Positions 1-64,000 of a stretch of 64,000 bases of DNA are shown piece by piece. Where the stretch lies: contig JANXCQ010000001.1 of the NCBI GenBank assembly GCA_025060195.1, positions 128,352 through 192,351 of the forward strand. The letters are read 5' to 3'. Under the pieces are notes generated by a model that worked only from the letters and a program-made list of their open reading frames with translations, made no database searches and was not told the DNA's origin. Origin of the DNA: Gemmatales bacterium (lineage in GTDB: Bacteria; Planctomycetota; Planctomycetia; Gemmatales; HRBIN36). A program made the translations under genes and the position numbers. Each line of letters starts with the position of its first letter. Position 1 is the first letter of the stretch.

Positions 1-393
1 GGCCAACGTTGTATGCGGACGGTCGAACTGCTCGATTTATATCCGACTTTGGCGGAGCTTTGCGGTTTGCCTATACCTGAGCACGTTGAGGGACGGAGCT
101 TATGCGCTTTGTTGAACGATCCGCAGGCTAAGTGGGATAAAGCAGCCTATACGCAGGTAGCACGGGGTAAGGGTGGGACGAACCTAGGGCGAAGTGTTCG
201 CACTGAGCGGTACCGATATACCGAGTGGAATGACGGTAAAGGCGGGGTCCAGCTCTTCGATTATGAAAAGGATCCAGCCGAACTAACGAATCTCGCCGGT
301 CGGCCTGAATATATTGAGGTGGAGAAACAATTACGGGAACTGTTGCGTCGTCCACCCACGCAGATGCGGGGACTCACGTCAAGGTTTCGCTGA
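1..393 (+). CDS. Type I sulfatase, C-terminal fragment (5' part outside window)
   Basis: Frame 1 is open from base 1 to TGA 391-393. LDLYPTLAELCGLPIPEHVEGRSLCALL parallels LDIAPTIMELAGLPVPAHMQGRSLVPLL in the complete sulfatase at 21249-22700. Confidence 0.75.
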   Translation, partial: GQRCMRTVELLDLYPTLAELCGLPIPEHVEGRSLCALLNDPQAKWDKAAYTQVARGKGGTNLGRSVRTERYRYTEWNDGKGGVQLFDYEKDPAELTNLAGRPEYIEVEKQLRELLRRPPTQMRGLTSRFR

Positions 394-868
394 GGATCTT
401 CTGCGCTTGTTCGGCCCGATATTCCAGGAGCTTTTGACGCAGTTCGGGTCGGGAGTTGGCTAAGATGGCAATGGCGAGTAGGGCGGCGTTGGTAGCGCCC
501 GCCTTGCCAATGGCCAACGTGCCAACTGGGACGCCTGCGGGCATTTGCACCATGCTGAGGAGCGAATCAAGGCCACCGAGGGTGGCCGTTTGCATGGGTA
601 CGCCGAGCACTGGCCGTACCGTGTGAGCTGCGACCACTCCTGCGAGGTGCGCTGCGCCACCCGCGGCTGCGATCCACACCTCGACGCCTCGGTTTTCTGC
701 TTCGCGAAGGTATTGCACCAAGGCCTCTGGAGTGCGGTGTGCCGAGAGCACGCGGCATTCATGGGGCACGGCGAATCGGCTGAGCGTTTCCGAAGCCGAT
801 TTCATCACTTCCCAGTCCGATTTGCTGCCCATGACCACGCCGACGAGAATATTGCCTGTCGCCGACAT
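374..868 (-). CDS. purE: N5-carboxyaminoimidazole ribonucleotide mutase
   Basis: 164 aa. VGVVMGSKSDW, SAHRTP, AAGGAAHLAGVVAA, PVLGVP and MPAGVPVGT blocks match the PurE signature. ATG at 866-868. The 3' end overlaps the convergent sulfatase stop by 20 nt. Confidence 0.95.
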   Translation of the reverse strand: MSATGNILVGVVMGSKSDWEVMKSASETLSRFAVPHECRVLSAHRTPEALVQYLREAENRGVEVWIAAAGGAAHLAGVVAAHTVRPVLGVPMQTATLGGLDSLLSMVQMPAGVPVGTLAIGKAGATNAALLAIAILANSRPELRQKLLEYRAEQAQKILSETLT

Positions 869-966
869 TGCTGATCCCTTTATAAGCCCATCCGCGCGGA
901 TGGCAGTAATCTGCCACCTGCCTCAGGGCTGATTGTTTCGTGGAAGGTTCTGAGCTCCAGGGGCCA

Positions 967-2253
967 TTATGATAGGAACGGATTATGGTAGCGGAAATAA
1001 CCGTCCCAAATCTCATCGAGACGTTGACAGGCTTCCAACAAGGGCACGGCGTGCCAACGCCCTAGAGAGTCCGATTGGGCCAGACCGAAACGTTGAAGCT
1101 TGTGAAGAGCGTCTTCGATTTCGAAGTCCACGTGTAGATGTGCGTAGGTTTTCAAGTAATCTTGGATAGCTAGGTCAAGCTTAGTCGCCTCCCAACCCTC
1201 CGGACCGGCCAGACGCCACAGAAAAAACCAGCTGAGCACTAGCTCACGGAATTCCTGTTCTTCCGCCTCGTCCAGAACATGAATGATCGCCCCCAAGTTA
1301 TTGTCCAAGGTTTGGAACAACAGACATTGCAACAAATTGATGAGATATTTCTGCCAAGTGCTGACAAAGCCTAGGTACGAACGTAAGCCTGAGCTGAACG
1401 GCGACATGAAGGTGCCGAGGGAATTAAACATAGCCGCGACGCCACTCGCCAGCTTGAAGGCAGCGCCCATCATGAGCTTCCAGAAAAACAGCGGCAGAGT
1501 CACGAACAAGGGCAGGCTAATTTTGAAGACGTCCCAAGGCTGAATTTTGGGCCGGACCCCTGGGACTAGCAGTTCCAGGTCGTCGCGGGGAACGTCCTTA
1601 AACAGGCTCACGTAAAGGCATCGCTTATCTACGAAATGGGGAAGCCTGGCGTCCTGCTTATAACGCACAATCAAAACCACTCGATCATAGACGGGGACTT
1701 CTAGTCTCTGTGCGGGGATAAGATCTAAAAAACGCTTCGGTCTTTTTTCTGAGACCAAAGAGGTACCCCGGGCATAAATTTCAAGTTCTTCAAAGAGTCG
1801 AAATTCGACTACGAAATTGATGCCCCAGCGGCCCGTGCGCTGCATGGCCTCCTCCAGAACGCGGCGGTCCAGGCGAACGAAGTTGGCCCGCTGGAGCAGA
1901 TAACGGATCTCCTCCAGGAGCAATTCGACTTGACGCGACTGCTCTGACAATCGGCCAGGCGCAAGTGTCGCCACCTGACTAAGGGGATACTCGTAGGCAC
2001 AGTCAGGGTCAAACGGTGCGTATAGCTCCTTGATACGTTCCAAACGGCTGTGAAACTCATAGTGAAAAATTGCCTCGACTAATCGGCAAAATTGGCGGAA
2101 ATGCTTCTCTTCATCAGGACTATGGCAACCGGGAAACCGCAGCAATAACCTCACTAGTTCTGATTTGCGTAAGGAAATAACATGCTCGCCATTACCCAGG
2201 TGCGGCATCGTTCGAGTTCCGATGGTCCGGTCGCCCAATATTTTACCAGGCAA
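967..2253 (-). CDS. Conserved membrane protein, DUF3754/TMEM143-like (tentative)
   Basis: 428-aa ORF with protein-like composition. Soluble N-terminal half (LYAPFDPD) and hydrophobic segments (LPLFVTLPLFFWKLMMGAAF). The family name is from memory only. Confidence 0.5.
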   Translation of the reverse strand: MPGKILGDRTIGTRTMPHLGNGEHVISLRKSELVRLLLRFPGCHSPDEEKHFRQFCRLVEAIFHYEFHSRLERIKELYAPFDPDCAYEYPLSQVATLAPGRLSEQSRQVELLLEEIRYLLQRANFVRLDRRVLEEAMQRTGRWGINFVVEFRLFEELEIYARGTSLVSEKRPKRFLDLIPAQRLEVPVYDRVVLIVRYKQDARLPHFVDKRCLYVSLFKDVPRDDLELLVPGVRPKIQPWDVFKISLPLFVTLPLFFWKLMMGAAFKLASGVAAMFNSLGTFMSPFSSGLRSYLGFVSTWQKYLINLLQCLLFQTLDNNLGAIIHVLDEAEEQEFRELVLSWFFLWRLAGPEGWEATKLDLAIQDYLKTYAHLHVDFEIEDALHKLQRFGLAQSDSLGRWHAVPLLEACQRLDEIWDGYFRYHNPFLS

Positions 2254-2477
2254 AGTATGAGGCGACGGCGCTTCAATAGCGTGTCAGAATGGGTTCCGGT
2301 CGAACTGCCGGCTTACGTAATATGCAAGCTAAGAGACAGCCGATAAATATCAACTAGGTAGACGATTTGTGCGCACTTTTCCTCAGTTGCATACCCGTGC
2401 CGCTTCTTGCTGGAGAGTTATCTTTAGGCCCGGTAGAACGATGTGATTGATCTAAGGCTGTTGGATGGGTCGTCCCG

Positions 2478-3878
2478 TTACGCAAACAATTCGTAAACCA
2501 CTCGGCCCTGCGTGACTGGAAATTGTCGACCCAACCGGTCATGGAGATGAACGTCCAGCGGTACACCGAGTGCGTGGTACATGGTGGCGATCAGGTCGGC
2601 AGGGGTGATAGGCCGGTCTGTCGGATAAGCGGCGAACTTGTCTGATTGACCGATGACCTTGCCGCCCGCGACGCCTCCGCCAGCAAGCAGAATACTGTAG
2701 CAATAGGGCCAATGATCGCGGCCCGTGGCATCTGTTCCGGCATTGGCAGTTACTTGTCCTAACCGGGGAGTGCGGCCGAATTCCCCCATACTGATTACCA
2801 GTGTGGTTTCCAGTAGCCCGCGTTGCTGCAAATCTTCGAGCAGAGCAGACAGACATTGGTCAAACTGGGGCAGGAGCTTTTGTTTCTGTTCAGCGAAATT
2901 GCGCTTATGCGTGTCCCAATACGGATCAGGGGAATTGAGCGCTCCGCCCCAATAGACAGTAACCATACGGACGCCTGCTTCAATTAGTCGGCGGGCTAAA
3001 AGCAATCCTTGACCCCAGCGATGATGGCCGTAACGTTCGCGCACGGCCTGTGGCTCTTCGTGCAAACGAAATGCACGCCGCGCTTGAGAGGAACTGAGCA
3101 ACTCGTAGGCCCGCCGATAGTACAAGTCCAACCTGGCCACGCTCGCCGATTCAGATAATTGGCCCCACTGCCTGTCTAACTGCTGTAATAGGCCCCGTCG
3201 TCCTTCCAAACGGCTTATATCGAGGTCGCCGGGCAGACTCAGCTCGGGGACATCCAAATGGTCTTGATTTGGTTCGCTGTGAAACAGAAACGGGTCATAG
3301 CGGGGGCCGAGAAAACCCGCGTTCTGTCCAGGCATTTGTACATTTCCGTCGCCGACCCGCGGTGCAGAAATCTGCACAAACGCTGGCAGCGTTGCCTGCG
3401 TCGGTCGCAACTTCGCCAACACCGCGCCAGGGTTAGGATAATCTTCCGAGCTGGCTTTCAGGCCAACTATGTCTCGATCTGGTGCCACTCCGCTCAACGC
3501 CAAGTACCCGGCGGGATTATGGTTGGTTATCCGGTGGCTCATGCAACGCAGAATGGTGTATAAATGAGCCAAACGAGCTAGGCGAGGCAAATGTTCGCAG
3601 ATATGAATTCCCGGCACACTAGTAGCAATCGGGCGAAACTCGCCGCGGATGTTTTCAGGCGCTGCCGGCTTCATATCGAAGGTATCGAGTTGACTTTGCC
3701 CGCCTTGCAAAAACAGTAGAATACAAGCCCGTGCCCGCGCAGCAGAGTTGTTAGCCTGAGCTTCCGCCTGCAAGACTTGCGCCAGACTGAGGGCGCTGCC
3801 GATAGCCCCTACCCTTAGTAACTCGCGTCGCGTTATCCCTTCGCAAAGCCCAATTGCGCCTGTCGCCAGCCGAAGCAT
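2478..3878 (-). CDS. DUF1501 domain protein (sulfatase-like fold, Tat-type signal)
   Basis: 466 aa. N-terminal TRRELLRVGAIGSALSLA twin-arginine-type signal. GGQSQLDTFDMKP, MGEFGRTP and GRDHW blocks are typical of planctomycete DUF1501 proteins. Confidence 0.85.
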   Translation of the reverse strand: MLRLATGAIGLCEGITRRELLRVGAIGSALSLAQVLQAEAQANNSAARARACILLFLQGGQSQLDTFDMKPAAPENIRGEFRPIATSVPGIHICEHLPRLARLAHLYTILRCMSHRITNHNPAGYLALSGVAPDRDIVGLKASSEDYPNPGAVLAKLRPTQATLPAFVQISAPRVGDGNVQMPGQNAGFLGPRYDPFLFHSEPNQDHLDVPELSLPGDLDISRLEGRRGLLQQLDRQWGQLSESASVARLDLYYRRAYELLSSSQARRAFRLHEEPQAVRERYGHHRWGQGLLLARRLIEAGVRMVTVYWGGALNSPDPYWDTHKRNFAEQKQKLLPQFDQCLSALLEDLQQRGLLETTLVISMGEFGRTPRLGQVTANAGTDATGRDHWPYCYSILLAGGGVAGGKVIGQSDKFAAYPTDRPITPADLIATMYHALGVPLDVHLHDRLGRQFPVTQGRVVYELFA

Positions 3879-4209
3879 ACGCGCTCCCTTGCATCAAGTC
3901 TCTAATCGATTCTATACGTCGGCGAAGTCGCGGCAGCCTTAATTTGGAAATCATTGCTACCCGATTCTACCAAGACTCTGCAACCGGACGGTACTGGGCC
4001 TTATTTACGCTCGTCGGCGGCATTGCAGCAGACTAGTGGCGTCGTCCGATTACACCAAGCAACTCTTTAGCGTCAGACAAAATTGCTGTTGACGTTGGCG
4101 GAAGACTTAGGAGATAATCGCGGCAGTCAAAAAAGCACATACTAGCACTGCAACTACTTAGCCAGCAGAAACAGTCGTCTGAGGCAATGGATGAAGGAGG
4201 ACAAGGAGA

Positions 4210-7200
4210 ATGCCGCGGGCTTCGGCAGGGATGTTGGTTAGTGTTCTCTTCATGGTCGGGGCAATGGCACTGCACGTGGACCGCGAGGCAAGGTGCACGC
4301 GTGTAAAGGAAGCCGCCCTTCGCGCCTTATGGTTCGTGGATGAGCACGAGGGCTGGGCCGTGGGCGACGATGGTTTGATACTTCACACCATTGATGGAGG
4401 ACAAACATGGGAACGTCAACCGAGCGGAACGCGTGCACACTTACGGGCGGTGCAGTTTCTTTCGCCTTTTGTTGGCTATGTCGTCGGTGAACAACCGCTG
4501 CCCGAAACGCCTCTGACTGTCGGAGTCCTTCTCATGACGCGGGACGGAGGCGCCACTTGGCGGGTCGTTTCTGACAATCAGTTACCCGGACTGTATGGGG
4601 TACGGTTTTTCGATGAGCGTCAAGGCGTGCTCGTTGGAGACACCAATGACGCTTTTCCATCAGGCTTATGGACGACGGAAGATGGGGGCTTGACTTGGCG
4701 TATGGTGCCCAACGGACGCCAGCCCGGTTGGTATGCCGCGGCTTGGCGAACTCCCCGGCATGGATTCCTAGCAGGGCGCTGGGGCAAGTTAGCGACGTGG
4801 ACAGAGCAAACTTGGCAGCCCGTAGTTGGCGACTGGACAGCAAACCTTGCCATACGCGCGATTCAATGGAACGGAAAGACGGCCTGGGCCTGCGGGGATG
4901 CGGGTTTGCTACTGCGTTGTGATGACCCCCAAGGGCGTAAATGGGAGCGAGTTTCGTTGCCGATTGATAGCGAACTCCTCCGGCTGTGGGATTTTCATGC
5001 CATGCACTTCTTGGGCGATTTCGGCTGGATTGCGGGGCGACCTGGCTCGGTCATTTTGCACACTTGGGACAACGGCCAGACTTGGCAAGTGCAGGCCACG
5101 CCGCAAACTCTGCCCATTCATGCCTTATATTTCGTGAATGAGAGATGCGGTTGGGCAGCGGGCGACGGTGGTACGATCTTGCACACACAAGATGGCGGTA
5201 AAACTTGGCGTATTCAACACCGCGGCGCTCACCGCGCGGCAGTATTGTTCATTACAGCGCGAGGCGAATCTCTTCCATGGGAGTTGCTAACAAACTTGGC
5301 CTGGGATCAGGGATTTTATACTGTGGCAGTTCGCGTGCTGGGCGAGGATGCCGAAACTTTCCCCGAAGACAGCGCGGGTTTTGCGGACCGCTTTCATGCG
5401 GCCGTTCGTTGTCTCGGCGGCTTAGTTGGGGAGACTTTACACGGTTGGACAATCCCAAGTTACGCCCAGTTTACTTCCACCGTACAGCTTGCCGAACGAC
5501 TAGGCCGAGGTCAGGCAGTTCACGCGTTGGAGCAGCTGCAGCGGCAACTCGTGCTGACCTTGCGTCTGTGGAAACCTGATGTCGTGATCACAGATCATCC
5601 CGACCCTCGGGGACTTGGCAGAGCCGAGGGTGCACTAGTAGCGCTAGCGGTGGGAAAGGCGTTTCGCTGGGCCGATAACGCGGATGTTTGCTCCGAGCAG
5701 ATATCGCGGCTGCGACTGGAGCCGTGGTCGGCAAGTAAGCTATACGCCGTTTGGGATCGTGCCGAGCCTGACACAGTCTCCGCAGACTGGGACGTAGTCC
5801 GTCCTACGGTGGGAGGCACTATTGCGCAAGCGACCTGGTCGGCTCGTCACTTGCTTAACCCCATGCTTCGCCTGTCGCCATGTTCCCCCAAGGCTAGCTC
5901 TGTGGGCACTGGTCACTATTTTCGACTTTTAGACAGCCGAATTCCTGACGCTGCCACGCACCGCTGGATTATGGACGGTATTCACGCGCCCACGGGCGGC
6001 CCAACACGCCGCGACCTGGCATCTCAGACCCCGGAGGATGATGCCCTTTCTGAAATTGCCCGACACGCTAAGAAGACGCGCGATCTCCTAGCACTGGCCG
6101 ACCGTATGCTCTCGACACCGACCATTGCGGAGCAGTGGCTGGCCGAACTTCCTCACGAACTGAAAACGCTTCCCGAAGCGCGTCAGGCTGACTTATTATG
6201 GCACGTCTCTCAACGGCTCATCGCTTCAGGAGAATGGGGTTTAGCGCACCGCGTGCTCATCATGCTCTTAGAACAACACCCTGACAGTCCCCTGGCACCA
6301 GCGGCAGCACAATGGTTGTGTAGTTTCCTCTCCAGCAGCGAGGCGCGTCGCCGGGCAGAGCTAGGTCAATTTGTCGCCAACATCCAGGCGCCCAAGGAAG
6401 AAACAAAAAACCAACTGGCACCTGCGACACCGCGCAAGCCGGCTGAAAAAGCCAACCGCCATGACTTGGCGCCCACCCTCCTACACGCGCATCGTCAGGA
6501 TTGGCAATTCTGGGACCGCGGCTCGGTCTTAGCGGGAGACGTCTTGGCCGCGATGCATCCGCTGTGGTGGCGCGAGCCGCGCGTCCAGTATCCTGTTTTA
6601 GTCGCACAACGCCGGTTAGGTCGCCTCGAGGAGCTGCTCCCAATTTACACGCGCTTCCGAACCAACTGGCTGCGTGGCCCCTGGTATGAGGCGGCTGTAG
6701 CCGAAATAGCGTTTCTGGCACCTGTACGGGGCAGCGCACCTGTCACAGAACCCGATAACCCCGGCCAGCTTCCCAGTGCACCTCGCAAACGGAGCTTACT
6801 TTGCGGATATACGCAACAACCGCCTTATCTCGACGGCCGACTCGATGATCCCGTTTGGCAAGCAGCAACGGTTACGCGTTTGCGCAACGCCTTGAACCAA
6901 ACCACCGACGCTTTCCCGACCGATATTCGCCTGGCTTTCGATCAATGTTTTCTCTACATCGCGTTACACTGTGGCCATCCTGCTGGCCATCAGCGCGAAC
7001 CCGTCCGTCCACGGAAGCGCGACGACGACCTCCATGCTTACGACCGCATTAGTATCCTTCTCGACCTTGACCGCGACTATGTAACCTATTTTCACTTCCA
7101 AGTTGACCAGCGCGGCTGCGTCCATGACGAATGCTGGGGCGATAGCACGTGGAACCCGCAATGGTATGTCGCCAGTCGCAGCACGCCAACCGCTTGGGAG

Positions 7201-7380
7201 GCAGAATTGGCCATTCCTTGGGCCGAGTTGGTGCGCGAACCCCCAAATTCTCAACAAGTTTGGGCCATCAATTTCGTCCGCATCATTCCCAACCACGGCG
7301 TGCAAGCCCTTTCTTTGCCTGCAGGAGTCTGTCCACGCCCTGAAGGCATGGGTCTTTTGACCTTTGCCAACTCCAAGTGA
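4210..7380 (+). CDS. Large multidomain protein: BNR/Ycf48-like beta-propeller, central region of unclear type, C-terminal CBM9/DOMON-like module
   Basis: 1056 aa with a GGAGGA RBS upstream. Five (D/N)GxxTW repeats (IDGGQTWER, RDGGATWRV, EDGGLTWRM, WDNGQTWQV, QDGGKTWRI). The C-terminus (YLDGRLDDPVWQ ... WEAELAIPW ... WAINFVRI) resembles carbohydrate-binding family 9-like domains. Confidence 0.7.
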   Translation: MPRASAGMLVSVLFMVGAMALHVDREARCTRVKEAALRALWFVDEHEGWAVGDDGLILHTIDGGQTWERQPSGTRAHLRAVQFLSPFVGYVVGEQPLPETPLTVGVLLMTRDGGATWRVVSDNQLPGLYGVRFFDERQGVLVGDTNDAFPSGLWTTEDGGLTWRMVPNGRQPGWYAAAWRTPRHGFLAGRWGKLATWTEQTWQPVVGDWTANLAIRAIQWNGKTAWACGDAGLLLRCDDPQGRKWERVSLPIDSELLRLWDFHAMHFLGDFGWIAGRPGSVILHTWDNGQTWQVQATPQTLPIHALYFVNERCGWAAGDGGTILHTQDGGKTWRIQHRGAHRAAVLFITARGESLPWELLTNLAWDQGFYTVAVRVLGEDAETFPEDSAGFADRFHAAVRCLGGLVGETLHGWTIPSYAQFTSTVQLAERLGRGQAVHALEQLQRQLVLTLRLWKPDVVITDHPDPRGLGRAEGALVALAVGKAFRWADNADVCSEQISRLRLEPWSASKLYAVWDRAEPDTVSADWDVVRPTVGGTIAQATWSARHLLNPMLRLSPCSPKASSVGTGHYFRLLDSRIPDAATHRWIMDGIHAPTGGPTRRDLASQTPEDDALSEIARHAKKTRDLLALADRMLSTPTIAEQWLAELPHELKTLPEARQADLLWHVSQRLIASGEWGLAHRVLIMLLEQHPDSPLAPAAAQWLCSFLSSSEARRRAELGQFVANIQAPKEETKNQLAPATPRKPAEKANRHDLAPTLLHAHRQDWQFWDRGSVLAGDVLAAMHPLWWREPRVQYPVLVAQRRLGRLEELLPIYTRFRTNWLRGPWYEAAVAEIAFLAPVRGSAPVTEPDNPGQLPSAPRKRSLLCGYTQQPPYLDGRLDDPVWQAATVTRLRNALNQTTDAFPTDIRLAFDQCFLYIALHCGHPAGHQREPVRPRKRDDDLHAYDRISILLDLDRDYVTYFHFQVDQRGCVHDECWGDSTWNPQWYVASRSTPTAWEAELAIPWAELVREPPNSQQVWAINFVRIIPNHGVQALSLPAGVCPRPEGMGLLTFANSK

Positions 7381-7428
7381 GGAAGCCTCGGCCACAGTTG
7401 CCTGCTCTGACAAACTGAGCGTAATCAA

Positions 7429-7457
7429 TTGGCGCCACACAGTTGTTCAGGTATAGT
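7429..7457 (+). promoter_or_regulatory. Candidate sigma70-type promoter for tRNA-Ser
   Basis: TTGGCG (7429-7434), 17 nt spacer, TATAGT (7452-7457), about 45 nt upstream of the tRNA 5' end. This is a sequence match only. Confidence 0.3.
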
Positions 7458-7501
7458 GCTCATATAATCACATGGTGCTCAAAAATAAGGTTTTAGCGAT
7501 C

Positions 7502-7588
7502 GGAGGGGTGGCCGAGCGGCCGAAGGCGCCGGTCTCGAAAACCGGTAGGCAGGCAACTGCCTCGTGGGTTCGAATCCCACCCCCTCCG
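7502..7588 (+). tRNA. tRNA-Ser (anticodon CGA)
   Basis: 87 nt. Acceptor GGAGGGG/CCCCTCC. Anticodon stem CCGGT/ACCGG with loop CTCGAAA. Long variable arm GGCAG-GCAA-CTGCC. T arm GTGGG-TTCGAAT-CCCAC. Discriminator G. CCA is not encoded. Confidence 0.93.
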
Positions 7589-7590
7589 CT

Positions 7591-9009
7591 ATGGATGCCC
7601 GAGATTTCCGAGCCTGGGGCCATCGCCTCGTTGACTGGATCGCCGACTATCTTGAAAACGTTGAGCAGTACCCCGTTCTATCTCCCGTGAGTCCGGGAGA
7701 GATTCGTGAACGTTTGCCCAAGTATGCGCCAGAACTTCCGGAGTCGTTTGAGCAAATCTTTACCGACTTCCAAAAGCACCTTCTGCCCGGAATCACGCAC
7801 TGGCAATCGCCCAACTTCTATGCCTTCTTCCCTGCGAATAATTCCTACCCCTCGATCCTCGGCGAGTTGTTAGCCGCAGGTCTCGGCGTCCAAGGCATGC
7901 TGTGGCAGACCAGTCCCACTTGCACCGAGCTGGAAACACACGTCCTCGACTGGTTGGTAAACCTTCTCGGCCTGCCCGAAAAATTTTTGTCATGTTCCAC
8001 TGGGGGCGGCGTGATCCAAGACACGGCATCGAGTGCCACCTTATGCGCGGTCGTGGCCGCTCGTGAGCAGGCTTCGAGCGGTTTTACCGGGCAACTGGGT
8101 GCTTGTCCCCGCCTCACAGCCTATGCTTCCACCGAGGCACATTCCTCCGTCGAAAAAGCTTTGCGTATTGCCGGTCTAGGTACAGCGTCGTTACGCCGCA
8201 TCCCCGTCGACAAATCCCTGGCTCTACGGCCAGAAGAACTCGAAAGGGCCATTCAGACTGATCGCAGGAACGGTTTCTATCCTTTTCTCATCGTCGCTAC
8301 GCTCGGCACCACCTCGACGCTAGCCTTCGACCCGCTTCGCCCCATAGGAGACATCGCACGCCGTTACCATCTTTGGCTCCACGTGGACGCGGCCATGGCC
8401 GGCACCGCCGCCATCTGCCCTGAATTTCGTTTCTTCCACGACGGATTAGAATTCGCAGACAGTTATTGCTTCAATCCCCATAAATGGATGGGCGTCAACT
8501 TTGACTGCGACTGTTTCTATGTCGCCGACCGGCAGGCCCTCATCAGGGCGCTGCGGATGGTTCCTGACTACTTACGCAATCCTGCCAGTGAATCAGGCCA
8601 GGTCATTGACTATCGAGATTGGCAAATCCCTCTCGGGCGCCGATTTCGGGCCCTCAAACTCTGGTTCGTACTTCGCGCTTTCGGCGCGGAAGGTATCCGC
8701 TCCTTAGTGCGTCGTCACATCGCTTTGGCGCGGCAATTTGCCGACTGGCTGCAGCAAGACCCTCGCTTTGAAATCGTAGCCCCAGTTACGCTCAATCTCG
8801 TGTGTTTCCGCCTCCGAGGTGATGATTCACTCAACCAACAGTTCTTGCAGCGCCTGAACGCCACAGGGTCAATTTATCTCAGCCACACGCGCGTCCATGA
8901 CCGCTTCACCCTGCGCTTTTGTGTCGGCAACCTGCGCACGCAGGAGCACCATGTACACCAAGCTTGGCAACTCATCCACAGAGTAGCTGATTCCCTGGTC
9001 AAACGCTAA
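7591..9009 (+). CDS. Pyridoxal-dependent aromatic-L-amino-acid/tyrosine decarboxylase (group II)
   Basis: MDARDFRAWGHRLVDWIADYLENVEQYPV matches the canonical N-terminus of group II decarboxylases. PLP-lysine motif NPHKW is present. The ORF-track start at 7564 lies inside the tRNA and is rejected. Confidence 0.9.
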   Translation: MDARDFRAWGHRLVDWIADYLENVEQYPVLSPVSPGEIRERLPKYAPELPESFEQIFTDFQKHLLPGITHWQSPNFYAFFPANNSYPSILGELLAAGLGVQGMLWQTSPTCTELETHVLDWLVNLLGLPEKFLSCSTGGGVIQDTASSATLCAVVAAREQASSGFTGQLGACPRLTAYASTEAHSSVEKALRIAGLGTASLRRIPVDKSLALRPEELERAIQTDRRNGFYPFLIVATLGTTSTLAFDPLRPIGDIARRYHLWLHVDAAMAGTAAICPEFRFFHDGLEFADSYCFNPHKWMGVNFDCDCFYVADRQALIRALRMVPDYLRNPASESGQVIDYRDWQIPLGRRFRALKLWFVLRAFGAEGIRSLVRRHIALARQFADWLQQDPRFEIVAPVTLNLVCFRLRGDDSLNQQFLQRLNATGSIYLSHTRVHDRFTLRFCVGNLRTQEHHVHQAWQLIHRVADSLVKR

Positions 9010-9111
9010 AAGGTGGCACTTCTACGGTTCCGCCAGTCCATCCAAACCTTCTCTCCATGTTGGGAGACACGTCTAAGCCTATACTAACTATGGAAACAAA
9101 GGGGAGACGCT

Positions 9112-10242
9112 ATGCCCGATAGCCAACTGCATGCCATCCGCGACAAAGTCGAAAATGGTCAGCGCCTGAGCTTCGAAGAAGGACTTTATCTCTACGAGCA
9201 TGCCGACCTATTTACCCTCGGTCAACTAGCCAACTTGGTACGCGAACGCCTCCACGGAAACTATACCTATTACAACGTCAACGTACATCTCAATCCCACG
9301 AACATTTGTGTCTTCCGCTGCACGTTTTGTGCGTTCCGCGCAGACCTGAAGAGTCCGAAAGGCTATCTAATGTCGGATGACGAAATCTTAGCCCGCGCTG
9401 CCGAAGCCGAAGCCCGCGGCGCCACAGAACTCCACATCGTTGGTGGACTTCACCATCATATGCCCTACGAGTGGTATCGGCACATCCTCGAACTGATTCA
9501 TCGCCATTATCCCCGCCTCCACCTCAAAGCTTACACCGCCGTCGAATGGGATTGGTTCTCCCGCATCACTGGACGTCCCACGAAGGACTTATTAGCCGAA
9601 TGTAAAGAGTTAGGCCTGGGCAGCTTGCCCGGCGGTGGAGCGGAAATCTTTCACCCCGAAATCCGCGAGCAGATCTGCGAACATAAAGCCGACGCCGAGA
9701 CTTGGCTCCGCATTCATCGCGAGGCCCACCAGCTCGGCTTGCGGTCCAACGCCACCATGCTTTACGGCCATATTGAACAGCCCTGGCACCGCATCGACCA
9801 TCTCATCCGCTTACGGCAACTCCAGGACGAAACTGGCGGTTTCCAGACTTTCATCCCATTAGCATTTCACCCTGAGAACTCGCGCCTAAGCCATGTGCCT
9901 AAACCGAGCGTCCTCACCGACCTCAAAACCATCGCCATCAGCCGCATCATGTTAGATAATTTCCCGCACATCAAAGCATACTGGGTGATGCTCGGCGTGA
10001 AGACCGCGCAAATTGCTCTTAGCTTCGGAGCCGACGACATGGATGGCACCGTCGTCCATGAGCGGATCTATCACGATGCAGGTTCCAAAGAACCCCAAGA
10101 ATTGACCGTGGCTGAGCTACGCCGACTCATTCAAGAGGCCGGACGCATTCCCGTCGAACGCGACACCTTGTACCGTGAGGTAATCCGGGAGAATGGCACC
10201 TGGCGCAGCGGCCGTTCACTCAGTCCTGCTATCCCCGCCTAG
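9112..10242 (+). CDS. mqnE: Radical SAM menaquinone (futalosine pathway) enzyme, aminofutalosine synthase MqnE-like (MqnC not excluded)
   Basis: 376 aa. Radical-SAM cluster motif NPTNICVFRCTFCAF. Overall MqnE/MqnC-type layout. GGGGAG RBS upstream. Confidence 0.7.
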   Translation: MPDSQLHAIRDKVENGQRLSFEEGLYLYEHADLFTLGQLANLVRERLHGNYTYYNVNVHLNPTNICVFRCTFCAFRADLKSPKGYLMSDDEILARAAEAEARGATELHIVGGLHHHMPYEWYRHILELIHRHYPRLHLKAYTAVEWDWFSRITGRPTKDLLAECKELGLGSLPGGGAEIFHPEIREQICEHKADAETWLRIHREAHQLGLRSNATMLYGHIEQPWHRIDHLIRLRQLQDETGGFQTFIPLAFHPENSRLSHVPKPSVLTDLKTIAISRIMLDNFPHIKAYWVMLGVKTAQIALSFGADDMDGTVVHERIYHDAGSKEPQELTVAELRRLIQEAGRIPVERDTLYREVIRENGTWRSGRSLSPAIPA

Positions 10243-10280
10243 GCACGCCACTAAAAAGCCAACCCAAACGTTTTTAGCTT

Positions 10281-11399
10281 ATGGTAGAGGAATTCAATCT
10301 TTTCTTAGCTCATCTCCCAAGCGCGTGGCGTATAGTTCATCAGGGAGGCAGACCCTATCATCAAGGTTGGACGAACTTGCTCGTACAGGGAGACAATCTG
10401 CAAGTACTTGCTCAATTCCTGCAATGGCAGATCGTTCGCGGTCAAGTACGCTTGGTTTATCTAGATCCGCCATTTGCTACTAATCAGGATTTCCTGTGCG
10501 ACAATCAGCGGGCTGCCACCGTCAGCCGTCCGCAGCGTGGCCTCCTTGCGTATTCCGATAAATTTGACCGGGATAGTTACCTAAATTTTCTGAGGCAGCG
10601 TTTAGTTCTCCTACATGAGTTGCTAGCAGACGACGGCGCCATATATGTTCATACGGATTGCAAGATCGGACACTATGTAAAGATCTTGATGGACGAAATC
10701 TTCGGTTACGATAACTTCATCAACGACATTACACGCATCAAATGCAACCCAAAAAACTTTGCCCGCCGTGCTTTTGGTAACATTAAGGACACAATTCTCT
10801 TTTATACTAAATCCCGAAACTATATCTGGAATGACTCTCGAGAACCGATGAGCCAAGAGCAAATTGAGCGCTTATTTCCCAAAGTGGACCCGTGGGGCCG
10901 ACGTTACACGACCACCCCTCTGCATGCCCCTGGTGAAACCCTCGAAGGGCCCACGGGCCAGCCTTGGCGTGGTCGCCTGCCTCCGCCAGGACGTCATTGG
11001 CGCTATCCCCCTGAGGAACTCGACCGCCTGGATCAAGCAGGACTTATCGAGTGGTCCTCCTCAGGAAATCCTCGTAAGATTGTCTATGCTGATGAAGTCC
11101 TTTCACGGGGCAAAAAACGGCAGGATGTTTGGGTCTTCAAAGACCCCCCTTATCCCCGCTATCCCACCGAAAAAAACTTAGACCTGCTGAAGACTATCAT
11201 CCTTACTTCCACCCATCCGGGGGACTTAGTACTCGATTGTTTCGCCGGGTCGGGAACCACTTTAGTTGCCGCTGAGCTGTTGGGTCGTCGTTGGATTGGC
11301 GTGGACAATTCTCCTCTAGCCATACAGGTAGCATGCCGCCGACTGGCAGAACTGAGCCATCTCACCCATTTCACGCTGATTGAAACGGCAGGTAGTTGA
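10281..11399 (+). CDS. Site-specific DNA methyltransferase, beta-class (N6-adenine or N4-cytosine)
   Basis: 372 aa. Catalytic motif IV LVYLDPPFA precedes SAM-binding motif I DCFAGSGTTLVAA, which is the beta-class order. No nuclease-like neighbour is visible. Confidence 0.85.
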   Translation: MVEEFNLFLAHLPSAWRIVHQGGRPYHQGWTNLLVQGDNLQVLAQFLQWQIVRGQVRLVYLDPPFATNQDFLCDNQRAATVSRPQRGLLAYSDKFDRDSYLNFLRQRLVLLHELLADDGAIYVHTDCKIGHYVKILMDEIFGYDNFINDITRIKCNPKNFARRAFGNIKDTILFYTKSRNYIWNDSREPMSQEQIERLFPKVDPWGRRYTTTPLHAPGETLEGPTGQPWRGRLPPPGRHWRYPPEELDRLDQAGLIEWSSSGNPRKIVYADEVLSRGKKRQDVWVFKDPPYPRYPTEKNLDLLKTIILTSTHPGDLVLDCFAGSGTTLVAAELLGRRWIGVDNSPLAIQVACRRLAELSHLTHFTLIETAGS

Positions 11400-11436
11400 A
11401 AAGCAGGAGCCACCGCTCATATAGGGGAAAATAACC

Positions 11437-12501
11437 ATGCATCGGACAAATCCCTGGAGCCTAATAACTGTTTTCGCAGGTATAGGATGCATTTCTATAA
11501 CTTCGCAGCAGCCCCTTGAATCGTTAGAAGAACCGTCAGCTGCGGTGAGTTCGAAGAAACCTCGTTTAGTGCTCGCTTTTTATTACGGTTGGTATGGTAC
11601 CCCGCAACACACGGGCAAGTGGGTGCATTGGCAAGGCGTCAACGCGTTAGACAAGCGTATTGAAAACTCGACTCATTATCCGATCCTCGGCGCATACGAT
11701 AGCCATGATCCGCACGTTGTTGCTCAACATTGTAAGGACGCTAAGAATGTTGGCATCGATGGGTTCATAGCCACCTGGTGGCGTCCTCGTGACTTCCACG
11801 ATCGTGGCCTCCCCCTGCTTCTTAACACTGCTCACAAACATGGCCTCGCGGTCACTGTCTATATCGAAACTGTGCCTGATCAGACTGTCGAGCAAGCCGT
11901 GCAGGACGCCCTGTATATACTGTCTCAATATAGCGACCACCCGGCTTGGTTGCGTGTCGATAGCAAGCCCGTTTTATTTGTATATGCGCGTGCCATTGAG
12001 CAACTTGGATTAGACAACTGGCGCCGCGTGATCGCAATCGTAGCGCAAAAGAGAAAATCAGCGGTTCTCTGGATCGGGGACCGAATGTCGCCTGAAGCAG
12101 TTCGCATCTTCGATGGCATCCACACTTATAACATAACTGAGCAGACAGCTGGAAAAGACCCGGAGCAAATTCGCCTTTGGGCGCGTCAGCAATTTCCTCG
12201 TTGGGTTCGTCTTAGTCCGCCCGAGAAAATTAGCTGCCTGACCGTTATCCCGGGTTACGATGATAGTAAGCTGAAAGAACGTAAACCTCCCCGGCCGATT
12301 ACTTCCCGTCATCAGGGTGATACCTACAGGATTCTTTGGGAGGAAGCGATTGCTGCCAATCCGGACTGGATACTTATTACCAGCTGGAACGAATGGCATG
12401 AAGGTACTGAGATTGAACCTTCCGTGGAGCACGGGAACCGAGAACTGCAGACTACTAAGATTTATAGCGCTCGATTTAAGAAGGGGGAGCCCACTCCTTG
12501 A
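11437..12501 (+). CDS. Glycoside hydrolase family 99-like protein (secreted)
   Basis: 354 aa with a hydrophobic N-terminus. LAFYYGWYGTPQHTGKWVHW and ITSWNEWHEGTEIEP blocks are typical of GH99-like enzymes. Confidence 0.7.
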   Translation: MHRTNPWSLITVFAGIGCISITSQQPLESLEEPSAAVSSKKPRLVLAFYYGWYGTPQHTGKWVHWQGVNALDKRIENSTHYPILGAYDSHDPHVVAQHCKDAKNVGIDGFIATWWRPRDFHDRGLPLLLNTAHKHGLAVTVYIETVPDQTVEQAVQDALYILSQYSDHPAWLRVDSKPVLFVYARAIEQLGLDNWRRVIAIVAQKRKSAVLWIGDRMSPEAVRIFDGIHTYNITEQTAGKDPEQIRLWARQQFPRWVRLSPPEKISCLTVIPGYDDSKLKERKPPRPITSRHQGDTYRILWEEAIAANPDWILITSWNEWHEGTEIEPSVEHGNRELQTTKIYSARFKKGEPTP

Positions 12502-12528
12502 TAAGAAATTGTCAGCGCTGGGAATGAG

Positions 12529-13344
12529 ATGATAGAGCAACTGCGCAGCGCCTCCGGTAGGGACATTAGACTACTATGCCGCGATAAGACTTGGACAGCT
12601 CCCACTGCCGGTTTAGCATTAGGTTACGTGCAGGCGAATCTGGTGATTGTTCCCCAGGTCTGGGCATTCGAATTTTTATTATTTTGCTACCGCAACCCTC
12701 GCGCCTGTCCCCTGCTGGAGGTTACCGAACCTGGTTGTCCCGAACCGCGCCGTTGTGCTCCTGGGGCTGACTTACGCACTGATTTACCTCGCTATTGTAT
12801 TTTCCAAAACGGCCAACTCGTTGCTGAATCCTTAGAACTTCATGATTTCTGGCGCGACGACTTAGTGGCGTTTTTACTTGGCTGTTCGTTCAGCTTCGAG
12901 CGCGCCCTATTGCGTGCTGGTCTGCCCGTCCGACACGTGGAATGTCAATGCAATGTTCCCATGTATAAGACAAATATTCCTTGCGAACCGGCGGGACGCT
13001 TACACGGCTCATTAGTCGTGTCTATGCGTCCTCTAAAACCGCGTCAGGCCTTGGAAGCATGCCAAATCTGCTCCAGGTTCCCGTTGGCCCACGGACCCCC
13101 TCTACATTGGGGCGACCCTGCAGAGATCGGCATCTTGGACCTAACGCGACCAGATTTCGGGGACCCGGTGCCTATCTATCCGGGTGAAGTTCCTGTCTTT
13201 TGGGCCTGTGGCGTAACTTCCCAGACAGTTCTTCAAGAGAGCGGCGTGGATTTCGTCATCACCCATAAACCGGGCCACATGTTCCTCACTGACTGGCGCG
13301 ACGAGGATCTGGCACGAAGTCAAGTAAACTGTTACTCATTCTAA
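12529..13344 (+). CDS. Putative hydro-lyase, DUF1445/UPF0317 (D-glutamate cyclase-like)
   Basis: 271 aa. GYVQANLVIVP, FCYRNPRACPLLEV, DLRTDLPRY, WRDDLVAFLLGCSFSFE, VPMYKTNI, PVFWACGVT and ITHKPGHMF blocks match this family. Confidence 0.85.
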   Translation: MIEQLRSASGRDIRLLCRDKTWTAPTAGLALGYVQANLVIVPQVWAFEFLLFCYRNPRACPLLEVTEPGCPEPRRCAPGADLRTDLPRYCIFQNGQLVAESLELHDFWRDDLVAFLLGCSFSFERALLRAGLPVRHVECQCNVPMYKTNIPCEPAGRLHGSLVVSMRPLKPRQALEACQICSRFPLAHGPPLHWGDPAEIGILDLTRPDFGDPVPIYPGEVPVFWACGVTSQTVLQESGVDFVITHKPGHMFLTDWRDEDLARSQVNCYSF

Positions 13345-13365
13345 ATCCTTGGAGAATTTGTCCGC

Positions 13366-14499
13366 TTATAGGTTCGGAACGGCCGGGGGCACATCTGGAA
13401 AGATAGGATCGGGGGCTTCTCGATTAATGAAGTCAATCAATTGGCGCAGCCGACCTAAATTCCGACGGTCAAACCGAAAACGAAGGCGCGGTAAATGCAA
13501 TATATGGCTGTCATTGCTTTCCTCGGGATCCGCACCCACCAACTCAAAAGTACCCTCCACTACTATATCAGCAAACTCGCTTCGAATGCGTTCTAATAGC
13601 TCATTGGGCAAGATACTACGCAAACGTAATACTAAATAATGTTTGCGGCCTATATATCTCATGCTGTGATACACTCGATAAAAGTGCCGAATCTCGGCCA
13701 CCGCCTCCTCTACGTTGTCAGTCACCTTATACAAGGCCAAATCCTGGGGAGAAATATAGTCGCGCTTCAACAGGGTATCCTGCACAAACTGATGGAAAGA
13801 CCGCCAGTAAGTACCTCCTGGCTCATCGACCAATATAATTGGGAACATATGGCTTTTACCAGTCTGGATAAGTGTCAACGCCTCGAAACCTTCATCTAAG
13901 GTGCCGAACCCACCAGGAAACAAGGCTACCGCGTCTGCTTCTTTGACGAACATGAGTTTACGGGTGAAGAAATACTTGAAATTGACCAGTCGCTGATCAT
14001 CATTGGCAATGATGGGATTAGCTGCTTGCTCGAAGGGTAACCGAATGTTAATCCCCAGGCTTCGTTCCTTACCCGCCCCGACATGCCCCGCCTCCATGAT
14101 GCCACTGGCAGCCCCTGTTATGATCATAAACCCCAAGTCAGCCATGCGCCGAGCAAATTCTACCGCAGTCTGGTAAGCTGGATGGTCCCGAGGCGTACGG
14201 GCCGATCCGAATATTGTTACCTTGCGCATATGCCGGTAACGCGCAAACAAGGAGAGCGCATGACGCAGTTCCTTAATCGCAGTCGCGATAATTTTTACAT
14301 CCCCTCGGTCTGCGCGATCGCATAAAAGCTGGTCAGCAGCCTCTTTAATTTCTCGGATGAGTTCCTCAACGGTGACCTGAACATGAACATGATTGTCAGG
14401 CGCTTTCCCAGAAGATGAAAGATAACTACCTTGACTCACAACTGTCTTCCCGGGTGTCTCAGCCCCTCGAGATAGTATGATTTCTTCGGCACCTAACAT
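13366..14499 (-). CDS. LOG/TIGR00730-family nucleotide 5'-monophosphate nucleosidase (PpnN-like)
   Basis: 377 aa. ITGAASGIMEAGHVGA and PGGFGTLDEGFEALTLIQTGK motifs of the LOG family, with an extra C-terminal domain. Confidence 0.8.
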   Translation of the reverse strand: MLGAEEIILSRGAETPGKTVVSQGSYLSSSGKAPDNHVHVQVTVEELIREIKEAADQLLCDRADRGDVKIIATAIKELRHALSLFARYRHMRKVTIFGSARTPRDHPAYQTAVEFARRMADLGFMIITGAASGIMEAGHVGAGKERSLGINIRLPFEQAANPIIANDDQRLVNFKYFFTRKLMFVKEADAVALFPGGFGTLDEGFEALTLIQTGKSHMFPIILVDEPGGTYWRSFHQFVQDTLLKRDYISPQDLALYKVTDNVEEAVAEIRHFYRVYHSMRYIGRKHYLVLRLRSILPNELLERIRSEFADIVVEGTFELVGADPEESNDSHILHLPRLRFRFDRRNLGRLRQLIDFINREAPDPIFPDVPPAVPNL

Positions 14500-14930
14500 A
14501 GTTCAGAGCTCCCAAAATCTTAGGCAGGCAAGGCGGTGGGAACGATTCCCTTCCATTATATCCTTACTTATTTCGTAATATTTATCGCTAAATTAGCGCG
14601 CCAAGCGCCTTTACCACAAGGGCCGCTGCCAGGTCATGACGTATCAAGACCAATCTTGCTCAGTAATTCTCCCATCGCAACATACGCGCGCCAAAGGATA
14701 AGTCCTTACCTCCAAGCGCCCATACGGACCCAGTTGCCTCCCATGTTTTCCCCCAGCAATGCCGGAACTATAGCACATGACCGCTTACTTGCCAAGGCTG
14801 AATCTGACAACCAAGTTGGACATTCGACCCGTGTAGCTGAAACCGAGCGTATATACAATTAGGTGGAGCTACCTAGGTTCTTTTTCCCTAAATGCTATCC
14901 GCGTTATTTCCTCGAGGTGAGAATTTGACC

Positions 14931-16883
14931 ATGGCCCAATTGCGATACGAGTACGATGTCGTGGTAGTCGGCGCGGGACACGCTGGATGCGAGGCAGCTT
15001 TAGCTTGCGCACGTTTGGGACTGCGCACTGCCTTGCTCACCATGAACTGTGATACTGTGGCTCAGATGAGTTGCAATCCCGCCATCGGAGGCGTCGCCAA
15101 GGGGCAAATCGTTCGCGAAATTGACGCCCTCGGTGGTGAGATGGCTAAGGTAACTGACATAGCCGGACTGCAGTTTCGTATGCTCAATCGAACGAAAGGC
15201 CCCGCTATGCATAGCCCTCGGGCTCAGTGCGATAAAAAGCTGTATCAATTCACCATGAAACAGCGCATTGAGGCCCAGGCCAATCTGACCTTGCGCCAGG
15301 AGTTGGTGGAACGAATCCTAGTGGAACCTCTCACTCGCGCACAACAGTCTCAACTGGAACAACCCGACCCGTTAGCCGGTTTAGGAGGCCTGGAATCCAT
15401 AGCGCCCAGGTTCCGAGTTCTCGGGGTGGTTTGCCAGGGGGACACTGTTTATCTTGCCCGCGCGGTAATACTCACCACAGGCACGTTCCTGCAAGCCGTC
15501 TTACACATCGGGGAGGCTAAGAGTCGCGGCGGAAGAATGGGAGACGGCGTTGCAGAAAAATTGAGTGGCAGCTTATCGGAGTTAGGATTCCAACTGGCGC
15601 GATTCAAGACAGGCACTCCGTGTCGGCTCAATGGACGCACCATTAACTTTTCCCTCTTAGAGCGTCAACCTGGCGATCCTGATCCCCGCCCCTTTAGCTT
15701 TTCGACACCTAAGATTACTCAACCTCAACTGGATTGTCACATTACTTATACTACTCCTGAGGTACACGAGTTGATCCGTGCTAACTTACATCGCGCTCCG
15801 ATGTATAGCGGCCAAATCAAGAGCCGCGGACCGCGCTATTGCCCGTCTATAGAAGACAAGGTGGTACGATTTCCCGACAAAGATCGGCACCAGATATTTC
15901 TGGAACCAGAGGGTTATAACACTCTAGAATATTACTGCAATGGTATAAGCACAAGTTTGCCCAAAGATGTGCAACAAGCTATGATTCGCCTCATTCCAGG
16001 TTTAGAAAATGCTGAGATCATGCGCTTCGGCTATGCTGTTGAGTATGACTATGCGCCCCCGACGCAATTGTTCCCGACTTTAGAGACGAAGTTAGTAGCT
16101 GGACTTTATTTTGCCGGACAAATCAATGGGACTACCGGTTACGAGGAAGCCGCCGCCCAAGGGTTGATGGCAGGCATCAATGCTGCGCTGAAACTCAAAG
16201 GACAACCGCCTCTGATATTAGACCGAAGCCAAGCGTATATAGGGGTCCTGATTGATGACTTAGTCACACGGGGCGTAGATGAACCTTATCGCATGTTCAC
16301 CTCTCGGGCCGAATATCGTTTGCTGCTGCGTCATGATAATGCGGATCGCCGACTCAGTCCCATAGCTTGGCGCATCGGCTTGCTCAGCGCTGACGCCTGG
16401 CGTCGGTTGCAGGAAAAGGAGGAGCGCTTACGTCGGCTCATGCAGTGTTTAGAGAACGAAAGGCACGAAGGAATCACGCTAGCCCACTGGTTACGACGCC
16501 CTGGCATCGAATGGCCACATCTGGTTGCTTGGAAGCCACAACTGAAGGAGTTCGAGGCTTGGCCCGAAGTCATCGAACAGGCTATTCTTGACACCCGGTA
16601 TGCCGGCTACATCGAACGTCAGGCGCTGCAAGTGGCACGTTTTCGCAAGTTAGAATCGCGGGTTATTCCAGAGCACTTCGATTATCAGGCCGTGCCTCAA
16701 CTCCGAGCCGAGGCTCGGGAGAAACTGATGCGGATTCGGCCACGCACGCTGGGTCAAGCTAGTCGCATTAGTGGAATCACTCCCGCGGACATTGCTTTGC
16801 TGAGCTTCTATCTTGAACAGGCTCCCCGCGATTTCGAGTCAACCTGCGATAACGAGTGTCCCTCAGAAATTGTCGAAACTTAG
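14931..16883 (+). CDS. mnmG: tRNA uridine 5-carboxymethylaminomethyl modification enzyme
   Basis: [26 protein letters not shown] motif and [16 protein letters not shown]. The start is moved to ATG 14931 ([11 protein letters not shown]) with GAGGTGAG upstream. The ORF-track start at 14892 is also possible. Confidence 0.95.
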
Positions 16884-16919
16884 TATCTAATTCTCTCTTT
16901 CACGACACCGATAAATCGC

Positions 16920-17630
16920 CTATGACACTGTATGAGAATTTGTGGCATACGAGTTTAGGTCAAGAGTCTGGGCTTCTTGCCAAGCCTCGACGGTACTGAT
17001 CGGATACCAAAACCGAGCTTGCACCACTCGACATTCTTGACGCCGAGCCAGTTTAGTTACCATTTCCGTAAGCTCAAATTCTCCCCGTGGAGAACGCGTC
17101 GGCTGGATCTCCAAAATAGAGCGCGGCAAGATGTAGGCCCCTGTGTTCGCCAACTGAGGGCCCGACCAGTTAGGCTTTTCCACTAATTCCTGCAGTCTTC
17201 CGTCTTGCCCCATTATTAGTATGCCAAATAGATGTGGATGCTGAACGGGATAAGCCAGCAATGCAAAATCATAGAGAAGCAAAGAGGCTAAGTCTGCCCG
17301 TGAATATAGATCGTCGCCATTCAGGACCAAAAACCGGCTCCCCGAGACCAGTGGTTTACAAGCTAACAGGGCATCTCCACTACCCAGAGGTTGCTGCTGA
17401 TATACTATTTGATAACTCGGCAAATTTTCCTGGTGCGCCAGCCAAGCTTCGATTTGCTCCGCCAGATAGTTCACCACCACATAGAGCTTGCTAACCTCTG
17501 CGGGTAAAGCTTGAAGAATCCAATGCAGTATAGGTTTGCCTTGCACGGCTAATAATGGTTTAGGCGTATGCTCCGTGTAGGGGCGCAAACGTGTCCCTCG
17601 CCCGGCAGCCAGGATGATCGCTTCAAGCAT
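16920..17630 (-). CDS. Sugar-phosphate nucleotidyltransferase
   Basis: 236 aa. N-terminal AIILAAGRGTRLRPYTEHTPKPLL pyrophosphorylase motif. Lies 8 nt downstream of aroB on the same strand. Confidence 0.75.
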   Translation of the reverse strand: MLEAIILAAGRGTRLRPYTEHTPKPLLAVQGKPILHWILQALPAEVSKLYVVVNYLAEQIEAWLAHQENLPSYQIVYQQQPLGSGDALLACKPLVSGSRFLVLNGDDLYSRADLASLLLYDFALLAYPVQHPHLFGILIMGQDGRLQELVEKPNWSGPQLANTGAYILPRSILEIQPTRSPRGEFELTEMVTKLARRQECRVVQARFWYPISTVEAWQEAQTLDLNSYATNSHTVS

Positions 17631-17638
17631 TTCCGCCC

Positions 17639-18739
17639 TTACTCCTCGAACATGAGTTCCTCTAAGGTCTGAATAACTAAAGCCTCAGGGACATCGCTTA
17701 CAAGTTCAACAAGCCCTATGCGCCTCGGTAAAATGAAACGCAGTTTGCCGGCACGAACTTTCTTGTCATGCCGCATGAGGGCGATCAATTTGTCAACAGG
17801 CCAGCGCCGAGGACGTGTGGGTAAGCCAAATGCCTTTAAGAGGCGAACTTGTCGCTCAGTTACTTCCGGCGGAATTCTGCCTAACTTCTCTGCGAGCCGG
17901 CTGGCGCATATCATCCCGGCAGCCACAGCTTCTCCATGAAGCCAGCCACGATAATTACTGACAGTTTCGAACGCGTGCGCGAAGGTATGGCCATAATTCA
18001 AAATTGCTCGGTGCCCCGTTAGTTCCTTGGGATCCTCTCTGACAACTTGAGCCTTAAGCTGGCAACTTCGCGTTATTACTTGCTCCAAAATCTTTGGATT
18101 ACGAGTTAGTATAGGTTCTATGTGAGACTCTAAATATGCAAAAAATTCAGCATCTAAGATCACGCCGTATTTTACCACTTCCGCTAGGCCACTCCGGTAC
18201 TCGCGTTCTGGCAGGGTCTCTAACGTGCGTAAGGCGATCCAAACGGCGATGGGTTGATGAAACGCACCAATCAGATTTTTCCCTCGCGGATGGTTGACGG
18301 CTACTTTACCTCCGACAGAGCTATCTACCATAGCCAATAACGTAGTCGGCACCATCAACCACGGCAAGCCGCGATGGAAAGTGGCAGCAACGAAACCTGC
18401 CAAATCGCCTATCACGCCTCCTCCTACGGCTGCCACTAATGTAAGTCGATCCGCATTCATCTCCACTAGCTCATCATAAAGACGAGATGCCATGGCCAGC
18501 GACTTTGACGTCTCCCCACTGGGAACGTGCGCGACTTGAATTCGAAAACCGTGCGCTTCCAGGCAGCAGCGCACTTGCTCAGCATAGTTGGAGACTGAAA
18601 CATCACAAATTACTAACGCTTGCTGACTATGCGGGCAACGCTCACGGGCCAACGTTCCCAAACCTTTCCAGTCTGCCTCGTGGATAACGACTGGATAAGT
18701 TAATTCACCTGCCACTACGGTCAAAGTGATTGGGGACAT
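17639..18739 (-). CDS. aroB: 3-dehydroquinate synthase
   Basis: 366 aa. GGGVIGDLAGFVAATFHRGLPWLMVPTTLLAMVDSSVGGKVAVN and HGEAVAAGM blocks. Confidence 0.92.
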   Translation of the reverse strand: MSPITLTVVAGELTYPVVIHEADWKGLGTLARERCPHSQQALVICDVSVSNYAEQVRCCLEAHGFRIQVAHVPSGETSKSLAMASRLYDELVEMNADRLTLVAAVGGGVIGDLAGFVAATFHRGLPWLMVPTTLLAMVDSSVGGKVAVNHPRGKNLIGAFHQPIAVWIALRTLETLPEREYRSGLAEVVKYGVILDAEFFAYLESHIEPILTRNPKILEQVITRSCQLKAQVVREDPKELTGHRAILNYGHTFAHAFETVSNYRGWLHGEAVAAGMICASRLAEKLGRIPPEVTERQVRLLKAFGLPTRPRRWPVDKLIALMRHDKKVRAGKLRFILPRRIGLVELVSDVPEALVIQTLEELMFEE

Positions 18740-18802
18740 GCTTGGGATATTTTCTGTGTTCTAGATATATAGTTAGCGATAAGGTAGGGAGTAGCCAGGG
18801 CC

Positions 18803-19696
18803 CTACTCTTCCTCGCTGCGAACCGCGTAAAAACCAGCTTCACGTTCCTGAAACTTAGAAACGCCGCATATCGCCTGCCCGCCACGCGTGAACATATAAC
18901 CGCTGAAATGTTGCACCGATTGTGGAAATCTAATGCTAAACTGAACTGCATGACGCGGATTGGGACCGACTTTGCCGGTCACAGGGTACTTGTTTCCTGT
19001 GGCGTCAGACAGAAACTCTCCTGTGAGATTACCCTCTGAATCCACCTGCAAGCGCAGAATGCCACTACGCCGGCCATCGTCATAGAGACGAAAAGTGCCG
19101 TTGAAGAACTCTAAGCGGTAATTGTCGTCGGGCCCTGGCCGAGCCGACTTCTTAATTTCGGTGCCGGGTAGGGGCTTAGTGACCAGATAAATTTGGGCCT
19201 GTGCCATTGCCTCTAGTGTTTCACCTCCTTGAGCGTCGCATCGAAACCGCAGATCGCCTGGGATGTTATTAGGGACGATTTGTCCAATTTCCAGGTGTAA
19301 GATAAAATCGGGATATAGATGTAAGTTTCGTCCCTCCGCCACAATCGATCGCTCTGTACCGGGTCGGTATGTTATAAACCTTTCGATAAGCAAAATGGGC
19401 AACACCTGTTCACTAAACTTTTGACGGGCTATCTGCGCTAACAGCTTCGAAATAAAACCATTCTGCGTTCTCACTACTATCAACGCGCTGTTACTATTAG
19501 GGATAAGCCGCGGGGCGTCACTTATCTGAGATGCGGTTAACGATTGCACGGGTGTAAGAAGCCCATTTTTGATTGCCTCTTGGAGTACAGCATTGGTGTA
19601 ACGATCGAATGAATCAGCGTAGGCAAAATTACCTAAACTTTTGAAAGCTAGGAGTAAAAATAAGCTTACTCGCCCTGCGCGCTTTGTAAGCTTCAT
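18803..19696 (-). CDS. Hypothetical secreted protein
   Basis: 297-aa ORF. Signal-peptide-like N-terminus (RVSLFLLLAFKSLGNFAYA). No family recognised. Confidence 0.55.
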   Translation of the reverse strand: MKLTKRAGRVSLFLLLAFKSLGNFAYADSFDRYTNAVLQEAIKNGLLTPVQSLTASQISDAPRLIPNSNSALIVVRTQNGFISKLLAQIARQKFSEQVLPILLIERFITYRPGTERSIVAEGRNLHLYPDFILHLEIGQIVPNNIPGDLRFRCDAQGGETLEAMAQAQIYLVTKPLPGTEIKKSARPGPDDNYRLEFFNGTFRLYDDGRRSGILRLQVDSEGNLTGEFLSDATGNKYPVTGKVGPNPRHAVQFSIRFPQSVQHFSGYMFTRGGQAICGVSKFQEREAGFYAVRSEEE

Positions 19697-19717
19697 AGCG
19701 TGCTCCTTCGGATTTTG

Positions 19718-21193
19718 CTAATTGGATGGAGTACCGGCGGGACAAGCCACTTCGTTCAGCAATGCCAAGATGGTAGTGACGATTTTTTCGGAAGCCCGGA
19801 CTTCCAAATAGCTGGAACGCGCGCGCCAAGTTTCGTAGCCGCCCCATTCATGCTGGCGGGGTGTCGGCAGATAACCATGATAACCATTTGCCAATTCGAT
19901 AATTATCACGGGTTTTATAGGGCTTTTCGCCTTAATTTCTAGGCCGATTTCGCAGAAGACCTCGCAGGGGATTGCGGCAATTCCGAATTCCCCCACGCGA
20001 ATCGCTTGCAGTTTTACCTGAACGGTGGGCGGGTATTTAGCTAATAGAACGGTCTCGCGCGCATATATCTCCGGAAGTGTCCTCAGAACGGGCCCTTTGG
20101 CCACTGCGAGGATTTCCCGCGCTCGGGCTAAGTCCGCCTCGCTGGGACGACGGACGCCTAATTCGATATCGCGTTCGGCCACGGCCAGACTAACATCGTC
20201 GCGATGTTTCGCGGCCACCTCCTGATACGCGGCAAAGACGTTTCGTGCCACGCTGTCGGCCACGAGGCGACATTGTTCATAAGGTTGGCGTTTTCCCGGC
20301 GCTGGTCCGGCAAAATTTACGTTATTAACATCGCCGCTCGCCCCGTTACTTAGGATACCGACGAAAGGCGGTTTGACCTGCTCCGCACCTAACAGTTGCT
20401 TTATCCTTTCGGCAAATGCTCCGAAATAGTCCGCGGATAAACCAGGCACGCCACCGACATAATGCAGGGCATAGTTCGCGAGGAAAGCTATAGGACGACC
20501 ATCCTTCGCTTGAACACTCAGAAAACCGATCTCCGGATCCGTAGGGCCCGCGGGTTTTACTAAACCAGGATGTTGAAAGCCGGGATTCATACGAACCTGG
20601 TCAATTTGACCGAACGGGTTAGGTTCTATAGTTCCAGGTTTCATGAACCACCGGCGGTTGAAGACCTGCGTTGGGTCGCGACCAACCCCCCAGGCGATTT
20701 TAGCGGATTCACATTGTCTATAAGCTTGTTCCACGCCCTCGGCAATTCGCTGGACAAGGAATTCCCGATACCACTCCACCGGCTCACTCTGAAACACACC
20801 TGTGAGAGTTACAGCGGAATGGGTATGAGTGGCTGCAATGAGCACGCTCGTCGTTGGGATGCCGGTCTTTTTCTGAATTAGATCTTTAGCCCGGTCGCAT
20901 AGATCACGAGGGATCATACACGAATCGACGATGACCAGGCCCACTATAGTTTTTCCGTCATCGAGTACCAAACATCGCGCATAAAGGGGATCGTGAACCT
21001 CACTCACTTGACGATCTATCATCGAACCGTTGACAGATACCGGGAATTTTGTTGGCGTGATGTCTATAGCAAAAGCACCGGCTTGAATCCGCGAGCGCTC
21101 CTGGGTTGCTGAGACCGTCTGACTTCTGTCACTTATGACCACAGCGAACAGCATAATTATCAAAGTAGAAACAGTCGTTATCATCCTCCGCAT
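19718..21193 (-). CDS. Secreted hydrolase, neutral/alkaline ceramidase-like (tentative)
   Basis: 491 aa with a signal/TM N-terminus. AFAIDITP ... VHDPLYARCLVLDDG ... IAATHTHSA resembles the N-terminal domain of neutral ceramidase-like proteins. Confidence 0.5.
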   Translation of the reverse strand: MRRMITTVSTLIIMLFAVVISDRSQTVSATQERSRIQAGAFAIDITPTKFPVSVNGSMIDRQVSEVHDPLYARCLVLDDGKTIVGLVIVDSCMIPRDLCDRAKDLIQKKTGIPTTSVLIAATHTHSAVTLTGVFQSEPVEWYREFLVQRIAEGVEQAYRQCESAKIAWGVGRDPTQVFNRRWFMKPGTIEPNPFGQIDQVRMNPGFQHPGLVKPAGPTDPEIGFLSVQAKDGRPIAFLANYALHYVGGVPGLSADYFGAFAERIKQLLGAEQVKPPFVGILSNGASGDVNNVNFAGPAPGKRQPYEQCRLVADSVARNVFAAYQEVAAKHRDDVSLAVAERDIELGVRRPSEADLARAREILAVAKGPVLRTLPEIYARETVLLAKYPPTVQVKLQAIRVGEFGIAAIPCEVFCEIGLEIKAKSPIKPVIIIELANGYHGYLPTPRQHEWGGYETWRARSSYLEVRASEKIVTTILALLNEVACPAGTPSN

Positions 21194-21248
21194 AATTCTC
21201 TCCCTAGAGATTAGCTAATCCAATAATGTGAGGACTGCTTCGTTGATA

Positions 21249-22700
21249 TCATTTTATTTCGGGATCACGCGTTTCTCGACGTAACTCTTCCATGCGTCGG
21301 CGAAGGGAGATAACTAAGTTTTCAGTGCCCGGCTGGGCGTAGAGATTGTTTCGCTCCTCGGGGTCATTCTGTAAGTCATAAAGTTCGAATTCTTCAGGAT
21401 CCTCGTAGTAATGGATCAATTTATAGCGTTCCGTGCGAATGCCACGATGTTTGCGAACCTTATGGGGACCAGGATACTCATAGTATTCATAGAGCCAATC
21501 GGTGCGCCAGTTTTCCGGTTGCAAGCCCCGTAGTAATGGCACTAAACTGCGTCCTTGCATATGCGCTGGCACAGGCAAACCCGCTAGCTCCATTATAGTA
21601 GGGGCTATGTCGAGATTGAGTACCATCTTAGCACATGTGGTGCCTTCCCTGACTAAAGGTGGATAGCGCACTAATAACGGCACGCGAATACTGGGTTCGT
21701 GCATGAAGCGCTTGTCGAAAGCCTGCCATTCACCCAGAAAGAATCCGTTATCTGACGTAAGGAAGATAGCCGTCTTGTTCAGCTGACCGGTTTCCTGGAG
21801 AACGTCAAGCACCTTGCCAACATTCTCATCTACAGCCACTAGAGTAGCATAATAGTCCTTGACGAGTTGATCTAAGCTTTTGACGTCGGGGAATGAACCG
21901 ATTTTATTGTCTGCCAAGTGAAAAGCTTTCGGTTTTCCCGGAGAACCAAGAGTTCGAAGATCGTAAGTAGGCGGTTTGGGAATAGTAATATCTCTAAACA
22001 GATGGCCATGGCGCGGGGCGCGGGTCCACGGGCGATGAGGGGCTTTGAACCAAAGAAAGAGACAAAACGGTTTTTGACGCTTGCCTTGAAGCCAGTTAAC
22101 CGCTCGATCGGTAACGATGTCATCCACGTAACCGCTATATTCTATGTCTTTCAACTTAGGGCTCTCAGCAATGCGGGGATTCAAATAGTCGCCCTGGCCG
22201 CGGTAGCCAAAATAATAATCCCAAGTGCGATCGCGGAGTGCCTCAGCCATATGAGACTTGCCGCAAAATGCCACTTCGTATCCTGCTTGGCGTAGATAAT
22301 CCGAGACTATGGGAATCTCGGCTGGAATGTTACGTTTTTTATTGTCGATTACCCCATGAACATGGGAATATAGTCCTGTAAGAAGCGTAGCGCGGCTAGG
22401 AGCACAAAGGGAATTAATCACGAACATATTTAAGAAGCGCATGCCCTCACGGGCAAGGCGATCCATATTTGGGGTTTGCAAAATTGTATTGCCCGCACAA
22501 CTCATTGCATCGGCGCGCTGATCATCTGTCAGGAAGATAACAAAGTTCGGACGCTCATTCGCCTGGGATGTTTCGCTGGTCATTATAAACAGGAACAAAG
22601 CTGCCAAGAGAAGAATTGAAGACCGCGAAGCCATGCGCAAATCTCCCGATATTAGATATCTAAGTGACTCCGTCACGTATAGGTTAGCCGACTTAGGCAC
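21249..22700 (-). CDS. Type I sulfatase (formylglycine-dependent)
   Basis: 483 aa with a signal peptide. PNFVIFLTDDQ and SLCAPSRATLLTG (C-x-P-x-R) sulfatase signature. Confidence 0.9.
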   Translation of the reverse strand: MPKSANLYVTESLRYLISGDLRMASRSSILLLAALFLFIMTSETSQANERPNFVIFLTDDQRADAMSCAGNTILQTPNMDRLAREGMRFLNMFVINSLCAPSRATLLTGLYSHVHGVIDNKKRNIPAEIPIVSDYLRQAGYEVAFCGKSHMAEALRDRTWDYYFGYRGQGDYLNPRIAESPKLKDIEYSGYVDDIVTDRAVNWLQGKRQKPFCLFLWFKAPHRPWTRAPRHGHLFRDITIPKPPTYDLRTLGSPGKPKAFHLADNKIGSFPDVKSLDQLVKDYYATLVAVDENVGKVLDVLQETGQLNKTAIFLTSDNGFFLGEWQAFDKRFMHEPSIRVPLLVRYPPLVREGTTCAKMVLNLDIAPTIMELAGLPVPAHMQGRSLVPLLRGLQPENWRTDWLYEYYEYPGPHKVRKHRGIRTERYKLIHYYEDPEEFELYDLQNDPEERNNLYAQPGTENLVISLRRRMEELRRETRDPEIK

Positions 22701-22722
22701 AAGTATTCAGCAGCGGCCATGC

Positions 22723-23460
22723 TTAGATATAGGTTTGCACGGTGGGTTTGATGATCAACTCAGGGACAGAAGCATGAGGAGGGAGAGTGGCGAGGAAGAG
22801 TATAGCGCGGGCGACATCCTCAGGGCGAAGTAAGCGCTGACGCTGCTCCGGAGTGGGTGGGTTTGGGCGTAAATCCAATATAGGTGTATCCACTTCCCCG
22901 GGAAATATGGTGGCTATGCGAATACCATGATCTTGTAACTCGGCCGCCAAAGATATCGCTAAGGCGGCCAGGCCAGCCTTGGCCGCATTGTAAGCAGCGC
23001 CGCCCAGGGGAGAAGGGCGCTTCGCGGCCACAGAACTGACGTTGATAACGTAGCCGGAGCCGCGTCGTAACATGCTAGGTAATAGTGCTTGGATGCAATA
23101 GAAAGCCCCATGCAGGTTAGTGCGCAATATCAGATCCCAAGTTTGGGGAGTCAGTTCAGTGACAGCTCGGTTAGGGAGGTTCGTGCCCGCGTTGTTGATG
23201 AGCAGGTCCACGTGGCCCAGCCAATCGAGGGCCGTTTGCACTGCCCGTTGTACCTCTAGGGGATCGCCAACATCGCAGGAAGCAAAACGACAAACATCGG
23301 GGGGCCAACGACAGGCAATGTCAGCGAGTTTCGCGGGATTGCGGGCAATCAGAAAAACACGTGCGCCTTCGTCCAGGAATAGTCGAGCCGTGGCTAAGCC
23401 GATCCCGGAGCTACCCCCAGTGATAAACGCGGTTTTTCCAGCCAGTAGTTCCGTAGCCAT
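22723..23460 (-). CDS. SDR family oxidoreductase
   Basis: 245 aa. TGGSSGIGLATA cofactor motif, NNAG, and catalytic YNAAK. Confidence 0.9.
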   Translation of the reverse strand: MATELLAGKTAFITGGSSGIGLATARLFLDEGARVFLIARNPAKLADIACRWPPDVCRFASCDVGDPLEVQRAVQTALDWLGHVDLLINNAGTNLPNRAVTELTPQTWDLILRTNLHGAFYCIQALLPSMLRRGSGYVINVSSVAAKRPSPLGGAAYNAAKAGLAALAISLAAELQDHGIRIATIFPGEVDTPILDLRPNPPTPEQRQRLLRPEDVARAILFLATLPPHASVPELIIKPTVQTYI

Positions 23461-23565
23461 GTTGTCGCCGTCTCAAGGTGCATCATGATATTCTTACGGC
23501 ATGCGCAATCAGGATAGCAGATCGGGACAACCGGAATCAAGATCAATTGGCAAAATTTGGTTCCC

Positions 23566-24192
23566 TCAGGGAACCGCGAGGAACCAGGTAAGCCACATGG
23601 CGAGTGCCAATAACAGGCGTACCGCCAGTTGAATTGCCCAGAACCACATGGCGTGGTTGATGGTGACTGCCACAGCTTGCAGGGCAGTCCGGAGTTGCTC
23701 TCGGACGAGTTGACGTGGGCGAATTTTTCTCAAAGTGAGCCATTCGATAATGGTACTCCACCTGCTAGAAAGCCAAAACTCTGCTTGGTCAAGTTGTTTC
23801 TCTAAGTCAGAGGTGATAACGTCAGTCGAGCCATAATATAGTGAAAATCCGTCTAGTATAAGCATAGTAAGGGCGAGTATGGTGAGCAGAATTGTCCAAA
23901 CAGGATGGTGACGCAAGTCATGCGGCGTGAGTGTCGCCTCAGGCAGTAAGTAATAAACAACCAACGAGTGTAGGATGGTAAAAATCAAGGTCAAGACAGT
24001 GGGCGCTAAGGTCTGCCAAGCGACCAATATCCAACGATGTTCCAGGATAAGCTGGCCGAGTTTGGGCCAGCGGTGTGATAATGATAATACGAAATTCATG
24101 ATCTGAAGGTATAATCGCAAACGCAAGGCAATTCCTACGCCGAAGATCACAATCAGATACAGGTTATAAAGTGCTATCAAGTTAATGCGCAT
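23566..24192 (-). CDS. Hypothetical integral membrane protein
   Basis: 208-aa ORF with several long hydrophobic stretches. No family recognised. Confidence 0.5.
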   Translation of the reverse strand: MRINLIALYNLYLIVIFGVGIALRLRLYLQIMNFVLSLSHRWPKLGQLILEHRWILVAWQTLAPTVLTLIFTILHSLVVYYLLPEATLTPHDLRHHPVWTILLTILALTMLILDGFSLYYGSTDVITSDLEKQLDQAEFWLSSRWSTIIEWLTLRKIRPRQLVREQLRTALQAVAVTINHAMWFWAIQLAVRLLLALAMWLTWFLAVP

Positions 24193-25980
24193 TATTGAGT
24201 TCCAGGTGATGAGGTACGATTAAGTCTAAGTTGTTACCTGGGGGCTGGGAGCAAGAGTGTAAACGCTAAGAATTTCTTCAGGAGCAATCGCGATGCTGAT
24301 GCCATCGTCAGCATTCTAAACAGTCCGCGTATGATTCACGGAAGGACGACAATTTTACTTAGGTAACGAGGCGCTTCGCAAGTATAGGCATTCGGCTCGC
24401 CCTTGCTGACCTATCTATTCCCCCACCATGCCGACCAGCTATTCTATGGGTCGGCGGTGTTTTATACCAGCCCCCACCCGAAAGCGTTCGAGCAAGCACA
24501 TTGACTAACAAGTAAATGCCGCGGTTAGATTGAGTCCTCGCTCAGGGGCATAGCCGCTCATACTAGCCCAAAGAAAGCAGGGCGTTCACAGCATAATTCA
24601 GTTCTGTTAGAGAATAGCTCATCTTCTGGATGAGCAAGTTGTGTGCCAGATAAGGTGGTTTACGCGTGTCGTCTTATTGGTTATCTCTGGCGTATACGGA
24701 CGCATAGGTAATTCATGGGTCAATGACGAAGACTTCCAGCCACTAATGTTCATCCGCTTGAGAGATGCTTTCCAAAAGGGCGTGGCGAATGTGCTCCATA
24801 AGTAGAAGTAGCTAATCAGCATTGCTACTATGTTGAAGGCTGACCTCAACGTTGGCCGCTGATCAAGCGGACAAAATGAAGTAATGCGAGCCCATGACCT
24901 AACTGGCCGGAGTCGCGGTGAACCTGAAAGCTGGGAAATCCTATCTTCACGCGGAAGAGTCTGCATTGCAGGTAGAAATCACCTCGACAGTTAGAGGGAT
25001 GACACGGTACATTGTGGTGTGGAGTTTACATGTACTAACCAGTGCGCATGTTGAGCGGTAAATTAGTTAAAGCGGGTTCGGTGAGTCGCCACAAGGGCCG
25101 CCGTTGCTGAATGGTGTTCCAGTGGGCTAATACGGTTGCGAACGTGAGCCAAAAGCTATTCGTGCCTAAGGGCCATTTCTTTCTAAACAGCCAGTTTGGC
25201 GAATGGAGCAGTGTCCCAAGGGGCAAGATTGACTGTACCATTCGCATGAAGAGCCTAGAATCGAGTAAAGAGAGAAAGATGAATCACATAAATGAGGCAT
25301 CGCGATCTACATGCAAGGCCGTTAATCCCCGATAAACCTCCGCCGCTGACTATATCCGACTTCCAAGAATCTAAGCGCTGTGTTGGGCCTACTAGAGCTC
25401 GGGATTGGCTACTAATAACGAAGCTCCTCCAAGGTAACGGAGACATTAGCCTAGAGTCGCGCAAAGCGTCGTGGCGACAGGTTGAACCTGTCCTGGTATG
25501 GCGATGACGGGGCCAAAACTTTATCTCACCGGCTAGCAAGAATGGGAACGAGTACCGGCCCCTGCTACTAGAGTCATGCAGGCATGTTATAATCGTGATA
25601 TCTCGCCTACTAATTTTTCCTAGCAGTTACAACGTCTTGGTGTGGAATACGGGCCCTCGGTTATCGGAAGGATGTGGAAAGTGCCGATGATTGCCATGCT
25701 CGGGATCGTGCCTATAATGCCATTGGCCGGGGGAGAGGATACCTCTGGGGCTGCCTGGGCGACCGGTCTCAGATCCCTCCCTCGGCCTTTATATTTTTGC
25801 GTAGCTTGACGCCCATTGATTGGGAACGATGATCGAGTGATCCTTAGCGATTCCGTGTTGACGCAAGCGACGCAGTTTTACTAGGCCATGGATACATTTG
25901 ACTGACAGTCGAGCCCAACGTGATTTGAGAGTGACCAGAGCAAGGATAATGAAAGCCTTGGCTTCATAAAAAGGCTTGGT

Positions 25981-27165
25981 ATGAAGCTTAAACAACAGCC
26001 GCAGGATTTCTGTGTTGAGGAATTGACTGAAGTAAAAGTCGGTTCGGAAGGTGCGTATGCTTTTTATCGTTTGGACAAAGAATCGCTTGGCACACCTGAG
26101 GCAATTGATGCCATTTGCCGAAAATGGAAGATACCGCGTTGGCGCATCGGATACGGTGGCTTGAAGGATCGGCATGCGCGCACGAAGCAGTTTGTGAGTA
26201 TTTTCCATGGTCCTCGTCGTGGTCTGAAGCAGACCCATTTACACTTACACTACCTGGGTCAGATCACAGTTCCTTATGGGCCAAAACTTGTAACAGGTAA
26301 CCGCTTTCAGATCACGGTTCGTGACTTGTCGAGCAGCGAAGCGCGTGAGGCGCTGGACAGTTTAGACGAACTGCAGCAGGATGGCGTGCCCAATTATTTC
26401 GACGATCAGCGTTTTGGTTCGGTGCCCGCTGACCGGCGGTTCATTGCCCGGTATTTGATTCTGGAGGACTACGAAACCGCCCTGAAGCTGGCACTGACGG
26501 CGCCGCATGAGCATGATCGCAGTGAGATTAAGCGGCTCAAGGAGTTGTTACGTAAGGAATGGGGAAACTGGACGTCGCTCAAGGAGCAGTTGCGTCCCGG
26601 TAATGTACGCAGCGTCATCAATTATTTATGCGATCATCCTCAGGATTTTCGCGGCGCGTTTGCGTGTCTGCATATGGAGCTTAAGACGCTCTATTTGTCG
26701 GCTTATCAAAGTTATCTGTGGAACCTGTGTCTCAGTCGATGGTTGGAGCGTCATTGCCGAGCGGAGCAACTGTTCCAGGTGCCGCTAAAGACTGGGCCCG
26801 TATGGTTTTATCGGCGGCTGAGTGTTGAGCAGCGACAAGCCTTGCAGAGTCTTAGAATCCCCTATCTCAGCGCGCGGCTGAAATTGTCGGACGACCACCC
26901 TCTCCGACCGATCATCGAGGACGTCTTAGCTTCGGAGAAGATCACTCTACGGCAACTTCGCCTGCGACATTTTCGCAAACCTTTCTTTTCGCGGGGAGAG
27001 CGTTCTGCCGTCTTTTTCCCCCAGGATTTGGTGTATCGCCTCGACGACGACGAGCTAAACACTGGTAAACGTAAACTATTCTTAGAGTTCGTGTTACCCC
27101 GGGGTTGCTATGCCACGATGCTTATCAAGCGTATTACGATGGTTCCTAAATTGCCGTCAGATTGA
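25981..27165 (+). CDS. truD: tRNA pseudouridine(13) synthase
   Basis: 394 aa. N-terminal QPQDFCVEE and catalytic GYGGLKDRHARTKQ motif of TruD. Confidence 0.9.
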   Translation: MKLKQQPQDFCVEELTEVKVGSEGAYAFYRLDKESLGTPEAIDAICRKWKIPRWRIGYGGLKDRHARTKQFVSIFHGPRRGLKQTHLHLHYLGQITVPYGPKLVTGNRFQITVRDLSSSEAREALDSLDELQQDGVPNYFDDQRFGSVPADRRFIARYLILEDYETALKLALTAPHEHDRSEIKRLKELLRKEWGNWTSLKEQLRPGNVRSVINYLCDHPQDFRGAFACLHMELKTLYLSAYQSYLWNLCLSRWLERHCRAEQLFQVPLKTGPVWFYRRLSVEQRQALQSLRIPYLSARLKLSDDHPLRPIIEDVLASEKITLRQLRLRHFRKPFFSRGERSAVFFPQDLVYRLDDDELNTGKRKLFLEFVLPRGCYATMLIKRITMVPKLPSD

Positions 27166-27356
27166 CCTTGGGCAGGTCAGAGGCGAGATGGCTCGGGCAA
27201 AACCAGGTCGCGCCGTAGTCAGGCAGCTAACTACCTTAATGACCTGTCAGCGTGGCCTGCGTCTCCAAATTATCCGCGTTGCTAGGGTTGATTTTGCCAC
27301 CGAGATGCCTAGATTCTCAGGGATAAATCGGCAACTCTTTACCTAAGGAGACGGGT

Positions 27357-29174
27357 ATGTTCAGGCGACTTGGTGCGGTAGTGCTAGCATGGCTAACGGT
27401 CTATCCCCTTGCTTTTGCGGCTCCCATTCCCGGGGGACAAGTCGCGCCAGAAGCACTGTTCGACGGGCGCTGTGGGCTGTACCTACGCTATGATGGCTAT
27501 GCACCACATCGACAGGCTCTGGAGAAAACGGCTTTGGCTGAGGTTTGGCGCAACGGTTTTCAGGAGGCGTACCATCGGTTGCTGGAGCAATTCTGGGGGC
27601 TTTTGGACACCATTCCCTTACCTGAGTCGGCCGACCAACTAAAGCATCATTTGCCTATGGCGTTGAGCCGGTTGCTGGAAGATGGCTTCGTCGTGGGTGT
27701 GCAGCTCTTCGACCCGACTGAATTCCGTATGCAAATCACTGTGGTGCTGCCTCGTCAGGCTGCAGGGGAAAAACACTTCGCTGCCTTACTGCGTTTCTGG
27801 GCAGAAGTCAACGATTGGAAAGTAACGGCTGTGCGAGTGCGCGATCGGCAGATCCAGCAAATTCAGATTGAGGATACCTCTTGGCACATTTTTTGGTGGA
27901 CGGAGGCGGAGCACCTCGTTTTGCTGATAGGAACGGAATCACCGCAAGAGACCCTCGATGTTCGGGAGGGCAAAATACCCAGCGTGCTGCAGAATGAGTG
28001 GTACAAACGACTGGCGAATGGCCCTGGCTATGAAACTTTTTTGCGTGGCTATATCAACGGCAAACCATGGTTGGAAGCAATGCGCCAGCTCGGCCCGGAA
28101 GCCCAGAAGTTCATCGGTGTCCTGGGCTTGGAGGACATCCCCGCCATTACTTGGTACATGGGCACCGAGGGTCGGGCCATCCGAAGCACGGTGTGCGTGC
28201 ATCTGGTTCGGGCACCCCGTCGTGGTCTGGCCGCGCTTTTCCCCGATATGCAGAAGGGCATCGAGTCTTATTGGCAAAACCTGACCATGCTGCCGCCCTT
28301 GGCCCCGCGTGCGGAAGTTGCCCTGTTCCAATTCGACGTTGCAGAATTTGGTAAGCAGCTGCGGCATGTCGCGGAATTCGCTGGGCAAATCTTAATTGGC
28401 GCGGAAGGAGCTGCGGAAATCCGCGAGCAACTCGACGACCTTGCGCAATCTCCCGCGGGGAAATTGCTCGCAGAGCTAGTACCTCATCTGGATTCTGTCT
28501 GGTTTATCAGCGACGCCAGCGCTGATGGGATACTTTCCACGGGGACGATGGTAGGCGTACGTCTGAAAAATAGCGCGGCCGTGCGGAAATTGTTAGCGAA
28601 GCTACAACCGTTTGATGTTTGGGACGTTCGTGTGGAGTTCCGCACGCGGCAGTATCGAGGGTTCGAGCTGATCTGTATGAGCCTGGGTGAGCGACTAGGT
28701 CCGTTTGGCTTATTTCCCGTGGTGCCGACCTTAGCCGTGGTGGACGACTGGCTGCTTTTCTCACTTTGGCCACAGCCGATTCAGGGCGTGATTCTGCGGC
28801 GGGAGAGTAAACAGTGGGCACGATGGAAACCGTCAGCAGAGGCTCAGCAATTCTTGGCGCAACTTGCGAACAAACCAGGCGGGCGCCTTGTGGGATTTGA
28901 AGAATCCGATCCACGGGGCACGATGGAGTTTCTTGGTTCGATCATACCCTTCATCGGGGGACTCATTCATTCAGCGACAGGAGGTGAATTTGACGTGACG
29001 TTGCTTCCACACACACAAGCGTTGAGTGAACCGCTCTTTCCCAACGTTACTCTTTATCTTGCTGAACCCGATTGCCTACGGATTGAGAGCCGAGATTCGC
29101 TCTCTGTACCTGGGACTTTCTGGTGGTTTCCCGCTCTTGAGGGGCTCTTCGAGTTTGTCTTCCAAATGTTTTGA
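27357..29174 (+). CDS. Hypothetical secreted protein
   Basis: 605-aa ORF. Signal peptide (LGAVVLAWLTVYPLAFA). AAGGAG RBS. No family recognised. Confidence 0.6.
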   Translation: MFRRLGAVVLAWLTVYPLAFAAPIPGGQVAPEALFDGRCGLYLRYDGYAPHRQALEKTALAEVWRNGFQEAYHRLLEQFWGLLDTIPLPESADQLKHHLPMALSRLLEDGFVVGVQLFDPTEFRMQITVVLPRQAAGEKHFAALLRFWAEVNDWKVTAVRVRDRQIQQIQIEDTSWHIFWWTEAEHLVLLIGTESPQETLDVREGKIPSVLQNEWYKRLANGPGYETFLRGYINGKPWLEAMRQLGPEAQKFIGVLGLEDIPAITWYMGTEGRAIRSTVCVHLVRAPRRGLAALFPDMQKGIESYWQNLTMLPPLAPRAEVALFQFDVAEFGKQLRHVAEFAGQILIGAEGAAEIREQLDDLAQSPAGKLLAELVPHLDSVWFISDASADGILSTGTMVGVRLKNSAAVRKLLAKLQPFDVWDVRVEFRTRQYRGFELICMSLGERLGPFGLFPVVPTLAVVDDWLLFSLWPQPIQGVILRRESKQWARWKPSAEAQQFLAQLANKPGGRLVGFEESDPRGTMEFLGSIIPFIGGLIHSATGGEFDVTLLPHTQALSEPLFPNVTLYLAEPDCLRIESRDSLSVPGTFWWFPALEGLFEFVFQMF

Positions 29175-29276
29175 CACACAAACTAACTGTTTTGGCGATA
29201 CATAGATTCCAGGCGGAAATTGCGCGAACTGGGTCTCCTCTTGACTAACCGCGCGGATGGGTTGCGCCAGAACATC

Positions 29277-30787
29277 TTATTGTGCACTAGGCAAGGGGTC
29301 GCGGACGATTTCTCGCAGTGCCAGGTATGGGTCTTCCGAATCTGCGTTTAAGACGTCGGGATAGAGTTGTCTTGTAATCTGTTGGGGTGTCACCAAGCCT
29401 AACTTGATTAGCAACCGGTGAACCCGAGCCCGCCGATACGTTTCATTGATTTGCGCATCCTGAAATAGACTTTCCCAATCCCGGAGTTGCTCTGCAGACG
29501 CGAATCGCGGCGGAGCAATGGGGTTTTGCGTCATCGAGTTTTGGTCGTGCTGGTAACTGCGCACAGACTGTGTGGCCTCGAGGGCCCGACGATGATAGTC
29601 AAGCAGAAATCAGATACATTTGAATCGTTTTGAGCCCGACCGGGTACATCCAGTAACGCGGACAACGCTTGAATAAACGCTTCCGGTGAATAAAGTCCAG
29701 GCCATACATCCAAAACGGTGCCATCGGAAAGGCAAACATAGGTAGCGATGTTACCGTTGAGCGTGCGCGTGACTGTTATCCCATTACCAAAATCCAGCCG
29801 CACGATGGGCACGGGGCGAACCGACCTCCACGTTGCTCCAAAATGACGATTCACAAATGTTGCGACTCGTTCTTCCGAGAACAACACGGTTCTCGCTCTG
29901 CGGGCGTTCGTTCAGGTGAATTCTTAGTCTAATCGGTCCAGTAGCTGGAACAACAAAACTGGATTACCCGACTTCTCCGCGGCGCCACAAACGGCTCAAA
30001 ATCCTCATGCCAACGCACCTGACCAGGCGACACCCGGGGGTTGGTCCAATCCGCCTCATGAGAGGGCTTTTCCTTCGCTATAGATTCATGCGGAGCGGAA
30101 TTCGATAACGGGCGTTCATGCCGATTAGGGGCGCGGATGGAATTTCTTGGTTCCACAAGGCCGTTCGATCCTTCCGCGCGAGCGCTAGGTGGCGCCGCAT
30201 TAGGCGATCGATGCTTGGCATCGGGCTGAGTTATCATCTGGCTTGAAGCTGCGTTCGTAACGACATCCGGCGACGCTGAGCCAGATTTCCTGCTTACCAT
30301 GGTGTTGGAAGGTATCAGAATTTTCAAAGGTCTTTCTACGAGAGACTTACTCAAATCGAAACGAGAGAACCGTTCCTTGTTCCCCTGCTCGGTTGGGTTC
30401 GGCGCTGCTGCGGCGTCTGTTTGTACTTGTTGGATTTGCGTCCCAAAAACCGAGTCGGTCGGACGGAAAACGGTTGCGCCAATGGGCTTTATCACAGTGG
30501 GGTCTGCTGCGGGAACACGGGCACGCCGTTTGGCCTGCGAGCCGCGTTTCGGAGTTAGAGGAGGCAGTGAGTAATTTGAGGGGTGCTTCAGTGCCGGCCT
30601 TACTTACGTCTGCAGTTGAACGGCTACTAACTTCGTTAGCATCAGCGCGCAACCCGTCTATTCCCGTCCAATATAACAAGGCGGCATTCTCGAAAAGCTC
30701 AGACCCCGATGGATTGGGAGCAATCAAAGTTTCGCCGAGAAACAGCTTGATATTCCCAGTAAGGGCATAGACGCAAAGAGATTTCAT
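29277..30787 (-). pseudogene. Probable disrupted gene (four abutting same-strand ORFs in three frames); thioredoxin-fold-like middle part (tentative)
   Basis: ORFs 30787-30347, 30495-29929, 29887-29531 and 29564-29277 overlap or abut end to end in frames 1/0/1/2. VRWHEDFEPF ... and ... ERVATFVNRHFG ... VRLDFGNG resemble a thioredoxin-like region, but no CxxC is recoverable in any frame around 29887-29931. Confidence 0.4.
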
Positions 30788-30969
30788 GGTTCTTCCCCAA
30801 CTTTTAGGACTTGCGCCGACGTGAGTATTTATTGTGAGACCCTGCCCCGTTATTGGGACAAAGTACGAGGCATGCGTAACAGTCTTATCAAGAAGATGCT
30901 GAGCATACCGGAGTTCGAGAGAGTGTCTTTCGGTCGTAGTCGAAAACTTTTTGTTGCGTGTTTAGCTCC

Positions 30970-32466
30970 TTACCGTGCGTATAGGCCGACCGGCGAGATG
31001 TGGGGAGACTGATTCGCGGATGAGGAGCGCTTGTCAGTCAGGCGGGCACGCCAGGTGGCCAATTGACCTTGTCGGGCCAAGTCAATGGCCTCAGCCAAGA
31101 TGCGGGCCGATTCTTGCGGGGCATGAAAACCCGTCGAGTTCTCTGCCAGTACAAAATCAAGACGCCATTGCGCTTGCCGATGGAACCGCTGCGCCTCCTT
31201 GAGGCGCGCGTCATCCACGCCTGCTTTTCGCGCTTCGCTTAGTGCAGTAATCAGGTCTATGAGGGCGTTTTCGGCACGATCGAGTAGCGCTGCCGTGCGG
31301 TCTTGAATGGCCGTGGCCCGTGCCAATAACTCCGTTTCGCTCACAGGATGGCACGTCTGACAGGCGCGAGCGATGTTGAGCAAGGGACTGCGGACATGGT
31401 GGTCGCTGATCTTAATCGCGCCTTCACGGCGATAGGGCATGTGGCAATCTGCACAGGCGACGCCCGCACGGGCATGTACCCCTTGCGACCAGAGCTCAAA
31501 CTCAGGATGTTGCGCCTTCAACAGAGCGGCTCCCGTATCGGGATGGGTCCAGTCTTTCCATGACTCTGCGTCGTAATATGCTTCGATTTGCTCCATTTTG
31601 AGCCCATGGTGCCAAGGGTAGACCAACAGGCGGTTGGGCGGCTTGAAATAGTATTCCACATGACATTGAGCGCATACCATTGAGCGGAGTTCCTGCCGAC
31701 TCGCTTCCACGTTGGGGTCGTATTCTCTCCTCCGGCCGCTCTGACGCCAACGTTCGATACTGGGCAAATGGGGCACTGGATCGTCAGAACGTGCTAAGGC
31801 TCGGATCGCGTAAATGAAAGCGGGTCGGGTAATACGCAGCGCCAGTGTCTTCGGGTCATGGCAATCCACGCAACTGACGGGATGCTCGACCAGGGGGCGA
31901 ACTTCCCAGTAACTCTGCGAGCATAGTACCTCGAAGCCGCGCAAGATGGCCTCAAAACGTTGGTCCTCGTCCCGCGGCACGCCTGCTTTTACGCCGAGCT
32001 GATACATGGCGCCTAACGACGACGAGTGGCAATGCAGGCAACCGCCGGGGCGTTGCGGACCTTTCAGTCGTTCGGTCTCGTCCGGGTCTTGTAACATGTA
32101 GGCATGCCCACGTTCCTCGCGGTAGTCAACACTAAAGGGGAACCCTTGGAAAAGTACCTTAAGGCGTGGGTCTTTCTCCAACTTTTGAAACGCCTCTGAG
32201 CCGCCATGCTTAGTGCGCTCCGTGTCCACGGTGCGACGATACGTGTCATATTGCCGAGGAAAGTTTTGGCCCCAAATGGCAGGGTCGATGGTGTCTTCGC
32301 TAATCTCGACGACCCGGAAAACGGTCTCTCGAGCCTCGCGTTTGCGTTCGGCAATGTTTTGCCATAACGCTAGTATGCCGATGGTCGCCACCGCCGTAAT
32401 TGCAATGGTAAGTGTGTACCCAAGCCAACGCCATCGGCTCGGGGAAGAGCATGCCGCTCCTGACAT
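30970..32466 (-). CDS. nrfA: Pentaheme cytochrome c nitrite reductase (ammonia-forming), all-CXXCH variant
   Basis: 498 aa with an N-terminal TM anchor. Five heme sites: CLHCH, CVDCH, CAQCH, CADCH, CQTCH. NrfA blocks FSVDYREERGHAYMLQD and CAQCHVEYYF. Confidence 0.9.
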   Translation of the reverse strand: MSGAACSSPSRWRWLGYTLTIAITAVATIGILALWQNIAERKREARETVFRVVEISEDTIDPAIWGQNFPRQYDTYRRTVDTERTKHGGSEAFQKLEKDPRLKVLFQGFPFSVDYREERGHAYMLQDPDETERLKGPQRPGGCLHCHSSSLGAMYQLGVKAGVPRDEDQRFEAILRGFEVLCSQSYWEVRPLVEHPVSCVDCHDPKTLALRITRPAFIYAIRALARSDDPVPHLPSIERWRQSGRRREYDPNVEASRQELRSMVCAQCHVEYYFKPPNRLLVYPWHHGLKMEQIEAYYDAESWKDWTHPDTGAALLKAQHPEFELWSQGVHARAGVACADCHMPYRREGAIKISDHHVRSPLLNIARACQTCHPVSETELLARATAIQDRTAALLDRAENALIDLITALSEARKAGVDDARLKEAQRFHRQAQWRLDFVLAENSTGFHAPQESARILAEAIDLARQGQLATWRARLTDKRSSSANQSPHISPVGLYAR

Positions 32467-32517
32467 AAGATGCTCTCCACCGTTTAGTCTGAGACGGTTT
32501 CCATGCAGTAGGTAAAT

Positions 32518-32955
32518 CTATTTCCGCGGCCCATGACCAGCGGCCTGATGGCACCGGACGCAGTCAGGCTGACCCGCCACAAGGATGGGCTCGACGAATG
32601 CCTGATGACAGGCTACACAGTTGGTTTGCACCACCTGGTGATTCCAAGGATGGATCATGATTGGTTCATGAAAGTCTTGCAGCGTGAAAGCTTTCGAGTG
32701 GAAAAGCCCGTTGCGTGCTTTGGCATACCATTTCGCCAGGCTGCTGTGGGGCAGGTGACAGTCGTTACATACTGCAACCGCATGGTGCCCCGCTTTCTGC
32801 CAACCATCGTAATGCTCACGCATGACGTGGCAGTTGAGGCAAGCTGTCGGGTCATCGCGCAAATAGGAGGTAGCTTCCGCATAATAGGCCGTGTAGGTAC
32901 CCGCACCGACCAATACGCCGATCAGACCTGAGAGGGCCAACCCGGTGAGCGACAT
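32518..32955 (-). CDS. nrfH: Tetraheme NapC/NirT-family quinol dehydrogenase subunit of nitrite reductase
   Basis: 145 aa with an N-terminal TM helix. Four CXXCH sites (CLNCH, CNDCH, CVACH, CVRCH). Lies immediately upstream of nrfA. Confidence 0.88.
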   Translation of the reverse strand: MSLTGLALSGLIGVLVGAGTYTAYYAEATSYLRDDPTACLNCHVMREHYDGWQKAGHHAVAVCNDCHLPHSSLAKWYAKARNGLFHSKAFTLQDFHEPIMIHPWNHQVVQTNCVACHQAFVEPILVAGQPDCVRCHQAAGHGPRK

Positions 32956-33009
32956 CCCACAACAGGCAAAGACCGCTTCCTGAAGTTTCAGCGTGGCAAG
33001 CCTCCAGAT

Positions 33010-33474
33010 TCAGGGCCGTCCATAGGTGCCCATGAGTTCAGCCTGTTCGAGAATATGGCCTTGCATCGCCTTCAGAAGCATATCGCGGCTGGCCCCTGGG
33101 GGTAGGCCCAGCGTGGTGTCCAAGGCATACAAACGGAAAAAGTAACGATGGGGTTTGCCTCGAGGGGGTGAAGGGCCACCATAACCAATGCGGCCAAAGT
33201 CATTGCGACCTTGCCGCGAACCGTCTGAAAGGTGGTCATGGGCGGGAACGCCCGCGGGAAGCGAGCGCACGTAGGCGGGAATGTTAAAAATCACCCAGTG
33301 TACCCACAGACCGCGCGGGGCGTCGGGGTCCTCGCAGAGGAGGGCAAACGACTTTGTCCCTGCGGGAGGGTCGGTCCAACTGAGAGGGGGAGAAATGTCC
33401 CGGCCGTCAGCTGTGTATTCCTTCGGAATCGTCGCTCCCTGCGTGAAAGCTGTACTAGTCAGCACCATTGGCAT
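33010..33474 (-). CDS. YbhB/YbcL family Raf-kinase-inhibitor-like (PEBP) protein
   Basis: 154 aa. DISPPLSW, CEDPDAP, WVHWVIFNIP and GYGGPSPPRGKPHRYFFRLYAL blocks. Confidence 0.9.
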   Translation of the reverse strand: MPMVLTSTAFTQGATIPKEYTADGRDISPPLSWTDPPAGTKSFALLCEDPDAPRGLWVHWVIFNIPAYVRSLPAGVPAHDHLSDGSRQGRNDFGRIGYGGPSPPRGKPHRYFFRLYALDTTLGLPPGASRDMLLKAMQGHILEQAELMGTYGRP

Positions 33475-33612
33475 ATTCGCTACCTCCCGACCCGGCTTTT
33501 CTAGAAAGCGCTAATTTCCCTGGCCAGCTCAGCATGACAACCCCACTTGCCGATTGTATAGTAAAGCGAACGCGCTACCGAATCGTTATCATTGCTACAT
33601 CTGTGAAAACCT

Positions 33613-34911
33613 ATGAGTGCGATAACTCACGCGCCGACGACCTGGCCCACACCAACTGCCCAATCAAACGCCGCGGATTCATGCGTTCGCTATAACCTTT
33701 GGAACGAAAGCCTGTTTTCTGTGTTCAACGGCTTTTTCATGGGCATGATCCTGTTTGCAGCGCCGGCAATAGCGGCCACTTGTTTCGAAGTGGATACACT
33801 CACTCGCATGGCTTATGTCACGGTGATCACTTGTGCCTTTCCATGCGGCACATTTCTTGGCCCATTATGGGCCGCTTGGGGTCGGCGTGTCGGTATGCAC
33901 CAATTGGTCTTGCACACGGCGATATTGGCCAACTTACCGCTGTTTGCCCTCTACTGGGTTGACAGCGGTGCGATATTCACCGCCATTATCGCGTTGGCCC
34001 AGTTGTTTCATTCGGGTACGCGCATGGGCCAATCAAGTACTTATCACTACACCTACCCGCGGAGTTTGTTCGGTCGAATTCTGGGCATCTTGATTTTTTG
34101 GAACTATTTGGGCATGGTGGCCGCTGCTTTGTTGGCGGGGCTGGTCTCCAGTCGCGACGCCCACAGTTATCAATGGCTTTATCCTCTAGCAGGGCTTTGC
34201 GGGCTGCTCAGCTGTGTCTTTTACGCGCAGTTGCGTTTATTCCAACGGCCCACCAGGAGCCAGCCCGCATCTTGGCGAGCGGGCTGGCGTCGCCTGCGTC
34301 AGGTGATGCTGCAGGATCGGCGCTTCCGGTACTTTGAGATTGCGTTCTTTTTGTCTGGCTCAGCCTTTTTTGTGAGTTGGGGCGTAAGCATCGTGCTGGC
34401 ACACGAGCGGCTAGGCTGGGACACTGCCCGCATCACTTGGTGGATGACAGTAGTTCCTCAAGTTGTTCTTGCCCTGACTTCGCCCATTTGGGGCTGGGTG
34501 CTCGACCGCATCGGCATCGTGCGGACACGGTTACTGATTGCCATAGTCATGACGCTCTACTTGGCCTGTTACCTCGGCGGATTGGTCTGGATAGTTCCAG
34601 GGCTGATGTACCTGGGCAGTCTGCTTCGTGGCGTCTCCGAAGGTGGCGGCCAGGTAACTTGGGCGCTAGCCTCGGTGCAGTTCGCTCCTGGGCCTGACGA
34701 TATTCCTACTTATAACGGAATTCACTTCATTTTGAACGGCCTGCGTGGTTTAGTCATGCCCTGGGTAGGAAAATGGCTTGCCGTTACTTGGGCGGGCTTA
34801 CCGCTAGGCCTATCGGTCTTGATTTCCGGGGTGGCCGTGGCTGTTATCTGCTGGTCGCTTCGTTGGGAGCCACCTGCTGGGCACGGCACAGAATCGCCAG
34901 GAAATGGTTGA
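33613..34911 (+). CDS. MFS transporter
   Basis: 432 aa with about 12 hydrophobic segments in two halves. Start codon uncertain. Confidence 0.7.
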   Translation: MSAITHAPTTWPTPTAQSNAADSCVRYNLWNESLFSVFNGFFMGMILFAAPAIAATCFEVDTLTRMAYVTVITCAFPCGTFLGPLWAAWGRRVGMHQLVLHTAILANLPLFALYWVDSGAIFTAIIALAQLFHSGTRMGQSSTYHYTYPRSLFGRILGILIFWNYLGMVAAALLAGLVSSRDAHSYQWLYPLAGLCGLLSCVFYAQLRLFQRPTRSQPASWRAGWRRLRQVMLQDRRFRYFEIAFFLSGSAFFVSWGVSIVLAHERLGWDTARITWWMTVVPQVVLALTSPIWGWVLDRIGIVRTRLLIAIVMTLYLACYLGGLVWIVPGLMYLGSLLRGVSEGGGQVTWALASVQFAPGPDDIPTYNGIHFILNGLRGLVMPWVGKWLAVTWAGLPLGLSVLISGVAVAVICWSLRWEPPAGHGTESPGNG

Positions 34912-34992
34912 GGCAAGGATTTTCGCGCATGACATTTGGCGCATTGTTACCGTCATCGCGCCACTGCCAAACCATCAGTCCAGTTGCAGATG

Positions 34993-35793
34993 TTAGTCCA
35001 GTAACGGCGTAGTCGGGGCCTCGACGGTCTGAGGCACCTTGCGTCGCATCAGGAACGTAGCTGGGCCTGCTACCACGTAGAACCAGCACAATCCCAGCAG
35101 GGCCACTTCTTTGAAGAACAACAGAAGAAAGATGGCGACGATCACCTCAATCACTTCGGTGAAAGGTCGGCGGCGACGCAGCCAGCGAAGGGCTAGATGT
35201 GGATAAGGGATACGCGACACCATGAGCAGCGCTACCAAGGTTGCGCCCAACGGGGCCACCCAATGCACGGCCAATCGCGCTTCTTCAGGCAGCCAAGGAT
35301 ACGGCATCGGTGAGTAACGCAAAAGCACCAAGGAAGCAACGCATCCCGCGGCTGCTGGCGAGGGTAACCCTTGGAACGTTTTATGACTTTTCACGTCCAG
35401 GCTGGTCTGTACGTTGAAGCGGGCCAGACGTAGCACAGCGCATACCATATAGAGCAGTGCGATGAGCAGAAAAATCTCGCCTGCTAAACGACTGGTGAAT
35501 CGGTCGCCGAGTTGCAAGAGCAGGAAACCTGGAGCGGCGCCAAAACTGATGGCGTCGCAGAGGCTGTCGAGTTCAGCACCAAATTGACTGGCCGTACGCG
35601 AACGTCGCGCTAAGTAGCCATCGAAGACATCAAACACCATGGCCGCGAAAATCAACCAGGCGGCTGCGTAGATGGCCGATTCATTCGGCCAATCACTTGC
35701 CAGTCCGGAACCGGTGGCCAACATGATGGCTGTGAAACCACAGGCGGCATTTCCCAGCGTGCACAACGTGGGTAGAATCGCAATCCGCCTCAC
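34993..35793 (-). CDS. pssA: CDP-diacylglycerol--serine O-phosphatidyltransferase
   Basis: 266 aa. CDP-alcohol phosphatidyltransferase motif DVFDGYLARRSRTASQFGAELDSLCD. Multiple TM segments. Confidence 0.88.
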   Translation of the reverse strand: MRRIAILPTLCTLGNAACGFTAIMLATGSGLASDWPNESAIYAAAWLIFAAMVFDVFDGYLARRSRTASQFGAELDSLCDAISFGAAPGFLLLQLGDRFTSRLAGEIFLLIALLYMVCAVLRLARFNVQTSLDVKSHKTFQGLPSPAAAGCVASLVLLRYSPMPYPWLPEEARLAVHWVAPLGATLVALLMVSRIPYPHLALRWLRRRRPFTEVIEVIVAIFLLLFFKEVALLGLCWFYVVAGPATFLMRRKVPQTVEAPTTPLLD

Positions 35794-38132
35794 TGACGTT
35801 CCTCCGCAAGCTTTCCGATGATCTCGGCTTCATTATAACCAAGTGCCTTAACGCAATGCTAACGAAATTATCACGCTCGCATCGCGGCTTAGTTCACTTG
35901 TGCCATAGATTATTTGCACCGCACAGGACCTAACCGCTGAGTACGACGTCGGCTGGTGTTTCATTGCGGGATTGCATTATGACGCACGCAACTCGGTTAA
36001 TTAGCGGCACCCTGGCGTGCCTCTGCGCAAACCGTTTCATGCTCCCGAAATGCTTTACGGCTAACGGAACCACTTGGTTACCATTGGTCGGTGGACGGCC
36101 TGCTGTATGCGTGGGTCTTCGTCCACGCTGAACCACAGTACGCTCGGCGGCGCGAGTATAGCGGCAAACATTATGTGTAGGCCGATGTGGGGGCAGTGCT
36201 GATTCCGGGTCTAGCGAGCCTATCCTCTCACGTGACTTTCGAGGGGAGCACGCCGCACCACTTGTAACCCTAAGGCAAACCGCACGCGGCAACACATTTG
36301 CTTTTAGTGCCCAACTTTGCCCTTGAATCGCGACCAATAGGCAGGGTCGTGGATTTTAACAATTGCTGAAAATGACTCACCCGCTACGGCAAACGCGCGG
36401 ATATAACCTATAGCGTGCGGGTCAAACACCTAAGGCAAAGTTATGATGTCAATTATTCGCGACATAGCCATGTGCCTCTGCCGCACTTGCGACCTTACAT
36501 AAAACATGATCCGTGATACTATTTGCCCAGGTCGGCCAAAATTTGCGACTTTTGCGACATGCTCTGTAAGATAACCAAGTCAGTAATCGCTCTCCCCCAA
36601 TAAGCAGGAGGTATAACTTCTATCTCAGAAAACCTGTTTCATGCGATAGCATACTTGTAGCATCCTCATCTATAGCCGCAATTGTTACGTCACAGCCGTC
36701 CGATACCTGGCGTTGCCTATGACACCTGCTGGGTGCAAACTCTCGGTCATCGCTATCTAGTAATGTTTTAGCTGGTAAATCTCGATCGTCGCTGATCAGA
36801 GTGCTTCACTTATGCCTAAGGTCAGGTATGACACAGTTGACGACTGTGGACAGATGAGTCGTCGCCCTACTAAGACCACCTTGGGCAGACAAAAACGTGG
36901 ACATCTACGTTTCCGACATCGTCAAACTCAATAGCACCGAGGCAGGATTGACTTGAGATTACCCTAAACCCGAGCATCACGAAATTTCCCATCTGGTAAG
37001 GATCAATTATGTCTCTGGGGGGCTGTCCCACCGGAGGACGAATTGGGATATGGTAACATCTGCCAATTGCTCAAGGTCAACAATCCCGAAACAGGATCGC
37101 TTGTAAGTCACGTGGGGCCATGATAGGTAGATTTTCAATCTCTCAAGTCTCCATGATATTTCTGAGGGTGCCGCCCCATGAAATGGGTTCTTGCGAATTA
37201 GCAGGGCCTACAGCCCAGATGTGCGAATATCCGCCAGCGGCAATCATCATCCCGCGGGCACTTCTGAGAGTTGGTCTCCGAATTAGCTATCGCGCAATTG
37301 GCCGCCCTACGAGTTGAAATGGACTGCGCTCCGCTTGGCTGACGCTATAGCGCTAGTCTTAGTCGGAAGGGGGGCTTTGGGTGTGAGCCGGCGGATTGCA
37401 GGCTGTGCCACTGATAATAGCGTGCCGCCTAGCCCAGGTACTAACTCCCCATGATCTTCCTGACAAAACCCGACCTCTCATATACCTTTTGATTCGACGG
37501 ACGATGCAACATTCCATAGTCCCCAAAAGTTGTCCGCAGCCGATCCTTACACAGTGCTACAACGCCCCGCACCACTACACACAACATCAAAAGCACATCC
37601 GCCCCGTATAGCCTCGAGCCTCGAAGGGCATCTGCCCTTTCAGCCACTTCGCTCAACGGGAGGTCTCACCTGCCAGCAAGGTAAAGCCGGCCGGAAAACA
37701 GGCTCCATCCGCCCCCGTTACGCCGTTGGTAAGAAAATACTTCACTTTGCTGGTTGTGTCACTCCTAGCCGTCCCGACGCGGTGCGGTCGGCCTGCGATA
37801 TTTAAGACTCCGCGTTTGTTGTGCGAAGCGATGCCGCCTCTACCGCCATGTCGGACCGACTCATAACCACTGCTCACAAGGACGGGTCTATGTGCCTCTC
37901 GACCGCTGCACCACGATTACCGAGAAACCTCCAACACAAAGCGTTGGCTCGCCTTTTGCGACTCCCAACACCGGCAGTCGCGAGCCACATTAGCTCCCCT
38001 GCTTTGGCCTGATTTCTCTTTCCGCGAATAAGTGGCCCCTCGTGGCCGAAGTTGATCCCCGTTTCTGTCCATTAGCGGCTCACTGCACCAAAGTGCACAG
38101 ACCACTGGTTGGCCCTCCGGCAGAAGGCGATT

Positions 38133-41100
38133 TCATGGCCCAGGCAGGCAAATTGTCCGCACTAACTGGTCAATCTCGTCGAGTTCCGCCTGCAATGCGC
38201 GGCGAATGAGCTGACGTAATTTGCCAATCGGCTGGCCTAAGGTTTTTTCGTCCATCGTACGTACCATGTCGAGCACACGCTTGTGGCAGCTTCGACCCAA
38301 GTTGGCCAGACGCCTATGGTGTTCGTTAGTGCGATCAAAGGTGAGAATCTGCACCACTTCAAACGGCCTGCGATGGATGTCTCGTTCACCGCCGCCCCGG
38401 GTGGCGCCAAAGACGCCTTTCGTTTGATAAGGCTTGATTTCCTTGTCAATGGACGGCGCATTGAGTACAGCGCTCAAGTAATAGGCCTCTGCCGCGTTAC
38501 GGAGATCGAGCCAATATGTCTTCGTGTCGCCGACAAATCCGCGAACTGGCAAGCCGTGCACCAGCTGCTTACTCACTTTAGTCGTGTCTATCACACAGGC
38601 ACACAGATGAGTGCCGCTCGTGTTATACAGCAGCTTGTAAACGCCCGTAGGCTTCTGGGCAGTGAGTTTTCCTTGCCAATCGAGATAATCGAGTAGTTCT
38701 TCCTGAGATTTACGGTGTTTGTTCCAAATGTCCTCGGCCTGGCGGAGCCAATGAGCCAAGCCCGTCTTGCTGAGGCGGACAGCTTCGGTGTCGGTGAGCA
38801 GTTTTCCTCGGGTCCACGGTAAGACCACCAGGGAAAGCTGCCGCCAACCAAACGGCAGCATGTCGTCGGACAACAACGTGGCAAAGAGGAAGTCGGCTTC
38901 GACCCGGCCGCGTAAACGAATTCCTTTCCAGGGAGGTTTTGCTTGAGGCTCGATAGCGGGGTCGGTTTCCAACTGTGGCCGCGCGACGTCGGTAACCAGC
39001 GCTTCCATAGGGCGAACAAACCATAGACAGCGCGGCACAATCGTGGCCCCTTGGCGAAGCCGCTCGAAGTAGGGGCTTTTGCCCAGAGGCGACGGCGCGC
39101 TATACGTGGACTGGCGTAGCGCCAGGGCTCGCTGCGCTTCCGGCCAACTCAAATTGCGGCGGGGCAATTGACCGGCCAGCTGGAGCAGGGGAACCGCTTG
39201 GCTCACTGACTGAGTGGCAGCGCTATCCCGCTTGACCCAAATCAACACACAGGCCGGCACATGGAAGAGCGGAATCACTTGTTCGCAGTCCACCAGGAGC
39301 CGCGCCTGCGACACGTAATATCTGCGGAAATGGGCATGTTGTTTAGCGCCGGTCAGGATGCTGCGCGGCATAACGAAGGCGAGAGTGCCTTGCTCGGCCA
39401 AATAACGATCAGCGCAGAAGGCAAAAAAGAGCGTCGCCAGTTCGGTCTGGGTGAACAGGTGAGCATCTCGTTTATTCAGGAGATGATAACGCTCCAGCAC
39501 CAGGCGGCGCACGCGTTCCTGATAATCCCTGCGGCGTATGTAGCGATAGGAAAGCCAGGGCGGATTGCCGACGACAAAATGGAACTTTTTCCACGCCAAT
39601 AGGGCGGGTCGCCAGGCATTTTTCAGGATGAATTGCCAGACAGTGTCCGTGGCTGGCGCTTGCATCAACCAGCGCATCAGCCGCAAGTTGTTCAGCCAGA
39701 GCTGCGGCTGTGGTACCTGACGTTGGTCCAACCAACGGCGGAAACCAGCGTGAGCGTCGGTTTCGACATAGGCTGGGTCGGCCAATTCGAAGAGCTTGTC
39801 CACGCATTGATTGAATAAACTCGGCTGATGGGCCATATCGGCTGGGACGTCGAAACTGTGGGGGAGGTGGCGCGGTTTCTTCTTGCCGGTGCGTTGGGCC
39901 AAGTCGTCTACCCGAACCGGGATACTCAGCACCTGCCCGTTCAAGGAATCGTTTGGCAGGGCCAGGGTGTCGGCCATATAGATGGGCACGTGGAACGACT
40001 GCCGATACTCCTGCAAATCCCTGCCCAGCGCCAGAACGAAATTGGTTCGGGCAATGGTGACGGCCAAGGGATGAACATCCAGGCCCGCCAAGTGCTGTGC
40101 GCAATGACTCACCAGTTGGGCGCCCGACATGCCGCTCTCGCGTAGCAATCGAATGGCCGTGACTAAGAACGTACCCGAGCCGCACGCCGGATCGATGAGC
40201 GACGCGGAAGAGTTCTGTCCCGGAAAACCCGCCTGCCGCAGCGTCAACTCGGCCAACCAGTCGGGAGTGTAAAACTCGCCCAAGTCGTGCCGCGTTTCCG
40301 GGTCAACTAACTCTTGGTAGAGTTCTTTGAGTAAGTCTTCCTGGATGTCCGTGAGGCTGTAGGCCGCGGTCAAACGACACGCCAATCCATGCAGCAGCGA
40401 GCGCACCGTGTCCTTTTCCAGCGCCGCCCAGGAGAAGAAGTCCTCCCCGACGAAATTGTCCAGACCTAATTGCACGAAGGTTTGCCCGGAAATAAGACCG
40501 TCTATTTCACCGCTGTGCGGTGCGCGGCGGTTCAGAACGACAAACGCCAGCACCCGCGCGAATAGAGCCAGATAAGTATGACGAAGGAACAACTCCTCGT
40601 GCCCGACGTCGCTGCCGTAAACAATACTCAACAAGCTCTGCCACTCCGCAAACTTGGTTTGGGCCGCGGGGTGGCTACCATGCCGTTGCCAAGCCTGCCG
40701 AAGCAGATAGAGGCTACGCCAGAAAGTGGGGCTATGCTGGCCGAACCGCAGCGCCACATCATCCGTCGTGGGCCGTAGTTGTTTTTCATGGAACAGGTAA
40801 CAATCGAGCCAGAGCCGACATTCCGCCGCCTGCTCCACGCGCAGTTGCAAGGCATTCACAGGTTCGAGCCGGCCCTCGCGTAGGGCATATACTTCCAGCG
40901 TTTCCCCATCACTTAACACGCCGAAATAACGCTCGGGATGCTCCTGGTTCAACAAATACCGCAACAACTGTTGTTGGCCTTCCCTGCGTTTAGCGTCATC
41001 GAGGCGGCGCTCAAACTCGAAGATCAGGTCGCCGTAGAGCACATCGGCAAAACCACCCCGCACGCGCAGTCCTGGGATGTGCTTTTCCAGTTGCAGCGGC

Positions 41101-41255
41101 TCGGCCACTGCCAGGCGGGGAAAGCTCTCCCGCAAAAACTGCAAAAACCCATCGCGGATACTGTCTTCCGAGGCGCCACGACTGCGCATCAGACGGAGTT
41201 GGTCAAGATAATTCCGTAAACAATCGCTGAAGTCGCTCATGCAGCTCACCAACAT
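38133..41255 (-). CDS. MmeI-like Type IIG/IIL N6-adenine DNA methyltransferase fusion protein (nuclease motif altered)
   Basis: 1040 aa. N-terminal GFADVLYGDLIFEFER block (nuclease-like region). EFYTPDW, motif I IDPACGSGTFLV, motif IV VVGNPPWLSY (gamma class). Long C-terminal specificity-type region. Alternative start ATG at 41240. Confidence 0.8.
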   Translation of the reverse strand: MLVSCMSDFSDCLRNYLDQLRLMRSRGASEDSIRDGFLQFLRESFPRLAVAEPLQLEKHIPGLRVRGGFADVLYGDLIFEFERRLDDAKRREGQQQLLRYLLNQEHPERYFGVLSDGETLEVYALREGRLEPVNALQLRVEQAAECRLWLDCYLFHEKQLRPTTDDVALRFGQHSPTFWRSLYLLRQAWQRHGSHPAAQTKFAEWQSLLSIVYGSDVGHEELFLRHTYLALFARVLAFVVLNRRAPHSGEIDGLISGQTFVQLGLDNFVGEDFFSWAALEKDTVRSLLHGLACRLTAAYSLTDIQEDLLKELYQELVDPETRHDLGEFYTPDWLAELTLRQAGFPGQNSSASLIDPACGSGTFLVTAIRLLRESGMSGAQLVSHCAQHLAGLDVHPLAVTIARTNFVLALGRDLQEYRQSFHVPIYMADTLALPNDSLNGQVLSIPVRVDDLAQRTGKKKPRHLPHSFDVPADMAHQPSLFNQCVDKLFELADPAYVETDAHAGFRRWLDQRQVPQPQLWLNNLRLMRWLMQAPATDTVWQFILKNAWRPALLAWKKFHFVVGNPPWLSYRYIRRRDYQERVRRLVLERYHLLNKRDAHLFTQTELATLFFAFCADRYLAEQGTLAFVMPRSILTGAKQHAHFRRYYVSQARLLVDCEQVIPLFHVPACVLIWVKRDSAATQSVSQAVPLLQLAGQLPRRNLSWPEAQRALALRQSTYSAPSPLGKSPYFERLRQGATIVPRCLWFVRPMEALVTDVARPQLETDPAIEPQAKPPWKGIRLRGRVEADFLFATLLSDDMLPFGWRQLSLVVLPWTRGKLLTDTEAVRLSKTGLAHWLRQAEDIWNKHRKSQEELLDYLDWQGKLTAQKPTGVYKLLYNTSGTHLCACVIDTTKVSKQLVHGLPVRGFVGDTKTYWLDLRNAAEAYYLSAVLNAPSIDKEIKPYQTKGVFGATRGGGERDIHRRPFEVVQILTFDRTNEHHRRLANLGRSCHKRVLDMVRTMDEKTLGQPIGKLRQLIRRALQAELDEIDQLVRTICLPGP

Positions 41256-41428
41256 CCAGGGGCTTACTCACCAGGATGCGCCTGTCGCAAAATTTTAGTG
41301 CTGGCGCACCTCTGGTGCATGTGCCTAAGCTAAAGTTGAAAGGCTGGCGACAGGAGTTATAATACGCTTCGCTGCAGCCGGGGTCGTAAAACTCGAAACT
41401 GGAAAACTGAGATGCAGGAGACAGGCGT

Positions 41429-43015
41429 ATGCCCGAGGAAAAAGAAACGCGTTTAGTCATCGAATGGAAGCGGTTGTTTCCATGGTGGCATATTTTCCGC
41501 GCACCCAGCATGGCAATGGACAAATGGAAGTTGACGCTGGCGATAGCGGGTATCGTAGCTACTTGGCTCGGTTGGGCTTTGCTGGCGTTGTTGTTCGACC
41601 CAGGCAAGCCAGCGGAAACGGTAGCGGAGAGGAAACCTCAAGTCCCAGCCGCAGACAAAGCCTCTCCAGGTAGCGAACAAACCGAGGAAAAGCCAGCCGG
41701 CACCGTAGGAAAAACTCAAATGGACGAAACTGCTCCCCCGGCGCCCTCGCTTGGGTCAAAGCCTGAAATCGCAGCGTTAGCTGCTCAAGAGTTGGCCCAA
41801 CGACAACGACAGCTCTACTTGCATACGATTACGCAAGAATGGCTGACTTGGCCTGCTCATGTGCCGCGAGGGGATCCGACTTTACCGCCGCACCGCGCCA
41901 TTGCCGAACTTTCGCCGCGCCTTGCCGATATAAGCTATTGGCTCAGTCAACTCCCTGCGGTTTTAGAACCATTAGCTCGATTAATTCGCCCCTTGACTTA
42001 CTTTCTCCACCCATGGGCCTCCTGGAAAAGTCACCTCTTTGCCGGGCTGGGCGTATTGTGGACGCTGCTGGTGTGGGGTTGCGTTGGCGGAGCGATTACG
42101 CGGATCGCCGCCGTGGAATTTGCTCGCAATGACCGTATCGATGTCTGGGAATCCCTGCGCTTCACGTTTGCCCGTTTCGGCTCCTTGTTCGGCGCACCGA
42201 TTTTTCCGATTGTCGTGGTCGGCGTGGTGACCGTGGTCGTAGTGGTGGTGGGAACTGTGCTAATGATGATACCCTGGGTCGGCGACCTGGTCGGTGCCTT
42301 GACCTTCCCATTGGCGTTGCTAGCAGGCCTGTTTATGGCCATGGCCTTACTGGTGTATGCGGGTTGGCCCCTGATGTACCCGGCCATTAGTGCCGAAGGC
42401 GGCGACGCCTTTGACGCAATCAGCCGGTCGGCCTCCTATATGTACCAGCGGCCGTGGCACTATATCTTTTATTGGTCGGTGGCGTTGGTCTATGGGGTGA
42501 TAGTGCTATTCTTTGTGGTGACGTTTACTTCTTTCTTCGTGTACTTAACGGGTTGGGCCCTTGACCTGGTTTGGCGACCTGTATGGCGTAGCAGTGATCC
42601 CGATCCCTTGCGGGCCTTGTTCATCTATGCCCCGCAGTCCTATGGTTGGCGGCAGATGTTGACAGGGGAAGTCGCCGCAGTAAGCGAAGTGGCCAATAAA
42701 ATGGCACTTGTTCCTTGGGTAGCCGCTCTTATTTTAGGCGCTTGGCTCCACTTGGTTTTTCTTGGGATGCTGGGATTTGCTTATAGCCTGTTCTGGTCGG
42801 CCAGCACCATCATTTACTTCTTACTCCGCAAAGATGTGGATGAAACTGATCTCGACGAAGTCTATTTCGAAGAAGAACAGGAAGATCTTTTCCCGCGTCC
42901 CATAACGGCTCCCGAGATTTCTTCTCGTTCGACGTCTCAGCCCGAATTTCGCGTAGCTACCCCTTCGACTGGATCGGCTCAGGAGTCTGCTGGGGAATCT
43001 TCATCTCTGAGTTGA
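41429..43015 (+). CDS. Hypothetical polytopic membrane protein
   Basis: 528-aa ORF with many hydrophobic helices and an acidic Ser-rich tail. Divergent from the methyltransferase gene. No family recognised. Confidence 0.6.
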   Translation: MPEEKETRLVIEWKRLFPWWHIFRAPSMAMDKWKLTLAIAGIVATWLGWALLALLFDPGKPAETVAERKPQVPAADKASPGSEQTEEKPAGTVGKTQMDETAPPAPSLGSKPEIAALAAQELAQRQRQLYLHTITQEWLTWPAHVPRGDPTLPPHRAIAELSPRLADISYWLSQLPAVLEPLARLIRPLTYFLHPWASWKSHLFAGLGVLWTLLVWGCVGGAITRIAAVEFARNDRIDVWESLRFTFARFGSLFGAPIFPIVVVGVVTVVVVVVGTVLMMIPWVGDLVGALTFPLALLAGLFMAMALLVYAGWPLMYPAISAEGGDAFDAISRSASYMYQRPWHYIFYWSVALVYGVIVLFFVVTFTSFFVYLTGWALDLVWRPVWRSSDPDPLRALFIYAPQSYGWRQMLTGEVAAVSEVANKMALVPWVAALILGAWLHLVFLGMLGFAYSLFWSASTIIYFLLRKDVDETDLDEVYFEEEQEDLFPRPITAPEISSRSTSQPEFRVATPSTGSAQESAGESSSLS

Positions 43016-43161
43016 GGATTTCTGCCCTTTCGTAATGTCTGACATAGCCGGCTCCTTGGCCTTTGCGGGCACGAGGGGTGGAGCTCGCGTGGCCTCTGCC
43101 TGTACAATTCGAGTTGGGGACGTACCCCGTTACAAACTATCCCCTGCGGAGTAAGAGGACC

Positions 43162-44190
43162 ATGTCGAGCCTACCCACTTATCGTGCAATGGTTCTGGAG
43201 CGTCCTGGGGAGAGACTCAAGTTGCGGGAGTTACCCCTCCTGCCCCCGAATCCAGGGGAGGTACGGATCCGGGTCCTCGCCTGTGCAGTCTGTCGTACCG
43301 ACTTACATGTGGTGGATGGAGAGTTGCCCAAGCCGAAACTGCCCATCATTCCAGGCCACGAAATCGTCGGCGTTGTGGACGCAATTGCCCCGCCAGCTTC
43401 GCCTCAATCGTCGGCCAGTACATACCCTACCTGGCTAGTCGGCCAACGTGTCGGCGTACCCTGGCTTGGATGGACCTGCGGCCATTGCGACTACTGCAAG
43501 CGCGGCCAAGAAAACTTGTGCGATCAAGCGCAATTCAACGGCTATACGCGCGACGGCGGCTATGCGGAGTATGTGTACGCCGATCCGCGTTACATCTTTG
43601 CGGTGGATGAAAGTTACGCGCCTGCGGAGGCAGCTCCACTGATGTGTGCGGGACTCATTGGCTATCGCAGCTACCGCGTGGCTGGGGACGCCCGACGGCT
43701 AGGCATTTACGGGTTCGGCGCCGCCGCTCATTTACTCGTACAACTGGCTCGATATGAAGAGCGCGAGGTGTTCGCCTTCACGCGGCCCGGAGATCACGCC
43801 GCTCAGAAATTCGCACGCCAACTCGGGGCCGCTTGGGCCGGCGATTCCGACCAACCGCCCCCAGTTCCTTTGGACGCCGCGATTATCTTCGCTCCCGTCG
43901 GCGCGCTCGTCCCGCTGGCGTTGCGGGCGGTGCGTAAAGGGGGCGTCGTCGTGTGCGGTGGCATTCACATGAGCGACATTCCGTCGTTTCCTTACCGCTG
44001 GCTCTGGGAGGAGCGCGTCCTTCGCTCCGTGGCCAACCTGACGCGACGTGACGGCGAGGAGTTCCTTCGCTTAGCACCCCAAGTGCCGATTCGCACGCAG
44101 ACGCGCACCTACCCTCTCGAAGCCGCCAATGACGCCCTCGACGACCTGCGCTATGGCCGACTTCGCGGCGCCGCTGTCCTGATACCGTAA
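43162..44190 (+). CDS. Zinc-dependent alcohol dehydrogenase family protein
   Basis: Start moved to ATG 43162 (MSSLPTYRAMVLERPG) with AAGAGGA upstream. CAVCRTDLH, GHEIVGVV and structural-zinc CGHCDYCKRGQENLC motifs. Confidence 0.88.
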   Translation: MSSLPTYRAMVLERPGERLKLRELPLLPPNPGEVRIRVLACAVCRTDLHVVDGELPKPKLPIIPGHEIVGVVDAIAPPASPQSSASTYPTWLVGQRVGVPWLGWTCGHCDYCKRGQENLCDQAQFNGYTRDGGYAEYVYADPRYIFAVDESYAPAEAAPLMCAGLIGYRSYRVAGDARRLGIYGFGAAAHLLVQLARYEEREVFAFTRPGDHAAQKFARQLGAAWAGDSDQPPPVPLDAAIIFAPVGALVPLALRAVRKGGVVVCGGIHMSDIPSFPYRWLWEERVLRSVANLTRRDGEEFLRLAPQVPIRTQTRTYPLEAANDALDDLRYGRLRGAAVLIP

Positions 44191-44266
44191 TTCTGTTTCC
44201 CGATTTCTGTGCACCGTCATCTCACGGTCCTTTGGCCTCAACCTGAATCGAAGTCGCTGTCGCTGC

Positions 44267-46006
44267 TCAGAACCACTCTTTCTTACGCAGGCAGTAATCC
44301 TCGTAAAATTGCTTGTCCGTTTTCGTCAGATAGATGATGCCCTCAACGATGCCAATGACCATCATAACCATGGCCGCCATGCCGCAAGTTACCACACCCC
44401 CCGCCAAACTGAGCACCAACATGATCACGCCCGCTTGATGGAGGCCCAAGAAGAACTTGTGAATGCCCAGTCCGCCCAAAAGTATGCCCAGCAGGCCCGC
44501 TGCGATCTTCTTACTGACGAAATCCTCAAACTCGCGTGGCCTAGGTTCCGCCGGAGATTGGACTGGTTCGGCGTATTGAGGCGGTTGGGGAACGGCGCTA
44601 GGGACTGGCGCAGCTACGGGAGCCGCTGCCACTTCCACCACGGGCATTGCCACACGAGAAGGAACTACCTCCACCGCGGGTACCACAGCAGGAATCGGCT
44701 GCGATGGGCTAGCGCCAGGAAACAACCACGGAAGTAAGCCGGCGTGACCCACCACTTGCCGATTCTGATCCAGAATGGTATCCAGTGGATAAAGCCGACC
44801 TTCACGAACCAGGCTGCGGAGTTGGTCCAGGTTATAAGGCCCGTAGCACGTATTCCCGCGCTGAATATACCAGAAAGTGGCGACTCCAGAGGTCGGTGCT
44901 GGGGCTAGTTGCTGAGGCAAAACTGTCGGCCTACCCGCCTCTGTGGCTGAATACACGTTGACTGGCCCTAATCCTGTGCTGGGAATCTTGGCTAAGCTGG
45001 GAGAAGCCACTCCCTGGCTGCCCAGGTCTCGAGGCACGCCAACCACCGACCGGGATGCAGAGGTCAACGGTTTCTCTTGGGAAAGGCTGCGCACCCAAGC
45101 CCGTGCTCCCGCGCTAAAACGCTTGGCCGGATCGGCTTGTAACGCGGCACTGACGCAAGCGCTCTCGCGTTGCGTCAGACCGGTCAAATCCCACTGCTCT
45201 TTGCTTTGCCGTTCCAGGATCGCCAATGGATTGACACTTCGGTCAGTGCCCAAGCCAAAGGGATGTCGTCCCGTGGCTAGGTAAGCGAACATGGCCGCTA
45301 GGGCATAAACATCGCAAGTTGGACTATGCTTGCCCTGCAGCGTCTCGGGGGGAGCATAGCCGCAACTGCCAAAACCTGCGCCACTCAAATGTGTCTGCGA
45401 TATCGTAGCGAACCGCGATAAGCCGAAGTCGGCCAGCTTCACTTCGCCCTGGAACAGCAAACAATTTTCTGGCTTGACATCCCGATGATAGAGGCCGCGG
45501 CCGTTGAGAAAATCAATGGCTTCCGCCAAACCCCACACGTGTCGCAGTAACACATTGCGCGGGATGCCCGCATGTCCATGTTGCCGATACCATTGCAATA
45601 GGCGGTTCAGATCGCGTATCGGTTCGTCGGCCAACTCCCAGACGGTAACCATGTAACCCAGGACGATGTCGTAATCCACCAGACTGACCAATCGTGGATG
45701 GGAAAGCAGTTGCAGGTCAGCCAACTGTTTGAGGATATCATGCTCCTGCTGGGCGGCGTTTTTGCCGTGGATGGGATCGAGACTCATCCGCACGGCGCGA
45801 TACAAATTGCCGACTCGCGCCCGATACACCTCCCCAAATCCTCCCCGCCCTAAACACTCTTCCAGATGCCAACCCTTGCTCCGTCGCAATTCCTCCGCAA
45901 CCGCTGCGACACCTTTCCTGCCTGGCGCTAGTTGGCTCATAGCTTTCAACCCGCTGCAAGGAACCGATTTGGTCGAAGCACGCCGCTCCATTTCGATTAC
46001 TTTCAT
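44267..46006 (-). CDS. Ser/Thr protein kinase with C-terminal GYF_2-like and TM2 domains
   Basis: 579 aa. HRDVKPEN and DFGLSR kinase motifs. FWYIQRGNTCYGPYNLDQLRSLVREGRL (GYF_2-like). GLLGILLGGLGIHKFFLG (TM2 domain). Confidence 0.85.
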   Translation of the reverse strand: MKVIEMERRASTKSVPCSGLKAMSQLAPGRKGVAAVAEELRRSKGWHLEECLGRGGFGEVYRARVGNLYRAVRMSLDPIHGKNAAQQEHDILKQLADLQLLSHPRLVSLVDYDIVLGYMVTVWELADEPIRDLNRLLQWYRQHGHAGIPRNVLLRHVWGLAEAIDFLNGRGLYHRDVKPENCLLFQGEVKLADFGLSRFATISQTHLSGAGFGSCGYAPPETLQGKHSPTCDVYALAAMFAYLATGRHPFGLGTDRSVNPLAILERQSKEQWDLTGLTQRESACVSAALQADPAKRFSAGARAWVRSLSQEKPLTSASRSVVGVPRDLGSQGVASPSLAKIPSTGLGPVNVYSATEAGRPTVLPQQLAPAPTSGVATFWYIQRGNTCYGPYNLDQLRSLVREGRLYPLDTILDQNRQVVGHAGLLPWLFPGASPSQPIPAVVPAVEVVPSRVAMPVVEVAAAPVAAPVPSAVPQPPQYAEPVQSPAEPRPREFEDFVSKKIAAGLLGILLGGLGIHKFFLGLHQAGVIMLVLSLAGGVVTCGMAAMVMMVIGIVEGIIYLTKTDKQFYEDYCLRKKEWF

Positions 46007-46279
46007 TATCTTCTACCGGCGAACTCCTGTCAAACGAGCGGCTTTTTCGGCCTATCCTGAATTCGGCCACGCATCGTCGTTTATAGAGCAAACGCGCCGT
46101 TGCATTCGAGCGCATAATTCTTGAGGTTCCCGATGCCTGCTGAATCACGAAATCGCTACAATACTGGCAATCGGCAGAACCGCCTCGGCGTGTCGGCATA
46201 ATAAGCGCAATCTGCCGACTCCGCATCTGGTCTGGAGGTTTACCTTCCTAACCTACAACGACTTGGGGGGAACTCGGTT

Positions 46280-46657
46280 ATGTCCTCGATCAATCCGTGT
46301 CCTCATTGTGGTCAGCAAGTTTCCATTCCCCAACAATATTGGGGGACTATGGTGCGATGTCCCGTGTGCGGAGGTACCTTTCAGGCGGGTGTTGTTGCTT
46401 GGACCGTTCGTCCTGCTCCGCCGGTTGAACCACATCGGGGCGGACTGATCCTGACCTTGGCTATCCTGGGACTGTTGATTTGTGGGCCCCTGGCATTAGC
46501 AGCTTGGTTCATGGCCGTGAGTGATTTGCAGAAAATCCGCCACGGAACCATGGATAGGAGTGGCTACGGCTTGACCCAAGCAGGCCTAGTGGTTGGTATC
46601 ATCGGTACCATCCTCTGGGTATTTTGGCTCTTTATTCTCATCGCCGATAACACTTGA
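46280..46657 (+). CDS. Zinc-ribbon / DUF4190-like small membrane protein
   Basis: 125 aa. CPHCG-x16-CPVCG zinc ribbon, then two hydrophobic helices. GGGGGGA RBS. Confidence 0.7.
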   Translation: MSSINPCPHCGQQVSIPQQYWGTMVRCPVCGGTFQAGVVAWTVRPAPPVEPHRGGLILTLAILGLLICGPLALAAWFMAVSDLQKIRHGTMDRSGYGLTQAGLVVGIIGTILWVFWLFILIADNT

Positions 46658-46672
46658 CAGAAGCATTGACTC

Positions 46673-47088
46673 ATGCCTGCCATCAGCCAATGTCCCCACT
46701 GTCATCGGCAAGTGCAAATCCCCGAAACTGTTTTCGGTCGCTTGGTGCGTTGCCCGATGTGTGGCCAGTCGTTCAGAGCCGCCGGCGCGTCCGCTCCCCT
46801 AGAATTGGCGGAAGCACCCTGGGAGCAGAGAGAGGATCTCCTCCCACACCGTGGCGGACTGATTCTGACTTTAGGCATTTTGAGCATAGTAGTCTGCGGA
46901 TTGCTTGGCCCGTTTGCCTGGATTATGGGTTCCAAGACTTGGCGAAGATGCACCGAGGCAGGATGGACAAATCAGGTTACCAAGTCACATTGGCTGGCTA
47001 TATTCTCGGAGTCATCTCCACGATTCTCACGGGGCTATCTATTCTTCTGGTGTGCTTGGTTGTATTGATTGCCGCAGCGGGCCGCTAA
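46673..47088 (+). pseudogene. Paralog of 46280-46657 interrupted by a 1-nt frameshift
   Basis: Frame A (46673 onward) gives MPAISQCPHCHRQV...CPMCG...FAWIMGSK. The homologous continuation DLAKMHRGRMDKSGYQVTLAGYILGV...AAAGR is in the -1 frame and ends at 47088. The switch is at AAG|AC, 46936/46937. Compare AAWFMAVSDLQKIRHGTMDRSGYGLTQAG in the upstream paralog. Confidence 0.6.
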
Positions 47089-47390
47089 TCGTCATCGCCG
47101 CGGTCCGAACCATCCCGTCCTGCCGTACCCTGGAGATTTCTCATGCGAAAGCAGGCCGACACAAACTGCCAACTTACCTGCAGGGGGCTTGAGAGGTGCG
47201 AGCCTTCTTTACATAGTTAGTCACAAATTATTAGTCGCTAACCAATGAGCAAGCAACCGGCGTAAAGCGTGAGCTGAAGCACAGTGATTGGTTCATCATA
47301 ATTTAGTCCTCCAAAATATAAGGTGTGACTTGTCAGAGAAGATCCTAGTATTCAGCTGGCGTCGATAGGGTTTCGAGGTGCACCTATCTA

Positions 47391-47409
47391 ATCACATATG
47401 ATATGTGAT
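47391..47409. promoter_or_regulatory. Perfect 19-bp palindrome (candidate operator)
   Basis: ATCACATAT-G-ATATGTGAT has 9-bp perfect arms. It lies in the 520-bp intergenic region about 200 bp upstream of the ATG at 47608. Confidence 0.35.
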
Positions 47410-47607
47410 AATTCTCGTCCCGCTGGCGAGCTAATGGCACGCAAATTGTCCGATGGCGCAGGGTCAGGCCTGGGTTAATTAAAACACCCCTGGGTTGACA
47501 GCCGTTTGACCCAGACGATTAGTTGTTACTTGATTAGTCCTTTGAGTTTATTAGACTGAGTTACAGCAGCAGGCTCGCTGCGAGGTGCCGCAACTGGGGG
47601 TTAGGTA

Positions 47608-47763
47608 ATGTGGATTCACATTACGTGTGAGTGCGGACGTCAACTGGTTTTTCCAGACTCGTTAGCAGGAAAATGGGTGACCTGTCCGCAATGCCAACGA
47701 GTCTTTCAAATGCCCGGCGTGACCGCGCCGAACAACCCGAGAGGCAGCGGCTCGCCAGCGTAG
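47608..47763 (+). CDS. Small zinc-ribbon ORF (51 codons), ending at a TAG that is in frame with the next ORF
   Basis: MWIHITCECGRQLVFPDSLAGKWVTCPQCQRVF (CxC...CxxC) resembles the N-termini of the two upstream genes. It is below the ORF-track length cut-off and was translated by hand. Confidence 0.35.
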   Translation: MWIHITCECGRQLVFPDSLAGKWVTCPQCQRVFQMPGVTAPNNPRGSGSPA

Positions 47764-47802
47764 ACGCCCAGCAGTGGTGGAGCGAGCATCAGTCCCGCAC
47801 TT

Positions 47803-48444
47803 ATGGGGCCATGGGCACCCAGCCAACATGTTGGATTTTCTACACCACCGCAGGCTGTGGGTTTGCCCACCGGGAGTCCTCATACTGGTAACGAGGCTCC
47901 ATTGGCACCGCCTCAAAGTGCCGTTCCGCCACCGGTTGACACGCAACCATCCGCGCCCTCGGCACAAAATGCCCCAACGCGCAAGAACTTGCGTTGTCCA
48001 CAGTGCGGTAGCGCTAATGTTCGGCGGCTGAGGATAGTCTATGAGTCGGGAACGGTAAGAACGTCCGGTTTCGTTTCAGGCGGGTACATCGGCGATGGCG
48101 GTTTTTATGGAACCTATACAGGTAGTGTTTCAGGTAAACAACAAAGCCTTCTGGCTAAGAAATGTGCACCTCCTCGAAAGAGGCAGGGCGGTGGCATTTT
48201 TCTGACGTTAGTTATTCTGGCTATCATGCTCGGTGCCTGCATTTTACTAAATGTCGAGAAATCTCCTGGAGATGAAGTACCAGTTCCGTGTCTGGTGTTC
48301 CTAGCTGGGCTGATGGCAGCGGTTGGAGTGGTTTGGTCTGTAAAGGATTACCTATGGAACCGAAATGAGTTCCCCCGGCTGCGCGATTCCTGGGAAAGGA
48401 GTTTCCTCTGTTTTCGATGCGGAGCAATTTTCCGAGCGCGTTAG
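47803..48444 (+). CDS. Pro-rich / zinc-ribbon membrane protein (may be the 3' part of one gene starting at 47608)
   Basis: 213 aa. Pro/Ser/Ala-rich N-terminus, CPQCG ... CFRCG zinc-ribbon pairs, two hydrophobic helices. Same frame as 47608-47763. Confidence 0.55.
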   Translation: MGPWAPSQHVGFSTPPQAVGLPTGSPHTGNEAPLAPPQSAVPPPVDTQPSAPSAQNAPTRKNLRCPQCGSANVRRLRIVYESGTVRTSGFVSGGYIGDGGFYGTYTGSVSGKQQSLLAKKCAPPRKRQGGGIFLTLVILAIMLGACILLNVEKSPGDEVPVPCLVFLAGLMAAVGVVWSVKDYLWNRNEFPRLRDSWERSFLCFRCGAIFRAR

Positions 48445-48689
48445 GCAAGAAAACCTGCGGCTCCATCTGCCTGATGACGGCTTTCTCAAATAGCATTGGA
48501 GGGCGCCTTTGAACTTCAAAGCCCTGAGTCGGCGTCGCCGTAACAATGCCTGGTAGATGAGCCGATAAGGTTCTGAGTATCTCATGTCTCGACGCGCTCC
48601 GTTTGATTTGGCTATAGTCTAACGATAGTGCTACCTGAGTGCCGGTCGGTACATGCGCCACGCTCCATAGGAGGAAGTGCTGGTCAACC

Positions 48690-49559
48690 ATGAAAGGCAT
48701 CATACTGGCGGGAGGAAAAGGGACGCGATTATATCCGATGACGCGGGTGGTGAGCAAACAGCTCCTGCCTGTGTATGACAAACCGCTGGTTTATTATCCG
48801 CTGTCGCTCCTCATGCTCGCGGGTTTGCGCGACATACTGGTGATCAGCACGCCCGAAGACTTGCCCCAGTTTCGTCGGCTTTTGGGCAGCGGCGAACAAT
48901 GGGGCGTGCGTTTCGCTTATGCCGAGCAGGATCAGCCGCGGGGTCTGGCTCATGCATTTCTGGTAGCAGCACAATATCTGGCGGGCGAACCCGCCTGCCT
49001 AATCCTGGGCGATAATTTGTTCTACGGGCACGGTTTGCCCGATTTGCTGCGGCAGGCCGCGCAGTTGCGCCAAGGGGCACTGATCTTCGCGTATCAGGTG
49101 AAGGAACCTCAACGTTATGGTGTCGTGGAACTGGATGCACAGGGCAGACCCGTCAGTATCGAGGAAAAGCCAGCGCGGCCCAAGTCGCGTTATGCCGTGC
49201 CTGGGCTGTACTTTTACGATGGCCGCGTGGTTGAATTTGCTGCGACGCTGCAACCCTCGCTGCGGGGAGAACTGGAGATTACCGACCTGAATCGTCTTTA
49301 TTTGGAGCGTGGCGAACTGCAGGTGCGAATCCTGGGGCGTGGCATCGCTTGGCTCGACGCCGGTACGCCTGAATCATTGCTCCAGGCGGCCGAGTTTGTT
49401 CACGCGGTTCAGGAACGCCAGGGAGTCATGGTGGCCTGTCCCGAGGAAATTGCCTACCGTATGGGTTATATTAGCCGCGAGCAACTGCGCGATCTGGCCC
49501 GGCACCTGGGCGATAATAATTACCGCGATTACTTGCTCCGCCTCGCCGAGGGCGGCTGA
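48690..49559 (+). CDS. rfbA: Glucose-1-phosphate thymidylyltransferase
   Basis: Start at ATG 48690 ([18 protein letters not shown]). Blocks [23 protein letters not shown] and LGDNLFYG. Confidence 0.93.
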
Positions 49560-49672
49560 CAGGCAATCCGAAAGTCGTGGCAATGAGTAACATCGTCCGT
49601 AGTCCTCCGGCGCGGCAGGGTATGATTCTGAGGTATGCGGAGGAGGCTAGTCCCAGATAGGCTGAGGAACGA

Positions 49673-50656
49673 ATGGCGCGAACCCTTGCTTTGTACAGTG
49701 GGAATTGGAGCGAGGTCAGCCTGCAGGATTTGGCTCAGCGAGCTAGTGAATGGGGCTATCAGGCCTTGGAACTCGAATGTGTGGACGAGCATTTCGTGCC
49801 CCGTCGCGCTGTAGAAGAGGAGGGATATGTTCAGGAACTGCTCCAGACGCTAGAAACATGTGAGTTACGAGTGGCGGCCCTGAGTTGCGAGACGGCCGGC
49901 GCCTTGTTGACAGAGGGACCTACTGCCTCATGGTACCATCGGGCTCCGCCGCGGCTCTGGGGCGATGGCAGTGCTGATGGTGTGCGGCAGCGTGCCGCGA
50001 CAGAACTACTCCATGCAGCGCAAGCGGCGGTGCGGTTGGGTGTGAGCGTGCTCGTAACCGCCAGCGGCTGCCCGATACCTGTGAGTGGCTTTTTTTCCCG
50101 CCGCGATTGTTTGCCCTTATATCGCAGCGCCACTAAAACCTGGGCCGAACTGTGGTCGCCAGTGCTCGACGAATTTGCGTCCCATGGCGTGCGTTTAGCT
50201 TTGTTAGTACAACCAGGACAAATGATCTGGGAGTCCTTCTCCGCGGATTTGTTTTTGGAAACGCTGGGCTGGCGTACGGAAGTCGGCTTAGCGGTGGATG
50301 TCGGAGCACTGTATTGGCATGGAGCTGATCCGGCACAATTTGTGCGGCGGTTCGCTGACCGAATTTTCCATGTGCGGATCACCGATGTCGCGGTGCAACT
50401 GACGGGGAATAATAGCGTACTCTCCCCCTTGCCCGAGGGCGATCCGCGGCGCGGTTGGCAATGGCGTTCTCCAGGCCGCGGACAGGTGGACTTTGAAGCG
50501 CTCCTCCGCGCCTTACACGACATTGGCTACGATGGCCCGCTCTCAGTGGCCTGGTGCGACGAAATTATGGAGCGCGAATTCGGCGCTGCCGACGCCAGCC
50601 AATTTCTTCGCCGCCTCGACTTTCCCGCGCGCCCGCGACTGGGAGAAAGTTACTAG
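49673..50656 (+). CDS. Sugar phosphate isomerase/epimerase (xylose isomerase-like TIM barrel)
   Basis: 327 aa. Overall pattern of AP-endonuclease-2/xylose-isomerase-like barrels (GYQALELE ... HVRITD ...). Function not resolved. Confidence 0.65.
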   Translation: MARTLALYSGNWSEVSLQDLAQRASEWGYQALELECVDEHFVPRRAVEEEGYVQELLQTLETCELRVAALSCETAGALLTEGPTASWYHRAPPRLWGDGSADGVRQRAATELLHAAQAAVRLGVSVLVTASGCPIPVSGFFSRRDCLPLYRSATKTWAELWSPVLDEFASHGVRLALLVQPGQMIWESFSADLFLETLGWRTEVGLAVDVGALYWHGADPAQFVRRFADRIFHVRITDVAVQLTGNNSVLSPLPEGDPRRGWQWRSPGRGQVDFEALLRALHDIGYDGPLSVAWCDEIMEREFGAADASQFLRRLDFPARPRLGESY

Positions 50657-50721
50657 CGAAGTAAAAGAGGCACCGCATAAACTAATTCCAGCCTCAAAGC
50701 AGACTCTCAGGAGAGGCCGGT

Positions 50722-50997
50722 ATGGACTGGGAACTGAACGAGCGTCTGAAACGCGAATGGACAGATAAATTTGTCGTCGTGGATGAATCGCGACCGGAAT
50801 TGCGTCGCTTCCAGGGCATTGTGGGTCGCGTAGTGACGGTGAATATGAACAACCGCTGTATTGTGGACTTTCAGGACGGCGCCTGGTACGATATTCACCC
50901 CGATTATTTGCGCGTGTGTGAGAACCAGGAGGAGGCGCGCAAGAAGTACGACCCGAAGAAAAATAGCGCTCAACCGATTCCACCGCGTCAGAGTTAG
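50722..50997 (+). CDS. Small conserved-looking hypothetical protein
   Basis: 91 aa with balanced composition. AGGAGAGG RBS 5 nt upstream. Confidence 0.55.
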   Translation: MDWELNERLKREWTDKFVVVDESRPELRRFQGIVGRVVTVNMNNRCIVDFQDGAWYDIHPDYLRVCENQEEARKKYDPKKNSAQPIPPRQS

Positions 50998-51020
50998 TTA
51001 CGCCGACGGAACACCTTATG

Positions 51021-51776
51021 TTATTTCTCGCGCCGGCGTGAGCTGGCAACAGTAGCCAGATTGGATGATTCCGAGCTAGCGTCAGGCTCACGCAGGCGGT
51101 AACCGATGCCGCGTACGGTTTCGATGAATTCGCCGGCAGGGCCCAATTTACGTCGCAAGGATTTAATATGTACGTCGGCGGTGCGTTCCAATACCAAGTC
51201 GGCATCGGTGCCCGCCGCTTCAAGCAGCTCGTCGCGACGAAAAACGCGGCCTGGTTGACGCAAAAATGCTTCGAGAAAGCGGAACTCGGTCAGTGTCAGG
51301 TGGACGGGTTGATCATTCACCGTCACGCGATGCGTGCGCCGGTCGAGTCGAATCCCATGAGCTGCGAGTACCTGCGTAGCGTCTTCGCCGCCAGCGCGGC
51401 GTAATAAGGCACGGATCCGTTGGATCAGCACTTTGACACTGAAGGGTTTGGTAACATAGTCGTCGGCACCCACGGCTAAGCCAATGAGTTGATCGGATTC
51501 TTCGGAGCGCGCCGTGAGCATCACGATAGGAATGCGGGCGGTCGAAGGGTCGGCCCGTAGGAGGCGACAAACCTCGAGTCCGTCGAGGTTCGGGAGCATC
51601 AGATCCAGCACGATCAGGTCGGGCGGGTTGATTTGTACCAAGCGTAAGGCTTCCCGTCCATCGCCGCAACTTTGCACCTCAAAGCCTTCGCGCTCGAGAT
51701 TGTAGCGTAGCACTTCCACTAGGGTTTGCTCATCTTCGACAAGTAGGATGCGTGTCGCCATAGTTGTCTCTCTCAC
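51021..51776 (-). CDS. OmpR/PhoB-family response regulator
   Basis: Receiver domain (RILLVEDE, DLIVLDLMLP, K in YVTKPF) plus winged-helix output (VRGIGYRL). The true start is probably MATRILLV at 51761. Directly downstream of phoU. Confidence 0.88.
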   Translation of the reverse strand: MRETTMATRILLVEDEQTLVEVLRYNLEREGFEVQSCGDGREALRLVQINPPDLIVLDLMLPNLDGLEVCRLLRADPSTARIPIVMLTARSEESDQLIGLAVGADDYVTKPFSVKVLIQRIRALLRRAGGEDATQVLAAHGIRLDRRTHRVTVNDQPVHLTLTEFRFLEAFLRQPGRVFRRDELLEAAGTDADLVLERTADVHIKSLRRKLGPAGEFIETVRGIGYRLREPDASSESSNLATVASSRRREK

Positions 51777-52513
51777 TGAGAAGACCCAGGGCTGATTAAG
51801 GCTTCAGGTTTATGTCGGATAATCTGCCCCTCGACCATATAGACGACATCCTCGGCAATGTTAGTCGCGTGATCGGCAATACGTTCCAGATGGCGGGAGG
51901 TGGAAAAGAGGTTCAGCCCTGGCTCGATATTTTCGGGTGCCTGTTTCATCACGTTTATCAGATAGTCGATAATTTGACGGTTCACACGGTCAACGGTTTC
52001 GTCCATGAGACAGATTTCCCGCGCAAGTTTCGCATCACTGCGGCGAAAGGCGTCGAGGCTCAGGTGCATCATTTCCTTAGCCAAGTCAGTCATTTCCCGA
52101 AGTTGCGGTGGAATGGAGAGGATGACGCTGCCTTGTAGGAAAGCGACGGCGCGTTCAGCAATGTTGATCGCTAGGTCGCCGACACGCTCCAAATCTGTGT
52201 TGATCTTCAGAATCACTGCGACGCGCCTCAAATCGATCGCCACGGGCTGATGTAACGCCAGTATCTTCAGACATTCGTTCTCGACTTCCACTTCCTCAAA
52301 ATCAATTTGAGTGTCCACTTCGGGGTTGAGTAAGGCCAACGCTAATTCGATGCGGCGTTCGCACAGAGCTTGAATTGCTTGGTCCACCGTTTGGAGCACC
52401 TGACTGGCGAGTTTCCAAACGCGTTTTTCCAGATTCATCAAGTCGCGCCGAAAATGAATCATATTGACAGCCCTGATGCGGCTGGGCGCCATGGCAAAGC
52501 TGCCTGCGCTCAT
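51773..52513 (-). CDS. phoU: Phosphate signalling complex protein PhoU
   Basis: Two PhoU repeats with D-x3-D motifs (ERVGDLAINIAE, ERIADHATNIAEDV). Alternative start ATG at 52462 (MIHFRRDL). Confidence 0.9.
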   Translation of the reverse strand: MSAGSFAMAPSRIRAVNMIHFRRDLMNLEKRVWKLASQVLQTVDQAIQALCERRIELALALLNPEVDTQIDFEEVEVENECLKILALHQPVAIDLRRVAVILKINTDLERVGDLAINIAERAVAFLQGSVILSIPPQLREMTDLAKEMMHLSLDAFRRSDAKLAREICLMDETVDRVNRQIIDYLINVMKQAPENIEPGLNLFSTSRHLERIADHATNIAEDVVYMVEGQIIRHKPEALISPGSSQ

Positions 52514-52639
52514 GGTAGTCCCTTAACCACAGGCTCAGCTGACCTGGCGGCTGGGACGCTCAGGCCAGACCACCCGAGAAGAATTTTTATACACGAAACT
52601 CGCGAGAAAATCAGTCAGGTGCGATGTCGCGGCCCGAGA

Positions 52640-53467
52640 TTATCCGAAGCGTCCTGTAATGTAATCCTCGGTCTGGCTTTCTCGGGGACGGGTAAACAGC
52701 TGTGCTGTTGGCCCCATTTCAATCAAGCGTCCCTGATAAAAGAAGGCGGTGACGTCAGAAACTCGAGCGGCCTGTTGCATGTTGTGGGTTACAATCACGA
52801 TAGTGTATTTTGTTTTCAGTTCGAAGATGAGATCTTCGATTTTCGCGGTGGCACTGGGATCGAGAGCCGAGGCGGGTTCGTCCATGAGCAAGACCTCAGG
52901 CTCAGTGGCTAAGGCACGTGCAATACACAAGCGTTGCTGCTGTCCGCCCGACAAGGCCATCGCCGACTCATGCAATCTATCTTTGACTTCATCCCATAGA
53001 GCCGCTCGTTTCAGACAGTTCTCGACAATCTGTTCGAGTAACCGACGATTGCGAATCCCTGCAATCCGTGGGCCGTAGGCCACGTTTTCGAAGATGCTCT
53101 TTGGGAACGGGTTCGATTTTTGAAACACCATACCAACGCGGCGTCGCAACATAACTACATCCATGCTGCGGTCATAGATGTCCTGGCCATCGAGTAACAC
53201 CTTGCCCGTGAAACGCGTGTTTTCGATCAACTCATTCATGCGATTGAGCAGGCGGAGAAACGTGGATTTGCCGCACCCTGAGGGGCCAATCAGGGCCGTA
53301 ACCTGATTTTCTGGTATGTCCATGTTGATGTCGAAGAGGGCTTGCTGGCTACCGTACCAAAAATTAACCTGTCGGACACTGATTTTGGCCCGTACTGTAG
53401 CGTCGCTATTCGTAGAAGTCGCAGGTCGCTGGGCCAAGGCATTGGCTATCGATACCGGTACGGACAT
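52640..53467 (-). CDS. pstB: Phosphate ABC transporter ATP-binding protein
   Basis: 275 aa. Walker [10 protein letters not shown], signature LSGGQQQRL, Walker B LLMDEP. PstB-type C-terminus [10 protein letters not shown]. Confidence 0.95.
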
Positions 53468-53725
53468 GGCCCAAATTTCCGTGTGCTTGATACCAGCCCT
53501 TTAAGGGCGATTTCTGTGAAGGCCTCGCCCCCTCGAGTTCTCAGTTCTACGTATTTCGCTGGATACTATAGGAAGCCAAAGCTAGCCCAGTATGAAGATT
53601 CGATGTAGATTTTGTGTAAACCGTTGCAACAAAATTCCTCTTGACAACCCGGCGAGAGTGGTAATGTTATCCGGCAAACTTTGTAAGGGCTTTCCCAGAA
53701 CGGGGCCAAATCGGGGGACGACGAT

Positions 53726-54106
53726 ATGGGCCGCCATGTCCTCGTGGGACTATGTTGTGTACTAACGACCTCAGGCTCTCTTTGGGCGCAAGTTACGATC
53801 CCGGTCGGCAGCGCACCGAGGTTGAATGTTACCGGACAGGGGGCCACGGTGCCGACTATAGGCGCCGCGCCCCGCTTGGGCCAATTTTCGCCTACTGCAC
53901 CGACAATTTTTGTACCCGTGGATGTAGCGAGTCAAAGCATTATTCCCGTTACCGCGGTGCAACGCAATGTATTCCGACCACGTCAACCAAGTTTCTTAGA
54001 TCGGCTGAGCCGACTGTTACCATTCGCGACCAAGACTGGGGCGTCGTTCGTGGCCCCCGAAGCAGTTTTCCTGCACAACAGTCTGCCCAATGTGACCATC
54101 AAGTGA
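53726..54106 (+). CDS. Hypothetical secreted protein
   Basis: 126-aa ORF with signal peptide LVGLCCVLTTSGSLWAQ. An overlapping alternative frame exists, so support is weak. Confidence 0.35.
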   Translation: MGRHVLVGLCCVLTTSGSLWAQVTIPVGSAPRLNVTGQGATVPTIGAAPRLGQFSPTAPTIFVPVDVASQSIIPVTAVQRNVFRPRQPSFLDRLSRLLPFATKTGASFVAPEAVFLHNSLPNVTIK

Positions 54107-54173
54107 TCGGACCGGCTCGGTTAGCCCTATTTAGATAAGCCCTGCTAAGCTACCATGAGTAGCCAATCGAGGT

Positions 54174-54497
54174 TCAGGGTAGAGCGCCAACCGGTGACGG
54201 ACGGCCCAGAGGGGGCGTATTTGGTCCTACTGGAGGTCCGACGCGGTTGTCGCGTGGCCGAAGCTCCGTAGGGGTGTCGCGGCGCGGTAGGCCTGCATAA
54301 GTTGGCGGTTCCTGGTATCTTCGCTCGTCGGCAGGAGGTGCGCGATACTCTTGAGCTTTGCCCCAACTCAGTAGGTTCCACCCACCTCGGGAACTTGCGC
54401 AGCCGCTCAACGTTGTCAGTGTTAGGCTAAGCGTGCCGAGCCATCGTAGTAGCCGCTTCTCCGCGTCATTCTGTCGATTCGTCCGCCTGTGGGTCAT
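54174..54497 (-). CDS. Putative lipoprotein, Pro/Arg-rich
   Basis: 107 aa. GGAGG RBS 6 nt upstream of the ATG. Lipobox-like LTTLSGC after a hydrophobic stretch. Confidence 0.45.
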   Translation of the reverse strand: MTHRRTNRQNDAEKRLLRWLGTLSLTLTTLSGCASSRGGWNLLSWGKAQEYRAPPADERRYQEPPTYAGLPRRDTPTELRPRDNRVGPPVGPNTPPLGRPSPVGALP

Positions 54498-54761
54498 CCG
54501 CGCCTCCAGCTGGCGTTCTTACGGTAAGCCGGTACCGGTCAACTTGTGCTCGCTGCCATTCCTCAGGCCTTAGCATTGAAAGTGACGGATTCCGACGAAA
54601 CAGCTCTCATACCCCATTGCCCTGGTTAATCAATACGACCTCGCGGTTGCAACCTGGAACCGCTGAGGCTAATTTGGTCAGAGAAAACGTCTTTTGGCCA
54701 ACACTAATTTGTCATCGCACGGAATGCAAAACAGCCGAGACGCCGACGAAACCACCATGGG

Positions 54762-56000
54762 CTAATTGGCGGGAGCGGGAAACTGACGACACAGTTCGCG
54801 CACTTGCTCCCGGACACGTTGCACGACGGTCTGATCGTCGGGATGGCGTAGCACTTCATCAATCCATCGAGCGATCAGACGCATTTCCGGTTCTTTCATG
54901 CCGCGAGTGGTAACGGCGGGCGTTCCAATGCGCAGCCCTGAGGGGTCGAGCGGAGGTCGTTTATCAAAGGGAATGAGATTCTTGTTCACGGTGATGCCCG
55001 CCTGTTCCAGCGCTTTTTCGGCGATCTTTCCCGTGAGTCCTCGAGGCGTGACGTCCACGAGGATGAGGTGATTGTCCGTGCCGCCTGAGACCAGTCGAAA
55101 TCCCGCGCGGACCAGTTCCTCCGCTAGTACCTGCGCATTGACAATAATCTGGCGGGCGTACTCCCGAAATTCGGGTCGCAGGGCCTCGCCAAAGGCCACG
55201 GCTTTCGCGGCAATCACATGCATCAGCGGGCCGCCCTGAATGCCGGGAAAGACCGCCTGGTTAATTTTCTGCCCCCAGGCTTCCTTGCAAAGGATGAAAC
55301 CGCTGCGTGGTCCGCGTAAGGTTTTGTGCGTGGTAGAGGTAACAAAATCCGCCACGGGCACCGGGTCAGGGTGCAACCGAGCGGCAACTAAGCCCGCTAT
55401 GTGCGCCATATCTACCATAAGCCAAGCATCCACTTCGCGGGCAATTTCCGCAAAGCGGGCAAAATCGATCTGACGGGGATAAGCACTGGCTCCTGCCACA
55501 ATGAGGCGCGGACGGTGTTCGCGAGCCAGCCGAGCCACTTGGTCAAAATCAATACGCTCCGTTTTCAGATCCACCGTATAGCTCACCACGCGGTAAAGTT
55601 TGCCCGAAAAGTTGAGCCGCATGCCGTGGGTAAGATGGCCGCCGTGAGCCAAGTCCATGGCCAGAATGGTATCGCCCGGTTGCAAGCAGGCAAAGTAGAC
55701 AGCCATGTTCGCTTGGGCGCCCGAATGGGGCTGCACGTTAGCAAATTCGGCGCCGAAAAGTTGCTTGGCTCGCTCGATGGCCAGGCGTTCCACCTGGTCA
55801 ACAAACTCGCAGCCCCCGTAATAACGTCGCCCCGGGTAACCTTCCGCGTATTTATTCGTCAAAACCGACCCTTGGGCGGCTAGCACTGCCGGGCTGGTAT
55901 AGTTTTCCGAGGCGATCATTTCCAGGCCTTCTTGCTGTCGGCGTCGCTCGCCTTGAATCGCCTCCCAGACCGCTGGGTCGTGTTGTTGCAGAATGTCCAT
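54762..56000 (-). CDS. glyA: Serine hydroxymethyltransferase
   Basis: 412 aa. [15 protein letters not shown]-lysine motif and SGGTDNHL. Confidence 0.97.
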
Positions 56001-56058
56001 GGGTTGTCTCCCCCGAAAGCCATTGAGAAACTCACCTCAAGTGATTTTGCCTCGTCGC

Positions 56059-56790
56059 TTAGGAAGAGGGTAGGCTATCATACGAATCCTTCGGAATTGG
56101 CGTGCGACCTAAGAGCACGCGCGTGCCCCAGCGGAGTAAGAGAGGGAGTAAGCTCGCCGCGACTAAAGCGGCTATAACACGCGCTTGCACGAATTGGCCC
56201 TCAGCCAGGGCGCGGTCAAGTTCGGTGCCTGCCCAGACGTAAATAATTGTTGCGGGAAGCATGCCCACTTGGCTCACCCACCAATAGCGCCAAATGGACA
56301 TTCGTGTCAGGCCGAAAGCCAAGTTGATTAGAAAAAAAGGCACGAGGGGATTGAGCCGTAGGCTCAGCAGATACCATGGCCCAGCACTATCCAGTTCCTT
56401 GTAAAGCGCGCCGAGGCGTTGACCATACCGTTGACGCACCCAGTCGCGGAGCAGTGTTCGGCTCAAAAGCATCGCTAGGGTAGCGCCCGCGGTCGAAGCG
56501 AAGCTCACCAGGACGACGCCCCAAACCCAACCGAACAGCGCACCGCCCGTGAACGTCAGCACCATCGCTCCCGGCAAGGCCAGCGCTGTAAATAACACAT
56601 ACGCCGTGAAGAATATCAGACTGCTAAGCCAAGGTTGCGTGCTTACGTAGGTCTGCAGAACCTGCCGACGCTCTTGCAGCCACCGTAACACCGTTGGCCC
56701 ATCGACGAAAAGACCTCCCAACAACAACGACCCTATGCCAAGGACAAGGAAGCCCGCGCCTAATATCAGACGGCCACGACTATAGGTCAC
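56059..56790 (-). CDS. TVP38/TMEM64 (DedA-related) family membrane protein
   Basis: 243 aa with multiple TM segments and typical LRLNPLVPFFLINLAFGLT and WRYWWVS blocks. Confidence 0.8.
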   Translation of the reverse strand: MTYSRGRLILGAGFLVLGIGSLLLGGLFVDGPTVLRWLQERRQVLQTYVSTQPWLSSLIFFTAYVLFTALALPGAMVLTFTGGALFGWVWGVVLVSFASTAGATLAMLLSRTLLRDWVRQRYGQRLGALYKELDSAGPWYLLSLRLNPLVPFFLINLAFGLTRMSIWRYWWVSQVGMLPATIIYVWAGTELDRALAEGQFVQARVIAALVAASLLPLLLRWGTRVLLGRTPIPKDSYDSLPSS

Positions 56791-56804
56791 GGAGAGTCAG
56801 CTTC

Positions 56805-57821
56805 TCAGGGGATACGAGTGAAGCGAAGTAGGATCTTGCCTGATCGCCCTGGAGTTTCCGCGTGTGCTAAAGCGTCATGGTAGCGCTCGATAGGATATTG
56901 TGCAGCCACTTTCGTGGTCAGTACACCTTGACGCAAGCCTCGCACGATTTGGCGAAACAAACGCAACATGGTTAAAGGCCCTTGTCGTTTTACCCACTCC
57001 GCAAGCCAAAACCCCTCGACCCTACGGTTGTTGACCATCAGCTCCCGCGGGCTGAATAGCAGAGGTTGGTCCGACAGGGTACCGTAAACCACTAATCGGC
57101 CGTCAGGGCCAAGACACGAGATAATCTGCGAACCCAGCGGGCCGCCCACCGCATCCACGGCATAACGCACAGTTCCCTCAGGTATGTGTTGCCGTAAAAG
57201 TTGGGCCAAGTCGTATCCTTCCTGCCAAACGAGAATCTTGTCCGGCTTTAGTTCGGCCAATTCTTCCCGAGCTTCCGGCCGACGGACGACATTGATGGTA
57301 CGAAAGCCCAGAGTGTGTCCCAAGCGGATGATCATCTTGCCCAAGCTTGAATTCGCTGCGGTTTGCAACAACCACTCCCCACGGGGCACCCTAAGCACTC
57401 GTGTTACTATCACCAGGGCCGTTGCAGGGTTAACAAAAAACGATGCTACTTGCTCCTCAGGGAGATCGTCGGGTACAGGTATGGCTTGGCGCGCGGGAAT
57501 TACCACCTGTTCTTGCCAGTTACCTCCCTGACCGTTGAGCACAGCTACCCGTTTTCCCAGAACCCGCCACGCAAGGAAGCCACCGCCGCTCTCCTCAACC
57601 ACACCCACCCCTTCGAACCCAGGCACAGCCGGAGGCCCGGCCGGCCGACCATATACGCCCCGAATCAACAGTAGATCAGATGGATTGATGGGACTGGCAA
57701 TCATACGCACACGCACTTGGCCCGGACCTGGTCGTGGCACAGGTACTTCCCGCAACTTAAGCACGTCGCTGGGTTCTCCGAAGCGATCAAAAACCAGCGC
57801 CCGCATCGTATTCATGGCCAT
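56805..57821 (-). CDS. MDR-family zinc-independent quinone/enoyl reductase-like oxidoreductase
   Basis: 338 aa. MRALVFDRFGEP ... INPSDLL ... PAVPGFEGVGVV pattern. The start is probably one of the internal Met codons (57815 or 57806). Confidence 0.85.
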   Translation of the reverse strand: MAMNTMRALVFDRFGEPSDVLKLREVPVPRPGPGQVRVRMIASPINPSDLLLIRGVYGRPAGPPAVPGFEGVGVVEESGGGFLAWRVLGKRVAVLNGQGGNWQEQVVIPARQAIPVPDDLPEEQVASFFVNPATALVIVTRVLRVPRGEWLLQTAANSSLGKMIIRLGHTLGFRTINVVRRPEAREELAELKPDKILVWQEGYDLAQLLRQHIPEGTVRYAVDAVGGPLGSQIISCLGPDGRLVVYGTLSDQPLLFSPRELMVNNRRVEGFWLAEWVKRQGPLTMLRLFRQIVRGLRQGVLTTKVAAQYPIERYHDALAHAETPGRSGKILLRFTRIP

Positions 57822-58987
57822 AAAGCGAAGCAGTAGAGTATCTCCGCGGCTTGCTCGACCTGACGTAACTCAATGTATTCGTCAGCCGTATGAGCTTGAG
57901 CAATGTCCCCAGGACCAAATACCACACACGGAATACCGACGGCCTGCAACGTGGCGGCGTCCGTGCCATAAGCCACCGTTCCTGTCTCCGCATGACCCAG
58001 CACCTGACGCACTGCTTCCTGGAGGCGCGACACCAGCGCCTCCTTGCCTTCCCCCGACAGAGGCGGCAATTTCATCCACGGCCGCTCTTGCCACCACGTC
58101 GTAGCGTCAAGACGATGCCGCAAATAATCCGCCAACTCTTCCGTCACCTGTTCCAAGTCTTCGCTCGGCAACACGCGGCGATCCACTTCTATCGTGCAGC
58201 AGTCGGGCACAATATTCGCGCTGATCCCGCCCTCGATGCGTCCCACGCTCAAGGTAGCAGGTCCTAACTCAGCGTCTCGCCGATAGTTATTCAGCCAGGT
58301 GGCATAACCTTCGATAGCCGAGACCAACCGTGCCATACGGTAAATCGCATTCACTCCCAACTCAGGTTGCGAACTATGGCAACTGCGTCCTGTCGTGTGG
58401 ATGCGCCATCGAACAATCCCTTTGTGAGCCGTAATAATCCGTAAATTCGTAGGCTCGGCGACAATAGCCCCGTCAGCACCCAGCGGCCTGGAAGTTAGCG
58501 CGCGAATCCCGGTGAAAGTATATTCCTCATCCACGACACAAGCCAACATGATGGAACAACGCCGCTCCGCGGGTTGACGCAGTAGCCGATCACACGCAGC
58601 CAACATTGCCGCTAAGCCCCCCTTCACGTCGCAGGCGCCGCGACCGTAAAGCCGACCATTGGTGACCTGAGCGGCAAAAGGCGCTACGGTCATGCCCCGC
58701 GCTGGCACGGTATCCTGATGCGCTTCCCAAAGCCAAGTGGGCGAAGTCGGACAGCCAGGTAAATAAGCCACGATATTATCTCGTCGCGGTGCTACCTTCT
58801 GCCGCTCATAACGGACTCCCCAACTGCGAAATAAATCCTCTAAAAAGTCCGTGACCGCCGATTCGTCATATCCCGGCTCCGAGACCTCGCAGCCCATGGG
58901 GTTCTGACTGGGTCGGCGCACCAATTCCGCTAACCACTCGATCGCTAAACTCATCCCTCGGCCTCCGCTAAAGCATCGAGGCGCCAA
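57812..58987 (-). CDS. M20-family metallopeptidase (ArgE/DapE-like deacylase)
   Basis: 391 aa. EAHQDTVP, GRGACDVKGG and VVDEE metal-ligand blocks. The start may be MSLAIEW at 58954. Confidence 0.85.
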   Translation of the reverse strand: MAPRCFSGGRGMSLAIEWLAELVRRPSQNPMGCEVSEPGYDESAVTDFLEDLFRSWGVRYERQKVAPRRDNIVAYLPGCPTSPTWLWEAHQDTVPARGMTVAPFAAQVTNGRLYGRGACDVKGGLAAMLAACDRLLRQPAERRCSIMLACVVDEEYTFTGIRALTSRPLGADGAIVAEPTNLRIITAHKGIVRWRIHTTGRSCHSSQPELGVNAIYRMARLVSAIEGYATWLNNYRRDAELGPATLSVGRIEGGISANIVPDCCTIEVDRRVLPSEDLEQVTEELADYLRHRLDATTWWQERPWMKLPPLSGEGKEALVSRLQEAVRQVLGHAETGTVAYGTDAATLQAVGIPCVVFGPGDIAQAHTADEYIELRQVEQAAEILYCFALWP

Positions 58988-58994
58988 CTTCGCC

Positions 58995-59243
58995 TTAGCC
59001 AGTTGTGTCCTCGCGGCGCGAGCGTAGCTCTTCGAGCACTTGCTGAGCTCGTTCTAAATCGGCACGATGAACCCAGACCTCCGCAGGAATTGCCTTGAGC
59101 GAGCCGAAACTGGCATCGAGGAACTCCCCCACCACCTGGCACGAGATTCCCTGACTTTCCAGAGCGGTCTTGATCGCAAAGGCTTCTTGCGTGTCCTCAA
59201 CCGCAATTAGTCGCACGACTTCTTTAGGATCGTTCTCACTCAT
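58995..59243 (-). CDS. DUF2007-like small protein
   Basis: 82 aa. The pattern ...EAFAIKTALESQGISCQV... ...VWVHRADLERAQQVLEEL is typical of DUF2007. Confidence 0.65.
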   Translation of the reverse strand: MSENDPKEVVRLIAVEDTQEAFAIKTALESQGISCQVVGEFLDASFGSLKAIPAEVWVHRADLERAQQVLEELRSRREDTTG

Positions 59244-59455
59244 AAAGGTAGCTCCTTAGCCTCCTCTCTCTGATTTTCCTGATAGAATACAAGGCTAATT
59301 CTATGCATGTCAGCGGGCAGTCAGAGCACAACCCCAATCAGGCAGACGCTTGTCGGTCACTAAAGGAGCCACGCTTCATGCTCCGAACGATGATTACAGC
59401 CGCTGCGCAACTCGAAACGGCTCATGCTCGCATGGTCGGTCGAGCGGGTGGCCTG

Positions 59456-59828
59456 CGACTTCCGTTTTAGAAAATAGCGAGCCATGTCGCCTAGAAGGCG
59501 AGGTACTATACCTGCTAATGCGAATGCCCTGCGATATTCAAATTCGACCGGAACGAGGAGAACGATTGCAGTCGCGGCACTATACGTGTTAATGCCGCGG
59601 CCACGAGATAGCCAAATTCGATCAACGAGGGGGGTGCATGATTCCTGACGAAGCATTATGCTTGGTAATCTGACGGCCTTGCGGTAGTCAAATTCGACTA
59701 TAACCGGGTCCCCGATTAATAGCGTAGCACTGTCTCGGCCTTTGACACAGTGCTGCGTTAGTCAGATTCGATTGCAACGACTTGCGCGATTGGAAACGAA
59801 GCACCGTCCTGGCTATGGATATTACGCT
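59456..59828. repeat. Degenerate ~75-bp tandem repeat array (4 clear units plus 1 decayed unit)
   Basis: Units 59531-59604, 59605-59680, 59681-59754 and 59755-59828. The core (T/C)CA(A/G)ATTCGA is at 59538, 59612, 59688 and 59762. GATT and GCA(C/T) anchors sit at fixed offsets. Details are in findings. Confidence 0.8.
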
Positions 59829-60410
59829 CGAACTAGGCCACTGATGTTATAATGCGACTAAGCTCGTGATGTCTTCCGACAATTGAGCTTATCTAAGCCG
59901 CACGGAAATATTGATAAGCATGACTTAGCACGATGCTGATAGACCCCAGTCCCCTAAGCCGACGCAACAAATTTACTTTGCAGAAACCCGTGTCATCTGG
60001 GCCTGGATATTTGCTCTCTGAAGTTTAGTTTGAGGGACACGAACAAAGTCAGTGGCCTAACAGTGTCCGAGTCATCGTCCTCAGGCGGCACACGGCGTGA
60101 ACATCTAAATTGAGCTTTATATTGCGCACATGAGGGCTAAGACGTGCACAATAGGATCATAGACGAACGGCGAACTTGACAAGAGTGACTTAGATTTGTT
60201 CGCCACTCGAGGCGCCAGTCGTAGCCCTCCTCAAGTGAAGTTTCTAATTTTCCACCCATTAGAGGAAAACCTTTCACTAGTTGCCGTGTTACTAAGTCCA
60301 GGCAATCTGGATGGGACGGTCACGCGCTCACACCAGGATGTAAGACAGGATTTGTAAGATGGTATATGTAGTAAATAAAAAGCTCGCGCCAATGTAATTG
60401 GCGGCCCGCA

Positions 60411-60545
60411 GCAGATTTATTCAGATTTCTGGAATAGGATACGTGGCAATAATCCGACGGCCGGTAAATGCAACGCAGATGCCAGTGGACTAATTCAGAT
60501 TTTGGGGATGGAATATAGACGGAATATAAAGGCGGACAGGAATAT
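60411..60545. repeat. Cluster of short direct repeats (GCAGAT / TTCAGATTT / GGAATA)
   Basis: GCAGAT at 60411 and 60475. TTCAGATTT at 60420 and 60494. GGAATA at 60431, 60510, 60521 and 60539. Confidence 0.6.
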
Positions 60546-60949
60546 GATCGAACTTGACTATTTCCTTAGACCTCGTGTAAAGGCACCAAATTTAATATGC
60601 TGTCCATAGTGTTATGATGTGTTACTGTTTTGATTGTGTTCCGTCTAAGGTTACAAATATAGCAGAGGCAAACCACTCTGCCATAAGCCCTAAGAATCGT
60701 GATTTTTCCTTCTCGTCAAACCCGCCAGGTCCGAAAATTTGCCCGCGCTTCCGCCATGCTAGGTGACGAAAATACACAAGTCATTTATGAATCACGACTC
60801 ACATGAAAATCTTACCGCGTTACTCAAGATGTCTCAACCGTATCAAAAAGGGCGTGGCAAAAGATGCGTTGCCATGCGCGTTTAGCCTTTCGGGGAGCTT
60901 AGTCGGTGCCGGGTGTCAAATCCAGAACTCACATGAGAACGGAGAGGCG

Positions 60950-61195
60950 ATGAGCCAAGATCAGCACTGCGTTGCCTGCCCACGACGTGATGCTTGCGGT
61001 TGCGCTAACTGCGCTGACATGAGTACGGCCGTGGTCCAGTCTCGGCCGCGACCCAGACCTTGTCGTTCAGCAACAACGACCAGGAAGATCAGGTCGCCTC
61101 GGCGCGACGGGTTGACTAGAGTGCATGGCGACTCGGTCGGATGCTCGTCTGGGTGCTACAAGACCGTGGCTTTCGCAGATTGTGGGGTCGCCTGA
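60950..61195 (+). CDS. Possible small Cys-rich protein (81 aa), speculative
   Basis: GGAGAGG lies 2 nt before ATG 60950. MSQDQHCVACPRRDACGCANC ... GCSSGC ... ADCGVA. GC is higher than in the AT-rich region just upstream. No family recognised. Confidence 0.25.
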   Translation: MSQDQHCVACPRRDACGCANCADMSTAVVQSRPRPRPCRSATTTRKIRSPRRDGLTRVHGDSVGCSSGCYKTVAFADCGVA

Positions 61196-61285
61196 AGTTA
61201 TAGCGTTACCCAGGTGAGTATCATTCGTCCCATTAAGTGATACACAAGCAAGATCGTTGTCAGTACACTTAGAAGGAGGGTAGGT

Positions 61286-61753
61286 ATGGTGAAGACGCTA
61301 GGGTTGTGGGTGGCGTGCCTGACAGGTGTGGCAATGGTCGGAGCTGTTGGTCAAGACGGCAAAGGAGATAAGCGGGAAGGCCAAGGAGACAAGATAGAGG
61401 TTCGTCAACTGAATCTCACAGGGGTTAGGCTCAACCCGAGAGAAGCGGAACGGAGCCGGGTTGACATGGCCGTGGTCATCACGGATGCGGAGGGACTGGC
61501 CGATGCTTTTCCCGATGAGAATTCTCAGCAAGCCATCGCAGCGCAGGTGGATTTCAGGAAGGAGAAGCTACTGTTCTTTCGCTGGGCTGGCTCAGGCGGC
61601 GACCGCATCAGACCGCAAGTACAGCGGGCGAATGGTAATGTCAGGGTGGTATTCAAATACCAGCGGGGGCTCACTCATGATTTGCACGGACATCACTACC
61701 TCTTTGCCGTACCACGGGGCGTTCGCTGGGAAGTGGAGCAGGAGAAACAGTAA
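61286..61753 (+). CDS. Hypothetical secreted protein
   Basis: 155 aa. GGAGGG RBS. Signal peptide LGLWVACLTGVAMVGAVG. Confidence 0.6.
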   Translation: MVKTLGLWVACLTGVAMVGAVGQDGKGDKREGQGDKIEVRQLNLTGVRLNPREAERSRVDMAVVITDAEGLADAFPDENSQQAIAAQVDFRKEKLLFFRWAGSGGDRIRPQVQRANGNVRVVFKYQRGLTHDLHGHHYLFAVPRGVRWEVEQEKQ

Positions 61754-62142
61754 ATGCTACGTTCTTCGCCGCGCCCTTTAGCGCCCGCTATTCCTCTACT
61801 ACAATCAACGCCACAAGCGTAACCTGGCCAGCTAGGTTCTTACGAGGGTTGCCGAGTAGCCTGGTGGTTGGGTCGCACAGGCTGGATTGCCAACGCGGAG
61901 ATTTTCCGTAGATTGGCGCCCAAACGCTTCATGCTTGACGTGCATCCTCACGCAGCCCGCCTTATTTACCCTCCTGGAATCATATGGTCGTCCTGCTCGT
62001 GTGGCCGAGAATTTATTCCTCAACCCCGCTTATGAAACCTCTGTCCGGACAGTGGTCAGAGCTTATGCCCCTAGGCTCAAGCGCTAAGCATAGGCAAAAC
62101 AAGGACGTGCCGGACGTGAAATTTCTAACAAGGAGTGCACGT

Positions 62143-62763
62143 ATGTCCCGAATCCCCACGGCACACTGCCAGTTGACTTGCACTTGGTTCGGTTTCCTTT
62201 GCGCGTTGGCTGGGCTGGTGGTGATCGCATCGGCCCAAGACAAGGCGAAGCCAGCCGACCAGGAATTCATCAGCTTGTTCAACGGAAAGGATTTGACGGG
62301 TTGGGTATATCCTGGCCCGAAGGGGAAGCCAATGGACGGCATGACAGAAACGCCCGATGGACGGTTCCGCGTTCGCGACGGTGCGATCGTGGCAGAGGCG
62401 AAAGATAAGACGGGCAAAGGCGGGATTCGCGATTTATATACGGCCCAGAGTTTTGATAAGGACTTCCACCTTCAGCTCGAGTTTCGTGCGGCACCGCGGG
62501 CGGATAGTGGCGTATATATTCGTGGGGTGCAGCTTCAGGTACGCGACTATCCTACGGTCGGGCCTTACAGGAACCTGAAAAGCTTCAAGGTGGGCGATTG
62601 GAACATGCTGGATATTATCGTGCGGGGCAAGGTTGCAGAGTGTCGGTGCAACGGAGAGTTGCTCACAGATAAGATGAACGTGCCTGAGAAGGGGCCGATA
62701 GGACTGCAAGCGGAATCGGGGCAGTTTGAGTTTCGTAATCTTCGTCTGCGTTGGCTCCCTTAG
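62143..62763 (+). CDS. DUF1080 (3-keto-disaccharide hydrolase-like) domain protein
   Basis: Start at ATG 62143 with AAGGAG RBS and a signal peptide. FISLFNGKDLTGW, FHLQLEFR, DSGVYIRG and QFEFRNLRLR blocks. Confidence 0.85.
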   Translation: MSRIPTAHCQLTCTWFGFLCALAGLVVIASAQDKAKPADQEFISLFNGKDLTGWVYPGPKGKPMDGMTETPDGRFRVRDGAIVAEAKDKTGKGGIRDLYTAQSFDKDFHLQLEFRAAPRADSGVYIRGVQLQVRDYPTVGPYRNLKSFKVGDWNMLDIIVRGKVAECRCNGELLTDKMNVPEKGPIGLQAESGQFEFRNLRLRWLP

Positions 62764-63009
62764 TGGCGTGGGGAAAGCGGACACGGCTGAACGCAATCGG
62801 ACGCCGTTGACTAGGGTTGTGCTGCTAGACGATACTAAGCGGCGCGAAGAAGTGCCGTAAGCTATAGTTGTTGGGTAATACGACAAAGCTGCTGGATGAC
62901 CGACCGTGTCGCTTTATTCGGCCTCGAAGCAGTCGCACTAGCAATTTAAGACGAACCCCAGCACGGCGTTTTATGGAAATCTCGGCACGTGTCGCGCTGG
63001 CAGAAGAAC

Positions 63010-64000
63010 ATGGCTGAGTCTGCTGAAAAATCACCATTCCCGCGTTCTTCGGAACCGGCCAAAAGGTTGGCAGGGGAAACACCACCTGCTGAGTGCCATA
63101 CTACACCGCAGGTGCCGATCCAGGAGCCTATCGATCCGTTCCCGGGGCGGATTTTCGGCGATTACGAGATTCTGGAGCGAATCGCGCGTGGCGGTATGGG
63201 TGTGGTGTATAAGGCGCGGCAAATCAGCCTGAACCGATTAGTGGCGTTGAAAATCATTCCTGGCAGCGAACTGGCCAATCCTGTGGAGCGCCAGCGGTTT
63301 CGCGTCGAAGTTGAGGCTGCAGCCAGCATTGACCATCCCCGCATCGTGCCCATTTACGAGGTGGGCGAGCGCGAGGGTTATTACTTTTATAGCATGCGGT
63401 TGATCGAAGGGGGTAATCTAGCCCAGCACATGGCACGTTATCGCGACGATCATCGGGCAGCGGCTCGTTTGATCATCTCTGCGGCTCGTGGAATTCATTA
63501 CGCCCATCAACGGGGAATTTTGCACCGCGATCTCAAGCCCGCGAACATTTTGCTCGATAGTGATGGTCGGCCACACGTCGCAGACTTTGGCGTGGCGAAA
63601 CATCTCCAGCTGACGTCGCTTGGCGGCACGGCCATTTTTTCGTCAGCTAAGAAAAATACACAAGACGATCAAACTGATCCCGCCGCGGATAGTCCACGGG
63701 GTCGGCCTCCGTCAGGAGAATTGGACCTCACGCAGGTGGGGGAAATCGTGGGCACGCCCAGTTATATGGCACCCGAACAAGCCTCCGGCAAAAAGGGCGT
63801 AGTGACCGTGGCCGCGGACGTGTATAGCCTGGGGGCCATCCTCTACGAAATGTTGACGGGCCGTCCGCCGTTCAAGGGACCCACCCGCATGGCGACAGTG
63901 CGGCAAGTGCTGACCGAGCGCCCCATTCCGCCCCGGCAACTCAATCCCAAAATCGATCGCGATCTGGAACGGATCTGCTTGAAATGTCTGGAACGGGATC
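63010..64000 (+). CDS. Ser/Thr protein kinase, N-terminal part (3' end outside window)
   Basis: Not in the ORF track because no stop falls inside the window. Hand translation from ATG 63010 gives [37 protein letters not shown] and GTPSYMAPE. Confidence 0.9.

What the first reader, a model, noticed from the sequence alone, without database searches (positions are those of the whole stretch)
59456..59828. Degenerate ~75-bp tandem array with conserved near-palindromic core and unit-internal hairpins
There are four head-to-tail units of 74/76/74/74 nt. The core is TCAAATTCGA at 59538 and 59688, CCAAATTCGA at 59612 and TCAGATTCGA at 59762, giving spacings of 74/76/74. The register is held by two further anchors: GATT at +26/+28/+26/+26 and GCAC or GCAT at +39/+41/+39/+39 from the core. 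A shared lead-in GCG/GAG-N-TA precedes the core, and AACGAGG follows it in units 1 and 2. The core is 8/10 self-complementary, as expected for a dimer-binding site. Units 1 and 3 each contain a perfect hairpin with a 13-nt loop, built from different sequences: CGCGGCA 59573-59579 with TGCCGCG 59593-59599, and AGCACTGT 59726-59733 with ACAGTGCT 59747-59754. A probable decayed unit upstream (59456-59530) carries TCGCC-TAGAA-GGCGA at 59487-59501. Unit lengths vary and are not multiples of 3, so this is not a coding repeat. I do not recognise it as a described repeat or RNA family. It could be phased protein-binding sites about 7 helical turns apart, tandem small-RNA or hairpin modules, or a decaying minisatellite.
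Basis: seen in the sequence. Interest (0 to 1): 0.7.

Follow-up and report, generated by a model that had tools for sequence, protein, structure and literature searches.

The report
Degenerate 75-bp non-coding tandem repeat
A short stretch of non-coding DNA in an uncultured planctomycete (Gemmatales) genome holds five to six old, heavily diverged head-to-tail copies of a ~75-bp unit. Only a ~14-bp motif has stayed intact, so this is a lineage-specific bacterial minisatellite, possibly an array of protein docking sites, and not a new RNA or gene family.

Summary
The 74/76-bp periodicity is the strongest periodic signal in the 64-kb window (match fraction 0.44-0.48, against a shuffle maximum of 0.36). 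Tandem Repeats Finder misses it because the units are only 40-65% alike.

The array is not a tRNA array, a CRISPR array, an Rfam family or a coding repeat. An apparent protein-level hit to two repeat "proteins" was an artefact of satellite DNA being translated.

The units share no consensus RNA fold. Only the unit-3 hairpin is more stable than chance.

The array lies in a 2-kb gap with few ORFs and lower GC. The closest available relatives keep the adjacent operon but lack this gap. No related array was found in genome, metagenome, viral, plasmid or phage collections.

The only part that looks constrained is an asymmetric core, TAGYCARATTCGAY. It occurs four times in direct orientation about seven helical turns apart, and twice more inverted 400-790 bp downstream.

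My best reading, at moderate confidence, is an iteron-like array of protein recognition sites, either still in use or left over from an extinct element. Neutral minisatellite decay is nearly as likely. This is a new member of a known kind and of low to moderate interest.

The parts
59444..59463 (+). Remnant of a further upstream unit (its 3' end): GCGGGTGGCCTGCGA matches the lead-in GCGAATGCCCTGCGA of U0 at a spacing of 76
   Evidence: family D5 (80% identity over 15 nt, in register)
59464..59537 (+). Unit U0 (74 bp), decayed. It has no core (GTTTTAGAAA in its place), but its 3' 52 nt are homologous to U1 and U2
   Evidence: D1; 40-53% identity to the other units
59538..59611 (+). Unit U1 (74 bp). 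Core TCAAATTCGA at 59538-59547; hairpin CGCGGCACTA/TAATGCCGCG at 59573-59599
   Evidence: I6; fold z = -1.3
59612..59687 (+). Unit U2 (76 bp). Core CCAAATTCGA at 59612-59621; small hairpin AAGCA-TTA-TGCTT at 59651-59663
   Evidence: fold z = +0.4
59688..59761 (+). Unit U3 (74 bp). Core TCAAATTCGA at 59688-59697; palindrome with 17-nt arms at 59720-59736 and 59744-59760
   Evidence: I1; fold z = -4.1 on the + strand, -2.8 on the - strand
59762..59835 (+). Unit U4 (74 bp). Core TCAGATTCGA at 59762-59771; the 3' half is decayed
60545..60564 (-). Inverted copy of the extended core (AAATAGTCAAGTTCGATCA). It matches 59605-59624 at 17 of 20 positions and is the longest inverted repeat in the gap
   Evidence: PWM score 24.6, within the range of the array sites
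60168..60185 (-). Second, weaker inverted core copy (CTCTTGTCAAGTTCGCCG), containing the exact 10-mer GTCAAGTTCG
   Evidence: PWM score 17.5; the next-best site in the window scores 14.1
59244..61285 (.). The 2-kb gap that holds all of the above. It is ORF-poor, has lower GC (0.41-0.55 against 0.53-0.62 in the flanking genes) and is lineage-specific. It lies between the divergently oriented DUF2007-M20-ADH-VTT-SHMT operon (- strand) and a 155-aa ORF (+ strand)

Best explanation
The array is an old, lineage-specific, non-coding minisatellite. A ~75-bp segment was duplicated in tandem at least five or six times, and the copies have since drifted to 40-65% identity. One asymmetric 14-18-bp motif, TAGYCARATTCGAY, has been kept. 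It occurs four times in the same orientation at 74/76/74 bp, which is about seven helical turns and so places the sites on the same face of the helix. It occurs twice more in inverted orientation 400-790 bp downstream in the same gap.

The most likely reading is that the motif is, or was, the recognition site of a sequence-specific DNA-binding protein. The array would then work like iterons or subterminal repeats, with monomers loading side by side on one face of the helix and the inverted sites allowing pairing or looping. It could be a cis-element still in use in this chromosome, or the relic of an extinct replicative or mobile element that brought in the lower-GC gap.

Shown: the periodicity, the divergence between units, the excess conservation of the core, the inverted copies, and the absence of coding or RNA-family signal. 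Inferred: that a protein binds the motif, which protein it is, and any present-day function.
For: The periodicity is far above chance and the similarity extends across the unit. Among U1-U4 the 10 core columns are more conserved than any 10-column block in 99.6% of column permutations.

The exact 10-mer GTCAARTTCG occurs four times in the window, three of them in the 2-kb gap, including two on the opposite strand outside the array. About 0.008 exact copies would be expected in the gap by chance (my arithmetic). The longest inverted repeat of the gap pairs a core with 60545-60564 at 17 of 20 positions. A PWM built from the six sites finds nothing comparable elsewhere in the 64 kb.

The conserved flanks make the motif asymmetric, and all array copies are co-oriented. 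Unit length is held at 74-76 bp despite roughly 0.7 substitutions per site (Jukes-Cantor estimate from the identities; inference).

The alternatives were tested and failed: tRNA, Rfam, a consensus RNA fold, and coding sequence. The sequence is identical in three independent assemblies, so it is not an assembly artefact.
Against: No DNA-binding, replication, partition, transposase or integrase gene lies next to the gap or anywhere in the window. The motif occurs at no other locus in the window.

The array and the whole gap are missing at the syntenic position in the closest relatives available (75-77% M20 protein identity). No related array was found in genome, metagenome, viral, plasmid or phage collections.

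The core-conservation test is post hoc and rests on four sequences. U0 has lost the core, and both edges of the array are decaying, as expected without selection.
Confidence: 0.4

Rival explanations
1. Purely neutral relic: a replication-slippage or unequal-crossover minisatellite in junk-like intergenic DNA that is simply decaying. On this view the better-preserved core and its two inverted look-alikes are chance, or leftovers of older duplications and inversions, and have no function.
For: The units are only 40-65% identical, both array edges are decayed and U0 has lost the core. The array is lineage-specific, lies in a non-syntenic lower-GC gap and is absent in relatives. It has no homologues anywhere and no partner gene. 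Unique, unrelated non-coding satellites with long repeat units are documented in prokaryotes (PMC6749651).
Against: The core is conserved beyond the unit background (p = 0.004). There are two further exact 10-mer copies in inverted orientation within 1 kb. Unit length has been retained despite heavy substitution, and bacteria tend to delete useless DNA (both inference from established knowledge).
Confidence: 0.35
2. Relic end of a non-autonomous mobile or replicative element. On this view the direct sites form one end (or an iteron block), the inverted sites form the other end (or an operator), and the genes have been lost. This is a special case of the best explanation in which no function remains today.
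For: Four sites in one orientation are followed by two in the opposite orientation within about 1.03 kb. The gap has lower GC than its flanks and sits at a synteny break.
Against: The gap contains no transposase, integrase or rep remnant in any frame. No terminal inverted repeats or target-site duplication bound the gap. There is no second copy in the 64 kb and no match in plasmid or phage collections.
Confidence: 0.12
3. Tandem small-RNA or hairpin modules: each unit is transcribed and folds into a functional stem-loop, comparable to tandem sRNA genes or ToxI-like processed repeats.
For: The unit-3 hairpin is highly stable (z = -4.1) and has two G-U pairs that favour the + strand. The whole array folds somewhat better than shuffled sequence (z = -2.7 on the + strand, -3.3 on the - strand). 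A common-register helix is 60% paired, against 24-54% in controls where one side of the pairing is shifted.
Against: RNAalifold finds no consensus structure. The hairpins of U0/U2, U1 and U3 have different centres, and four of the five units fold no better than shuffles. There is no Rfam hit even at E <= 10. No promoter or terminator frames the units, and no toxin or nuclease gene lies downstream. In the common-register test, 44 of 500 shuffles reach the observed pairing.
Confidence: 0.06
4. Decayed coding repeat: a pseudogene of a protein with ~25-aa repeats, or the 98-aa minus-strand ORF 59360-59656 being a real gene.
For: 75 bp corresponds to 25 codons. The 98-aa ORF is called as a gene in the Logan assemblies. 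Exhaustive HMMER gave hits with E = 1.5e-27 and 1.9e-16 to repeat 'proteins'.
Against: Those hits are ORFs read through unrelated satellite DNA (192 bp x 21 copies and 210 bp x 7.7 copies) in low-GC, gene-poor contigs. Their E-values are inflated by repetition, and the DNA similarity is limited to a 26-nt stretch. Stops occur in all frames, there is no Pfam signal, unit lengths of 74/76 shift the frame, and the ORF has no homologue outside the same strain.
Confidence: 0.03
5. Chromosomal replication origin or another replication landmark. The supporting features would be the divergent gene orientation, the AT-richer gap and the repeated boxes.
For: Genes diverge from the gap, and local GC skew turns from negative to positive there. 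GC is lower in the gap.
Against: The skew change follows gene strand and is not sustained across the window. No DnaA box with at most one mismatch lies in the gap. No dnaA or dnaN is nearby, and gidA is 43 kb away.
Confidence: 0.03

Closest known systems
Prokaryotic non-coding satellites/minisatellites with long repeat units (survey: Subirana & Messeguer 2019, PMC6749651; also mycobacterial MIRU/ETR-type intergenic VNTRs, from my own knowledge)
   Same: An intergenic, head-to-tail array of a few copies of a unit tens of bp long. The unit length is not a multiple of 3. The array is unique to one locus and one lineage.
   Different: Catalogued satellites are near-identical copies found by TRF-like tools. 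This array is so diverged (40-65% identity) that TRF misses it, yet it keeps its register and one conserved motif. No copy-number variation was seen among the three assemblies.
Iteron and centromere-like repeat arrays of plasmids (for example F sopC, 12 x 43-bp units each carrying a SopB site; Rep iterons with an inverted partial copy as operator). From my own knowledge.
   Same: A short recognition motif is embedded in a longer direct-repeat unit and phased at a whole number of helical turns, with additional inverted copies nearby.
   Different: There is no adjacent rep, par or sop gene. The setting is chromosomal. The spacing (~75 bp) is longer than typical iterons (~22 bp). No sequence similarity to plasmids was found. 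Protein binding is untested.
Subterminal transposase-binding repeats of Tn7-like or Mu-like elements (from my own knowledge)
   Same: Several co-oriented sites at one side and inverted sites at the other.
   Different: There is no transposase, no terminal inverted repeat or target duplication, and no cargo. The regular 74-76-bp spacing is not typical of these elements.
tRNA gene arrays and CRISPR arrays (similar period of ~70-76 bp)
   Same: The period is close to tRNA length, or to repeat plus spacer length. A TTCGA string occurs in the core.
   Different: ARAGORN and the Rfam tRNA model find nothing. Similarity is spread over the whole unit instead of being split into repeat and spacer. There are no cas genes in the window.

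Membership tests
Prokaryotic non-coding minisatellite (tandem repeat) | Head-to-tail copies of one unit, with significant self-similarity at a constant offset | tested here: met
   Autocorrelation is 0.44-0.48 at offsets 74 and 150, against a shuffle maximum of 0.36. Three 52-nt copies are 71-73% identical. Self-blastn gives E = 6e-7. TRF itself is negative.
Prokaryotic non-coding minisatellite (tandem repeat) | Non-coding: no open frame and no protein homology | tested here: met
   The apparent hits were shown to be artefacts.
tRNA gene array | Cloverleaf detectable by ARAGORN or the Rfam tRNA covariance model | tested here: not met
   ARAGORN finds only tRNA-Ser at 7502-7589. Rfam at E <= 10 gives no tRNA hit in 58500-61500.
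CRISPR array | A conserved repeat of 24-48 nt alternating with unrelated spacers | tested here: not met
   Conserved columns are scattered over the unit: the core, GATT, CG, GCAC and TAAT. The 52-nt similarity blocks span what would be spacer.
CRISPR array | cas genes or a leader nearby (not obligatory for orphan arrays) | tested here: not met
   No cas Pfam family among the ORFs of the window.
Described RNA family (Rfam 15) | A match to a covariance model | tested here: not met
   The only hit was a chance-level SNORD10 match (E = 3) outside the array.
Tandem structured-RNA modules (ToxI-like or tandem sRNAs) | A secondary structure shared by the units and supported by covariation | tested here: not met
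   RNAalifold gives 0 and -0.99 kcal/mol. The common-register helix is 60% paired and 44 of 500 shuffles do as well.
Tandem structured-RNA modules (ToxI-like or tandem sRNAs) | Transcription, plus a partner toxin gene or per-unit promoter and terminator | tested here: not met
   No ORF longer than 53 aa lies downstream until 60803. No + strand promoter-like or terminator-like site was found. Transcription itself cannot be tested with these tools.
Iteron / centromere-like protein-binding array | A short conserved motif in direct repeats at helically phased spacing | tested here: met
   The cores lie at 59538, 59612, 59688 and 59762, a spacing of 74/76/74 bp or about 7 turns. Core conservation has p = 0.004.
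Iteron / centromere-like protein-binding array | A cognate binding-protein gene (rep, parB, sopB and the like) in cis | tested here: not met
   No such Pfam family in the flanking genes or elsewhere in the window.
Iteron / centromere-like protein-binding array | Demonstrated protein binding | not testable with these tools
   This needs EMSA, DAP-seq or ChIP.
oriC | A cluster of DnaA boxes and a genome-wide GC-skew minimum | tested here: not met
   No TTATCCACA with at most one mismatch in the gap. The skew change is local only. Whole-genome skew could not be tested.

The most novel reading that the evidence does not exclude
The array is a working cis-element of a Gemmatales chromosome. In this reading, a phased set of four co-oriented sites plus two inverted sites for an unlinked DNA-binding protein builds a higher-order nucleoprotein complex (centromere-like, replication-control or long-range regulatory). 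The 75-bp unit length would be held by selection for same-face binding, which would make it a chromosomal iteron-like system with no known counterpart in Planctomycetes.
Probability: 0.15. Interest if true: 0.6.

Novelty: new member of a known kind. Interest (0 to 1): 0.25.

Why it matters
If the core is a live binding site, the locus would be a handle on DNA-protein architecture in Planctomycetes, a phylum whose chromosome biology is barely charted and where almost no cis-elements are known.

If it is only a decaying minisatellite, its value is methodological. Standard repeat finders (TRF) miss arrays that are this diverged, and ORFs called through such arrays seed spurious protein families with highly inflated E-values. 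Here that produced one hit annotated as an 'autotransporter'.

In either case the finding is confined to one uncultured lineage and has no demonstrated function.

Tried and rejected
1. tRNA array. The 74-76-nt unit and the TTCGA string suggested it, but ARAGORN and Rfam were negative and no T-arm pairing could be drawn by hand.

2. CRISPR array. There is no repeat/spacer contrast and there are no cas genes.

3. Coding remnant. Six-frame translation is full of stops and Pfam is empty. Exhaustive HMMER with the 98-aa minus-strand ORF gave striking E-values to P0126 and P0127. Fetching their DNA showed perfect 192-bp and 210-bp satellites in contigs of 32-43% GC that share only a 26-nt stretch with our array. 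The E-values were inflated because both query and target are repeats. The last word-indexed protein search, run with an alignment of the three sequences, returned only the ORF itself.

4. Orthologous comparison. The operon next to the gap is conserved in five related assemblies or contigs, but the upstream region is different and short in each and contains no core or periodicity. Homologues of the 155-aa ORF on the other side lie in unrelated neighbourhoods without arrays. No alignment for covariation or footprinting was therefore possible.

5. Public DNA scans with the double-core pattern. They gave 51 genome, 93 metagenome and 8 viral stretches, almost all single matches in diverse organisms and none from a named planctomycete. 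None matched the unit profile. The source genome itself is not among the species representatives.

6. blastn of the whole gap against plasmids and phages gave no match.

7. oriC. There are no DnaA boxes, and the skew change is local.

8. Per-unit sigma-70 or ECF-type promoters. By eye, -35-like and -10-like strings exist but with non-functional or inconsistent spacers (25-27 nt for sigma-70; 18 or 22 nt for AAC...CG). I did not pursue this.

9. A higher-order 150-bp repeat. The strong offset-150 signal is explained by the -2/+4 indels in U2, which make 74+76 constant. It is not a dimeric unit.

Full report
**Observation.**
- The cores lie at 59538, 59612, 59688 and 59762.
- GATT and GCAC/GCAT keep the stated offsets from the core.
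- AACGAGG follows the core in units 1 and 2.
- The two perfect hairpins and the TCGCC-TAGAA-GGCGA hairpin in the upstream unit are all present.

Tandem Repeats Finder reports nothing here even at minimum score 30, but the periodicity is real.
- The match fraction of 59456-59840 against itself peaks at offsets 74 (0.441) and 150 (0.438). The best value over all offsets in 300 shuffles is 0.36.
- In a sliding scan of the whole 64-kb window, the array gives the three highest values, up to 0.483, against a mean of 0.332 and an sd of 0.016.
- The similarity is not limited to the 10-nt core. The repeat finder returns three 52-nt copies at 71-73% identity with spacings of 74 and 76, plus the four 14-nt cores. 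Self-blastn aligns 130 nt at 67.7% identity with E = 6e-7.

Aligned core-first, the units are U0 59464-59537, U1 59538-59611, U2 59612-59687, U3 59688-59761 and U4 59762-59835 (alignment A2). Pairwise identities are 40-65%. U0 has no core. A 15-nt fragment at 59444-59458 shows that a still older unit lay further left (family D5). The sequence is identical in two independent Logan assemblies of the same strain, so it is not an assembly artefact.

**What it is not.**
- *tRNA or a known RNA family.* ARAGORN finds only tRNA-Ser at 7502-7589. Rfam finds nothing in 58500-61500 at E <= 10 apart from a chance-level snoRNA match outside the array, and only that tRNA in the whole window at gathering thresholds.
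- *Coding sequence.* All six frames of the 2-kb gap carry 19-41 stops, and a Pfam scan of the six translations is empty.
- *CRISPR.* Conserved columns are scattered over the unit and do not split into repeat and spacer. No cas gene, and no transposase, integrase, rep or parB gene, is detectable among the ORFs of the window.
- *oriC.* There is no DnaA box with at most one mismatch in the gap. The local change of GC skew follows gene orientation and is not sustained across the window.

**A false lead.** A 98-aa minus-strand ORF (59360-59656) runs through U0-U2 and is called as a gene in the Logan assemblies. An exhaustive HMMER search with it gave E = 1.5e-27 to a 1603-aa protein and E = 1.9e-16 to a 541-aa protein. 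Both are near-perfect repeat 'proteins'.

I fetched their DNA. They are ORFs read through satellites of 192 bp x 21 copies and 210 bp x 7.7 copies, in gene-poor contigs of 43% and 32% GC. At the DNA level only a 26-nt stretch resembles our array, and only in one of the two. The E-values are one short chance match multiplied by the repetition in both query and target. The coding-remnant idea is therefore rejected, and the ORF has no homologue outside its own strain.

**RNA structure.** Folded alone, only U3 is more stable than shuffled sequence (z = -4.1 on the + strand, -2.8 on the - strand). U1 gives -1.3, and U0, U2 and U4 are about 0.

The hairpins are not in register. In A2 columns, U0 and U2 centre near column 46, U1 near 51 and U3 near 55. 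RNAalifold finds no consensus structure with the units cut core-first or core-centred (0 and -0.99 kcal/mol).

A helix in the U1 register (columns 38-47 with 55-64) is 60% paired across the five units, against 24-54% when one side is shifted by a few columns, and 44 of 500 shuffles do as well. This is at most the trace of an ancestral unit-internal palindrome that has since decayed. U3 has rebuilt a longer palindrome of its own. No promoter-like or terminator-like site frames the units on the + strand.

**Context and conservation.** The array lies 220-590 bp upstream of the DUF2007-M20 peptidase-ADH-VTT-SHMT operon, which is on the minus strand. It sits inside a 2,042-bp ORF-poor gap (59244-61285) with GC of 0.41-0.55, against 0.53-0.62 in the flanking genes. 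The organism is a Gemmatales MAG.

The closest relatives in a 5.8-billion-protein collection have M20 proteins only 69-77% identical. I fetched the loci for the 71-77% hits. They keep the operon, but upstream of DUF2007 each has a different, short (350-440 bp) spacer and different neighbouring genes. The unit profile, the core pattern and autocorrelation find nothing in these loci. Homologues of the 155-aa ORF on the other side of the gap sit in three unrelated neighbourhoods, also without arrays.

A double-core pattern scan returned 51 genome, 93 metagenome and 8 viral stretches. Almost all are single matches in unrelated organisms, and none resembles the unit beyond the pattern itself. blastn of the gap against plasmids and phages gave no match. 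Within the window the unit profile finds only the five units. As far as the available data go, the array and its gap are specific to this lineage.

**The one constrained-looking part.** Among U1-U4, the ten core columns are conserved more than any ten-column block in 99.6% of column permutations (p = 0.004; this test is post hoc and rests on four sequences). With its flanks, the conserved motif is TAGYCARATTCGAY. It is asymmetric, and all four array copies point the same way.

The motif recurs outside the array. The exact 10-mer GTCAARTTCG is found four times in the window. Three are in the gap, two of them on the minus strand at 60171-60180 and 60549-60558. By my arithmetic, about 0.008 exact copies would be expected in 2 kb on both strands. 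The longest inverted repeat of the gap pairs the U2 core (59605-59624) with 60545-60564 at 17 of 20 positions. A PWM built from the six sites scores them 17.5-25.9, while the next-best site in the 64 kb scores 14.1 (the six sites are the training set).

The spacing of 74/76/74 bp is about seven helical turns. Unit length has been kept despite roughly 0.7 substitutions per site (a Jukes-Cantor estimate from the identities; this is inference).

**Interpretation.** The array is a real, old, lineage-specific, non-coding minisatellite.

I judge it most likely (about 0.4) that its core is, or was, the recognition site of a sequence-specific DNA-binding protein. On that reading the arrangement is iteron-like: four co-oriented sites on one helical face and two inverted sites downstream. 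It would be either a cis-element still in use or the relic of an extinct replicative or mobile element that brought in the lower-GC gap.

Purely neutral decay of a slippage-generated satellite is nearly as likely (about 0.35). That reading is favoured by the lack of any partner gene, of conservation in relatives and of other copies. Unique non-coding satellites with long units are known in prokaryotes (PMC6749651). RNA modules, a coding remnant and oriC are each unlikely.

**Novelty.** The array is a new member of a known kind (bacterial intergenic tandem repeats), unusual mainly for its degree of divergence with a preserved register and core. Interest is low to moderate unless protein binding or transcription is demonstrated.

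Noticed in passing
window 60100-60410: Three nested inverted repeats (60112-23/60374-85, 60132-43/60218-29, 60164-75/60198-209). The + strand folds better than shuffled sequence (z = -2.7), and a minus-strand terminator-like hairpin at 60403-60387 is followed by a T run. This may be a structured RNA or a transcript end in the same gap.
   Followed up: partly
window 60803-61195 (+): A 130-aa ORF lies in the GC-normal right part of the gap. It is not called as a gene in the Logan assemblies and has no Pfam hit, so its coding status is unclear.
   Followed up: no
window 61286-61753 (+): A 155-aa ORF with a signal-peptide-like N-terminus and no Pfam hit. It has only three homologues (58-61% identity), two of which carry NCBI records (one named Gemmatales), and each lies in a different gene neighbourhood. 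Its DNA shows an offset-174 self-similarity of 0.43, the second strongest periodic signal in the window.
   Followed up: partly
window 60867-60868; L002: The only difference between the window and the SRR15826900 assembly across the 2-kb gap is CG->GT at two adjacent positions, inside a minus-strand terminator-like hairpin (60874-60855).
   Followed up: no
L166 5934-7545; L167 6106-10208: Two public 'proteins' (541 aa, named an autotransporter by JGI; and 1603 aa) are ORFs read through perfect 210-bp and 192-bp satellites in gene-poor, low-GC contigs. They are annotation artefacts that attract repeat-containing queries with highly inflated E-values.
   Followed up: yes
L120 1465-1835; L068; L128; L161: Metagenome and viral contigs with two or three matches each to the double-core pattern. 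These are other tandem repeats that happen to contain TCAAATTCGA, and they are unrelated to the unit profile.
   Followed up: partly
window 59360-59656 (-): The 98-aa ORF called as a gene in the Logan assemblies runs through units U0-U2 in shifting frames and has no homologue outside the strain. It is most likely a spurious gene call.
   Followed up: yes
window 38133-41255 (-) and 10281-11399 (+): A 1040-aa Type IIG-like restriction-modification enzyme (N6_Mtase, MmeI_Mtase and Eco57I domains) and a separate N4/N6 DNA methylase. These are the only defence-type genes seen in the window.
   Followed up: no
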